Positions 1 through 39,185 of a stretch of DNA of 39,185 nucleotides are shown here, piece after piece. Positions within the stretch are counted from its first letter, which is position 1. Every line of letters begins with the position of its first letter. The stretch spans positions 1-39,185 of the forward strand of contig JAYUIW010000078.1 of NCBI GenBank assembly GCA_043765655.1, written 5' to 3'. The notes under the pieces are model-generated. The model searched no databases, had not been told where the DNA came from, and saw only the letters and a list, made by a program, of their open reading frames with translations. The translations under genes and the position numbers were made by a program. The stretch is from a bacterium (lineage in GTDB: Bacteria; Patescibacteriota; JACMRA01).

Positions 1-143
1 CAATATTCTAAAACTAGCTTCAACCTGCCTCAATTTTTATGAAAAAATTATCAAAACCTTTGAATTAATGGGGTAATTAGGAGTGGGTTAGGTGTAATGT
101 TGTTTTTACTGATGTCAAAAGATATGCAGACAAAATACGAACA

Positions 144-515
144 ATGAATAATTCCAAGCATCTTAGGATTTCTCAAAAAGTAAACTCAGGGACTTCAAAG
201 GCACATTTACATAGGAATTATTCCACTGATGTAATTGCTAATAATGGTAACAAATTACATTTCAGGTCTTCGCTCGATATTGAACCAAACTTTGAAAAGC
301 CAATTTATTTTGAGAATTGCTTTGTTGAAAATCCAGATGGAAATAGTAGATTATATTTAATTTATTCAACTGGAACATTGAGTTACGATCAGAACATGAA
401 AAGATTGAATCACCTTTATGAAGATTATTTTGATAAACATCACAATGAGCCGAATTCGCCAAAAGTTACAAAGGTAAATGAAAACAAAACAAGTATTTTA
501 CTTCATCCAAGATAA
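144..515 (+). CDS. hypothetical protein (123 aa)
   Basis: Intact ATG..TAA ORF from the track. No motif I can name. Confidence 0.35.
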   Translation: MNNSKHLRISQKVNSGTSKAHLHRNYSTDVIANNGNKLHFRSSLDIEPNFEKPIYFENCFVENPDGNSRLYLIYSTGTLSYDQNMKRLNHLYEDYFDKHHNEPNSPKVTKVNENKTSILLHPR

Positions 516-552
516 GTTCAAAGATATCTTATTAAACATAAATAATCTTTAC

Positions 553-581
553 TTGACTATAATTCTTTACTTTTGTATAAT
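553..581 (+). promoter_or_regulatory. sigma70-like promoter of the TA pair
   Basis: TTGACT (553-558), 17-nt spacer, TATAAT (576-581), 31 nt upstream of ATG 613. Confidence 0.55.
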
Positions 582-612
582 TACTTTACTAATAAGTTTA
601 ATATTTATCAAG

Positions 613-879
613 ATGCTCAAAACAAATTTCAACTTACCCAGTAATCAAAAAATCGTCAAAATCTCCAGCAAAGGACAAATTACCCTACCCAAAGCTTTTT
701 TGACAAAAATAGGACTAGATAATGGTCAAAATATTCTTGTTCAATTAGCCAATAATCGTATAGAGATAATTAACGAACAAAAAAATAATATTAACAAACT
801 TCAAAAATTCAAACCAATATCAATTGGAGGTATAGTTAAAGTTAATTTTTCTGGTGAGCATAACGAAATCTATGACTAA
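613..879 (+). CDS. vapB: AbrB/SpoVT-fold antitoxin (VapB-like)
   Basis: Motif KISSKGQITLPKAFLTKIGLDNGQNILV is typical of SpoVT/AbrB antitoxins. I start at ATG 613, downstream of the promoter, rather than at track start 478. The 3' end overlaps the PIN ORF by 26 nt. Confidence 0.7.
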   Translation: MLKTNFNLPSNQKIVKISSKGQITLPKAFLTKIGLDNGQNILVQLANNRIEIINEQKNNINKLQKFKPISIGGIVKVNFSGEHNEIYD

Positions 880-1258
880 AATACTTTGTGATTCTGATTT
901 TTTGGTGGCTTTGCTAATCGAAGAAGATTCCAATCATACTAAGGCTATTGAGATTTTACAGCAAAATATAGCTTGTAAATTCATCTATTCCAATCTTACC
1001 AAATACGAACTTATGACTGTCTTGTCGCGAAAATTACCACAAAATATAGCTGTTCAAGCTTTTGAATTATTCCAAAAAACTTTCGTAGATGAATTTATTT
1101 TTGATCGCAAGTTAGAACTTCAAATCATTGAATTTTATAAAAAATCTAAAAACAAAAATCAATCTTTTTTTGATATTGCTTGTCTTTTTTTGGCTGAAGA
1201 TTATAATTGTAAAATTGCAAGCTTTGACAAGTTTTATCCAACAGAAATTTTAGTTTAA
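854..1258 (+). CDS. vapC: PIN-domain ribonuclease toxin (VapC-like)
   Basis: Acidic PIN signature positions are present: ILCDSDFLVAL near the N-terminus, FFDIACLFLAED, and C-terminal SFDKF. About 134 aa, translationally overlapped with the upstream antitoxin. Confidence 0.75.
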   Translation: MSITKSMTKILCDSDFLVALLIEEDSNHTKAIEILQQNIACKFIYSNLTKYELMTVLSRKLPQNIAVQAFELFQKTFVDEFIFDRKLELQIIEFYKKSKNKNQSFFDIACLFLAEDYNCKIASFDKFYPTEILV

Positions 1259-1273
1259 TCGTAATATTTTTTT

Positions 1274-2053
1274 ATGTCTTATTCTGATAATTCTCACATC
1301 TGGATTGCCAGAAAATCCAAGAATCATCTTGCTCACGATTGGATAGAAAAGCCTGCAATGAAGTCATTGTTACCGGATCTCAAAAGTCAAAATATCCTTT
1401 GTCTTGGCTGTGGAAGCGGAGAAGAAGTTTTAGAATTATCTCAGCTTGGTGCGAGTTATATCTTGGGAATTGATTCAAGCAACGAACTTATTGAATTTGC
1501 TAATAATAATTATTCTAAGGCAAACAAAATAGAATTCAAAACAGCCAAAATTGAAGATATTAATGAAAGTTTTTTGGAGAAACAAAGTAATAAAGTTACT
1601 AGGTTTGATTTAGTTTATTCTTCTCTAGCCTTGCATTATATTGAAGACTGGGAGCGACTTTTGGATAATCTTCGAAGTATCCTCGAGCCAAATGCTCAAA
1701 TTCTTTTTTCGGTGCATCATCCTATCAAGTGGGGTTCACAATCAACCAAAACCAAAGAACAAAACTCATTCCTACTAGGTTATTCTAAAAACAAACTTAA
1801 CTCTAATTCCTACAAAGTCTATGGAGATTACATGACAACAAGACAGGTTGACTACGAGCTTTTTAACAAGATTCCTATTCAATTCTATCACCGATCGATC
1901 TCTACCATGTGGAATGAGATTAACAATTCTGGGTATCAAGTTCTAGAATTCTTGGAGCCAAAACCGATCGAAGAAGCTAAGTCCAAAATAGATTTTTGGG
2001 AGGTTTATTCACGGATTCCACTATTCCTAATCTGGAAAATTAAATTGAAGTGA
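1274..2053 (+). CDS. class I SAM-dependent methyltransferase
   Basis: Motif I ILCLGCGSGEEVLELSQLGA, post-I GIDSS, and later DLVYSSLALHYI, typical of the Methyltransf_11/25 family. Substrate unknown. Confidence 0.8.
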   Translation: MSYSDNSHIWIARKSKNHLAHDWIEKPAMKSLLPDLKSQNILCLGCGSGEEVLELSQLGASYILGIDSSNELIEFANNNYSKANKIEFKTAKIEDINESFLEKQSNKVTRFDLVYSSLALHYIEDWERLLDNLRSILEPNAQILFSVHHPIKWGSQSTKTKEQNSFLLGYSKNKLNSNSYKVYGDYMTTRQVDYELFNKIPIQFYHRSISTMWNEINNSGYQVLEFLEPKPIEEAKSKIDFWEVYSRIPLFLIWKIKLK

Positions 2054-2096
2054 GGTGTGAAGTTATTGCTTGATCTTGCTAAAGGTGACAAAATAG

Positions 2097-2152
2097 TTAC
2101 CCCTTTGAGAAGGGGTGAGCCAAAGGCTCGGGGATTTTATTTTAGAAGATAA
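2097..2152 (+). terminator. double-hairpin terminator module, family A copy 1
   Basis: CCCCTT-TGAG-AAGGGG, then GAGCC-AAA-GGCTC, then GGGGATTTTATTTTAGAAGATAA. Lies directly after the methyltransferase stop. Confidence 0.65.
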
Positions 2153-2235
2153 TCAATGAAATGTGTATAAAATTAAACAAAGTTTTGACAACAACAGCTT
2201 TTTTGAGATAAAATAAAAGTATAATAACTAACATA

Positions 2236-3009
2236 ATGATTGCTTCAAAATTCCATATAACTCATCTGTACCCCAACGAACTTGCCTTGTATGGTGATAT
2301 TGGTAATATTATCGCAATTGAGCGAATATTAGAGGGAATTGGCTGGGAATATGTTATTAATAAGGTCAACATTGGAGACGAGCTACCTCAGTACAACGAT
2401 ATAATTTTTATTGGCGGCGGACAAGACAACGAACAGGCCAAAGTCGCAATAGATCTCCAAAGACACAAACAAAAACTTCAACAACTGGTTAATTCAGATA
2501 CAAGCTTAGTTGCGGTATGTGGAGGTTATCAGCTTCTAGGTCAAAGTTTGGAATTGACCGGTGGAATTTTGCCAACTATTTCTATATTTCCTATTATAAC
2601 AACAGCTATTGAGAACAATCCCAAAACTAGATGTATCGGTAATATAATCCTAGAATCAAAGTTAGAAGGAATCGACGCCAAGTTAGTTGGTTTTGAGAAT
2701 CATTCTGGACAGACTAGTTTTGTTGGAGAGTATTTTAGACCACTTGGCAAAGTTGTTTTTGGGCATGGGAATAGTCATAATTCTGGCTTCGAAGGTTGTA
2801 TTTACAAAAACGCAATTGGAACTTATCTACATAATTTTTTGCCTAAAAATCCAGAAATCACCGCATGGTTAATCAATAAAGCTGTAGAAAAAAAGAAAAA
2901 CCTCAACCAAATCAGTCTTGCAAAATACCAAATGGTCAAAGAATACGAAGTAGATACAACAATTGCCAGCGCTATTCGCAGAAACCTAATAGAAAGATTT
3001 GTAAAATAA
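2236..3009 (+). CDS. gatD: GatD-type glutamine amidotransferase (lipid II isoglutaminyl synthase glutaminase subunit / CobQ-like GATase)
   Basis: LYGDIGNI, GGGQDNEQ, nucleophile elbow VCGGYQLLG, VGFENHSGQT, GHGNS..GFEG, GTYLHNFLPKNP. This matches the GatD pattern known from S. aureus and S. pneumoniae. Confidence 0.8.
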   Translation: MIASKFHITHLYPNELALYGDIGNIIAIERILEGIGWEYVINKVNIGDELPQYNDIIFIGGGQDNEQAKVAIDLQRHKQKLQQLVNSDTSLVAVCGGYQLLGQSLELTGGILPTISIFPIITTAIENNPKTRCIGNIILESKLEGIDAKLVGFENHSGQTSFVGEYFRPLGKVVFGHGNSHNSGFEGCIYKNAIGTYLHNFLPKNPEITAWLINKAVEKKKNLNQISLAKYQMVKEYEVDTTIASAIRRNLIERFVK

Positions 3010-3040
3010 TTTTTTTGAGAAAATAAAAATAGTAATTAAT

Positions 3041-3862
3041 ATGAATATTCTCCTCAATCTCCAAAAATCCATTGAATCTATTCAAGATTCGTTCAGACTC
3101 GGTGTTCGCAAATCAATTTTAATTTTTTGTGGAATTGGAATAGTATTAATAATCCCGATGTATTACCTATCCGCGAGTGTTGCTAATTGGTGGTTTTTTG
3201 CTCCATTTAATCCTTTTGGGTTGCAACAGATGGCAATCGTACAATCCAAACTAGATTCCAAGATCGATGTCAAAATAAAAGATGCCGGAACTTCTCTGCT
3301 AACCTCCAAAGAAAAAATCTTGATGATGTTCATGGATAATTCTGCTAATCCTAACTTCGGTTACAATCCACTAGTGTACAAAAAACAAGTTCTGGATTCT
3401 ACTGGCAAACTCATCTCAGAAAAAATCGAAAAAAGCTATCTTTTGCCTTCTCAAATCAAATATATCGCGACCACAACTGACAATATTAACGCTTCCAAAA
3501 TCAACCTAGAAATTCTCCCAGAAAGTAAATTAACGGAATTTAATTCCGTCGCCAATCCACTCCTTAGTAATATTAATATCGAAATCCGAGACAAATCCAT
3601 CAAAGATACCGGTGATTCGTTGCAGATTAAGGCTAGTGTCAAAAATAATTCCAACTTCGTTATCAAAAGAATAGATCTGACATTGTTAATTCGTGATACT
3701 CTGGATTCAATTGTTGGAGTACAGATAACTGGAGTTAACGATATTCAACCGCAGTTTACCCAGGAAGTTATTTTTGATTACCCTAAGCCCGTCGACAAGG
3801 TAATTCGCGATAATCTCGATGTTCGCTACGATATTAATATTTTGGATCCTAATATTATTTAG
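3041..3862 (+). CDS. hypothetical N-terminally membrane-anchored protein (273 aa)
   Basis: One hydrophobic segment (ILIFCGIGIVLIIPMYYL), no recognisable domain. Ends TAG followed directly by TAA. Confidence 0.5.
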   Translation: MNILLNLQKSIESIQDSFRLGVRKSILIFCGIGIVLIIPMYYLSASVANWWFFAPFNPFGLQQMAIVQSKLDSKIDVKIKDAGTSLLTSKEKILMMFMDNSANPNFGYNPLVYKKQVLDSTGKLISEKIEKSYLLPSQIKYIATTTDNINASKINLEILPESKLTEFNSVANPLLSNINIEIRDKSIKDTGDSLQIKASVKNNSNFVIKRIDLTLLIRDTLDSIVGVQITGVNDIQPQFTQEVIFDYPKPVDKVIRDNLDVRYDINILDPNII

Positions 3863-3943
3863 TAAGATTTCTCTTCATATTGTCAAAAAGTATACTCAAA
3901 CTCAGCCCAACTTTTACATTTTAGAAAAAAGTAATAAATAGTT

Positions 3944-4027
3944 CCCCTTTGAGAAAGATAACTGGTACAGCCGTACTTGCCTCGGCGACACAGTGCTAGA
4001 GGGAGTGTCACGAAGTGACGGAGGATT
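3944..4027 (+). repeat. GC-rich structured intergenic element (starts like family A, inner part related to the insert of element 16205-16279)
   Basis: Starts CCCCTTTGAGAA as in family A. Then TAACTGGTACAGCCGTACTTGCCTCGGCGACACAG, alignable by eye with TAACTGGTTGCAAGTCGGACTTG..CCTCGGCACGACAAG at 16218-16267. Local hairpins GGTAC-AGCC-GTACT and GTCAC-GAA-GTGAC. Confidence 0.4.
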
Positions 4028-4071
4028 AATTTGTCAAAGTTGAGTTGGGAACGGTTGTAATAGCAAAGTTT

Positions 4072-4111
4072 TTTGGGTAAAAGAAAAAAGCCTTAGTTGT
4101 GAGCCAAGGCT
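4072..4111 (-). terminator. rho-independent terminator (minus strand)
   Basis: On the minus strand: AGCCTT-GGCTCACAACT-AAGGCT, followed by TTTTTTCTTTTACCCAAAA. Confidence 0.5.
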
Positions 4112-4403
4112 AAATTGTGACCATGCAAGACAAAAGATTGAATCGTCTTAATCATAAAATTCAACTCACCAATATTCTTTTTTTGAATATTTTGCTCTGT
4201 TTTATAAAAGTGAGTGGGTTAAGTCGTTATGAAGATTGATTCGAATTCGCCGCTACCAAAGACATAGAATTGTTTTGTTGATATACTCGGTCTTGGGGTT
4301 TTAGCAGAATTCTGAACATTTTTGTTTTTATTTTTGTTTTAGAATTATTTTTATTACTTTTTGTTTAGATTTTGCTGTTTGAGGTTTTTTGTTTACATGG
4401 TCA
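4085..4403 (-). ncRNA. candidate ~300-nt non-coding transcript (or long 3' UTR) downstream of the orphan operon
   Basis: Bounded by promoter 4410-4438 and terminator 4072-4111. Only 12-, 20- and 30-codon ORFs on this strand. Nested stems ACTCAC..GTGAGT enclosing AATATTC-A7-GAATATT, plus TTGAAT..ATTCAA. Confidence 0.25.
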
Positions 4404-4409
4404 TTCTTT

Positions 4410-4438
4410 AGTATACTTTATATTTTTTATTTTTGCAA
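4410..4438 (-). promoter_or_regulatory. orphan sigma70-like promoter (minus strand)
   Basis: TTGCAA (4438-4433), 17-nt spacer, TATACT (4415-4410). Sits just downstream of the stop at 4458. Confidence 0.35.
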
Positions 4439-4457
4439 ATACCGATTGAAGTTAGGT

Positions 4458-4883
4458 TTATCGGCTAGGAAAGTTTCTATAATGAGAGCTTGTTCTTTGC
4501 GGTTGAGGGTAAGCATCTTTTGACTTAAAGTTAAAAATATTCTGGCAATGTCTAATTATTTGTGCATAATCCCAAGATTCCAGTGGATTATTGGTTATCC
4601 CAAGTTCAGCAGTGTATTTGTTTAGCAACCGAATAGTTCCAGGTTGGAAAGGTATCGTTTCATTATTTGGGTCAAGATCGCTAAGTAAAAGAGGATTTTG
4701 CACCGCTCTATAAAAATTCTAAATACACGGAGGAGCTGAATCTATACTAGGATCTCCAAAAATAAATCCTTTTTCTATAAGCTTTGGGATGCATTCACTC
4801 CTTAATTCTAGTGTAGTCAAGCCAACTTGTTCTTGAAGACCAGTGGCAAGTAGTGGTGCCATTTTTTCGTTGTAAGTAGTCAT
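4458..4883 (-). pseudogene. small ORF interrupted by one in-frame TAG (54 codons + TAG + 86 codons), unknown function
   Basis: ATG at 4883 lies 4 nt after the stop of the 689-aa gene. Hand translation gives MTTYNEKMAPLLATGLQEQVGLTTLELRSECIPKLIEKGFIFGDPSIDSAPPCI, then TAG at 4719-4721. The same frame continues NFYRA and then the track ORF 4458-4703. Confidence 0.45.
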
Positions 4884-4887
4884 AGGT

Positions 4888-6957
4888 TTATTGTAATTTT
4901 TTGAGGGTTGCTAATAATTCTTCTTTAACTTTTTTGATTCTGAGTTGGAATTCTCCAGTTGTATTTTTTTCTAATTTATTTAACATTTCTAAAGTATTGC
5001 TATAAAATCTATAGCTGTCTTTACTCCAAAACTTAGGCTTGGGAACATATGCCAAAAAATCTTTCAATTTGTATTCTGTTTCCAGACTTGGTTGTAACAA
5101 ATATCTAATTAGAATTCTATTTATTATTTCTCCATTTATAATTTTTCCAAAGCCATCAAAAACTTCAGATAATATTTTTTCTATTTTTATTAATTCTTGG
5201 TCAATATTTTCTAGATTTTTTTCTAAATTTGGTACTTTTGAATTAATTTTTGTTTGAATATTTGTTCTATAGTTATTATATTTTGTATATTTATCAAAAA
5301 TATTTTGCAATATATCAATTTCTTTTATATCAAAGCTATCTTTATCAAAACTGCTACCACCAATTGATTTAACAGTTCTTTTAAAATTTTCGATATACTG
5401 AATACCTTCTATGTCTTTTGGTTTGTCTTTATTGGAATTTTTAGCAATATTTAAGTTATTCATATTGTCTAAAGTTACTGGAACAATTATATCAAAACAA
5501 TTAACATTGTCTACCATTGATACCTTATATGCAACCCTACAATTACCATTCGATATCGATTCTGCAATGCATTTGGTTTCTTCAATAGTTAAGTTTAGAT
5601 CTGGAGAGACTATTAATGGAAGAGTAAAATCTTGCTCTAAATTTTTAATGTATGCCTGAATTTCGGACCGGAGTTGATTGAATTCAATTTTAGAATTTTT
5701 AGTGTCATAGTTTTTTTCCATAGCAATTGGCTGATTAAGCTCAGACATAAAATCCAAATTTCTACCTTTGATATGTTCTAGCAAGACATCTGAATTGCCA
5801 CTCTCAACTGCAAAGTATCGATAACCAGTACATGATCTAATTATACCGTTATATATTTCATTAAATTTAGTTGCACAGAACAAAATACTCCATTTATTAT
5901 TATCTTTATCTTCAATATTTTGGATTGCAATGGAATTGATTCCATAAAACGATTCTATAATTTTTAATTGAGATCCTTCTATCGCTTCGTTAATATGTTT
6001 TGGAATTATTTCTTTTGGGAAGCTGTTACACATATATTTTCCTGTGAATCGTGTTGAAATACTGGTTCCATCTTTTCCAGTTGCTAAATCTACCCCCGTT
6101 CTGAACTCATACACAGTTGCTTTAACCATTTCGTGAGATTCTAAAGTTATAGGAGCTTCTGGTTGAGCATTTGGAGTTGATGGTATGACAATGGGTGTGT
6201 GGTACTCATTATTTCTAGCAATCTGATCTCTAATACTATGAATACTGTCCTTACCAAAACGTTGCTCTAGTGATTCCATGATTGGGGTGCTTTGACAAAA
6301 AGTTTGAACAAAATGCTCGTTAGGAGGAGTATCGCCTCTCAAAAAACTTATAACCCAGCTTGGAATTTGTACATTTATTTTCTCCTTTGATGAAATGTTG
6401 TTACCGCTATTATCCATTGAATCAAAATCACGATTGTTGGTTGATTGCGAAGGTTGATAGGGGAGTTCTTGTTCTTCCAAGGATTGAATTTGTTGTTCTA
6501 GATTTTGTAATTCTGCTCTTCTTGTTTGCAAAGTATTCCAAGTAGGATCTATACTTTTGTTTTTGTATTCTATATAGGCTTCTTTGTTTGCCCATGCTTC
6601 TTCAAGGCTTGTAATTTGTTTTTGGAGAGTAGATTTTTTGTTTTGCAAAATCTTTGGATACATTTGTTCCAAGGTAGAACGCCCAAAATTACTATTGGAA
6701 GATAATTGATTGTCAGCTGGTCTGTATTGATTAAAATAATCTGTAACAGAATTATAGCCTTGTGAGTGCATGTTTAGATGCAACCATTCCAAGTCTTCAC
6801 CTCTTATTGTTCCTGTTGTCAAACCTATACACAAATCTGGAATTTTTGGGTCAGTACCTACAACAAAACCACTCTTTTCAACGACTTCTGCTGAAGATAT
6901 TTCTTGGGAACTTATTCTATAGTATTTTTTGAGAATGATTGTATTTTTGAATTGCAT
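4888..6957 (-). CDS. orphan 689-aa protein, coiled-coil-rich, no recognisable domain
   Basis: Long intact ORF with its own promoter. No signal peptide, TM segment, nucleotide-binding or nuclease motif that I can recognise. Q/E-rich coiled-coil stretches around aa 100-170 and 560-620. Confidence 0.7.
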   Translation of the reverse strand: MQFKNTIILKKYYRISSQEISSAEVVEKSGFVVGTDPKIPDLCIGLTTGTIRGEDLEWLHLNMHSQGYNSVTDYFNQYRPADNQLSSNSNFGRSTLEQMYPKILQNKKSTLQKQITSLEEAWANKEAYIEYKNKSIDPTWNTLQTRRAELQNLEQQIQSLEEQELPYQPSQSTNNRDFDSMDNSGNNISSKEKINVQIPSWVISFLRGDTPPNEHFVQTFCQSTPIMESLEQRFGKDSIHSIRDQIARNNEYHTPIVIPSTPNAQPEAPITLESHEMVKATVYEFRTGVDLATGKDGTSISTRFTGKYMCNSFPKEIIPKHINEAIEGSQLKIIESFYGINSIAIQNIEDKDNNKWSILFCATKFNEIYNGIIRSCTGYRYFAVESGNSDVLLEHIKGRNLDFMSELNQPIAMEKNYDTKNSKIEFNQLRSEIQAYIKNLEQDFTLPLIVSPDLNLTIEETKCIAESISNGNCRVAYKVSMVDNVNCFDIIVPVTLDNMNNLNIAKNSNKDKPKDIEGIQYIENFKRTVKSIGGSSFDKDSFDIKEIDILQNIFDKYTKYNNYRTNIQTKINSKVPNLEKNLENIDQELIKIEKILSEVFDGFGKIINGEIINRILIRYLLQPSLETEYKLKDFLAYVPKPKFWSKDSYRFYSNTLEMLNKLEKNTTGEFQLRIKKVKEELLATLKKLQ

Positions 6958-6980
6958 AAAAAAAGTTATTAATTAATTTA

Positions 6981-7009
6981 ATTATACCATACATTATTAC
7001 TATTTGCAA
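6981..7009 (-). promoter_or_regulatory. promoter of the 689-aa gene
   Basis: TTGCAA (7009-7004), 17-nt spacer ending TGG (extended -10), TATAAT (6986-6981), about 23 nt before ATG 6957. Confidence 0.6.
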
Positions 7010-7085
7010 GTGCTTTTGACCCTAAAAAAAATACCTCTATAAGGTTATATCAAAGGTAAAGGTTTTTATGATTTGTTGACTTTTT

Positions 7086-7568
7086 TTAGGACTTGAACCG
7101 CACATCCATTAGACCACACATTGCAATTGCCAAGGCATCGGCGGCATCATCTGGACCGTTTATCTTATCAATTTTGTACAGTTTTTTGACCATTGTTTGG
7201 ATTTGTTTTTTGTCGGCTCTACCGTAATTACAGATAGATTTTTTGACTTGAAGTGGAGTTATATTTTTGACTTGTATATTATTCTTAGCTAGATGGGCTA
7301 CGATTGCCCCACGACTTTGAGCTACATCAATAACTGTCTTGGCATTTTTGAAGAAAAAGAGATCTTCTACAATCGCGAATGTTGGTTGGTATTTTTGGAT
7401 CAAAATATCAAGGTCGCTAATTATCTCGGCAATTCTCCGCTCTTGTTCGCCGTCAGCTCGCTTGTCGGTAGTTATAACTCCATAATCAATTATAACTGGA
7501 TTAGACAATGTACCTTCCACAAAGGCAAATCCGATAATATTAATCCCTGGGTCAATTCCTAGTAGCAT
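7086..7568 (-). CDS. ruvC: crossover junction endodeoxyribonuclease RuvC
   Basis: MLLGIDPG..IGFAFVEG, AIVEDLFFFKN, AQSRGAIV, ITPLQVKKSICNYGRADKKQIQ, DDAADALAIAMC. Start moved to ATG 7568 (the track extension 7569-7622 is hydrophobic junk). Confidence 0.9.
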   Translation of the reverse strand: MLLGIDPGINIIGFAFVEGTLSNPVIIDYGVITTDKRADGEQERRIAEIISDLDILIQKYQPTFAIVEDLFFFKNAKTVIDVAQSRGAIVAHLAKNNIQVKNITPLQVKKSICNYGRADKKQIQTMVKKLYKIDKINGPDDAADALAIAMCGLMDVRFKS

Positions 7569-7572
7569 AAAG

Positions 7573-8043
7573 TTAAATATCAAAACAGTAAGTTTGATCA
7601 AGTTTATGAGTAAAATAATCATTCAAGATTGTATCAGTGTGCTCTAAATTCAAAAAATTAACTAATTTATGTATAAAATATGGACCTTCATGCCAAGTTC
7701 CAGCTTCAATTTTAATAATACAGTTAGAAGGAATCTCAAAAGCTTCAATTTTGGATAAATCTGGGCTACTTAAATCATTATTTGGAGGGCAAACAGCTAA
7801 AATCCAGTTTTTATTGTCCATTGAACCAAGGCATTGCGAACAATTTATATGACGACTTATTTTGTTAAAACTTAAACCATGCTCTTCTAATTGCATTATA
7901 TACAGTCTAGGTTCTCCTCTTTTGATGTCTAGGTTAAGATCTAAGTCTTCACTAAATGGTCTGCGATTATCGCAGGGATAGATAACTTCTCCAAATTCCT
8001 TAAAGTTTTCGGGTGATATTAATATTGGTTTTAATTTGATCAT
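7573..8043 (-). CDS. ureidoglycolate lyase/hydrolase (AllA)-like cupin protein
   Basis: Pattern matches the AllA family: PENFKEFGEVI, a LEEHGLSFNKISRH stretch (H-containing strand), AFEIP....IKIEAGTWHEGPYF. Family level only; the substrate is uncertain. Confidence 0.5.
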   Translation of the reverse strand: MIKLKPILISPENFKEFGEVIYPCDNRRPFSEDLDLNLDIKRGEPRLYIMQLEEHGLSFNKISRHINCSQCLGSMDNKNWILAVCPPNNDLSSPDLSKIEAFEIPSNCIIKIEAGTWHEGPYFIHKLVNFLNLEHTDTILNDYFTHKLDQTYCFDI

Positions 8044-8070
8044 AAATATTATACATTTATTTTTATAATG

Positions 8071-8151
8071 AACTTTTTATATCCTGAAATGAATTTAGGA
8101 TGACACGGTAAGGGTCATAGCTTGCACAACAGGGGATTCTTCGCGATGCTC
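8071..8151. repeat. palindromic intergenic element, family B copy 1
   Basis: ATCCTGAAATGAATTTAGGATGACA hairpin, then ..GATTCTTCGCGATGCTCAGAATGACAGC. GC-rich island in AT-rich spacer. Confidence 0.55.
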
Positions 8152-8179
8152 AGAATGACAGCATTTATGGAGACTTTTT

Positions 8180-9169
8180 TTATATCCCCATCAGTAACGT
8201 AAAAATTGCCATTCTAACATAAAGTCCATTCTTAGCTTGCTTGAAATATAGTGCACGAGGATCATTGTCTAATTCTGGATGAATCTCGGGATAAGCTACC
8301 GAGTTAATTGGTAGTGGATGCATAATTTTGGCTTTGGAGTCACCCATTGTTTTGAAGTCTAATTGATATACTCCATCCTTGTAGAGTTCTTTGTCTTCGT
8401 CGCTCATTCGCTCAATCTGAGGTCTACAGCAATACACAACATCTACTTTTTGAACAATATCTGCAAGATCCTTAATATCCCGAGCGTTGTATTCTATACC
8501 TGCGCTTTCCAGCTCCTCTTTAGCGTGTAACGAATCTGGTGCCACGAAGATCATCTTGGTGCCGAATTGGTTGAGAACCTTAGCCAGAGACTTGATAGTT
8601 CTGCCATATTTCATATCGCCAACGAAAGCTACAGTGATTTTATCCAAGTCTTCGAAGTTTTCTTTGATAGTAAAGAGATCCAACATCGCCTGCGTAGGAT
8701 GCTCATTAGAACCGTCACCACAATTCACCCACGATATATCGTCGTACTTGAGACAAGCGTAGTGTGGAAGATAAGTCTCAGGAGTGCGAAGTGTGATAAA
8801 GTCAGGCTGATAACCCGCGAACATTTGTAGAGTATGCTCGATAGTTTCACCTTTGGCAATAGATGTTGAGCCTGCCCCATCCATAGTGATAACTGTTCCG
8901 CCGAGTCTTGTCCATGCGGTTTCGGTGCTGAATCTGGTGCGAGTAGAATTAGAGAAGAATAACGAATACATTAACTTGCCTTTGGCGAGCTTGTTATACT
9001 TGATTGGGTTGGACTTGATGTTGCCAGATCTGGTCATAATGTGTCCCATTGCCTGCAGATCCAGCTGTTCCACGGATACGAAGGAGGAGTTTTTGAAGGC
9101 TCTTTTGCCATTGATTGCAGGAAGTTGTTCCTTGGTGATGACAGTGTTAGGTGTAAAAAAAGTAGACAT
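8180..9169 (-). CDS. pyrB: aspartate carbamoyltransferase catalytic subunit
   Basis: STRTRFSTE, KGETIEHT, HPTQAMLD, VGDMKYGRT, QIERM, IMHPLP, FKQAKNGLYVRMAI. The HPLP motif (not HCLP) favours ATCase over OTCase. Confidence 0.85.
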   Translation of the reverse strand: MSTFFTPNTVITKEQLPAINGKRAFKNSSFVSVEQLDLQAMGHIMTRSGNIKSNPIKYNKLAKGKLMYSLFFSNSTRTRFSTETAWTRLGGTVITMDGAGSTSIAKGETIEHTLQMFAGYQPDFITLRTPETYLPHYACLKYDDISWVNCGDGSNEHPTQAMLDLFTIKENFEDLDKITVAFVGDMKYGRTIKSLAKVLNQFGTKMIFVAPDSLHAKEELESAGIEYNARDIKDLADIVQKVDVVYCCRPQIERMSDEDKELYKDGVYQLDFKTMGDSKAKIMHPLPINSVAYPEIHPELDNDPRALYFKQAKNGLYVRMAIFTLLMGI

Positions 9170-9268
9170 ATTAACCTTAATAATGAATTACAATGATACT
9201 ATTGTCAAAGAATTATCTCTGAACTAAGTCTTAAAGCCTCAATCAAACTAAATTAATATAAGTTCTAG

Positions 9269-9299
9269 TTGACAAAATGCAACAAAGTTGCAATAATAT
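9269..9299 (+). promoter_or_regulatory. promoter of the Fur-family gene with embedded 6-3-6 palindrome TGCAAC-AAA-GTTGCA (9278-9292)
   Basis: TTGACA 9269-9274, AT-rich -10 (AATAAT/TAATAT, 9292-9299). A perfect inverted repeat fills the spacer. Confidence 0.5.
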
Positions 9300-9324
9300 T
9301 AGCAAGCCTCAATCTCATACAATT

Positions 9325-9699
9325 ATGAAAACTGAACCACTCATTCAACAGCTCATTAACAACGGACATTCTCCAATTAATTTTGAACAGATTGCAACCT
9401 TCCTAGAATCCCAAAATCTCAAACCCAACAAAACCACAATCTACAGGAATCTGGAAAAATTGGAAAAAGATGGATTAATCAAAAAGGTTATTCTCTCAGA
9501 CCAAAAACAATTCTGGGAAGTGGTTCATTATAATTCAAAAACTCATCAAGATCACCAACATTATCATCTTATCTGCAATAGTTGCACCAATATAGAATGC
9601 CAAGAACTCCCGAGAATTATCCTTCCAAAGCTTAACTTCAACGTTCAAAGGATGGAGATTAATCTTTTTGGACTATGCAACAATTGCCAACTGAACTAG
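9325..9699 (+). CDS. Fur-family metalloregulator (Zur-like by context)
   Basis: Winged-helix segment NKTTIYRNLEKLEKDGLIKKV, H-rich HQDHQHYHLIC, and CxxC pairs (CNSC ... CNNC). Start placed at ATG 9325, because track start 9277 lies inside the promoter. Confidence 0.8.
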   Translation: MKTEPLIQQLINNGHSPINFEQIATFLESQNLKPNKTTIYRNLEKLEKDGLIKKVILSDQKQFWEVVHYNSKTHQDHQHYHLICNSCTNIECQELPRIILPKLNFNVQRMEINLFGLCNNCQLN

Positions 9700-9768
9700 A
9701 ACTGTTTTTAAAAATTTTAAGTAGTGAAACTTCATATTTAGACTATAAAATTTAATAATTACCTTTTT

Positions 9769-9796
9769 AGATCCTGAAATAAATTCAGGATGACAG
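9769..9796. repeat. palindromic intergenic element, family B copy 2 (minimal form)
   Basis: AGATCCTGAA-ATAAA-TTCAGGATGACA, perfect 8-bp stem. Confidence 0.55.
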
Positions 9797-9840
9797 TTTA
9801 AAATATATTTTAGACTTTTTGCAACCAAATCAATAATTTT

Positions 9841-10626
9841 ATGCTTAACTCCACAATCATTCTCGCCTCTCTCCTTGTCAGCCTTGTTTCCTTAGTTGGA
9901 ATTATCTCTCTACCGCTCAAAATTGTAAAATTCGCCAAATACTTTGTAGCCATTGCTACTGGAGCTTTACTTGGAGATGTTTTTTTTCACATTCTGCCAG
10001 AGATTGTAGATATTCCTGGAATTTCGATTGACAATGTTTTTCTGTTCACACTTCTTGGAATTGGTGCAATGTTTATCTTCGAGAGTATCTTTAGGCATAT
10101 TCACTGCCACGAACAACTAAAACATAACCATCACGAAAGCCATAATTATTCGCACGACAATCTTACCCAGAAATCAAACAATCCTCTTGGAACTATGAAC
10201 TTGATTGGGAATACGCTCCATAATTTTTTGGATGGAGTATTGATTGCAAGTAGCTTTATCGTTAATCCTGTGGCTGGCTGGGCGACGACCTTGGCGATTA
10301 TTGCCCACGAGATTCCCATCGAGATGAGTAATTTTGCATTATTGATTCATTCAGGATTTAGTCGCCAAAAAGCTCTAATCTACAATGGATTAACTGCCAT
10401 CTTTGGACTATTTGGATCTTTGACTGTGATATTCTTTGGGCAAATTCTCAATGAGCAACTACCTTATCTCAGTGCATTCGGAGCTGGATTCCTACTGTAT
10501 ATCGCTATGTCAGATCTAATTCCCGAAATTCACACCAACCATTCTCGCAAGCCTAACTATCTTAACTTTATACTCATCATTCTAGCAATTCTCCTGATGT
10601 ACTGGCTCAAAACCATCGAAAGTTAA
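9841..10626 (+). CDS. ZIP-family divalent metal (zinc) transporter
   Basis: Multi-pass membrane protein with a His-rich loop (HCHEQLKHNHHESHNYSHD) and ZIP signature helices HNFLDGVLIA and HEIPIEMSNFALL. Confidence 0.85.
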   Translation: MLNSTIILASLLVSLVSLVGIISLPLKIVKFAKYFVAIATGALLGDVFFHILPEIVDIPGISIDNVFLFTLLGIGAMFIFESIFRHIHCHEQLKHNHHESHNYSHDNLTQKSNNPLGTMNLIGNTLHNFLDGVLIASSFIVNPVAGWATTLAIIAHEIPIEMSNFALLIHSGFSRQKALIYNGLTAIFGLFGSLTVIFFGQILNEQLPYLSAFGAGFLLYIAMSDLIPEIHTNHSRKPNYLNFILIILAILLMYWLKTIES

Positions 10627-10671
10627 GTTAGTGTTCAAAACTCCCACCCCAAAATCTTTAACAATATTACT

Positions 10672-10938
10672 ATGAACTCCCAAAACACAATAACACTACC
10701 AATAATCGGTGCAATCTACGCACATTACAAATCAACCGAGCTAGATCCAAAGAATTGCGAGATTATTAACCTTGCCAAACACACCGAAACCGATGAAATT
10801 ATAGTTATTTATAGACCTTTGTACGACTGTGAATGGTTAGAAAATTATGAACTTTGCGTTCGCCCAGTCGAGATGTTCATGGAGAATGTTGAGCACAATG
10901 GAGTTATTGTTCCCAGATTTAGAATTTTACAAAAATAA
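10672..10938 (+). CDS. DUF1653-family small protein
   Basis: IYAHYKS....Y.I..LAKHTETDE..VIYRPLYD......VRPVEMF...V...G..VPRF matches my memory of the DUF1653 consensus. Confidence 0.55.
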   Translation: MNSQNTITLPIIGAIYAHYKSTELDPKNCEIINLAKHTETDEIIVIYRPLYDCEWLENYELCVRPVEMFMENVEHNGVIVPRFRILQK

Positions 10939-10942
10939 AAAT

Positions 10943-11827
10943 ATGCTGACAAAAACACCTCAAAACAAATATCCCACAATAACTCTAGAACTAGGTGACC
11001 AAAAAACCACTCTAGAGCTCGGAACTTTAATATTAAGATTATCTGATCTTGGACTTCGTAACTTCCAACTAACCAACAAAGCCAAAACCTGTAACAACTC
11101 TCAACTTTTTGGGGAACTTTGTAAGTTTTTAAATACTAAAAATCCTGAATTATTACAATACATCAACTGGACTTTGACTTATTCTCTGGGCAATAACTAC
11201 AATGGTGGAATCAGAACCATGGAACTATTCCAAGAATATTGTGATAATATCCAAAGCCTTTGTAAGAGTTGTAAACTTAGACTTCAACCTTCAATTCTCA
11301 TAGTTAGCGGTTCCACGCAACGCAAAGTTAATAGTTTGACTATTCTTGAGGAGCAAAAAGTTAATGCAAACTTATTTTTGAAAGATAAAAAAAATAGCAA
11401 CCAATTCGGCGTTGCCTTCAATCCTTTTTTGAGTGACCAAAATCTCGATATGGAAAAAACTAGATTGTATAAAAAGCTAAAAACTGGTAAAGTTAATACA
11501 GTCTATATCCAAATCGGCACCAATCTAGAACTACTTCAATCTGGACTTGAGTATATTCGATCTATTAATACTAGTGTCAAAATAATTATCTGTGTACTTT
11601 TGCCATCCCAGAACCTGCTCAATACTTGGAATTTTAGACCTTGGCGAGGAGTTTTTTTGGGCTCTGAATTCCTTGGAGATCTTAAAACAGCACTGGACAT
11701 TTCTAACAATGTTATCCAATTCTGCAACCACAACAACCTTGAGATCCTTCTGACCGTAATGGATTGGAAGCATTTTTTTGACCAAAATCAGTTTTTTGAA
11801 TTAGAATTAAAGAATAATGACTCTTAA
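10943..11827 (+). CDS. hypothetical protein with weak methylenetetrahydrofolate-reductase-like pattern
   Basis: Start set at ATG 10943, just after the DUF1653 stop. ILIVSGSTQRK, FGVAFNPF...DMEKTRLYKKLKTGKVNTVYIQ loosely resemble MetF/MTHFR barrel motifs. This is weak. Confidence 0.3.
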   Translation: MLTKTPQNKYPTITLELGDQKTTLELGTLILRLSDLGLRNFQLTNKAKTCNNSQLFGELCKFLNTKNPELLQYINWTLTYSLGNNYNGGIRTMELFQEYCDNIQSLCKSCKLRLQPSILIVSGSTQRKVNSLTILEEQKVNANLFLKDKKNSNQFGVAFNPFLSDQNLDMEKTRLYKKLKTGKVNTVYIQIGTNLELLQSGLEYIRSINTSVKIIICVLLPSQNLLNTWNFRPWRGVFLGSEFLGDLKTALDISNNVIQFCNHNNLEILLTVMDWKHFFDQNQFFELELKNNDS

Positions 11828-12872
11828 TTTTTTGATTATTCTGATCTCTCTCTTCTTTGTTTCGCACTGGTTCGGTACGATTAATATTCTACTAAGCTTG
11901 GTTTTTGATTTGGTTGATAAGCCTGATGGCGACCGCAAACTCCAAAAAAGCCCTGTTCCCCTAGCTGGAATTACCTTAAGTTTATTACTAGCCACTGCCG
12001 TGTCTACCAGTTTATTCTTTGAGAATGAGTTTTGGGGTAGGCTCAATATAATTTCTAACCTAGAACTTACCAAGAATATCGACAATCCTGTGAATTGGTG
12101 GTGGGTAGTCGCTGGAATTATAATCATACTAATTGGTGGATTAATTGATGACAAAAATAACCTCAAATCTTGGCAACTAGCAATTCCTATTAACGTCGGA
12201 CTACTGGCAATTGTCTTTGGTGGAAATCTGCGAATTGAAGCCTTGAGTTATCCATTCGATACTATAATTCCAAGTTTTGGTTTTTTGCATCAGTTTTTGG
12301 CATGGGTCTGGCTGGGACTATGTCTAGCCACCACTAAGTTCCTCGATGGACATGATGGCTTGGTCTCTAGCGTTGGAATAATTAACTTTATGGTTATTGC
12401 TTTTATGGCTTTTTTGCCAAGTATTAATCAGCCTTTGATTTGGTCGATTTGTCTTGTCTGGATTGCCTGTATTGCAGGCTTTTTGCCGTATAATCTTCCC
12501 AATGCCCAGTCCTACATCGGCGAAGGAGCTTCGGAATTAATCGGGCTAATGATCGGCATCCTCTCCATTCTTTCCGGTGCCAAACTCGCCACAAGCTTCA
12601 GCATCGTTGGCTGGTTCTTATTGGATTTAATGCTAGTACTCTTTATTAGGTATAAGAATGGCAAAAATATATTGCAAGCTGGTCGTGAACATTGGCATTT
12701 TAGGCTACTAGATTACGGATTCTCCAAGTGGCAAGTATTGATAATGAGTATAATTCTAATTAGTTTCACAGGCTTTTTTGGAGCGGTTCTCCCAACGGTT
12801 TACAAGCCGATTATTATCTTGTTCGAACTAGTCATTCTCCTTGGTATATTCAAGGTTACTAGCAGAAAGTAA
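11817..12872 (+). CDS. MraY/WecA-family polyprenyl-phosphate sugar-1-phosphate transferase (glycosyltransferase family 4)
   Basis: About 10 TM segments, GGLIDDKNNL (DD motif) and KFLDGHDGL (NxxDGxDGL-type motif). Overlaps the upstream ORF by 11 nt. Confidence 0.8.
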   Translation: MTLNFLIILISLFFVSHWFGTINILLSLVFDLVDKPDGDRKLQKSPVPLAGITLSLLLATAVSTSLFFENEFWGRLNIISNLELTKNIDNPVNWWWVVAGIIIILIGGLIDDKNNLKSWQLAIPINVGLLAIVFGGNLRIEALSYPFDTIIPSFGFLHQFLAWVWLGLCLATTKFLDGHDGLVSSVGIINFMVIAFMAFLPSINQPLIWSICLVWIACIAGFLPYNLPNAQSYIGEGASELIGLMIGILSILSGAKLATSFSIVGWFLLDLMLVLFIRYKNGKNILQAGREHWHFRLLDYGFSKWQVLIMSIILISFTGFFGAVLPTVYKPIIILFELVILLGIFKVTSRK

Positions 12873-12876
12873 TGAT

Positions 12877-12905
12877 TTGACATTAGCCAAAAAGTAGTGT
12901 ATAAT
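12877..12905 (+). promoter_or_regulatory. consensus promoter; spacer nearly identical to the cassette-array promoters
   Basis: TTGACA (12877-12882), spacer TTAGCCAAAAAGTAGTG (17 nt), TATAAT (12900-12905), 4 nt before ATG 12910. Confidence 0.6.
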
Positions 12906-12909
12906 ACTA

Positions 12910-13725
12910 ATGTTTAAAAATCGCAATTATTTTATTTTTATGCCAAATCTACAAGAAAACAACACTCAAGGAATAGAAAGCCCATCCAGAAGAAAATTTT
13001 TAATAAATTCAGCACTTGGAGCACTTGCTAGCGAAACTATCTCTAATCTACAAGCCACAGCAAAAATTTCCGCTCAAAAAAACCAGGTACAAACTAATTC
13101 TAGATCATTTCCAGAAAACAATCTAATATCCCTTGAAGCTGTAAATGTAGCCAAGGAAGCTAGAAAACTTGGTATGGTTAGAGCAAAAGATGTTATACCT
13201 AATGTTCTTCAACGAACTGCATACGCTAGAGATGATAACTTTACTAACGAACAAATGTATGAATCTGACACATCAATTTGGGGTAAAAAAGAAACTTTAC
13301 TCAAGATTGGTAAGGTTGATTCAGCTCTCAGACAGTATGGTCTTAGATTAATTTTGGTTGATATGTATAGACCTCAATCAGTTGCTAATGAATTTGGTAA
13401 AATCGCCAAATAGCGTGGAATTGATCCAAAGTATGTTGCTCAATCTACAGACTCTCAAGGAAATATTAGAACAGGTCATACCAGCGGTCATGTTGTAGAT
13501 GTAATGTTAGCTAACTTAGACGGCACACCTGCAGAAACTCCAACTAATTTTGATGGATTCCCAAAATCTGGACTTGAAAGAGAGGATGGAAATATACCTG
13601 ATTGGAAAGATTTTTCAAACTGGAGCGAAGAAGCAAAGAACAATGTCACTTACCTAAAAAGAGAAATGAAAAACCAAGGAGGTAAACAGATTGACACTGA
13701 ATGGTGGCATTGGAGTTTTGGATAA
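12910..13725 (+). pseudogene. VanX/DdpX-type D-Ala-D-Ala dipeptidase (M15) with twin-arginine signal, interrupted by in-frame TAG at 13411-13413
   Basis: SRRKFLINSALGALA matches a Tat motif. ARDDNFTN, VDMYRPQSV, then TAG; the same frame continues RGIDPKYVAQS...GHTSGHVVDV (H..D zinc ligands) and EWWHWSF. Confidence 0.7.
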
Positions 13726-13782
13726 ATAGTTTTTTAAATTTTATACTTTTACTCTATTCACAAGATTTAATACTTTCACCTT

Positions 13783-13808
13783 AAGCCCTCAATAGGCTTT
13801 TTTCTTTT
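13783..13808 (+). terminator. rho-independent terminator
   Basis: AAGCC-CTCAATA-GGCTT, followed by TTTTTCTTTTACCCAAAA. Confidence 0.55.
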
Positions 13809-13819
13809 ACCCAAAAATT

Positions 13820-15442
13820 CTAATATCTACTTTCTAGGCTTCCACTACTTTTATTCTCGTTAGAACTTAGATCATCGCACATAGCAACTTCGGTTGTGAT
13901 AATACTACTGGCAACAGACGCAGCATTAGAGATTGCTTCGCGCAGGACTTTTTTGGGATCTATAATTCCACTAGCTAGCATATCAGTTACACTAATCATT
14001 GCCCTGAAGTCATAACCAGCCACAGGCGACTTAAGAATGTCTTGCATCACAACAGACACATCATACATTCCAGAATTCTCGGCAATTGCACGGAATGGAA
14101 CTTGTAAGGCTTTGGCAACGATTGCGATTCCTAGCTTTTCACCTTCGTCTGTACTTTGAAGATTTAACAATAAGTTCGACAATCTTATTAGAGTTGTAGC
14201 TCCTCCGGGAACTATTCCTTCCTCTACAGCGGACTTAGTGGCGTTGACTGCATCTTCTACGATGAATTTGAGGCTTTTCATCTCGACTTCGCTACTAGCT
14301 CCAACCTTGATAACTCCGATTCCACCTGTGAGCTTGGCGATTCGCTCTAGTAGTTTTTCTTTTTCGTAGTCAGATTTGGTATCATTGATTGCTCCACGGA
14401 TTTCTTGGATTCTATTTTCGAGAGCTTTTGTTTCGCCTTTGCCACCGATAATTGTAGTTGTGTCCTTGGTCATTATGACTTTGTCCGCAGTTCCTAGATC
14501 GTCGATTATGGAGGTTTTGGGGCTCATTCCCAGATTAGTCTCAATATAAGTTGCACCCACTAGAACAGCAATATCTTTGAGAATTTCTTTGCGTCTATCT
14601 CCGAAGGCTGGAGCTTGTACAGCATATACATTGAATACTCCGCGAATCTTATTCATCACAAAAGTCGCCAAAGCCTCTCCTTCAATATCATCAGCGATCA
14701 GCACCAATTCTTTTTTACCCTGACTAGCTAAGGCTTCCACAATCGGTAGAATATCTTGGATTGAGGTGATTTTGGCATCGGTAATTAGAATAGCAACCTT
14801 AGAAGTTACAGCTTCCATCTTGGTAGTATCGGTGATAAAGTATGGCGATTTGTAGCCTTTGTCGAATTGCATTCCCGTAGTTACTTCCTTCTCAATAGTA
14901 TTAGAATCTCCGCTGGCAACTGTTACAATTCCGTCATCTCCGACTTCCTCTAGAATATCAGCAATCATTGTGGCGATTTCGCTACTACGAGAAGAGATTT
15001 TGGCAACATTGAACTTGTCATTTTTGGTTCTTACAGGAGTTGTGATTGTGTTGAGTTCACTGAGTACGAAGTCTACAGCTTTTTGGATGCCGTTTTTGAT
15101 TTTGACTGGATCTGAGCCTGCTTCTACCATTTTGATACCTTCGTTGACGATTGCACCTGTCAGAATTGTGGTTAGCGATGTTCCATCTCCTGCGTTCTCG
15201 TTGGTTAGGTTGGCAGATTGTTGTACTAGGCTCACACCCATTTGTTCGATTCCACTTAGTTCAATGGCTTTGGCGATGGTTACTCCGTCGTTGGTTACGA
15301 TTGGTGAGCCGTAGGATTGCTCGATTATGGTTGTACGACCCATCGGTCCGTAGGAAGTTCGCACGGCATTAACTACAGCGTTGACTCCGATTTGGATGGA
15401 TTTGCGAGCATCGGTTCCGTATTTTATTATTTTTTGGGGCAT
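13820..15442 (-). CDS. groL: chaperonin GroEL (Cpn60)
   Basis: Full-length Cpn60 pattern: YGPMGRTTII, VTNDGVTIAK, AGDGTSLTT, LIADDIEGEAL, VQAPAFGDRRKE, GGVAV-like GGIGVIKVGA, VPGGATT. Confidence 0.95.
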   Translation of the reverse strand: MPQKIIKYGTDARKSIQIGVNAVVNAVRTSYGPMGRTTIIEQSYGSPIVTNDGVTIAKAIELSGIEQMGVSLVQQSANLTNENAGDGTSLTTILTGAIVNEGIKMVEAGSDPVKIKNGIQKAVDFVLSELNTITTPVRTKNDKFNVAKISSRSSEIATMIADILEEVGDDGIVTVASGDSNTIEKEVTTGMQFDKGYKSPYFITDTTKMEAVTSKVAILITDAKITSIQDILPIVEALASQGKKELVLIADDIEGEALATFVMNKIRGVFNVYAVQAPAFGDRRKEILKDIAVLVGATYIETNLGMSPKTSIIDDLGTADKVIMTKDTTTIIGGKGETKALENRIQEIRGAINDTKSDYEKEKLLERIAKLTGGIGVIKVGASSEVEMKSLKFIVEDAVNATKSAVEEGIVPGGATTLIRLSNLLLNLQSTDEGEKLGIAIVAKALQVPFRAIAENSGMYDVSVVMQDILKSPVAGYDFRAMISVTDMLASGIIDPKKVLREAISNAASVASSIITTEVAMCDDLSSNENKSSGSLESRY

Positions 15443-15499
15443 ATAGCGGGGGGAGGTTTGGGTGATTATATTAATTGGTTAAAATTTGTTTTTGAGTGC

Positions 15500-15528
15500 T
15501 TGACCAGTAATCTTTTTTGTTGTATAAT
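15500..15528 (+). promoter_or_regulatory. promoter of the ORF inserted between groEL and groES
   Basis: TTGACC (15500-15505), 17 nt, TATAAT (15523-15528). ATG 15535 lies 6 nt downstream, giving a leaderless geometry. Confidence 0.55.
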
Positions 15529-15534
15529 ATGAGA

Positions 15535-16167
15535 ATGTTTAGTCCTGATTCTCTACCACCGCAAGAACCCAAAAGTATAGAAAGTCTAATTTTATTATTT
15601 GATAAGTTAGAAAAGATTGAGCAAGTATTACTTATGGAGTCATCAGTAATTCGAATGAATGTAGATAATAAAAAAAACTATTTTCCAAGATCGTTTTGTT
15701 CTGGTAATATGGAAGAGATTAATGATTTTTTGGGTACTAATTGTTCCGATGAAGACTGTGAAATTATGATTGACAAATTCTTAGCTTTAGGAATTATGGA
15801 AACAGACGGTATGGATATAAGATTATCATCAATTGAATTAAGAGATTATTTGGAACTAATTTATCTTTTTGGAGATTTAGAAAAAGTTGAGCAGTGTTTT
15901 CTTTGTGAAATTAGTGTTGTGAGTAGACCTGCAGAGGGCTTTTATTGTAAATCTATTTTTGATGGATTCTTAGAAGATGTTCTAATTAATTCTGACAAAG
16001 AGTATTCAGATGAGTATTTTGATGAGACTGTTGATAAACTATTAAAGCTTGGTTTTTTGGAGGCTGGACAAGACGTACTTGGGCAAGATGGATTTAGAAT
16101 TATATCTAACGAATTACAGTCTTTTTTGAAGTTAAAACTTGAGACGATTTATAAAGAGGGTGATTAA
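15535..16167 (+). CDS. hypothetical acidic Cys-containing protein made of two ~100-aa internal repeats
   Basis: The repeats align by eye. LILLFDKLEKIEQVLLMESSVIR pairs with LIYLFGDLEKVEQCFLCEISVVSR. IDKFLALGIMETDG..IRLSSIELRDYLEL pairs with VDKLLKLGFLEAGQ..FRIISNELQSFLKL. Confidence 0.55.
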   Translation: MFSPDSLPPQEPKSIESLILLFDKLEKIEQVLLMESSVIRMNVDNKKNYFPRSFCSGNMEEINDFLGTNCSDEDCEIMIDKFLALGIMETDGMDIRLSSIELRDYLELIYLFGDLEKVEQCFLCEISVVSRPAEGFYCKSIFDGFLEDVLINSDKEYSDEYFDETVDKLLKLGFLEAGQDVLGQDGFRIISNELQSFLKLKLETIYKEGD

Positions 16168-16204
16168 TATTTGAATTAAAATAAAATTTAAGATTTAGTT
16201 TTTT

Positions 16205-16279
16205 AGATCCTGAAAAGTAACTGGTTGCAAGTCGGACTTGTTCCGACGATAGCCTCGGCACGACAAGTTCAGGATGACA
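16205..16279. repeat. palindromic intergenic element, family B copy 3 (with ~50-nt GC-rich insert)
   Basis: AGATCCTGAA...TTCAGGATGACA arms, as at 9769. The loop carries GTCGGA-CTTGT-TCCGAC and ACTTGT..ACAAGT stems. Confidence 0.55.
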
Positions 16280-16317
16280 TAACTATTACTTTATCCGTTA
16301 AAATTAATCAATAATTG

Positions 16318-16656
16318 TTACTCCAAAATTCCGATTATATCTTCTGCATTTACAATTTTGTATATTATTTCAGAGTTAAAACCTTCAATTACCTGTCCGC
16401 TGTTTTGTTGGAGAATTACGATTTGGTTGACTTGGAACTGTTTTAGTAATCCTTGATATTCACCATAACTTGAACCAATTGCTAGAATTTTAGCTTTTTG
16501 ACTTTGGGTCTTAGGGCTACTTGTCAATATAATTCCAGAGCTTGTTGAAGATTGAACTGGTACTAACTCTACTAGAATACGATTACCGACTGGAACTATT
16601 TTGGGCAAAGTATCTGGCATAGTTTTGGAGGAATTTGTAGGTTTTATTTCTGACAT
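16318..16656 (-). CDS. groS: co-chaperonin GroES (Cpn10)
   Basis: KIVPVGNRILVELV...SGIIL, followed by the typical beta-barrel. It may start at the internal Met (MPDTLPK), which gives about 100 aa. Confidence 0.85.
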   Translation of the reverse strand: MSEIKPTNSSKTMPDTLPKIVPVGNRILVELVPVQSSTSSGIILTSSPKTQSQKAKILAIGSSYGEYQGLLKQFQVNQIVILQQNSGQVIEGFNSEIIYKIVNAEDIIGILE

Positions 16657-16711
16657 ATTTTATTTGGTGTTCAAAAAATAATAGTTGGATTTTGGTTTTC
16701 CTACTAGCAAT

Positions 16712-16740
16712 ATTCTATAATCCTTGCTACTTTTTGTCAA
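16712..16740 (-). promoter_or_regulatory. groES promoter
   Basis: TTGACA (16740-16735), 17 nt, TAGAAT (16717-16712). No CIRCE element in the ~50-nt leader. Confidence 0.55.
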
Positions 16741-16776
16741 TTACAATTATGAGTATTTTAGATAAATTAAAGTCTT

Positions 16777-16805
16777 TTGACTGTATGTTAAAAATATGGT
16801 ATAAT
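16777..16805 (+). promoter_or_regulatory. promoter of ORF 16840
   Basis: TTGACT, 17-nt spacer ending TGG, TATAAT (extended -10). Confidence 0.6.
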
Positions 16806-16839
16806 TAGAATGTAATTAATAAATTTAACTATTTTATAT

Positions 16840-17592
16840 ATGTCTCCTGAAGCTTTACCTCCTATCTCAAATTTTGGAATTATAGAAGATTCAGAAATAA
16901 TATTCCCAAGTCCAGCTCAAATATTACTAGAAAATGGTCCAATCGTCAATGATAAAGATATTATTTTTTACCCAGATTCTGACGATGGTTTAACAATCCA
17001 AGGAATACTTCTACGATTAGAATGCATACCTGTATTCAAAAAAATATTTGAAGAGGTGTCCCCTGAAGTTGAAAGATTGGTTACTAATCCAGAATTTATA
17101 ACTTTTACAAAGAATTTAATAAAACAGTATCCAAATCAGCTATCTATAAATAATTATAAAATAAGAAATGGGGGTGGCTTAGAAGAGTTATCTGAAGATT
17201 ATAAAATTCTTTTTGCTCAAGTTTTGGAAGATTTTTTTCGTAAAAATCCACATTTACGTATTTCTAATCACAATAATAATGGTCTGACAGATATGGCATT
17301 TCTTCAACATCGAGCAGGAGTTTTGGAACGATATCTTGATTCTAGAGAAAGTATAAAAACTAACACCCGTGAAGGATTTAGATTTGATGATGAAGGAGTT
17401 ATGGCGGAAGATTTTGTTAAAACTAAAAACCAAATAAATAACAAAGCGTTACAACTATATACTGATTATCTTGATAGAGAACAAGCTCTTAAAAACTCAA
17501 GCCCAAACAGATTCAGAGAAATTTTAAATAAAAAGAACTTGCCACTGCAAAATGTCTTGACAGTTCCAGTAATTCCAAAAAATCAAAGATAG
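16840..17592 (+). CDS. hypothetical soluble protein (250 aa) ending in the ..VPVIPKNQR tail shared with the cassette family
   Basis: Intact ORF with a strong promoter. No TM segment or known domain. The C-terminus NKKNLPLQNVLTVPVIPKNQR resembles KKLNKLPFPVPNIPTNNQR of ORF 19255. Confidence 0.55.
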   Translation: MSPEALPPISNFGIIEDSEIIFPSPAQILLENGPIVNDKDIIFYPDSDDGLTIQGILLRLECIPVFKKIFEEVSPEVERLVTNPEFITFTKNLIKQYPNQLSINNYKIRNGGGLEELSEDYKILFAQVLEDFFRKNPHLRISNHNNNGLTDMAFLQHRAGVLERYLDSRESIKTNTREGFRFDDEGVMAEDFVKTKNQINNKALQLYTDYLDREQALKNSSPNRFREILNKKNLPLQNVLTVPVIPKNQR

Positions 17593-17602
17593 GTCCCTTG
17601 CA

Positions 17603-19033
17603 CTATCTCAAAATATTTTTCATCATCTCAACCTTAGTGGCAACATAATCCACTTTGCCAATGTCAGATCTGTGGAACATCGGACCGTCGATTAATCCAA
17701 TAATATCTTCAACTTTGGCTTCTGCTTCACTAATATCATCACCGACACAACACACCGCAATGGCACGACTTCCTTTGAGCATTATCACTGGTTCCTCACT
17801 CTCATCATCCACATATTCCTCGGATTCGAAGTCACCCACATCAGAATTCACAACTTCGGTTTCATCAACAGACCCGAAGAATATACTTTCCCAATTCTCC
17901 TCAATATCTCCTTCAACGAATAGTCGACTAATATCAATTGCTTCGTTCTTGATAGGTTTGTTAGGATAGCCGATCGGAACTAGATATTTGCAAACTGAAG
18001 CCTTAGGGCTAAATTTAATATTGATAGTGTCCAAAGTCTTATTCGCCATATTCACCAAAATCTCCACAAGATCCGTCTCAAGTAAACTCATCAAATTCTC
18101 ACATTCTGGATCTCCGAATCTGGCATTATATTCAATAAGTTTGACACCATTTCGAGTTTTCATAAATCCGCCATACATTACACCTACGAATCCCACTCCC
18201 TCGCTTTTCATAGCCTCGAAGACCGCCTTGGTAATATTCTCAGCTTCAACTTTGTCATCGTCGTTCAAAAAAGGCAAAAGATGGTTAGAGTCGCTATAAG
18301 TTCCCATTCCTCCAGTATTCGGGCCCTCATCTCCTTCGTATGCCCGCTTGTGATCTTGGATAATAGGCGACAGAAACTGAATATTCTGACCGTCACATAA
18401 AGCAAAATAACTGAATTCTTGTCCTTCCAATTTTTGTTCGATTAAGAAACTTCCTTTGGCATCAATGATTTCCTTACAGAACTTTAGACCTTCCTGAATT
18501 GTCACGAAGTGATCATCTTGAACTTGGACACCTTTGCCACCGCACAATCCATCAGCCTTGATTACGAACTTGGTTCCCATAGTGTTGATAAAATCCTCAA
18601 CTCCATCCATAGTATTGAAGGCTTTGTACATCGGCGAACCATCAATATTATACTTGGTGAGTAAATCTCTAGTAAAAGTCTTAGACCATTCCAGTTTGGC
18701 TTGTTCCTTGGTCGGACTGACAATTCTAATTCCGCTTCTTAGCAATTCATCCCCTACACCAGCTTCACTTGGATTCTCTGGACCAACTAACGCAATGTCA
18801 ATTTTGTTCTCGAGAGCAAAAGCTGTAACCTGAGCAGGTGAATTAATATCTCCGAGTCTAAAGTTCGCCGACTTGAGGAGAATATCAGGATTACGAGTAT
18901 TCCCAAAACAAAAAATTAAAGGTTTATATTTGGAGCGAAAAAGGGACTTAATTATAGCATTCTCACGAGCTCCAGAACCGACGATCAAGATTCTTAGACC
19001 TTTGGTAAGTTGCAAAATATTTTCTGTAGACAT
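17603..19033 (-). CDS. purD: phosphoribosylamine--glycine ligase
   Basis: ILIVGSGARENAI, VGPENPSEAG, VIKADGLCGGKGV, ATP-grasp core, EYNARFGDPE. Carries an acidic insertion near aa 395-420. Confidence 0.9.
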   Translation of the reverse strand: MSTENILQLTKGLRILIVGSGARENAIIKSLFRSKYKPLIFCFGNTRNPDILLKSANFRLGDINSPAQVTAFALENKIDIALVGPENPSEAGVGDELLRSGIRIVSPTKEQAKLEWSKTFTRDLLTKYNIDGSPMYKAFNTMDGVEDFINTMGTKFVIKADGLCGGKGVQVQDDHFVTIQEGLKFCKEIIDAKGSFLIEQKLEGQEFSYFALCDGQNIQFLSPIIQDHKRAYEGDEGPNTGGMGTYSDSNHLLPFLNDDDKVEAENITKAVFEAMKSEGVGFVGVMYGGFMKTRNGVKLIEYNARFGDPECENLMSLLETDLVEILVNMANKTLDTINIKFSPKASVCKYLVPIGYPNKPIKNEAIDISRLFVEGDIEENWESIFFGSVDETEVVNSDVGDFESEEYVDDESEEPVIMLKGSRAIAVCCVGDDISEAEAKVEDIIGLIDGPMFHRSDIGKVDYVATKVEMMKNILR

Positions 19034-19041
19034 ATTCTAGA

Positions 19042-19070
19042 ATTCTATTAATTCTTAGGCTTTTTGTCAA
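19042..19070 (-). promoter_or_regulatory. purD promoter (near-leaderless)
   Basis: TTGACA (19070-19065), 17 nt, TAGAAT (19047-19042), 8 nt before ATG 19033. Confidence 0.6.
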
Positions 19071-19083
19071 CATAAAATTAATT

Positions 19084-19141
19084 TCCCCCCTATTATAAAA
19101 CGGAGCTTAAATTAATTCCCCCTATTAGGGGGTAAGGGGGT
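19084..19141. repeat. GC-rich palindromic element (CCCCCTATTAGGGGG type)
   Basis: TTCCCCCCTATTA ... TTCCCCCTATTAGGGGGTAAGGGGGTACC, with a perfect CCCCC/GGGGG stem at 19118-19132. Confidence 0.45.
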
Positions 19142-19154
19142 ACCAAAATTACCC

Positions 19155-19183
19155 TTGACATTACCCAAAAAGTATGATAGATT
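19155..19183 (+). promoter_or_regulatory. cassette promoter copy 1
   Basis: TTGACA, spacer TTACCCAAAAAGTATGA, TAGATT. Confidence 0.6.
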
Positions 19184-19254
19184 TAAAACAGCTAAAAAAC
19201 TAATTACAGTCAATTCATATCTAAATCATTATAATTACCCAAAATATATTCATT

Positions 19255-19740
19255 ATGTTCACAAAACAAATCAAACAAAATTCCAAGAGATTGGCTAAAG
19301 GGGAGTTGTTTAGAAGTATTGCATTACTAGCAGTTGTTGGAGCGGGCGGTTTTACAGTTAATAAAATTGGTCAACTTAACGAAGAAGTAGGCTACCAAAA
19401 AAGCCTTGTAGAAACTTATCAACAAACTGAAAGAAGGATTCGTCAAGAAAGTGAAGAATTAGAACAACAGCTATTAGTATCTGAGATAAAAAGAATGTTT
19501 CCCGAAGCGTCATATTTAGATATAAAAATAAATAATGAAGAAAGGTATTTAACTGTTGACATAAATGATTCTACAAAAACAAATTCGGAAATTAAAAAAA
19601 TATTAAATAAGCTTATTAACACTGATTCTGTAAATGAAGATTTGAGTAATCCTAAGTTTCAAAGATATATTGTTAAGATTAAAAAATTAAATAAACTACC
19701 TTTTCCTGTTCCAAACATTCCAACTAACAACCAAAGATAA
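19255..19740 (+). CDS. cassette-family protein 1 (161 aa, N-terminal membrane anchor, tail PNIPTNNQR)
   Basis: MFTKQIKQNSK, then hydrophobic IALLAVVGAGGFTV, a coiled-coil-like segment and an alpha/beta region. Paralog of 20399 and 21139. Confidence 0.7.
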   Translation: MFTKQIKQNSKRLAKGELFRSIALLAVVGAGGFTVNKIGQLNEEVGYQKSLVETYQQTERRIRQESEELEQQLLVSEIKRMFPEASYLDIKINNEERYLTVDINDSTKTNSEIKKILNKLINTDSVNEDLSNPKFQRYIVKIKKLNKLPFPVPNIPTNNQR

Positions 19741-19764
19741 ACATTCCAAAGTGATCCATTAATT

Positions 19765-19790
19765 CTCCTATTTAGGAGTTCTTTGCTTGG
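19765..19790 (+). terminator. cassette terminator copy 1
   Basis: CTCCT-ATTT-AGGAG followed by TTCTTTGCTT. The same sequence follows all three paralogs. Confidence 0.55.
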
Positions 19791-19812
19791 TAAATTAATC
19801 CCAAAACTACCC

Positions 19813-19841
19813 TTGACATTACCCAAAAAGTGTAGTAAACT
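19813..19841 (+). promoter_or_regulatory. cassette promoter copy 2 (drives different small ORFs)
   Basis: TTGACA, spacer TTACCCAAAAAGTGTAG, TAAACT. Confidence 0.55.
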
Positions 19842-19928
19842 AAAATTACAAGTTCACCAAAAACAATCAGCAAAGCTAATTCTAGAACTATAACTTAGAA
19901 CTAACCAAAAAAAATAATTTAACAATCA

Positions 19929-20117
19929 ATGGAACAACTTCACCTCCAAGAATTCAAGCAACAATACATTATCAATATCAATATCGACTTTCAAAGCATA
20001 ACTTATAGCGAGTTAAGCGATCAAGACAAGTCAAGAATTCTAGAACTTATCAATCCACCAAAAAAAATCAAGGTTTATATCAGTTGGTTTATTTGGATCG
20101 GGACCAATATGAATTAA
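19929..20117 (+). CDS. small hypothetical ORF (62 aa) with A8 tract; the -1 frame continues to 20191
   Basis: ORF from the track. The A8 run at 20060-20067 forms A_AAA_AAA in the zero frame. The -1 frame is open from there through a TAATG-overlapped 24-codon ORF ending at 20191. Confidence 0.4.
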   Translation: MEQLHLQEFKQQYIININIDFQSITYSELSDQDKSRILELINPPKKIKVYISWFIWIGTNMN

Positions 20118-20296
20118 TGTCAAAATTAGTCGGATCAACTAATATTAATAGGATCAAACCAGACCCAGAATATGTAGAAATTAATTATTAAGCTAAAACC
20201 TAATTAGTATATATTTATTTTTATTCCAAAATTCAAGGTAACGATACCCGATCCCAAAACCTATAAAATCTATACAAAATATTCCCAAAATTACCC

Positions 20297-20325
20297 TTGA
20301 CATTACTCAAAAAGTAGAATATACT
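20297..20325 (+). promoter_or_regulatory. cassette promoter copy 3
   Basis: TTGACA, spacer TTACTCAAAAAGTAGAA, TATACT. Confidence 0.6.
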
Positions 20326-20398
20326 TAAAAAAGCTAAAAAACTAATTCATCAGTCAATTATAGCTAGATTATTACAAATCATACAAAATATATTCATT

Positions 20399-20965
20399 AT
20401 GTTCACAAAACAAATCACACAAAATACAAAACAATACGGAAGTAGAGAGGTAATCAGAAACATTGGAATAGGCACTGCTTTAGTAGGAGGTGGTCTTATG
20501 TTAAATAAAATTGACACTCTTCAAAAAGATTTAAAATCTGAGCGAGATGATTTTGCAAGAACTTTTAATTCATATTTAAAAAGTACAATTGAAAATGATA
20601 CTTTACACTCAGAAAAAACTGAATTAAAACAACAGCTTGTAATTTCAGAAATTCAAAAAGTAATTCCTCAAGCAAGATTAGTGTTTTCTAGAGATAATAT
20701 TCAAGGAATAGGAAGCTCTGTAGAAATCGTACTTCCAAAAGGTGAGTTATCAAAAGATGAAATTCAAACTTTTTTAAACAAAATTGGAGAAGTGTATGGA
20801 AGCGTTGATAACCCAACTACAATTGGTTTTGAAGATGAGTCTAATGTTGCAAGATATGGAAAATTATTAAGTCTTCCTGAAAATAGTAAAGGTGTTGTCT
20901 ATGACAGCTATAAATGTTTTTTTAATATTAAACCAAAAGTAGCTCCATCAATTAACCCAAGATAA
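20399..20965 (+). CDS. cassette-family protein 2 (188 aa, tail APSINPR)
   Basis: MFTKQITQNTK, then hydrophobic IGIGTALVGGGLML. Same architecture as 19255 and 21139. Confidence 0.7.
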   Translation: MFTKQITQNTKQYGSREVIRNIGIGTALVGGGLMLNKIDTLQKDLKSERDDFARTFNSYLKSTIENDTLHSEKTELKQQLVISEIQKVIPQARLVFSRDNIQGIGSSVEIVLPKGELSKDEIQTFLNKIGEVYGSVDNPTTIGFEDESNVARYGKLLSLPENSKGVVYDSYKCFFNIKPKVAPSINPR

Positions 20966-20989
20966 ATATTCCAAAGTTATAACTCAATT

Positions 20990-21010
20990 CTCCTATTTGG
21001 GAGTTTTTTG
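20990..21010 (+). terminator. cassette terminator copy 2
   Basis: CTCC-TATTTG-GGAG followed by TTTTTTG. Confidence 0.55.
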
Positions 21011-21037
21011 CTTGGTAAATTAATCCCAAAACCATCC

Positions 21038-21066
21038 TTGACATTACTCAAAAAGTAGAGTAAACT
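21038..21066 (+). promoter_or_regulatory. cassette promoter copy 4
   Basis: TTGACA, spacer TTACTCAAAAAGTAGAG, TAAACT. Confidence 0.6.
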
Positions 21067-21138
21067 TAAGGTAGCTAAAAAACTAATTACAGTCATTACA
21101 TAGCTAAAATTATTATAATTACCCAAAATATATTCACT

Positions 21139-21765
21139 ATGTTCACAAAACACATCACACAAAATTCCAAGAGATTTGGAGGATTAGAAAAAATTGGCTA
21201 TACAGCACTTGCACTAACAACAGCAGCAGGACTTATTAATATGGACCAACAATTCAAAAAAGATATTGAATCCTTGCAAAACCAAAATCCTACAAAAACT
21301 GAAATGGTTACAACCACCTCTGACACTCATCTACTTTCTGGAGAAGAAAGAGAGTTTAAGGGAATTTCACCAGTACTTAAAAATAGAATGAATGAAATTA
21401 TGAATCAAAACAAAGAAGCAAATTTAGAGAGTTTAAAAAAATTGGTTGAGAATTTATTTCCTGAATCAAAATTAATCACACTTTACTCGGAAACTCCAAA
21501 CTATCCTGGATATTCTTTAGAATTAACTTTTGTTAAAGGTTCTGTAGACGAAAATCAGGTTTTAGAACGCTTAAAAAAAGTTGGAAAAGTTAATTTCCAT
21601 AATAGTGATACAAAAAGTTTTGTAGCCAATGGTGAAGATAAAAATTATAAAGTATTGTTTGAGAATAATAAAGATCAAGTTTATACTACTTATGAATTTA
21701 CAATTATACCTAATTCTGGTAATTTTAAGAAAGCTCCAAGCATTCCAACAAGAAACCCAAGATAA
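21139..21765 (+). CDS. cassette-family protein 3 (208 aa, tail APSIPTRNPR)
   Basis: MFTKHITQNSK, then hydrophobic YTALALTTAAGLI. Same architecture as the other two paralogs. Confidence 0.7.
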   Translation: MFTKHITQNSKRFGGLEKIGYTALALTTAAGLINMDQQFKKDIESLQNQNPTKTEMVTTTSDTHLLSGEEREFKGISPVLKNRMNEIMNQNKEANLESLKKLVENLFPESKLITLYSETPNYPGYSLELTFVKGSVDENQVLERLKKVGKVNFHNSDTKSFVANGEDKNYKVLFENNKDQVYTTYEFTIIPNSGNFKKAPSIPTRNPR

Positions 21766-21789
21766 ACATTCCAAAGTTATCACTCAATT

Positions 21790-21815
21790 CTCCTATTTCA
21801 GGAGTTTTTTGTTTT
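21790..21815 (+). terminator. cassette terminator copy 3 (shared with convergent gene 21826-22512)
   Basis: CTCCT-ATTTC-AGGAG followed by TTTTTTGTTTTG. Confidence 0.55.
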
Positions 21816-21825
21816 GCCCACAGTC

Positions 21826-22512
21826 CTAAAATGATTCTAGATCGATGCTACTAATATTTTTGAGCTTAATGGAATTGGCTGTGTCAGGATTGTAACAACT
21901 ATACATCAAGGCAATTAATTGCTCGGTATTGAGAAGACTAACCTTGAGATCTAGTCCGCCGCCGACCTTGCCCATTACTTCGTCCACACGGTTCATTAGA
22001 GATTTTTTGTTTTGTTGGAATTCATCTTCGCTTTGTTTGATAATTCTAGCTGGGTTCAAGGCTCGCAGGAATATCCCGAAGATACCTTCGCTGAGCTTGG
22101 TAGGTTCATAGCCAACGACAATGTAGAAGTTCCGCTCCATAATATTGGAATCTAGAATAATGTTCTGAATGTAGTCGATGTATTCTTGCATTTTGACTCT
22201 TAGAAGATCATTTTGTTGTGTGTCTAGCAATCCTTTTAATTTAGCAATATACTCATCAAGATTAACCTTGCGGTTTTGTACCAAGATCTGAATTGGGAAG
22301 TCGAGTGAATTGAGAATTCCTTGGAATGTATTGATAATTATTTCTTTTTCTTCTTGGTTCTTGAGGGCGAAGTTGGTACTAGCAACCGCGATTACCGATC
22401 TCATCTGTGATTCACGAAGCACCAGAACATTGTCTCGAATTTCGGAAACTTGGAGGAAATTAAGTGTGGAAAGTGAGGTTTTGTTGCTGACTTTGGTTGA
22501 TTTTGTTGGCAT
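21826..22512 (-). CDS. stand-alone protein resembling the N-terminal (pre-ATPase) region of Gram-positive/CPR VirB4-TraE-type conjugation ATPases
   Basis: LNFLQVSEIRDNVLVLRESQMRSVIAVASTNFALKNQEEKEIIINTFQGILNSLDFPIQILVQNRKVNLDEYI. From memory, this follows the pattern of the N-terminus of Tn916 Orf16 / TcpF-type VirB4 homologues. No Walker A or B motif anywhere in the 228 aa. Confidence 0.35.
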   Translation of the reverse strand: MPTKSTKVSNKTSLSTLNFLQVSEIRDNVLVLRESQMRSVIAVASTNFALKNQEEKEIIINTFQGILNSLDFPIQILVQNRKVNLDEYIAKLKGLLDTQQNDLLRVKMQEYIDYIQNIILDSNIMERNFYIVVGYEPTKLSEGIFGIFLRALNPARIIKQSEDEFQQNKKSLMNRVDEVMGKVGGGLDLKVSLLNTEQLIALMYSCYNPDTANSIKLKNISSIDLESF

Positions 22513-22526
22513 TTTTGGAGATTTAT

Positions 22527-22736
22527 TTATTTTACTAGATTTTTTATTTTAATAGCCTTTTCAAAATGGTCTAATTTATGCTCCATTATCCACCACGTTG
22601 CTATTTCCAGCAATAATTCAGGATTGGTATTCTTGTTCTCAAAAAAAGCATAAAAAGAAAGCCCAACACCATCCCCAGACTTGGCTATTTTGTCACCACA
22701 GACTTTTATTATTTTTAGTTGCATTTGTTTTGTCAT
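22527..22736 (-). CDS. small hypothetical protein (69 aa), probably co-transcribed with 21826-22512
   Basis: ATG ORF ending 14 nt upstream of the next start. No recognisable motif. Confidence 0.35.
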   Translation of the reverse strand: MTKQMQLKIIKVCGDKIAKSGDGVGLSFYAFFENKNTNPELLLEIATWWIMEHKLDHFEKAIKIKNLVK

Positions 22737-22807
22737 CTTTTATTTATGTTTTATTTTTTACCAAAAATGGAATCTGTATCTCTATATTTTGACTTATTTT
22801 ATTTTTT

Positions 22808-22836
22808 TTGACAAGTAAAGTGTTATGGAGTATAAT
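22808..22836 (+). promoter_or_regulatory. promoter of ORF 22864
   Basis: TTGACA (22808-22813), 17 nt, TATAAT (22831-22836). Confidence 0.6.
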
Positions 22837-22863
22837 TGTTAGTATAAAATCAAAAATAAATTT

Positions 22864-24165
22864 ATGGATAACAACCAACTCAACAACTACGCGTCAGATG
22901 TTAATAATACTGGGAATATTTTGCCAAATGTAATCCCAAATCTCTCTCAAGGTACAATCCAAAATACAGACTATAGTAACTATACTAACTCCCAAAACAC
23001 ACCTCAAGTTCAATACGACGCTAACGGACAAGCAATATTCCAACAACCAATCCAATCAACAGACCCTAATTATACACAGTACAACGACCAATATGCTGGT
23101 CAATACGTAGATACCAATGGCTACTATCAACAACCCTCAGTCGATCAGTACTCTAACCCAACCAATTACGATTACACTACAGGTTATCCTGATCAATACT
23201 CTACCACGGCAACTGCTCCTATAGATTATTCTAGCGTTCAATACGATCAATATGGACAAGCGATTAACAATACTTCAGTTGATTATAATTCTGCTGCGAA
23301 CTACGATTATTCTAATACTCAGAATCTAACTTATCCTGAGAACTACAGTGAATATAATCCACAAGGATATCAGACTCAAGATAACAATATAATTAATAAT
23401 GATGCTTCGAGTTCTTTTGACACTAGTTCTGTCGTTACCAAAAAACCTAATTCTAACTTAATTCTTATTGGAATAGCTGGACTGGTCTCACTATTGTTAA
23501 TCGGAGCTGGAGTTTTCTTTTATTTTTTTACTAGGTCAAAGACAACACAACAACCAGTGGATACCTTAACATCGTCTTCAATAGCAACCGAAACAACAAG
23601 CTCAAGTTCGTTAGATGCAATGATCAAAACACCAACAACTTCCACAACTGGGGGAAGCGACACACCTGCTAGTCGAGCCAAAACTTTAAGCGCAACGACT
23701 CTTCCTGCTCAGTGGCTTTTGTCTAACTTTAAGGCAACTTCTAACCCTGACGGGACTTGTTCCAAATTACTGGTATGTGGGCCTGAGGCAGACCCTGATA
23801 ACGACAATCTATCTAATATAGAAGAGTACAACTTCTCAAGTTCTCCAACTCAATCTGATACTGATAGTGATGGGGTTGCTGATGGTGATGAAGCTTTTGT
23901 ATACTATACTAACCCAACCAAAAAAGACTCAGACGCAGATACTTTTGATGATGCTAGTGAGCCTGCCAACTGTTTTGATCCAATTGATTCAACTGGCGCC
24001 AAGCTCAGCTCAGCTAGACAAAAACAAATCGTAGCAAGTATCAAATCTCTAAAATCAGGAACATTATCCAAAACAACTCAGGATATGCTTGTCGAAAAAG
24101 GAGTTAGCGAACTTAATATCGAAACTGGATTCAACAGTTCTAAGTGTGGAACCATTGTTAATTAG
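22864..24165 (+). CDS. single-pass membrane protein with Q/N/Y-rich low-complexity N-terminal half, S/T-rich linker and thrombospondin type-3-like Ca-binding repeats
   Basis: About 190 aa of N/Q/Y/T-rich sequence, then TM segment LILIGIAGLVSLLLIGAGVFFYFF. After that come DPDNDNLSNIEEY, DTDSDGVADGDE, NPTKKDSDADTFDD. Confidence 0.7.
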   Translation: MDNNQLNNYASDVNNTGNILPNVIPNLSQGTIQNTDYSNYTNSQNTPQVQYDANGQAIFQQPIQSTDPNYTQYNDQYAGQYVDTNGYYQQPSVDQYSNPTNYDYTTGYPDQYSTTATAPIDYSSVQYDQYGQAINNTSVDYNSAANYDYSNTQNLTYPENYSEYNPQGYQTQDNNIINNDASSSFDTSSVVTKKPNSNLILIGIAGLVSLLLIGAGVFFYFFTRSKTTQQPVDTLTSSSIATETTSSSSLDAMIKTPTTSTTGGSDTPASRAKTLSATTLPAQWLLSNFKATSNPDGTCSKLLVCGPEADPDNDNLSNIEEYNFSSSPTQSDTDSDGVADGDEAFVYYTNPTKKDSDADTFDDASEPANCFDPIDSTGAKLSSARQKQIVASIKSLKSGTLSKTTQDMLVEKGVSELNIETGFNSSKCGTIVN

Positions 24166-24214
24166 TTTATATTTATACCAATAACAACATTCTAAGTCTT
24201 ATTATTCTCTTTAA

Positions 24215-24257
24215 GAAGACGTGAGCTCAATAAGCTCGGAGATTTTTTTAATCTGTA
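24215..24257 (+). terminator. terminator, degenerate family A copy
   Basis: CTCTTTAAGAAGAC, then GTGAGCT-CAATA-AGCTCGG, then AGATTTTTTT. Compare GTGAGCC-AAA-GGCTCGGGGATTTT at 2117. Confidence 0.55.
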
Positions 24258-24478
24258 GTTCTTGAATTTATAGTAGGATGACTTCCATAATCTCAAGTGT
24301 AACTTGTAACTATTGCTTTTTATGATCTAAAAAAGTAACTGATAGGCTAAGGTTGCACTCTATTTATTTCAAATAAATAGTTCTAATTTTTGATAACGAA
24401 TAAAATAATCTCGCAAATACTAATAAAGTTTTTTACATCCAAAGTAAACTTCCAACCAAACTAAAAAATAATATTCTT

Positions 24479-25282
24479 ATGAATCAAAAACTTAATTTTA
24501 GACAATTTTTATCACTTTTCATATTTTTGGTAATAACTCTTCAAGTCCTTGGGCTATTCATTACCGACATTGTCAAGGTCAACGAGCGTCAAGTTGCCGT
24601 AATTTCACGTTTTGGCAAAGTTATCGACACCAAGACTGCAGGATGGCATCTCAAAATTCCGTATGTAGACAGTGTTGCAGCGATTTATGACAGTGCAGTT
24701 CAATCCGTCAGCGCAGAAGCTGCTTGTGCAACTCGTGACCAACAGTCAATTAAGGTTCTAGTTAATGTTCAATTCCGTCTTGATCCAACCAAAGCTCTCG
24801 ATCTGTTCAGGACAGTCAAAGATCAGGAATATCTCAACGATTCTATTATTCCACCGATAATCCAAGAAACAATCAAGTCCCAAACTGCTAAGTTTTCTGC
24901 AGTTGAGTTGTTAGAAAAACGTGACATTCTCAAGGTCAATACCGAAAATGCCCTCAACGAAAAGCTCAAGGAATATTTTAGCTCCATAGCCAGTGTCAAT
25001 ATTGCTAATATCGATTTTTCTGATCAGTTCGATAAGGCAATTGAACAAAAAGTAATTGCAGAGCAACAAGTTGAGCAAAAAAAACAAGAACTGGAACAAG
25101 AAAAACTAAAAGCTCAAATCAGAATTACTGAAGCTGAAGGAATCGCCAAATCCACCGAAATTACAGGAAAAGCTCTCAAAGAAAATCCAGAAACCATCGA
25201 GCAATCCAAAGTCAACAAATGGGACGGCAAGCTTCCACAAGTCTCTGGCTCTAATTCCATAATTAATTTGGACAAAAAGTAG
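24479..25282 (+). CDS. SPFH/Band-7 (prohibitin/HflC-like) membrane protein
   Basis: N-terminal TM segment, then VNERQVAVISRFGKV...GWHLKIPYVDSV and a C-terminal E/K/Q coiled coil. Confidence 0.8.
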   Translation: MNQKLNFRQFLSLFIFLVITLQVLGLFITDIVKVNERQVAVISRFGKVIDTKTAGWHLKIPYVDSVAAIYDSAVQSVSAEAACATRDQQSIKVLVNVQFRLDPTKALDLFRTVKDQEYLNDSIIPPIIQETIKSQTAKFSAVELLEKRDILKVNTENALNEKLKEYFSSIASVNIANIDFSDQFDKAIEQKVIAEQQVEQKKQELEQEKLKAQIRITEAEGIAKSTEITGKALKENPETIEQSKVNKWDGKLPQVSGSNSIINLDKK

Positions 25283-25311
25283 AAAACTACAAAGATAAAA
25301 TTAAACTTCTT

Positions 25312-25352
25312 AAAACAAAAACCACCCTATTAATTTAAGGTGGAATTTTTTT
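25312..25352. terminator. bidirectional terminator
   Basis: CCACC-CTATTAATTTAA-GGTGG, flanked by an A-run (25312-25321) and a T-run (25346-25352). Confidence 0.6.
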
Positions 25353-25374
25353 AGAATTTTTGGGCAAGAAAAAG

Positions 25375-25607
25375 AGGTTTCACACCCCTTGAAAACAAAA
25401 TAAATGAGTTGAAACCTTCCCTGTTCAGTTAATTAAATGTATTTTGGAAATTAGATATAGTTAATAATTATTAGTTATTATTATAATTCTAATGTTAAGA
25501 CTGTAAGGAGTTTATTCGGAGAATTATTGTTAACGTTACTATTTTTTTTACTTGTTACAACTATTCTCGGGTTATTTAGGAACTAATGCTCCGAACTAAT
25601 TCGTTAC
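25375..25607 (-). ncRNA. candidate ~230-290-nt small RNA (unknown class)
   Basis: Perfect consensus promoter at 25614-25642. No ATG at all on this strand between the predicted TSS and the AGGTTTCA...TGAAACCT hairpin plus CTTTTTCTT (about 25375-25425). Internal long-range pairing TTCGGAG/CTCCGAA. Confidence 0.45.
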
Positions 25608-25613
25608 TTTAAT

Positions 25614-25642
25614 ATTATACACAATATTTTTTTGGTTGTCAA
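25614..25642 (-). promoter_or_regulatory. orphan perfect-consensus promoter
   Basis: TTGACA (25642-25637), exactly 17 nt, TATAAT (25619-25614). It lies downstream of the zwf stop and points into ORF-free DNA. Confidence 0.6.
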
Positions 25643-25659
25643 ATGTTATTACAACTTTA

Positions 25660-26904
25660 TTAGTTTAAAATAATTTTATTAATAATATTCCAACCTTCAA
25701 TAACCTCATCATAATCAACAAAATAAGCATATTGATTATTAATTAAATCTTCAAAAACATTAGTATGATCGAGATTATTCTTTTTTGTAAAATTGATTTT
25801 TTTTGTAAAATTTTGAATATTTATGTTATCAAAAAAGTTTTTATTATCACATATAATTAATGATTCAGGTTGGATTTGCCAATTTATATTTTGGATATTA
25901 CTAGAATTAGTTTCAAAATCTATCTCAATATCTGTTATTTTTTGTATTTGTTTTTTGCCAGATTCTAACTCTACAATTATTATCTTGGAGCGATCCTGTC
26001 CAATAAGTTCAATTTTTATAACAACCTCAAAATATGTCTCAGTCTTAGATCCTGAGATTCCAATATCCACATCATAACCTTCGTACTGCGAGGTTTTTTG
26101 GTTAATTAACTCAACATTGCCAATCCTTACCGTTCCACACAAATTCTTGAGCGTCAACTTCAACAAAGAATACAAATGAACCAACATATCACGCCTAGCT
26201 CCAATCGTGTCGTAATAACCACCACGGCCTTCGACACCTAAAGTTTCTAGAATTCTAATTTTTATTTTTTTTAGATTTTGAATATCACAAAACTCATTAT
26301 TATTAAACTTTTCCAAAGCTTCTCCAAAATTAATACGCGTTGAGTTTTTGAACAGATAATGATCGATGAATCGAACACGGTTTTGGATTTTGCACTTTTT
26401 AATTATATTTATAATCCTTAATGCTTCTTGTTTGTTTTCTCCGAAGGGTTTTTCGATTAGAACATCAATCTTCTGGGAACCAAATTGACAAGAACTTTCA
26501 ATAAAATCTTTATAGACACTAGGTGGAACAGCCAGGTACACAATTAATCTATCTTGAGGTCGCAATTCACTAACCAGATTATGATAAACCTCAAAATTGT
26601 CGTATTGCCCTTGTTCCAGGATTATTTTGGGCAAATTACACTCGTCTTGATTCGTATATTCACGAATTTGATCAATATCAGCCTTAGATCTAGAGTAGCC
26701 AATTAATTCTATCTCATAATTATCTTTGCAAAAGGCTGTGAACTGACCAACTGCAGGTAAGATTTTGAGCTGTGCTAGATTGCCAGTAATTCCTAGAACT
26801 AGGAACTTAATTTTAGGTTTTTGGTTAATATTGATATTAGAATTATTTATATTATTTGTATTATGCATTGCCATTAGATTAATTGTTACTAAATTATGAC
26901 TCAT
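25660..26904 (-). CDS. zwf: glucose-6-phosphate 1-dehydrogenase (divergent)
   Basis: VLGITGNLAQLKILPAV (NADP site), YLAVPPSVY, EKPFGEN, IDHYLFK, GVEGRGGYYDTIGARRDM. The true start may be Met11 or Met13 (MAMHNT). Confidence 0.75.
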   Translation of the reverse strand: MSHNLVTINLMAMHNTNNINNSNININQKPKIKFLVLGITGNLAQLKILPAVGQFTAFCKDNYEIELIGYSRSKADIDQIREYTNQDECNLPKIILEQGQYDNFEVYHNLVSELRPQDRLIVYLAVPPSVYKDFIESSCQFGSQKIDVLIEKPFGENKQEALRIINIIKKCKIQNRVRFIDHYLFKNSTRINFGEALEKFNNNEFCDIQNLKKIKIRILETLGVEGRGGYYDTIGARRDMLVHLYSLLKLTLKNLCGTVRIGNVELINQKTSQYEGYDVDIGISGSKTETYFEVVIKIELIGQDRSKIIIVELESGKKQIQKITDIEIDFETNSSNIQNINWQIQPESLIICDNKNFFDNINIQNFTKKINFTKKNNLDHTNVFEDLINNQYAYFVDYDEVIEGWNIINKIILN

Positions 26905-27085
26905 TTAGAATCTAGTTGTCAATTCTGTTTTTTTGGAACAATAACTAATCTTGTTAACTTTAACCCAAAAAAATAAAGAATATTACCCAAATATTACCCA
27001 AAAAATAAAATATAACCATAGTTCAAATTTTGTTGAAAATAGAGCAATAATGCAAGATTTGGAAGTCAAAATTCAAAATTAATAC

Positions 27086-27122
27086 TTGACAAAAAGTAAA
27101 ATATATACGATATTAATATCGT
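27086..27122 (+). promoter_or_regulatory. promoter with overlapping perfect 16-bp palindrome ACGATATTAATATCGT (27107-27122)
   Basis: TTGACA 27086-27091, 17 nt, GATATT 27109-27114. The palindrome covers the -10 and TSS region. Confidence 0.45.
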
Positions 27123-27150
27123 ACCCACCAAAATAAATATTACAAAAAGT

Positions 27151-27327
27151 ATGTCAGAATTTAATATTTTTAATAACAATCGTTGGGGCGACCTCGGCGG
27201 TCTCCCAACAGCTCCACATGATTCAATAGATGATGAGTTGTCTAATTTTATGGGCTTTAGTAGTCTCAACGATGATGACTCTGATGATGTAAATGATGAT
27301 GTAAATGACGATAATATTGAAGAATAA
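27151..27327 (+). CDS. small highly acidic protein (58 aa, below the track cutoff)
   Basis: Hand translation: MSEFNIFNNNRWGDLGGLPTAPHDSIDDELSNFMGFSSLNDDDSDDVNDDVNDDNIEE. Preceded by a promoter. Preferred over the antisense track ORF 27066-27425. Confidence 0.45.
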   Translation: MSEFNIFNNNRWGDLGGLPTAPHDSIDDELSNFMGFSSLNDDDSDDVNDDVNDDNIEE

Positions 27328-27419
27328 TTAACCAAATATTCAATTTTATTTGACATTTTAATCCAATTTAATATATAATCTATACTGTTATCAACAATTT
27401 TTATAATATTCACAAAAAT

Positions 27420-27773
27420 ATGCAAAACAAAATTTCTAACTCAGGTATGAGCGTTGCTCAAGAGTTCATGGGCTTCCTAAAAAAATTCGGTGTTATCGGT
27501 CTCGCGATCGGTGTAGTAGTAGGTAGTGCGGTCAAAGAATATGTCGATGTAATCGTCAAATCACTCATTGATCCAGTTGTCAAAGTAATCCTAGGATTAG
27601 TAAAATTTCAACCAGGAGGAGCTATCAAACTAGATGCTACTAACTCACTTCTTATTGGTGATCTTATCAGTGGTACCATTAGTTTTATAGTTGTTCTAGC
27701 TATCGTATTCATTACTGTCAAAGTAGTCCTTAGCAAATTCATGTCTAAAGAAGAGATGGACGCAATTAAATAG
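27420..27773 (+). CDS. mscL: large-conductance mechanosensitive channel MscL
   Basis: EFMGFLKKFGVIGLAIGVVVGSAVKEYVDVIVKSLIDPVV fits the MscL TM1 signature, and a second TM segment follows. It may start at Met10 (ATG 27447, MSVAQEF). Confidence 0.85.
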   Translation: MQNKISNSGMSVAQEFMGFLKKFGVIGLAIGVVVGSAVKEYVDVIVKSLIDPVVKVILGLVKFQPGGAIKLDATNSLLIGDLISGTISFIVVLAIVFITVKVVLSKFMSKEEMDAIK

Positions 27774-27806
27774 TTTTAACACTTTTGTAGAGCCATAAAA
27801 AACATT

Positions 27807-27830
27807 CCACCGATTAGGTGGTTTTTTGTT
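27807..27830 (+). terminator. mscL terminator
   Basis: CCACC-GATTA-GGTGG followed by TTTTTTGTTT. Confidence 0.65.
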
Positions 27831-28033
27831 TAGTAAAATTTGGCAAAGATATTGTATACACCAATATCACTTTCAACTTTTACAAAATACCTTTCAAAAA
27901 GCAAATAAATTACTTTACTTCAAAGTGTTTTTGGGTAAAAGTCAGTCAAAGTTCATATGGGCTTGGGTGTAAACTGATCCCAGAACAGCTTAGAGTTGAC
28001 TTTAAGATTAACTTCTGCCAAACTATAAATATC

Positions 28034-28819
28034 ATGACCTTTCTCCAACGAACTCTCGGCAAAAATTACAAGTGGGTTTATTTATTTTTGTTTAATCTAA
28101 AATCTTTAACGACTTACTTTTGGACAGATTTATTCTGGTATTCTTCACAGGTAATTAATTTGTTTGTTGTGGTTTTCCTTTGGCAAATATCCAACCGAGT
28201 TGATAATCAAGAAGTAATTCAATATGTATTAATGGCGAATATTTTTTTTACTTTGAGCTCTAATCAGACTTACTGGTTAATATCTAATAGAATTTATGAA
28301 GGGAAGATAACTAATGAATTAATTAGTCCAACCAGTGTTTTTAATCATTATTTTTGGGGTAAAAGCATCGGGTATGCAGTCAAAAATATATTTTCAATTG
28401 GAATTGCAACCTTACCTTTAATGATTTGGTTTCGTGGGAATTTGAACTTTCAAGGGAATTTTATAATTATTCTAATGCTACCAATTGCGTTTTCAATCAA
28501 GTATTTTTTGAATATGAGTATTGGTTTTGTTGGTTTCTGGGTCAAAGAAAATTTTGGAACTATGAATTTGTATGAGAATATTTTACCCCTAATTTCAGGA
28601 GCTTTGGTTCCACTATCAATTATTAATATTCCGATATTACAAGAGCTACCAACTTCTTATCTTCTCCATCATCCTATGCAGATTTATCTTGGTAAGTACG
28701 ATAATATTCAGATTGCTCAAACCTTTACAGGTGGAATTGTATGGTGTTTTGCGCTTTGGATTTTGGCAAGGTTAATCTTCCGAGCTGGACTCAAAAAGAA
28801 TGAAGCTGTGGGATTGTAG
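28034..28819 (+). CDS. polytopic membrane protein, possibly an ABC-2-type permease
   Basis: About 6 hydrophobic segments. Start moved to ATG 28034, because the track start 27818 is a GTG inside the mscL terminator. The family assignment is tentative and no ATPase gene is adjacent. Confidence 0.4.
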   Translation: MTFLQRTLGKNYKWVYLFLFNLKSLTTYFWTDLFWYSSQVINLFVVVFLWQISNRVDNQEVIQYVLMANIFFTLSSNQTYWLISNRIYEGKITNELISPTSVFNHYFWGKSIGYAVKNIFSIGIATLPLMIWFRGNLNFQGNFIIILMLPIAFSIKYFLNMSIGFVGFWVKENFGTMNLYENILPLISGALVPLSIINIPILQELPTSYLLHHPMQIYLGKYDNIQIAQTFTGGIVWCFALWILARLIFRAGLKKNEAVGL

Positions 28820-28830
28820 AGATTCAAACT

Positions 28831-29622
28831 TTACTTAACTTCTAGATATTTGCGACCAAATAACTCTTCACTCATAACATAATCACCGTGTTTGACTCTA
28901 ATTAATCTTTTGGTAGTATTACCGAAGACCTCGCACATTCTGCGAATCTGATTGTTACGACCTTCAGATAGTTCAAAAGTATACCAAGAAAATTCTGGAG
29001 TTAACTTGAGATAACCGTACTTGGAATCAACCCCCAAATCTCTAATTGGCTTAATATCAACTGGATTGAGCTTATATTCATCGATTTCTAGATCTCCACT
29101 ACTTGCCATATTAATGAATCTAGATTCTAGCTTACGAACTAGCCCAACGAGATATATCTTGTCACTGCCATGACTGGGATGAGTTAATTGATTGATTAAT
29201 TCGCCGTCGTTGGATAATACCAAAAGCCCTTCGGACATATAATCTAGCCTCCCTGCACTCTTGAGAGGTGCTAATTCGTGAGGTATGAAGTCATAGATTG
29301 TTTTGCGTTCTTGTGGGTCGAATCTCGTTGTAACAGTGTATACAGGCTTGTAGATCAGGAATACTCTAGATCCAGAATTCATGTTTTCTAAGGTTTTGAG
29401 TTCGCCGTTGGAACCTTGGTATTGAACAATATCCTTATCAATATCAATTGTCAAACCCAGCACAGCCACAGAGCCATTAACCATAACATTACCTTTGGCA
29501 ATTTGTTCGTCGATTTGGCGGCGGGATAATCCTGTAACTTTGGCGAGAGCTTTGTTGAGGCGAGTTTTGGTAGAGGTTGACTCAGTCTCAAAATTACTGT
29601 CTATAGATTTGCTAATATTCAT
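28831..29622 (-). CDS. RsuA/RluB-family pseudouridine synthase with N-terminal S4 domain
   Basis: S4 segment RLNKALAKVTGLSRRQIDEQIAKGNVMVNG. Catalytic motif GRLDYMSEGLLVLSNDGEL, plus NNQIRRM. Confidence 0.85.
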   Translation of the reverse strand: MNISKSIDSNFETESTSTKTRLNKALAKVTGLSRRQIDEQIAKGNVMVNGSVAVLGLTIDIDKDIVQYQGSNGELKTLENMNSGSRVFLIYKPVYTVTTRFDPQERKTIYDFIPHELAPLKSAGRLDYMSEGLLVLSNDGELINQLTHPSHGSDKIYLVGLVRKLESRFINMASSGDLEIDEYKLNPVDIKPIRDLGVDSKYGYLKLTPEFSWYTFELSEGRNNQIRRMCEVFGNTTKRLIRVKHGDYVMSEELFGRKYLEVK

Positions 29623-29891
29623 TGTTATAGTATGCTTTAGTTTTGACTCTTTGGCAAATTAATAATTCCAAGAATCGCAAAATTGTTTTGTATTGGGTGT
29701 GCAAAAAAATTATTCCATAAATAAAATATCTCTATTTTTTCTAATCCCATAATAATCTCTTAAGTAATCAGTCGTTCCAAATTTATTCCAGCCATTTTTT
29801 AGTCTTTCAAAAATTTCTTTGTTGAGAACTATCCTATACACTAAACTCTAAAAATTCTCAAGCAGTCTAAAGCCGTTAATTTTATACCAAC

Positions 29892-29915
29892 AAAAAAACC
29901 TACTAATAAAAGTAG
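29892..29915 (-). terminator. rplJ terminator
   Basis: Minus strand: CTACT-TTTATT-AGTAG followed by GTTTTTTTG. Confidence 0.5.
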
Positions 29916-29948
29916 ATAATATTTTTGGGTTCAAAAAACCTATTTGGA

Positions 29949-30479
29949 CTATTTGGATTTGGCGACTTCGCTAATAGCGCGAGCAGTTGATCCTGGAATT
30001 TCTTTAATTGTAAGAGCAATTTTGGCAATGATTGCGTTAATTGTACCTGCGGTCTTGGCGATTGAAGTCTCGAGAGAATCAATATTAGCGTAGGACTTGG
30101 CAGTACTAGAATCAACGAATTCGCCGTTAATAATCGCACCAACAATATTGAAATTGTCTTGGAAACCTTGGTCAATAACATCGACGAAGTTCTTGGGAAC
30201 GATTACTTCATTAGTCTGCTCAGAGTCTGCAAGGTATGCAATATATGTCTGACCGCTAAGCTGTGGAACTGAAGGAAAGTTTTTTTCGATGATGGAGTTT
30301 TTAATGACTTTGATAACTAGGCCGACCTTATTGGCATTAGATCTAATAGCAAAATTAGTTGCTGCATCAATAGTTTTTTTGGTGTCGTTAGTGGTAACGA
30401 TTACAATTGATTTTTGAGGATTCACGAACGATTGCAAATCACTCATTATCATATTTTTTTTGGTTTTGGAGATAGCCAT
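29949..30479 (-). CDS. rplJ: 50S ribosomal protein L10
   Basis: Colinear with E. coli L10 by eye: MAISKTKKNMIMSDL, ..AIRSNANKVGLVIKVIKNSII, GQTYIAYL, INGEFVDSS....A.I.SLETSIAK. Confidence 0.75.
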   Translation of the reverse strand: MAISKTKKNMIMSDLQSFVNPQKSIVIVTTNDTKKTIDAATNFAIRSNANKVGLVIKVIKNSIIEKNFPSVPQLSGQTYIAYLADSEQTNEVIVPKNFVDVIDQGFQDNFNIVGAIINGEFVDSSTAKSYANIDSLETSIAKTAGTINAIIAKIALTIKEIPGSTARAISEVAKSK

Positions 30480-30501
30480 AATATTATATTTGAGTTAGAA
30501 T

Positions 30502-31086
30502 TTACATTTCGTGGATATTGGTGAATGGAATTAGAGCCATATGTCTTGCACGCTTGATAGCCTGTGAGATTTTTCTTTGGTTCTTACTAGTCGAGCCAGT
30601 TCGCTTTTTACCGAAGATTTTGTGGTATGGAGACGTAAAGGTACTCAATAGTTCGATGTCTTTGTAGTCGATTTCACGAAGACCCATAGCGTTAACAATA
30701 CACTTTTTGTTGTTACCAAGACCTTTGTTCATGTCTCTGTGAGAAAGAATGTCAAAAGAAGTCTTTTTTTCTTTGGATTTTTGGACCAAAAAGTCTGTTT
30801 GGTTAATAACTAAGTAGCGAATAATTCCCTCTAAGGAGTTTATTTTGGCTTCGATTGTCTTGAGCTTGGAACAGTCAAAAATATCAAGATCAAAGTCAAT
30901 ATTGACGTAGAATCCTGTATTGAACTTGGTAATAGGGTAGGCTAGTTTCTTGAGTCCTTCTTTGTTGACATTAATATTAACTGCATTAATGCTGACAAGG
31001 TAAGAATTCAGGTTATCTAGCTCTGCGCCTACATTCTCGGAGCTAAGATTGGGGTTGAGAATAAGGTATATATTATAATTTTGCAT
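30502..31086 (-). CDS. fused ribosomal protein S6-S18 (single 194-aa ORF)
   Basis: The N-terminal ~105 aa match the S6 pattern (YNIYLILNP...EGLKKLAYPI..FNTGFYV...IIRYLVI). The C-terminal ~65 aa match the S18 pattern (KKC....G..EIDYKDIELLSTF.S...KI...RTG.....QRKISQAIKRARHMALIPF). A ~30-aa linker joins them with no stop or frameshift. Confidence 0.8.
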   Translation of the reverse strand: MQNYNIYLILNPNLSSENVGAELDNLNSYLVSINAVNINVNKEGLKKLAYPITKFNTGFYVNIDFDLDIFDCSKLKTIEAKINSLEGIIRYLVINQTDFLVQKSKEKKTSFDILSHRDMNKGLGNNKKCIVNAMGLREIDYKDIELLSTFTSPYHKIFGKKRTGSTSKNQRKISQAIKRARHMALIPFTNIHEM

Positions 31087-31224
31087 AACAGTGGTAATTT
31101 GTGTTTACGACCTTATAATCATGACATTTTGTAGTGCTTTTGTCAAGGTGATTAAACTTGTTTTGATCGTAATTTCACCTTATTTTGTCTTTATGAATAA
31201 AGAAGATACCCTCATTCCACTACG

Positions 31225-31269
31225 TATCTTCTAAAATAAAATTTTCGAGCCTTCAGCTAACCCTTTAGG
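31225..31269 (-). terminator. family A terminator copy (minus strand, after pheS)
   Basis: Minus strand reads CCTAAAGGGTTAGCTGAAGGCTCGAAAATTTTATTTTAGAAGATA. Its last ~28 nt nearly match GGCTCGGGGATTTTATTTTAGAAGATA at 2126-2152. Confidence 0.5.
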
Positions 31270-31388
31270 ATACGTGCGTCGCCTAACAAATAAGGTTGTA
31301 CAAGTATTTTCTAATTAAAACACCTTTGGCGGAATTAGTATAAATTACCCTAATAATTCAACTATAATTAACTTAATCAAAAACTAAA

Positions 31389-32414
31389 TTAATGGCATTT
31401 TTCTCCTTCCAAGAACTCTATATTCCCTTCGAAGAATTGTCCAAGGCTTTTGAGGTTGAACTGTAATTGTGCCATACGATCGATTCCGAATCCGAAGGCT
31501 AAGGCTTGGAATTCATTGGAATCATATCCCATATTAGCTATAACATCAGGATGAAGTAGTCCCGCGCCGCCAACTTCTAGCCACGAATCTTCTTTGAACG
31601 GGTTACTAATATCTACTTCTAGGCCGGGATTAACATATGGAAAGTAACTCGGGCGAAGTCTAGCAACCAGATCATCTCTCCCAAAGAACTGCTTATAAAA
31701 GTCCTCAATCAACGTTCTAAGATGAGCAAAGCTAACATGGCGATCAATGTATAGACATTCGATTTGGTGGAACATAATGTCGTGAGTTGAATCTATTTTT
31801 TCGTTCCTATACACTTGCCCAGCACAAACCATACGAATTGGCGGCTTCAGATTCTTGGTATATCGCAGATCAACTCCTGTTGTGTGAGTTCGAAGGACGT
31901 AATTTTCACCGATTGTGTCTTTTTGTTTCATAAAAAAAGTATCCTGCATCGAGCGCGCTGGGTGATAATCAGGCATACACAGATTAGTAAAACAATTTTC
32001 TTGGGTTTCGACAAGAGGCCCATCAGCAACTGAGAATCCCATTTTTTGGAAGATTCCAACAATGTCGTTCATAGCAATTGTGATTGGATGGAATGAACCT
32101 TTCCTCATACTATGATTATAACTTCCCACGAACGTCGGATCAAAACTTACAAACTTGTCTTTTTCTTGTTCTCTCTGGATGGCTTGGATTCTAGTATCAC
32201 AGGCTTGTTTGAGGTTTTGTTTTAGAATGTTGAGTTCTTTGCCAAGTAACGCCTTGGATTCTTTGTCCGCAGTTGCTAGCTTCCCAGTTAATTCGCTAAT
32301 TTGTCCAATTTGAGACAGAGAATCTTTAAGCTCTAGACAGCTGCTAACAGTTGTAAGATTAGTGAAAGATTGTTCCCAGTTGTTGGTTTTTTGGTCATTG
32401 TTGTGTTCGGTCAT
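31389..32414 (-). CDS. pheS: phenylalanine--tRNA ligase alpha subunit
   Basis: Class II motifs: FHPITIAMNDIVGIFQKMGF, RTHTTGV, GGAGLLHPDV, AFGFGIDRMA. No pheT is adjacent. Confidence 0.9.
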   Translation of the reverse strand: MTEHNNDQKTNNWEQSFTNLTTVSSCLELKDSLSQIGQISELTGKLATADKESKALLGKELNILKQNLKQACDTRIQAIQREQEKDKFVSFDPTFVGSYNHSMRKGSFHPITIAMNDIVGIFQKMGFSVADGPLVETQENCFTNLCMPDYHPARSMQDTFFMKQKDTIGENYVLRTHTTGVDLRYTKNLKPPIRMVCAGQVYRNEKIDSTHDIMFHQIECLYIDRHVSFAHLRTLIEDFYKQFFGRDDLVARLRPSYFPYVNPGLEVDISNPFKEDSWLEVGGAGLLHPDVIANMGYDSNEFQALAFGFGIDRMAQLQFNLKSLGQFFEGNIEFLEGEKCH

Positions 32415-32502
32415 ATATGTTATAGTAAACCAATTCTAGCTTTTTTGGTCAAGTTATATTTTTGTGTTTAATTGTAGACGATTTTTGTAATTCAAAAACT
32501 AA

Positions 32503-33114
32503 CTATTCAGTATCATCTTGATCTCTATCGTTTCTTCTAATAGAATCAGATTGAAAGGTCTTTTGCAAATCAAAAATTTCAGATACTAATAAAGATTGCT
32601 CTACGCCAATTAACAATTCATAAAAATCTTTTCTGCCAATATTAGAATTAAAAATTTGGTTAACCAAAGAGTTGTGTCTATAGTCGCCAGAGTCAGTAAT
32701 ATTAAATATTTCATCAGCTAAATCAATATATACGTTTATATTTGTGTTAATTAATTTAATCAAATATTCTGCTAATCTGTCTTTGCTGTTTAGACTTGAT
32801 AGCTCTCTAGCTTTGTCAATCATTTCTTTAGCTAGCGAATATATTCTAGTATATTTTTCAATATCAAAATATTCATATTGTTCTTTCATCTCATCTTCTT
32901 TAGTAATTATATACGCATCGAGATCTACCAAATCTTCGGAGAAGGTCCAGTTCCAGTCTAATATATCAATAATCTCATTATTTTGTTCATTTTTTTCTTG
33001 TGCTTTCAAAATTTCTTGATCTATTTTTTTCCCCCTTTCTATTCGACCTCTTAAAAAAATATTATCCCCTTCATCTTCAAATCCAAATCCTTCTTGTTTA
33101 CTATTTTTAGACAT
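32503..33114 (-). CDS. hypothetical acidic protein (203 aa)
   Basis: Intact ORF, D/E-rich at both termini, no motif recognised. Confidence 0.45.
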   Translation of the reverse strand: MSKNSKQEGFGFEDEGDNIFLRGRIERGKKIDQEILKAQEKNEQNNEIIDILDWNWTFSEDLVDLDAYIITKEDEMKEQYEYFDIEKYTRIYSLAKEMIDKARELSSLNSKDRLAEYLIKLINTNINVYIDLADEIFNITDSGDYRHNSLVNQIFNSNIGRKDFYELLIGVEQSLLVSEIFDLQKTFQSDSIRRNDRDQDDTE

Positions 33115-33197
33115 AATATTATAATTTTAATTTTTTAAACTTTCATCCCAAATAATACACAACAAATCTAACTTTGGCAAGTCTATGAACCCAATTC

Positions 33198-33226
33198 TTG
33201 ACAATTGTGCTTACAAAGCATAAAAT
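33198..33226 (+). promoter_or_regulatory. ileS promoter (near-leaderless)
   Basis: TTGACA (33198-33203), 17 nt, TAAAAT (33221-33226), 8 nt before ATG 33235. Confidence 0.6.
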
Positions 33227-33234
33227 TAAAAGAT

Positions 33235-36200
33235 ATGCTCAACACCGAATTAGATGTCCTCAACTACTGGAAAGACAACAAAACCTTTGCCAAATCAATC
33301 GCCAACCGCAAATCCTCACCTGAATTTGTTTTTTTTGATGGTCCGCCATTCGCAACTGGTCTGCCACATTGGGGACACATCCTAGTAAGTCAGCTCAAAG
33401 ACACCGTTCTACGCTACCAAACCCAAAAAGGCTTCTATGTTCCACGCAACTGGGGCTGGGATTGTCACGGAGCTCCGATCGAAGTTTTGGCAGAAAAAAA
33501 ATTAGAGATTACAGACAAAAGACAGATCGAAGGTGAAATCGGAATCACCAAATTCAACGAATACTGCCGTTCCACCGTGATGATGTACGATACCGAGTGG
33601 CGTAAGACGATCGAAAGAATCGGTCGCTGGGTGGATATGGATAGTCAATACCGTACGATGGATAATGACTTTATGGAGTCGGTCTGGTGGGGGTTGGGAA
33701 GATTATGGGACAAAAACCTCATCTACAAAGACTACCGAACCAGTATGTACTCGCCTAGTGTCGGAGTTCCGCTCACACACACGGACGTTGCAATGGAAGT
33801 CAAGTACGACAACGAAACCATAGAGACGCCTGTGGTAAGATTCACCCTAGACGGAGAATCCAGAATTAGTCTTATTGCCAAAATTACCTCCACAATTAAC
33901 GAAACAATTGACACACAAACCAAAATCAAAAAAGACCTAGAAAAAAGACTAGCCAGCCTCAATAATCCCGGAATCAAAAAAGTCAACAAAGACGAACTCG
34001 TCAAAAACTCTCTCAAAGTAGACGAAGGCGAACTCACCAAAGACAAAGCCAAAAATTCCCAAGACGACGAACAGTCTCATATCAGTAGCGAAATTAAGTT
34101 TTGTGATGAGAATATAGAATCTCTAGACAAACTCAACAAAATCTTCAAGGCAACTTATCCAATCAATATCCTAGCTTGGACTACTACACCCTGGTCTATT
34201 CCTGCTAATGTTGCCCTTGCAGTCAATCAAGACTTCGAGTATTCCCTATATCTCAACCCGACAACTAGTGAGATTATCGTACTTGCCGAGTCTACGGCTG
34301 TGGAGATTTTGAATAAGATTATTAATCCACTTCTATTAGCCAAAGCCTCCAAGATCGAGGGAAACTATGAAGATTCTAGTGATTATCTAGAAGCAATTGG
34401 CTCTGATATTCTCAAAATTGCCCAGCTCAAAGGCGAAGATCTAGTCGGTCTCAAATACACTCCACTATTCCAAATTAATGAAAACCACAGCGATCAAACA
34501 GGCTTTGAAAACGCGTTCAGTATAAACCACGGCGACTTTGTAACTTTAGAAGATGGAACTGGAGTGGTGCACATTGCTCCAGCATATGGCGAAGACGACT
34601 TTAACCTCCGCAAATCCTGCAATCTTCCTGTTCTGCACTCACTCAACGAACACGGCGAAATTCTAAGTACTCTTGATAAAGTTCTAGAGCCAGCCTTCTC
34701 CAAAAAATTCACATCTGTTAATCCAATAATTCTGGATATTCTGGAGTCAAAAAAAATCTTGTTCACTAAATTCAAACACACTCACAGAGTTCCAATCTAC
34801 GGACGCGATAACAAAAAAGTCTACTACTCTACTCAAGATGGTTGGTTTATCCGCGAAACTGCTTTGACAACAAAATCTGTAGAACTTAATCAAAAAATAA
34901 ACTGGTTCCCGCAATCACTCAATCAAAGATTCGAAAACGGTCTAGAAACCGCACCAGACTGGTGTATTAGTCGCAATCGTTACTGGGGAACTCCAATTCC
35001 AATTTGGCAAAATAGCTCTAAGGACAAAACAATCTTCATCGATAGCGTCGCCAAGCTCGAAGAATTCGCAGTTAATCCAGTGTTCAAGCTCATCAATTCC
35101 AAAGATCTGGACACTTCACTATATAAAGACGGTAATACAATCATAATGACTGATTCTAGTATCAAGCTTCCTCTTGGAATCGCCGCCGCTCATAACAAGT
35201 CCAAGAATATTTTTAATCTGCATCAATCTGGGCTCACCGATATGGCATCTATTGCTCCGATTTGCCAAGCTATCCTAGAAGAAGTCTTAGAGTTATTCGC
35301 CAAATACCAAAATGTTCAAATTATTCTGGAAGAAAACGAACAAAAACTCTGGACGACTTGGATGATGGGACTACACGAAAACTCAACCAAAAATGTCTCT
35401 AAATTCTATTTTTATCAAGAAGTAAAGCAAGATCAAAATCTAAAAAACTTCGAAGTAGTCGGTGGAATCAAGCCTCTAGATCTGCATCGTCCGTTCATTG
35501 ACGAGATTATTTTACAGGACCAAAACGGCGAAGTCTACACTAGAATTCATGAAGTTCTGGATTGTTGGGTCGAGTCTGGCTCAATGCCTCACGCCTCGGT
35601 TCATTATCCGTTCGAATCAGAGTATGTCTCCAAAATGAAAAATCTAAAATCGGCTGACTGGATTGCCGAGGCTCAAGACCAAACACGAGGTTGGTTCAGG
35701 GCTTTGCATGTTATTAGTAACGGAGTTTTCGGAGATATCGCCTTCAAGAATATCAATTGTACTGGGCTAATTATGGCTTCCGATGGTCAAAAAATGTCCA
35801 AATCCAAAGGCAACTACACAGATCCTAATATCTTGTTGGACAAATTCGGAGCGGATGCAGTGAGATTATATATCTTGTCATCGGTGGTTGTGAACGGCGA
35901 GGCCTTGAGCTTTTCGGATCGGAACTTGGAGATTGTCTTTAGAGAGAATACTCTATTATTAAGTAATTCGATTAGTTTTATCAAGCAAGTTCTATCGCAG
36001 TTTTATCCCAAAAAATCTGAAACCAAATCTTACAAACACCCTCTCAACAAGTGGTGGCAAGCCCAAACTCAGCAATTAGTTAACGAGTTCATCGCGGCAA
36101 TGGATCAATACGATATTGCAACTGCAGGACGGTTAATTCCGCCATATATCAACAACTTCTCGACTTGGTACATCCGCAGATCCAAAGATCTCTTGGAAGA

Positions 36201-36903
36201 AAATGGTCAAGAAATCGCCAACTGCCTACGCGATACGATGGAGTTATTCGCAACTACAATTGCCTGTTATCAGCCTTTTAATGCCGAAAAAATCTGGTCA
36301 GCAATAAGATTAGAAGACGATCTAGAATCTGTACATCTCACCGATATTCCAAAACCAAAAGCACTTACAGACAAGCAAATTAGTATTAATTCTACAATGG
36401 AACTCGTCCGGTCTATAGTTAGCGAAATTCATAGTGTCCGCAAAACTAATAATTCCCGTGTTCGCCAGCCTTTGGAAGCCGATCTGGGTAATATTGAACT
36501 AGATGAAAGTATTAAAATAATGATTCTCAAGGAGTGTAATCTGTTAGAAGTTAGTCAAAACTCCATTAAAGAACAAAACTGGGAACAAAAATCTGAAATC
36601 AAAAATGAACTCGGAACAATCGTTGTCAATCTAGAGATCTCGGAAGAATTAGAACTGCTAGGATTAGCTAGAGACTTCGAGCGTGGAGTCCAAGAATTCC
36701 GCAAAAAACAAGGTTATCAATCTGGTCAAAACATTGTTATGAACTGCTTCGTGGAACCATTAATCGATTCTTCCAAATTCCAAAATGTCCTTGGAAAAGT
36801 AGACTGGAACAAACTCAATGTCGAGTTCAAATGGCTCAAAGATGACTTTGAAAGTGCTAAAGTTATTGAAGTTAAAAATCTAGCGAAGTTGAAGGTTAAG
36901 TAG
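33235..36903 (+). CDS. ileS: isoleucine--tRNA ligase, type 2 (eukaryote-like), with two large insertions
   Basis: FFDGPPFATGLPHWGHIL (HIGH region), WTTTPWSIPAN (CP1 editing), WCISRNRYWGTPIPIW, DCWVESGSMP, KMSKSKGN. Start set at ATG 33235, because the track TTG start lies inside the promoter. Confidence 0.9.
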   Translation: MLNTELDVLNYWKDNKTFAKSIANRKSSPEFVFFDGPPFATGLPHWGHILVSQLKDTVLRYQTQKGFYVPRNWGWDCHGAPIEVLAEKKLEITDKRQIEGEIGITKFNEYCRSTVMMYDTEWRKTIERIGRWVDMDSQYRTMDNDFMESVWWGLGRLWDKNLIYKDYRTSMYSPSVGVPLTHTDVAMEVKYDNETIETPVVRFTLDGESRISLIAKITSTINETIDTQTKIKKDLEKRLASLNNPGIKKVNKDELVKNSLKVDEGELTKDKAKNSQDDEQSHISSEIKFCDENIESLDKLNKIFKATYPINILAWTTTPWSIPANVALAVNQDFEYSLYLNPTTSEIIVLAESTAVEILNKIINPLLLAKASKIEGNYEDSSDYLEAIGSDILKIAQLKGEDLVGLKYTPLFQINENHSDQTGFENAFSINHGDFVTLEDGTGVVHIAPAYGEDDFNLRKSCNLPVLHSLNEHGEILSTLDKVLEPAFSKKFTSVNPIILDILESKKILFTKFKHTHRVPIYGRDNKKVYYSTQDGWFIRETALTTKSVELNQKINWFPQSLNQRFENGLETAPDWCISRNRYWGTPIPIWQNSSKDKTIFIDSVAKLEEFAVNPVFKLINSKDLDTSLYKDGNTIIMTDSSIKLPLGIAAAHNKSKNIFNLHQSGLTDMASIAPICQAILEEVLELFAKYQNVQIILEENEQKLWTTWMMGLHENSTKNVSKFYFYQEVKQDQNLKNFEVVGGIKPLDLHRPFIDEIILQDQNGEVYTRIHEVLDCWVESGSMPHASVHYPFESEYVSKMKNLKSADWIAEAQDQTRGWFRALHVISNGVFGDIAFKNINCTGLIMASDGQKMSKSKGNYTDPNILLDKFGADAVRLYILSSVVVNGEALSFSDRNLEIVFRENTLLLSNSISFIKQVLSQFYPKKSETKSYKHPLNKWWQAQTQQLVNEFIAAMDQYDIATAGRLIPPYINNFSTWYIRRSKDLLEENGQEIANCLRDTMELFATTIACYQPFNAEKIWSAIRLEDDLESVHLTDIPKPKALTDKQISINSTMELVRSIVSEIHSVRKTNNSRVRQPLEADLGNIELDESIKIMILKECNLLEVSQNSIKEQNWEQKSEIKNELGTIVVNLEISEELELLGLARDFERGVQEFRKKQGYQSGQNIVMNCFVEPLIDSSKFQNVLGKVDWNKLNVEFKWLKDDFESAKVIEVKNLAKLKVK

Positions 36904-36948
36904 TTGGGAAAGGAATTATACCTATTTCACTAAAAATATTCTAACTAG

Positions 36949-37005
36949 TTACCCCTTTTTAAAGGGGTGAGCCGAATGGCTCGGGGATTTTGTTTTAAAA
37001 GATAA
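36949..37005 (+). terminator. double-hairpin terminator module, family A copy 2
   Basis: TTACCCCTTTTTAAAGGGGTGAGCCGAATGGCTCGGGGATTTTGTTTTAAAAGATAAA. Same stems as 2097-2152 with different loops. Confidence 0.65.
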
Positions 37006-37022
37006 ATAGTAATATTTATAAA

Positions 37023-38079
37023 ATGTCAGATAATTTAATAAGCCAAACTACAGGTTCAGTCGACGATCTAAAATATAGACAAACACTCCAAGAGCTAGTT
37101 CAATCTATTCAAAAATCCAGATATGAAATGCTCAAATCGGTTAGCAAGCAAACAGTTGACCTCTACTGGAATATTGGCAAAACCGTAAGTGAGAAAATCT
37201 CTAAAGAAAATTGGGGCGATTCTGTTATCAAAACTTTATCCAAGGATTTTCAATCAGAATTCTCTGGAATTAGAGGTTTTTCGGCTTCAAACTTGTGGAG
37301 AATGAAAGCATTTTATGATAAATATTCTCAAAACATAAAACTCGCACCACTGGTACGAGAAATTGGTTGGGTGCAAAATTGTTTGATTTTGGAAAAATGT
37401 AAAGATGAACTGGAGATTGAATTTTATCTCAGACAAACAAATCTCAAAGGTTGGTCAAAGCTAGATCTTCAAAGACAAACTTGAACACAAATTATTCCAA
37501 AATCAACTTCTAGCCCAAAATAATTTTGACAATACAATTCCAGAAGATCTAAAACAAAGAGTAGCTTGGGAATTCGTGGATGACTACAACGTAGAACTAA
37601 TCAACCCAGATCAACCAATTGCTGAAAGAGAGCTTGAAAATACGATCGTTGATAATATCGTTAATTTTTTGGGTCAAATGGGTGGTAACTTTGCTTTTGT
37701 TGGAAGGCAAGTCAAAGTCGAACTAAACGACAAAGAATATTTTATTGACCTACTGTTTTTTAATTTTAAGCTCAATTGTTATGTAGTTGTGGAACTCAAA
37801 GCAAGAGAATTCAACGCCAAAGATATTGGTCAACTCCAAATGTACCTCGCTCTAACGAATAACAAAATCAAATCTGACGAACAAAACGCAACCATAGGAA
37901 TTTTGATCTGTCGTACTAAAAACCGAACCGAAGTGGAATATATGCTCAACACTAGTCGAGAACCGTTGGGAGTAGCAACATATAATAATTATAGGACAAT
38001 CAACGAACTCCCAGCTGAAATAGCTCAATACCTTCCAACCGAGACTCAAGTCATTGAGAAGTTACTTAATTTGGAGTAA
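37023..38079 (+). pseudogene. DUF1016/YhcG-family PD-(D/E)xK nuclease gene split by a 1-nt frameshift near 37465-37484
   Basis: N-terminal part: LYWNIGK, WGDSVIKTLSKDF, GFSASNLWRMKAFY, GWSKLDLQRQ, then TGA. The +1 frame continues LEHKLFQNQLLAQNNF...ERELENTIVDNIVNFLGQMGGNFAFVGRQ...IDLLFFNFKLNCYVVVELK...GQLQMY. Confidence 0.7.
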
Positions 38080-38181
38080 GTTTATGGCTAATTTTTGGAA
38101 TAATTTTATAGGTAAAAACGAGAATAAAAATAGATAATAACTTGAACAAAAAGCATAATTCGTTGTATAATTATAGGTAAT

Positions 38182-39185
38182 ATGTCTCACACTAATTTTA
38201 TAACTAATCAAAGAGAGCTTTTGTCCAAGATAATGACTGATTATATGGGAATAACCGAGAATATTGACATTCTGGTGGGTTACTTTTATTTTTCGGGATT
38301 CGGAGGAATATACAAAGGATTAGTAGACAAAAAAGTGAGAATACTAGTGGGAATGGACATAGAAACTAAGATTAACAATAAAGTTCACGAAATCGAAATT
38401 GACAAAAACAACCAGTCTAATCTCCAAAAAAAAGAACAATACTTCGCTAGTTTAATCAATGGAATTAATGAGACGGAGAGCTTTGATAATTCTGACACAA
38501 CCGAGTCGTGGAGAGTTTTTATCACCAAAATTCAAAACGGTACGCTTGAAGTTCGCAAAACATTTGAACCTAATCATTCCAAAGTCTATTTGTTCAACTT
38601 GGATCAGGCAAGTCAATCCATTCACAGAACTGATGGAATCGTAATTACGGGCTCTAGTAATCTCACCTACAGTGGACTAGAAGGTAGGTTGGAGGCTAAT
38701 GTTATACTGAATGATCAACGCAGTTTTGAGGATGCTAATAAGTTCTTCGAAGAATTGTGGGCGACTTCTGTTCCATTGATAAGTAGTAACAACTATGACG
38801 AATTCCAAAAAAAAGTAATCGACAAAGTCTGGATTGATAATATGGCCAATCCTTTTGCTATGTATTTGAGAGTTCTTAAGGAGTATTTTGGTATCAAAAA
38901 AAATGACAAAATTGCAACCGCTGGTCTAATTACAGGCGATGAATTTTCAGACCTAACCTACCAAAGCGACGCTGTCTACAAAGCCCTTGAAGTTATCGAG
39001 AATCACAATGGAGTAATTATTGCTGATGTTGTAGGACTAGGCAAATCAGTCATATCGTCAGTAATCGCTAATAACTTGAATCTCAAAACCATCGTAATCG
39101 CTCCGCCACATCTGAGAGAACAGTGGGAAGAGTACGGCGACAAATTCCACTTTAATCCACGAATATACTCTAGTGGTAATATCAA
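38182..39185 (+). CDS. PLD-family (HKD) nuclease domain fused to SNF2/DEAD-like helicase, 5' partial (runs off the window)
   Basis: Not in the track because it is open-ended. Hand translation from ATG 38182 gives 334 codons without a stop. HSKVYLFN...ITGSSNLTYSGL is the HKD motif. LTYQSDAV...GVIIADVVGLGKSVISS is helicase motif I, and VIAPPHL is motif Ia. Confidence 0.7.
   Translation, partial: MSHTNFITNQRELLSKIMTDYMGITENIDILVGYFYFSGFGGIYKGLVDKKVRILVGMDIETKINNKVHEIEIDKNNQSNLQKKEQYFASLINGINETESFDNSDTTESWRVFITKIQNGTLEVRKTFEPNHSKVYLFNLDQASQSIHRTDGIVITGSSNLTYSGLEGRLEANVILNDQRSFEDANKFFEELWATSVPLISSNNYDEFQKKVIDKVWIDNMANPFAMYLRVLKEYFGIKKNDKIATAGLITGDEFSDLTYQSDAVYKALEVIENHNGVIIADVVGLGKSVISSVIANNLNLKTIVIAPPHLREQWEEYGDKFHFNPRIYSSGNI

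Follow-up and report, generated by a model that had tools for sequence, protein, structure and literature searches.

How three neighbouring genes can keep nearly the same beginnings and ends, together with the DNA that joins them, while their middles have become very different is the question raised by the locus described here. The locus lies in a 39,185-nt stretch of DNA (contig JAYUIW010000078.1; hereafter the window) from an uncultivated, small-genome Patescibacteria-like bacterium and contains the three tandem paralogous genes g1, g3, and g4, the cores of which are very divergent (Table 1); purD and the genes for the TraC-like protein, DUF6500, Band_7, and G6PD are its neighbours. All three proteins begin with MFTK[QH]I[KT]QN, and the C-termini of g1 and g4 read PNIPTNNQR and APSIPTRNPR, respectively. 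A common leader and common first codons, which had been proposed from the DNA before, were borne out by the three reading frames.

Table 1. Features of the array and its borders, with positions in the window
Feature	Position	Strand	Description
35-nt GC-rich hairpin element AATTCCCCCTAnnAGGGGGTAAGGGGGTACCAAAA	19113..19147	+	upstream boundary of the array
Unit 1 5' module	19143..19292	+	promoter, ~65-nt leader, first 38 nt of g1 coding sequence
Unit 1 predicted promoter	-35 TTGACA at 19155; -10 TAGATT ends at 19183	+	17-nt spacer
g1	19255..19740	+	161 aa; basic N-terminal tail, TM-like residues 19-35, helix, alpha/beta domain
Junction module 1 to 2	19719..19844	+	last codons of g1, stop, terminator, T-run, spacer, promoter copy 2
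Predicted promoter copy 2	-35 at 19813; -10 TAAACT ends at 19841	+	
Unit 2 body	19845..20284	+	no relation to the g1/g3/g4 family
Unit 2 ORF	19929-20117	+	62 aa
Unit 2 ORF	20084-20191	+	35 aa
Unit 3 5' module	20285..20436	+	promoter, leader, first 38 nt of g3 coding sequence
Unit 3 predicted promoter	-35 at 20297; -10 TATACT ends at 20325	+	
g3	20399..20965	+	188 aa; core like g1 in TM/coiled-coil half, like g4 in C-terminal domain
Junction module 3 to 4	20944..21176	+	complete, ~233 nt; last codons of g3 through first 38 nt of g4
Predicted promoter 4	-35 at 21038; -10 TAAACT ends at 21066	+	
g4	21139..21765	+	208 aa; architecture as g1/g3, longer linker
Unit 4 3' module	21735..21814	+	last codons, stop, hairpin 21790-21804, T-run; end of the array
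TraC-like (VirB4 N-terminal-like) gene	21826-22512	-	convergent with the end of the array

When g1, g3, and g4 were compared pairwise, the 115 nt upstream of ATG were identical at 81-87% of ungapped columns (78-83% of all columns), the first 45 nt of the coding sequence at 73-84%, and the last 18 coding nucleotides plus the following 60 nt at 79-83% of ungapped columns. In contrast, the cores shared 48-53% DNA identity in ungapped columns (36-43% of all columns) and 25-32% identity in amino acids. A codon-aware sliding window gave sharp limits to the conserved blocks, namely approximately -119 to +38 at ATG and approximately -25 to +60 at the stop codon, and the pairwise DNA identity within both blocks was 78-87%. 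The notion of conserved flanks around variable cores, which was at the heart of the original prediction, thus holds upon proper alignment, with the flanks far above the cores. The conserved element is, furthermore, one unbroken junction of 3' codons, terminator, spacer, promoter, leader, and 5' codons; between g3 and g4, it runs from the last g3 codons through the stop codon, terminator hairpin, spacer, promoter 4, and leader into the first 38 nt of g4, and after g1, a junction of 126 nt is truncated past the -10 hexamer and is 85% identical to positions 20944-21069. The two internal junctions are 93-97% identical in the terminator-to-promoter spacer, a stretch without an obvious function, and this spacer as well as the sequence from stop codon to hairpin is conserved to the same degree as the promoter. 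In BLASTP searches with the cores only, g1 matched g3 in the TM/coiled-coil half (E = 1e-8), g3 matched g4 in the C-terminal domain (E = 3e-5), and g1 and g4 gave no match; core homology is therefore detectable via g3 only, in a mosaic of an N-terminal half common to g1 and g3 and a C-terminal half common to g3 and g4. The GC3 of the cores is 14-20% versus 33 ± 8% in neighbouring genes, as is expected if mutation is AT-biased and the cores evolve fast or under weak constraint.

Exact matches to CCTTGACATTACYCAAAAAGT were found at 19153, 19811, 20295, and 21036, with zero expected from 100 shuffles, and the -35 hexamers lie at the four positions where one and the same promoter had been predicted; each is followed by a spacer of 17 nt and a -10 hexamer (Table 1). 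In an independent consensus scan of both strands (18900-22000), these four were among the five best promoter-like sites. Small terminators, each composed of a 5-bp GC-containing hairpin and a T-run, follow g1, g3, and g4 at 19765-19778, 20990-21003, and 21790-21804, and terminator-like sites in the region numbered seven compared with 1.2 expected. Each of the g1, g3, and g4 units is hence predicted to have a near-consensus sigma-70-type promoter and an intrinsic terminator, both of which would presumably be active. The leaders of the three genes are approximately 65 nt long, A-rich, and unstructured, with no stable or common structure and no Rfam match, and the blocks AGCTAAAAAACTAATT and CAAAATATATTCA are identical in all three. 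Most genes of this genome look leaderless.

As for the proteins, hydropathy and AlphaFold2 models agree with the architecture that had been proposed, i.e., a short N-terminus, a weak anchor, a coiled-coil-like stretch, and an alpha/beta region. The N-terminus is basic, with three to five basic and no acidic residues before the TM-like segment, and the TM hydrophobicity is marginal in g3 and g4 (Kyte-Doolittle 1.3). Both AlphaFold2 models, which were based on an alignment of three sequences, have a long helix followed by a beta-beta-alpha-beta-beta-alpha-beta domain with pLDDT of approximately 70-89, and the order of strands and helices in this C-terminal domain is identical. We infer that the proteins are bitopic (N-in/C-out), with the basic tail in the cytoplasm, a weak TM helix that leads into a long helix, and the alpha/beta domain in an extracytoplasmic position, and they would presumably function at the cell surface. 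Exhaustive HMMER searches of 1.84 billion representatives and a search of 5.8 billion clusters retrieved no homologues other than the three themselves, and Pfam, NCBIfam, PHROGs, PADLOC, PDB, and Foldseek also gave nothing beyond them. These proteins are an orphan family confined to one species-level population, and any functional assignment is weak because of this confinement. Neither an ordinary annotated family nor an arrangement invariant across relatives, which the original prediction had set out as the opposite case, was found in the family searches and the relatives. Indeed, the closest relative has a RecG-like gene in place of the array, with a TraC-like protein that is 93% identical, and the array is placed at a synteny breakpoint relative to this genome.

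On balance, we consider it probable that whole units were duplicated in tandem, that their junctions have been kept alike by recombination within the array and/or by selection, and that the cores coding for the ectodomains have diverged. Namely, tandem duplication of whole transcription units would have produced a lineage-specific three-unit family; the junction modules would have stayed approximately 80-95% alike, most likely by homologous recombination or gene conversion between neighbours and with reinforcement by selection on the common expression signals; and the cores would have diverged almost past recognition, their GC3 having drifted to very low values. As a result, three different ectodomains would be made under common signals for transcription, translation, and membrane insertion.

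Alternatively, selection alone might have shaped the array, if every part of the flanks were functional and under purifying selection while the cores were free to diverge, with no need of conversion; the promoter spacer would contain an operator, and the leader would act as a translational enhancer in a genome otherwise without Shine-Dalgarno sites, and the N-terminal tail as a site for binding a partner or an insertase, in addition to a C-terminal motif and the terminator. The -35 hexamer and spacer sequence indeed recurs with three mismatches before an unrelated M15 peptidase gene at 12877, and TTGAC-N-CAAAAA-like promoters of similar architecture are present in relatives, so that the promoter identity may partly represent a lineage consensus kept by selection. 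Selection would also suit the two invariant blocks of the leaders, the flank identity of merely 78-87%, and the dominance of leaderless-looking genes, given which a long leader may require a specific sequence. We nonetheless regard selection alone as rather unlikely, because the terminator-to-promoter spacer and the stop-to-hairpin stretch are conserved like the promoter, the leader has neither a stable or common structure nor an Rfam match, and the differences within the conserved codons are mainly nonsynonymous; in the first 13 codons, three to four nonsynonymous versus zero to one synonymous codon changes were counted in pairwise comparisons, and the conservation therefore acts on the DNA and not on the protein. 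Also, the closest pair shifts along the unit: from -60 to +39 (99 columns), 12 of the 19 informative sites back the g1-g4 pairing, as do 0 of 12 from -120 to -60, with a heterogeneity across segments of p = 0.008 in a chi-square test that is weak for three sequences without an outgroup. The proposal of concerted evolution or gene conversion, which the original prediction had put forward, is plausible at best: it would fit the nonsynonymous excess, the 93-97% identical spacer, and the shifting closest pair, and selection on the common expression signals might also account for the pattern. Since the flanks are 78-87% and not approximately 100% identical, any conversion among the units would have been neither recent nor frequent.

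It appears improbable that g1, g3, and g4 are divergent PilN/PilO/GspM-like platform components of a hetero-oligomeric membrane scaffold and that the flank pattern is incidental. The modelled architecture would be alike, with a short cytoplasmic N-terminal tail, one TM, a coiled coil, and alpha-beta-beta repeats, and PilO (2rjz), the PulL C-terminal domain (8a9w), T2SS (5hl8), and Amuc_1100 were among the low-ranking Foldseek matches. The Foldseek probabilities of those entries, however, were 0.1-0.33, no Foldseek match of any kind reached E <= 1e-3, no match in Pfam was above noise (E <= 0.1) and none was found in NCBIfam, and a PDB profile search gave nothing relevant. Furthermore, no pilM, pilB, pilC, secretin, or other pilus or secretion genes are present in the 39 kb; the three genes form no operon, each being monocistronic with its own predicted promoter and terminator; and a core assembly component would be expected in relatives, none of which has g1, g3, or g4.

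Unit 2 stands apart from the family. Promoter copy 2 and the preceding 3' module are joined to unrelated sequence directly past the -10 hexamer, which would be compatible with the earlier suggestion that this promoter "captured" unrelated ORFs. A frame change at an A8 run (20060-20067) parts the two ORFs, and one additional A would give an ORF of 87 aa; no homologue of the unit 2 ORF was found, and no terminator is predicted in the unit 2 body, so that transcripts from promoter 2 probably run on into unit 3. We find it very improbable that the junctions of approximately 230 nt serve as "expression plus homology" adaptors, by which cores could be swapped, lost, or captured with no recombinase and a Patescibacteria episymbiont would be provided with a small, exchangeable set of surface ectodomains; unit 2, the breakpoint position, and a contig named L003 would then be traces of exchange events. 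Highly improbable, too, is the proposal that the junction modules are portable adaptors for expression and recombination that capture or exchange ORFs without a dedicated recombinase, unit 2 being a captured one. The fusion past the -10 hexamer and the location at the breakpoint are on its side, as is L003, which links the array to sod through the common 35-nt hairpin, a second copy of which lies 3' of sod elsewhere in the same species. Only one such unit exists, however, and its ORF is frame-disrupted with neither homologue nor terminator; the flank modules were found nowhere other than in the array; and L003 is a single low-k contig, whereas sod is followed by a PFO-beta gene in five other contigs and in the relative.

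Several known gene families resemble the array in part. The babA/babB genes of Helicobacter pylori have near-identical 5' and 3' coding ends around a divergent middle, with gene conversion between the paralogues; conserved ends and a divergent middle are likewise seen in the array, but the bab loci are dispersed, encode large beta-barrel adhesins, and are conserved at coding ends, whereas the array is tandem with a conserved promoter, leader, and terminator. In the erp family, divergent surface-protein genes are co-regulated and have in front of them a promoter/upstream box and a leader-peptide region, both of which are conserved. Marconi et al. in 1996 and Akins et al. in 1999 are said to have described this "upstream homology box" gene family (erp/ospE/ospF-related) in Borrelia burgdorferi. 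Studies on the "upstream homology box" appear by title among the works cited in PMC10016077. While the array is like erp in its conserved region before divergent genes, the erp genes, which code for lipoproteins, are scattered over cp32 prophage plasmids and lack a conserved 3' module, and the array is in tandem; no prophage context was found in its surroundings. In the lpl cluster of Staphylococcus aureus, "ORF 3' end-intergenic-next ORF 5' end" constitutes one evolutionary unit (Tsuru and Kobayashi 2008; PMC2568036), and homologous recombination occurs between conserved segments of the tandem paralogues (PMC2568036). The array is its mirror image, in that lpl is conserved mid-ORF with variable junctions and the array has conserved junctions with variable middles; the evidence in lpl comes from multiple strains and that in the array from one species-level population.

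A locus for phase or antigenic variation of the Vsp/Vlp/Vsa type, with high-frequency switching via 5'-region recombination or promoter slippage, is an exceedingly improbable reading of the array. In Vlp of Mycoplasma hyorhinis, a hypermutable poly-A tract of variable length occupies the spacer between -35 and -10; the array has a constant 17-nt spacer in all four promoters, with an A5 run only, which is identical across the contigs of the samples. The host, which is small-genome and probably host-associated, would suit switching, and so would the conserved leader of approximately 70 nt and the N-terminal codons before divergent genes, because in the vsp and vpma clusters of Mycoplasma bovis and M. 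agalactiae, respectively, approximately 70 bp upstream of ATG and a short N-terminal coding segment are highly conserved (PMC3365025). The vsp/vpma N-terminus, however, is a lipoprotein signal peptide, whereas that in the array is a basic tail with an uncleaved-looking anchor, with no lipobox and no Cys in the first 100 residues of the three proteins. In vsp/vpma, the variable part is made of in-frame tandem repeats, while TRF detected only trivial, low-score arrays of 16-33 nt, none of which was in the cores. An adjacent Xer-type tyrosine recombinase switches vsp/vpma, and only some copies are expressed, whereas every copy in the array has a predicted promoter and terminator and is conserved at the 3' end too. 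Pfam scans of the tested ORFs of at least 90 aa, complemented elsewhere in the window by Pfam assignments that had been computed beforehand, revealed no integrase, invertase, or transposase but only RuvC (7086-7622), approximately 11 kb away; the copies are all direct with complete promoters, and the inverted repeats are AT-rich chance matches (72-89%). The original prediction was hence right that no recombinase, RT, or invertible repeat is nearby, and its comparison with Vlp/Vsp stands for the conserved 5' region but not for the lipoprotein signal peptide, repeat-built variable region, recombinase, and hypermutable tract, all of which are absent. Moreover, the arrays did not differ among any of the contigs, which were recovered from several samples, and clustering at 90% left each protein as a cluster of one sequence; no population variants, chimeric cassettes, or copy-number differences were seen in these contigs. 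No ongoing variation is indicated, nor is there any sign of on/off switching. The contig ends at 19143, 20388, and 21136 are explained by assembly, as they sit exactly on repeat branch points. An integron-type gene cassette array was rejected, since no integrase was found, the repeats are promoters and terminators and not imperfect palindromic attC, and integron cassettes are promoterless whereas every unit here has its own promoter.

In conclusion, the array is a tidy case of paralogue evolution, which opens no new mechanism and in which no switching device was seen. Its four near-identical candidate strong promoters, defined non-Shine-Dalgarno leader, and minimal terminator may be of use in organisms of this type as first-guess expression parts or as benchmarks for transcription starts. 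The surface biology and gene regulation of the host lineage, Patescibacteria/CPR, are almost unknown, and if tandem duplication with junctions kept alike is the true history of the locus, the array would show in compact form, and with unusual clarity, how expression signals evolve in concert around membrane-protein genes that diversify.

Within positions 19113-21815 of the window, the motif CCTTGACATTACYCAAAAAGT was found four times (at 19153, 19811, 20295 and 21036), where dinucleotide-preserving shuffles gave an expectation of zero. An independent consensus scan picked the identical four sites, each of the form TTGACA-17 nt-TAnnnT with a score of 10-11 out of 12. The four-copy promoter that had been described from the sequence is thus borne out by exact motif matches and by a separate scan. 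Three of the four units in this tandem array contain paralogous genes, called here g1, g3 and g4 (units 1, 3 and 4), and all three products begin with MFTK[QH]I[KT]QN and end with ...P[SN]I(PT)xN[PQ]R. In the consensus scan, furthermore, a 5-bp hairpin and a T-run were located immediately 3' of each of the three ORFs, and terminator-like sites in the array region numbered 7 against 1.2 expected.

Coordinates of the family genes and of their neighbours in the window
Feature	Position	Strand	Description
g1	19255-19740	+	ORF, 161 aa
g3	20399-20965	+	ORF, 188 aa
g4	21139-21765	+	ORF, 208 aa
purD			upstream of array; divergent
TraC-like	21826-22512	-	228 aa; VirB4 N-terminal-like (PF26593); convergent, downstream of array
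DUF6500	22527-22736	-	adjoins TraC-like gene
Q/N/Y-rich TM protein	22864-24165	+	TSP3-like Asp-rich repeats
Band_7, G6PD, GroES/EL, aminoacyl-tRNA synthetases			further out

When g1, g3 and g4 were compared pairwise at the DNA level over ungapped columns, the identity amounted to 81-87% in the 115 nt 5' of the ATG, 73-84% in nt 1-45 of the coding sequence and 79-83% in its last 18 nt plus the 60 nt 3' of it, as against 48-53% in the core (36-43% over all columns). In a codon-aware sliding window, identity likewise stayed at 0.8-1.0 between about -119 and +30, fell sharply to 0.0-0.6, and climbed back about 25 nt ahead of the stop codon. After proper alignment, therefore, the flanks are more alike than the cores, as the original prediction had it, and not equally diverged. 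The conserved DNA continues unbroken through the stop codon, the terminator, the spacer and the next promoter, and the repeated element is hence considered to be a junction module of ~233 nt (20944-21176) reaching from the 3' codons of one gene to the 5' codons of the next. Another junction copy (19719-19844) is 85% identical to this module and ends past the -10 of promoter 2.

After duplication, coding DNA usually diverges more slowly than non-coding DNA; the reverse is seen in the array, and the pattern thus demands a cause. Among the conserved codons 1-13, the differing codons per pair were nonsynonymous in 3-4 cases versus synonymous in 0-1, and the terminator-to-promoter spacer, for which no function is apparent, was 93-97% identical in the two internal junctions compared. 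The closest pair also shifts along the unit: between -60 and +39, 12 of the 19 informative sites group g1 with g4, and between -120 and -60, 0 of 12 do so (chi-square test of heterogeneity among segments, p = 0.008). When only the cores were subjected to BLASTP, g1 matched g3 in the TM/coiled-coil half (E = 1e-8) and g3 matched g4 in the C-terminal domain (E = 3e-5), with no match between g1 and g4, which shows a genuine but mosaic paralogy. Codon differences, spacer identity, shifting closest pair and mosaic cores all point to homogenisation at the DNA level.

A purely recombinational origin, in which gene conversion alone keeps the flanks alike, nonetheless fits less well. Indeed, the flanks are 78-87% identical and hence short of ~100%, the -35 and spacer recur ahead of an unrelated leaderless gene for an M15 peptidase, and the TTGAC-N-CAAAAA architecture is shown by relatives too. 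Given these recurrences, the promoter identity is probably due in part to a selected lineage consensus. Our best estimate, as judged from three sequences with no outgroup, would be mixed causes with gene conversion as the main one for the whole junction. The promoter of the M15 peptidase gene, TTGACATTAGCCAAAAAGTAGTGTATAAT, is located at 12877-12905, 4 nt 5' of the ATG, with mismatches to the cassette -35 and spacer at 3 of 21 positions; kindred TTGAC-N-CAAAAA promoters occur at 25642(-) in the window and in the relatives L024 and L026.

Unit 2 does not belong to the family: the sequence past the -10 of promoter 2 (-35 at 19813) and up to promoter 3 is unrelated to it. A decayed family member was considered and rejected, as the likeness stops at the promoter. 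The unit contains ORFs of 62 aa and, overlapping it, 35 aa; were the A8 run at 20060-20067 one A longer, the two would form a single ORF of 87 aa. This run is identical in all contigs and could mark a pseudogene, a site of slippage or an error in the consensus. Searches of Pfam, PADLOC and phage genomes with the fused 87-aa product gave no match, and unit 2 may represent a degraded or captured ORF. No terminator was predicted after unit 2, and transcripts from promoter 2 should hence enter unit 3.

The overall interpretation in the original prediction, namely cassettes with conserved flanks and variable cores resembling the mycoplasma Vlp/Vsp loci, is supported in part. With the Vsp/Vpma features taken from PMC3365025, the analogy holds for the conserved 5' region but fails for the lipobox, the repeat-built variable region, the recombinase and the inverted copies. 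Indeed, neither inverted copies nor meaningful inverted repeats were detected in the array, and no recombinase was detected near it. The promoter spacer has an A5 run at most and does not vary across contigs, and the array sequence is 100% identical across all of them. We regard an exchange of cassettes via the junction modules without a recombinase as very improbable. One contig, L003, in which sod is joined to the array, was downgraded as evidence of mobility; in a relative as in five other contigs, the gene after sod is PFO-beta, the sod locus and the array have one 35-nt hairpin element in common and nothing more, and L003 carries the sod-type loop. This contig is therefore taken to be either chimeric from assembly or the product of a rare recombination at the hairpin. 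The hairpin, AATTCCCCCTAnnAGGGGGTAAGGGGGTACCAAAA, is found on the upstream side of the array (19113-19147 in the window), directly after sod in L028, a contig of the same species (7487-7521), and at 4367-4401 in L003, where it links sod with the array; in the window, its partial left arm, AATTAATTTCCCCCCTATTA, occurs another 40 nt or so upstream. Copy-number variation, which the ends of contigs at 19143, 20388 and 21136 might have suggested, was rejected in that these ends are exact repeat branch points. A riboswitch-type element is ruled out because the leaders are unstructured (-1.4 to -6.2 kcal/mol; z = -0.2 to -2.1; no common structure) and matched no Rfam family, either at the gathering threshold or with E <= 1.

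Each of the three products has 3-5 basic residues among positions 1-16 and lacks acidic ones there; the ~17 residues that come next form a weakly hydrophobic segment (Kyte-Doolittle 1.68, 1.34 and 1.28 for g1, g3 and g4, respectively). Two AlphaFold2 models, built with the three-sequence alignment as the sole one obtainable, had mean pLDDT of 58 and 63 (~70-89 in the C-terminal domain) and an equal order of elements, that is, a long helix and then beta-beta-alpha-beta-beta-alpha-beta. From the predicted topology, the products would be bitopic membrane proteins of N-in/C-out orientation whose alpha/beta domain is extracytoplasmic. Foldseek searches of the models against PDB and BFVD gave no match at E <= 1e-3; the weak matches were ferredoxin-like folds, namely a circularly permuted S6 (probability 0.85) and, at a probability of 0.1-0.33, Amuc_1100, PilO (2rjz), the PulL C-terminal domain (8a9w) and 5hl8.

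The family is an orphan. A three-protein profile against an index of 5.8 billion clusters and exhaustive HMMER over 1.84 billion representatives matched the three proteins only, and no homologue was hit in a JGI metagenome scan with back-translated motifs. Searches of Pfam, NCBIfam, PHROGs and PADLOC and a profile search of PDB gave no match for the family, nor did tblastn of g4 against phages. Exact scans for the promoter pattern gave single matches at chance level (18 in GTDB species genomes, 3 in IMG/VR and 67 in JGI metagenomes), and in blastn of both flanks and unit 2 against 100 retrieved loci, the seeded 20-mer alone matched; in the collections scanned, the flank DNA is absent outside the array. 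Each protein forms a one-sequence cluster on 6-8 contigs (the look-ups covered as many as 11), and these contigs derive from several samples in ENA, Logan and NCBI.

The neighbours of the array are housekeeping or conserved hypothetical genes. In the nearest available relative, whose TraC-like protein is 93% identical, a RecG-like gene takes the place of the array, and other genes occupy the site in relatives with 71-73% identity; in four relatives (71-93%), neither the array at the TraC-like locus nor analogous repeated junctions within 10 kb of it were found. With the null searches and the absence of the array in relatives, the expectation that this is not an annotated single-copy family of invariant arrangement is upheld. 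The TraC-like protein itself stands alone, matching NCBIfam VirB4_plasma at residues 3-133 (E = 1e-11), and its gene together with that of the divergently oriented TM protein is also present in Patescibacteria relatives (57-93% identity), with no full-length VirB4 ATPase nearby. Its homologues bear names such as 'Patescibacteria group bacterium', which, along with the GC content and the genes present, assigns the window to a small-genome bacterium of CPR type. As to composition, the GC content of the window is 34.7%, and GC3 is 14-20% in the family genes versus 33 ± 8% in 24 neighbouring genes, while their synonymous-codon preferences correlate well with the background (r = 0.84). A recent foreign import fits these values less well than native genes that evolve fast or are under weak constraint. 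The first conserved codons of the family genes retain C/G-ending codons (TTC, ATC, TCC and AAG).

Some features elsewhere in the genome are also worth describing. In most window genes, a TATAAT-like hexamer ends 2-14 nt 5' of the ATG with no Shine-Dalgarno motif (e.g., starts at 2236, 7573(-), 12910, 29949(-), 31389(-) and 32503(-)), and leaderless mRNAs hence appear to dominate the genome; g1, g3 and g4, with leaders of ~65 nt, are exceptions, although an internal TATAAT located 18 nt 5' of the ATG in g1 and g4 may instead define their start. Two adjacent genes in L028 (12052-13044 and 13061-13813; 330 and 250 aa) have a common signal-anchor start, M[KS]QKTIITTxLAIL; the DNA identity is 87% in these 63 nt, and the remainder has diverged. 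They are a second, weaker instance in this genome of genes whose 5' ends are conserved and whose ectodomains differ. Short intergenic repeats of the GTCATCCTGA/GTCATTCTGAGC...GAAGAATC type (~8150 and ~16290 in the window, 7540-7790 in L028 and ~2440 in another contig, L025) have the look of a small family of dispersed repeats in this species and its relative. A 71-nt direct repeat, 70% identical between 2100-2170 and 36953-37023, lies 3' of two unrelated genes and carries a double hairpin, CCCCTTTgAGAAGGGG-TGAGCCnAAnGGCTCGGGG, with a T-run behind it; the repeat probably represents a bidirectional terminator common to both sites. Two ORFs about 90 nt apart, 37023-37484 and 37576-38079, code separately for the DUF1016 N-terminal domain and the YhcG PDDEXK nuclease domain, suggesting that a YhcG-like nuclease gene has been split or frame-disrupted.

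In its design, the array resembles surface-protein multigene families whose members share expression regions, namely mycoplasma vsp/vpma (PMC3365025) and the Borrelia genes with an upstream homology box. The lpl cluster of S. aureus is its mirror image, with a variable junction unit and a conserved central segment (PMC2568036). The array differs in that it conserves both ends and the entire intergenic junction, provides every copy with a complete promoter and terminator, has no recombinase, and encodes an orphan, non-lipoprotein product. We classify it as a family of tandem paralogues with concerted flanks. The pattern is clean and statistically solid and the lineage understudied, but the array is limited to one population and shows no sign of an active mechanism.

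Follow-up and report, generated by a model that had tools for sequence, protein, structure and literature searches.

The analysed DNA, further referred to as the window, is 39185 bp long and represents contig 78 of a 1.05-Mb metagenome-assembled genome with a G+C content of 35%, derived from an uncultivated, small-genome, Patescibacteria-like bacterium. Two genes of the window, zwf and a gene for an SPFH/Band-7 protein, are oriented convergently and separated by a spacer of 377 bp (25283-25659). The zwf frame ends with a TAA stop codon at 25662-25660 and its homologues align up to residue ~411 of 414. The median spacer of convergent gene pairs in this genome is 63 bp, and the zwf/SPFH spacer corresponds to about the 88th percentile when a crude gene call is used. 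At the opposite end of zwf, the listed ATG (26904) falls within a promoter-like sequence, TTGACA-18-CATAAT (26922-26893, in the region 26868-26922 of the window). Public gene calls begin 12 codons further in (402 aa) and the homology starts from residue ~27-30; the true start of zwf is therefore probably located downstream of 26893. The spacer itself contains a perfect promoter and two terminator-like hairpins on the minus strand (Table 1).

Table 1. Genes and sequence features of the zwf/SPFH spacer and other promoter units of the genome. Positions refer to the window, except those preceded by a contig number (C20, contig 20, etc.).
Feature	Position	Strand	Characteristics
zwf	25660-26904	-	glucose-6-phosphate dehydrogenase; Pfam G6PD_N and G6PD_C domains
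SPFH/Band-7 gene	24479-25282	+	Pfam Band_7, E = 6.6e-33; convergent with zwf, bounds the spacer
Perfect sigma-70-type promoter	25642-25614	-	direct reading and scan; context TGTGTATAAT
-35 hexamer TTGACA	25642-25637	-	separated from the -10 by a 17-nt A-rich spacer
-10 hexamer TATAAT	25619-25614	-	separated from the -35 by a 17-nt A-rich spacer
5' structured domain	25500..25608	-	predicted; 109 nt, 31 base pairs, 5' end pairs with nt ~100
Weaker promoter-like site CTTACA-16-TATAAT	25507-25480	-	10 of 12 positions
Linker	25418..25499	-	AT-rich, weakly structured, z = -1.2
T1, first terminator-like hairpin	25366..25417	-	AGGTTTCA (25417-25410), N27, TGAAACCT (25382-25375), then CTTTTTCTT
T2, second, stronger terminator	25312..25343	-	CCACCTTAAATTAATAGGGTGG (CCACC..GGTGG), then TTTTTGTTTT; -12.2 kcal/mol, z = -2.1
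Other perfect promoters of the window	12877, 22808, 27350	+	each precedes an ORF
Five tiny promoter-to-terminator units	C20:5350, C38:7273, C39:6361, C64:10310, C56:5907	-, +, -, -, -	perfect promoter, no ORF
Contig 55 unit	C55:4357-4930	+	perfect promoter, ~570 nt of very AT-rich ORF-free DNA, then ORF 4931-5908

The orphan promoter and the promoters of the genome

The promoter TTGACA-17-TATAAT on the minus strand had been pointed out in an earlier reading of the window made without database searches (the sequence-only reading), and both direct reading and a scan placed it at the same coordinates. It lies just past the end of zwf as had been described, with 17 nt between the TAA codon and the -35 hexamer. 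The claim that it was the sole perfect promoter without a gene holds for the window, since the other three of the four perfect promoters each precede an ORF. One of them, at 12877, follows the stop codon of ORF 11817-12872 at a distance of 5 nt, and the location of a promoter right behind the stop of the preceding gene is normal in this genome.

The search of the whole 1.05-Mb genome for perfect TTGACA-N(16-18)-TATAAT sites revealed 50 of them versus 2.5 expected from the base composition, an approximately 20-fold excess. The hexamers were separated by 17 nt in 38 cases and by 18 nt in 12, and no 16-nt spacer was found. About 40 of the 50 sites, as roughly counted, were located directly upstream of an ORF of at least 50 aa or a tRNA gene; two promoters drive tRNA-Cys and tRNA-Leu. 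At 12 of the 50 sites a long ORF has its ATG only 4-8 nt past the -10 hexamer, which indicates leaderless mRNAs, and translation looks largely leaderless genome-wide (e.g., at 12877-12913 and 33198-33237 of the window). Many further perfect promoters are followed by leaders of 11-60 nt in which no Shine-Dalgarno sequence is obvious.

The context of the orphan promoter outside the hexamers was scored with a matrix built from the other perfect promoters with a 17-nt spacer. It reached 4.1 bits in comparison with a leave-one-out mean of 1.9 +/- 5.6 bits for the other promoters and -9.0 +/- 6.2 bits for random genomic windows, only 1.4% of which scored as high. The ratio of 50 observed to 2.5 expected sites translates into a prior of ~5% that any single perfect site is due to chance. 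The orphan promoter is almost certainly not a chance occurrence, and the promoter statistics of the genome itself make its activity in the cell highly likely. The start of transcription was predicted at ~25608-25607 (G25607 or A25608), ~7 nt past the -10 hexamer, because the leaderless genes have their ATG 4-8 nt past this element.

The genome has other orphan perfect promoters. Five of them form tiny units, in which a hairpin with a T-run is reached after only ~45-60 nt. The units from contigs 20 and 39 are located in the short spacer of two plus-strand genes and fire backwards onto the terminator of the upstream gene, and those from contigs 38 and 39 have the motif TTGGCAnTAGnCACG in common. 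The five units gave no match in Rfam and could represent tiny sRNAs, transcription roadblocks or empty cassettes. The ORF-free stretch of contig 55 contains two similar G+C-richer blocks, …GATCGCTGGGTAATCAGAGGC… and …GGTCGCAGGGTTATCAGCCAC…, and is a second candidate for a long non-coding RNA; it gave no match in Rfam. A search of Rfam with 13 other orphan or long-leader promoter regions also gave nothing. The perfect promoter C27:7855(+) is oriented antisense inside a gene of 1159 aa (7111-10590, minus strand) and is either a chance site or a promoter of an antisense RNA. Behind the perfect promoter C18:26954(-), a hydrophobic ORF of 36 codons (MTYFDYLFSWSLGLGSIAVITGMIWYYLIIKGNIPS) begins 10 nt past the -10 hexamer and probably encodes an unannotated small membrane protein with a near-leaderless mRNA.

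Predicted transcript and its coding potential

An RNA initiated at the predicted start would be ~240 nt long if ended at T1 and ~290 nt if T1 were read through to T2. Its 5' structured domain, the boundaries of which were picked after folding, was predicted to adopt a closed and branched fold with an MFE of -19.5 kcal/mol (z = -3.48), which 0 of 200 shuffles equalled, and such a z value was reached by just 0.6% of 170 random intergenic 109-nt windows of the genome. The absolute MFE is ordinary, corresponding to the 17th percentile of GC-matched intergenic windows, many of which are hairpin repeats. The folding signal of the domain is suggestive only. A 7-bp pairing TTCGGAG/CTCCGAA highlighted in the sequence-only reading is part of this fold, but taken alone it stays at about the chance level; by our own estimate, a few such pairings are expected within ~300 nt. 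The domain can also be described as an imperfect palindrome of ~105 nt with imperfect inverted ends flanked by TA, and it is single-copy in the genome.

Both terminators had likewise been recognized from the sequence. The hairpin and T-run of T1 are present at the coordinates then given, together with an additional inner 7-bp hairpin (25390-25372) identified in the scan. T1 has a folding energy of -14.9 kcal/mol, no better than shuffles when taken alone. The CCACC..GGTGG stem of T2 with its T-run (25343-25312) could be read on both strands, and on the plus strand this bidirectional element would also serve as the terminator of the SPFH gene. The scan of the minus strand detected no terminator-like site between 25660 and 25391, leaving T1 as the first possible terminator for zwf. 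The zwf mRNA must therefore run through the whole unit, and the predicted RNA is co-linear with the zwf 3'UTR.

The minus strand of the spacer does not contain a single ATG, in agreement with what had been claimed for the transcribed strand, and is ORF-free under codes 11 and 25. With table 11, no ORF of at least 20 aa beginning with ATG, GTG or TTG was found on either strand of the spacer, and table 25 added just one TTG-initiated ORF of 34 aa on the plus strand. The longest ORF with one of these starts on the minus strand has 15 aa and overlaps T1, whereas near-cognate starts give at most 31 aa in an ORF crossing both terminators. No start codon is in frame at the predicted transcription start, where GUAACGAAUUAG is interrupted by a stop within four codons. 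Dinucleotide shuffles showed that a strand free of ATG is only mildly unusual (P = 0.017 for the spacer and 0.07 for the transcript).

Genetic code 25 was considered because zwf of a family member is labelled 'candidate division SR1', a group which reads TGA as glycine. No tRNA with a UCA anticodon was found in the genome and in-frame TGA accounts for 0.11% of codons in long frames, so the genome probably relies on the standard code (11), in which TGA would be a rarely used stop. A tblastn comparison of the spacer with zwf-flanking proteins of relatives and with the genome's own ORFs revealed no trace of a pseudogene (at most 23 bits). A protein-coding gene was rejected: the spacer has no plausible ORF, and neither proteins of relatives nor those of its own genome resemble it.

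RNA families, repeats and conservation

No Rfam 15 family was detected in the window at gathering thresholds. When the E-value limit was relaxed to 10, the region 25200-25750 gave just three hits, all on terminator hairpins and weak, with scores of 16-20 bits where the cut-offs are 60-100. This agrees with the sequence-only reading, in which no match to tmRNA, RNase P, SRP or 6S RNA had been seen. ARAGORN found no tRNA or tmRNA in the window, and the tmRNA gene of the genome is located on contig 53. A 6S RNA would be a rod of ~180-200 nt, paired end to end around a large central bubble and shared by relatives. In both the MFE and the centroid structure of 25607-25315 the first 105 nt pair among themselves and no end-to-end rod is formed, the RF00013 model found nothing in the genome, and the 5' domain was not found in relatives. 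SRP RNA was rejected as well, as the sequence lacks a GNRA-capped helix-8 motif and neither RF00169 nor RF01854 matched. A riboswitch or attenuator leader would require a gene next on the minus strand, but the following gene is the convergent SPFH gene, and no riboswitch model matches.

The search for the SRP in general gave a negative result. SRP RNA (RF00169, RF01854), PF02978 and PF00448 were not detected in 26 genomes of the family, including a one-contig genome of 1.3 Mb; PF00448 covers the SRP54-type GTPases, so the search gave no Ffh and no FtsY. Controls for the profile search were positive in 10-14 of 14. A motif scan found no protein with GxxGxGKTT and DTAGR in the genome, and PF02978, the Ffh M domain, was absent from all 61 genomes sampled across the phylum. 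This could be explained either by a very broad loss or by an insensitivity of the profile-search filter in this lineage. No report of SRP absence in this group was found in the literature.

The genome is unusually rich in repeats. An all-against-all BLAST revealed 268 segments present in at least 8 copies, with several hairpin/MITE-like families among them, and repeats of ~97 nt, the same ones at the starts or ends of many contigs, account for the fragmentation of the assembly. A MITE of the IS630 type would occur in multiple copies sharing terminal inverted repeats and a TA target duplication. This was rejected for the domain, as the spacer had a repeat coverage of 0 in this comparison and the covariance model built from the domain hit nothing but the domain itself. 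The TA flanks and the imperfect inverted ends suggest that it possibly originated from an old solitary MITE copy.

Features of regulatory RNAs were also sought. The 3'UTR-derived sRNAs of type I are marked by a conserved seed, base-pairing targets and an RNA chaperone (Hfq or ProQ). No conservation of the candidate was found. The BLAST-based comparison with 909 gene starts showed Watson-Crick complementarity no better than that of shuffled RNA, thus no targets were indicated. A six-frame scan of the genome, which is a crude test, detected no Hfq Sm2 motif.

BLAST of the spacer against 40 relatives, four of them from the same genus, and against its own genome returned only short AT-rich, promoter or terminator matches. 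The covariance model of the 5' domain gave only chance hits in 25 genomes of the family, the best one scoring 30 bits; the hits in relatives were rejected, since they had no promoter and fell fully or partly in ORFs, or else adjoined a tRNA-like 3' end. In metagenome contigs a loose pattern produced more than 120 chance hits and the model scored none among 80 loci. Phage and plasmid collections contained no match to the spacer.

The gene order around the spacer was compared among relatives. The identity of zwf within the genus is 42-47%, and among 5.8 billion proteins no homologue with an identity between 54% and 100% was found. Nine contigs of the same strain from other samples carry an identical zwf, and two places representing all nine are identical over 2.4 kb. 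In the two nearest zwf relatives (53-54% identity) the convergent gene is 90 bp away or overlapping, with no spacer of this kind. Other family members have zwf followed at 10-50 bp by mnmA, a gene for a DeoC-type aldolase or hypothetical genes, and in the same genus the gene after the SPFH orthologue (63% identity) is rpsG. Neither zwf nor SPFH synteny led to a counterpart of the spacer in relatives. Judged from these gene orders, the zwf/SPFH junction is unique to this species and rearranged. The literature search brought nothing on sRNAs or promoters in this group.

Interpretation and comparison with known systems

The orphan promoter and the ORF-free DNA behind it very probably make a non-coding RNA. 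The preferred reading, to which we assign a probability of roughly 0.5, is a unit of the functional-RNA type, non-coding, transcribed from its own promoter and lying within the zwf 3'UTR; its transcription, the start and end points and any role of the RNA are what we infer from the DNA. The unclassified sRNA proposed in the sequence-only reading was supported in part: the promoter, the ORF-free DNA, the terminators and the lack of an Rfam family stood up to the analysis, and the functional RNA remains putative. The candidate sRNA is credible and of an ordinary type, with a promoter, a terminator and no ORF.

According to this model, the unit would be strongly transcribed; RNA polymerase with the housekeeping sigma factor would initiate at ~25607 and transcribe first the self-closed structured domain of 109 nt and then the AT-rich single-stranded stretch. 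Transcription would stop at the first hairpin with its U-run (~240 nt) or at the bidirectional terminator used in common with the SPFH gene (~290 nt). Since zwf has no terminator of its own, the identical sequence would double as the tail of the zwf mRNA. In this model the product is most likely a young species-specific small RNA, the exposed AT-rich part of which could pair with other transcripts. The unit is probably either such an sRNA or a functionless by-product.

The latter would arise if the promoter, and perhaps the hairpin domain, were evolutionary debris left or brought by the rearrangement of the junction, transcribed and functionless. The loss of a small downstream gene or the decay of a solitary MITE-like palindrome could have led to this state. 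We regard this as the main alternative, less probable than the functional-RNA reading. The uniqueness of the junction, with zwf and SPFH orthologues having other neighbors and short spacers in relatives, is consistent with it, as is the abundance of mobile hairpin repeats in the genome (the 268 segments with at least 8 copies) and the TA-flanked, imperfectly inverted ends of the 5' domain. The other orphan perfect promoters, one antisense in the 1159-aa gene, five firing into a terminator and one followed by ~570 nt of ORF-free DNA, also fit, and neither conservation nor a predicted target was found. However, neither the proteins of relatives and of the genome nor its repeat families showed any remaining similarity to the spacer. 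In a genome of 1 Mb whose convergent genes lie 63 bp apart at the median, 300 bases without a use should have been lost, and the promoter is perfect at all 12 positions and has a good flanking context.

That the promoter is a silent chance match in AT-rich DNA, with the spacer being just a long zwf 3'UTR, is improbable. About 2.5 perfect sites are expected by composition and C27:7855(+), embedded antisense in a long gene, could be one of them, but the prior of ~5% per site set by the 50 observed sites speaks against it, as do the intergenic location, the 17-nt spacer and the promoter-like flanks. A role in cis, either as a stabilizing or regulatory tail of the zwf mRNA or through read-through of T1 and T2 antisense to the 3' end of the SPFH gene, seems somewhat less probable still. 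The spacer is part of the zwf mRNA with no terminator before T1, T1 is modest as a terminator and the SPFH gene lies directly past T2 on the opposite strand; a 3'UTR function, though, requires no promoter, tandem terminators speak against planned read-through and nothing is conserved beside zwf or SPFH in relatives. A very small protein, or one with a non-canonical start, is very unlikely, even if leaderless small ORFs behind perfect promoters do exist in the genome, as the 36-aa hydrophobic one at C18:26954(-) exemplifies. The strand has no ATG and no in-frame start at the predicted transcription start, the longest ORF with a canonical start is the 15-aa one overlapping T1 and near-cognate starts yield at most 31 aa through both terminators. 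The least probable explanation is a highly divergent housekeeping RNA, 6S-like or SRP, beyond Rfam recognition in this lineage. Neither RNA was detected in the genome and strong promoters are typical for them, but an RNA of this kind would be expected in relatives as well, and in 25 genomes of the family the covariance model yielded no credible hit. The fold is also not an end-to-end rod with a central bubble and shows no GNRA-capped helix-8 motif, and the SRP proteins are apparently absent from the family.

Within the functional-RNA reading, a more specific and rather unlikely scenario can be drawn, in which the unit is a newborn regulatory RNA. A solitary MITE-like palindrome behind zwf would have gained a consensus promoter or landed beside one, and the orphan promoters of the genome would represent an undescribed layer of small RNAs. 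This layer would comprise the zwf-side unit, the contig 55 unit of ~570 nt and the five tiny units, and it would belong to Patescibacteria-like bacteria, here with a genome that is devoid of Shine-Dalgarno sequences and largely leaderless. If this scenario were true, the RNA should be abundant and species-specific.

To our knowledge, almost nothing is known about non-coding RNAs of ultra-small uncultivated bacteria, and searches of such genomes with Rfam give very little. The promoters of this genome are close to the consensus and enriched over chance, so the sequence is sufficient to delineate transcription units and the orphan units become credible candidates. If the RNA from the zwf-side unit proved abundant, it would be among the first lineage-specific sRNAs here and an example of the birth of an RNA gene at a rearranged junction.

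The putative unit has something in common with two kinds of elements from the same genome. Like the hairpin MITEs of the IS630 type, it contains a TA-flanked imperfect palindrome of ~105 nt; unlike them, its 5' domain is single-copy with no similarity to a repeat family, and the promoter lies outside the palindrome. It resembles the five tiny units in having a perfect promoter without an ORF, aimed at the end of the neighboring gene and stopped by a hairpin and T-run. In contrast to these units of ~45-60 nt, it is 4-5 times longer, possesses a separate 5' domain and has no sequence in common with them.

Among systems described in other bacteria, the classic promoter-plus-terminator sRNA screens in E. 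coli and Bacillus relied on the same definition, an ORF-free intergenic stretch with a consensus promoter and an intrinsic terminator, and additionally demanded conservation in relatives. In enterobacteria, 3'UTR-derived sRNAs of type I are represented by DapZ, encoded behind dapB, and MicL, encoded within cutC; such RNAs have conserved seed regions, Hfq dependence and known targets. In the zwf-side unit no conservation, Hfq signature or predicted target was found, and its promoter is located past the stop codon and not inside the ORF. As in DapZ and MicL, the candidate has its own promoter, located at the end of the upstream gene or past it, and a terminator common with the mRNA, here at the sequence level only. 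It is also, like these two RNAs, co-linear with the 3' end of the mRNA, and its predicted length falls in the range of 80-300 nt.
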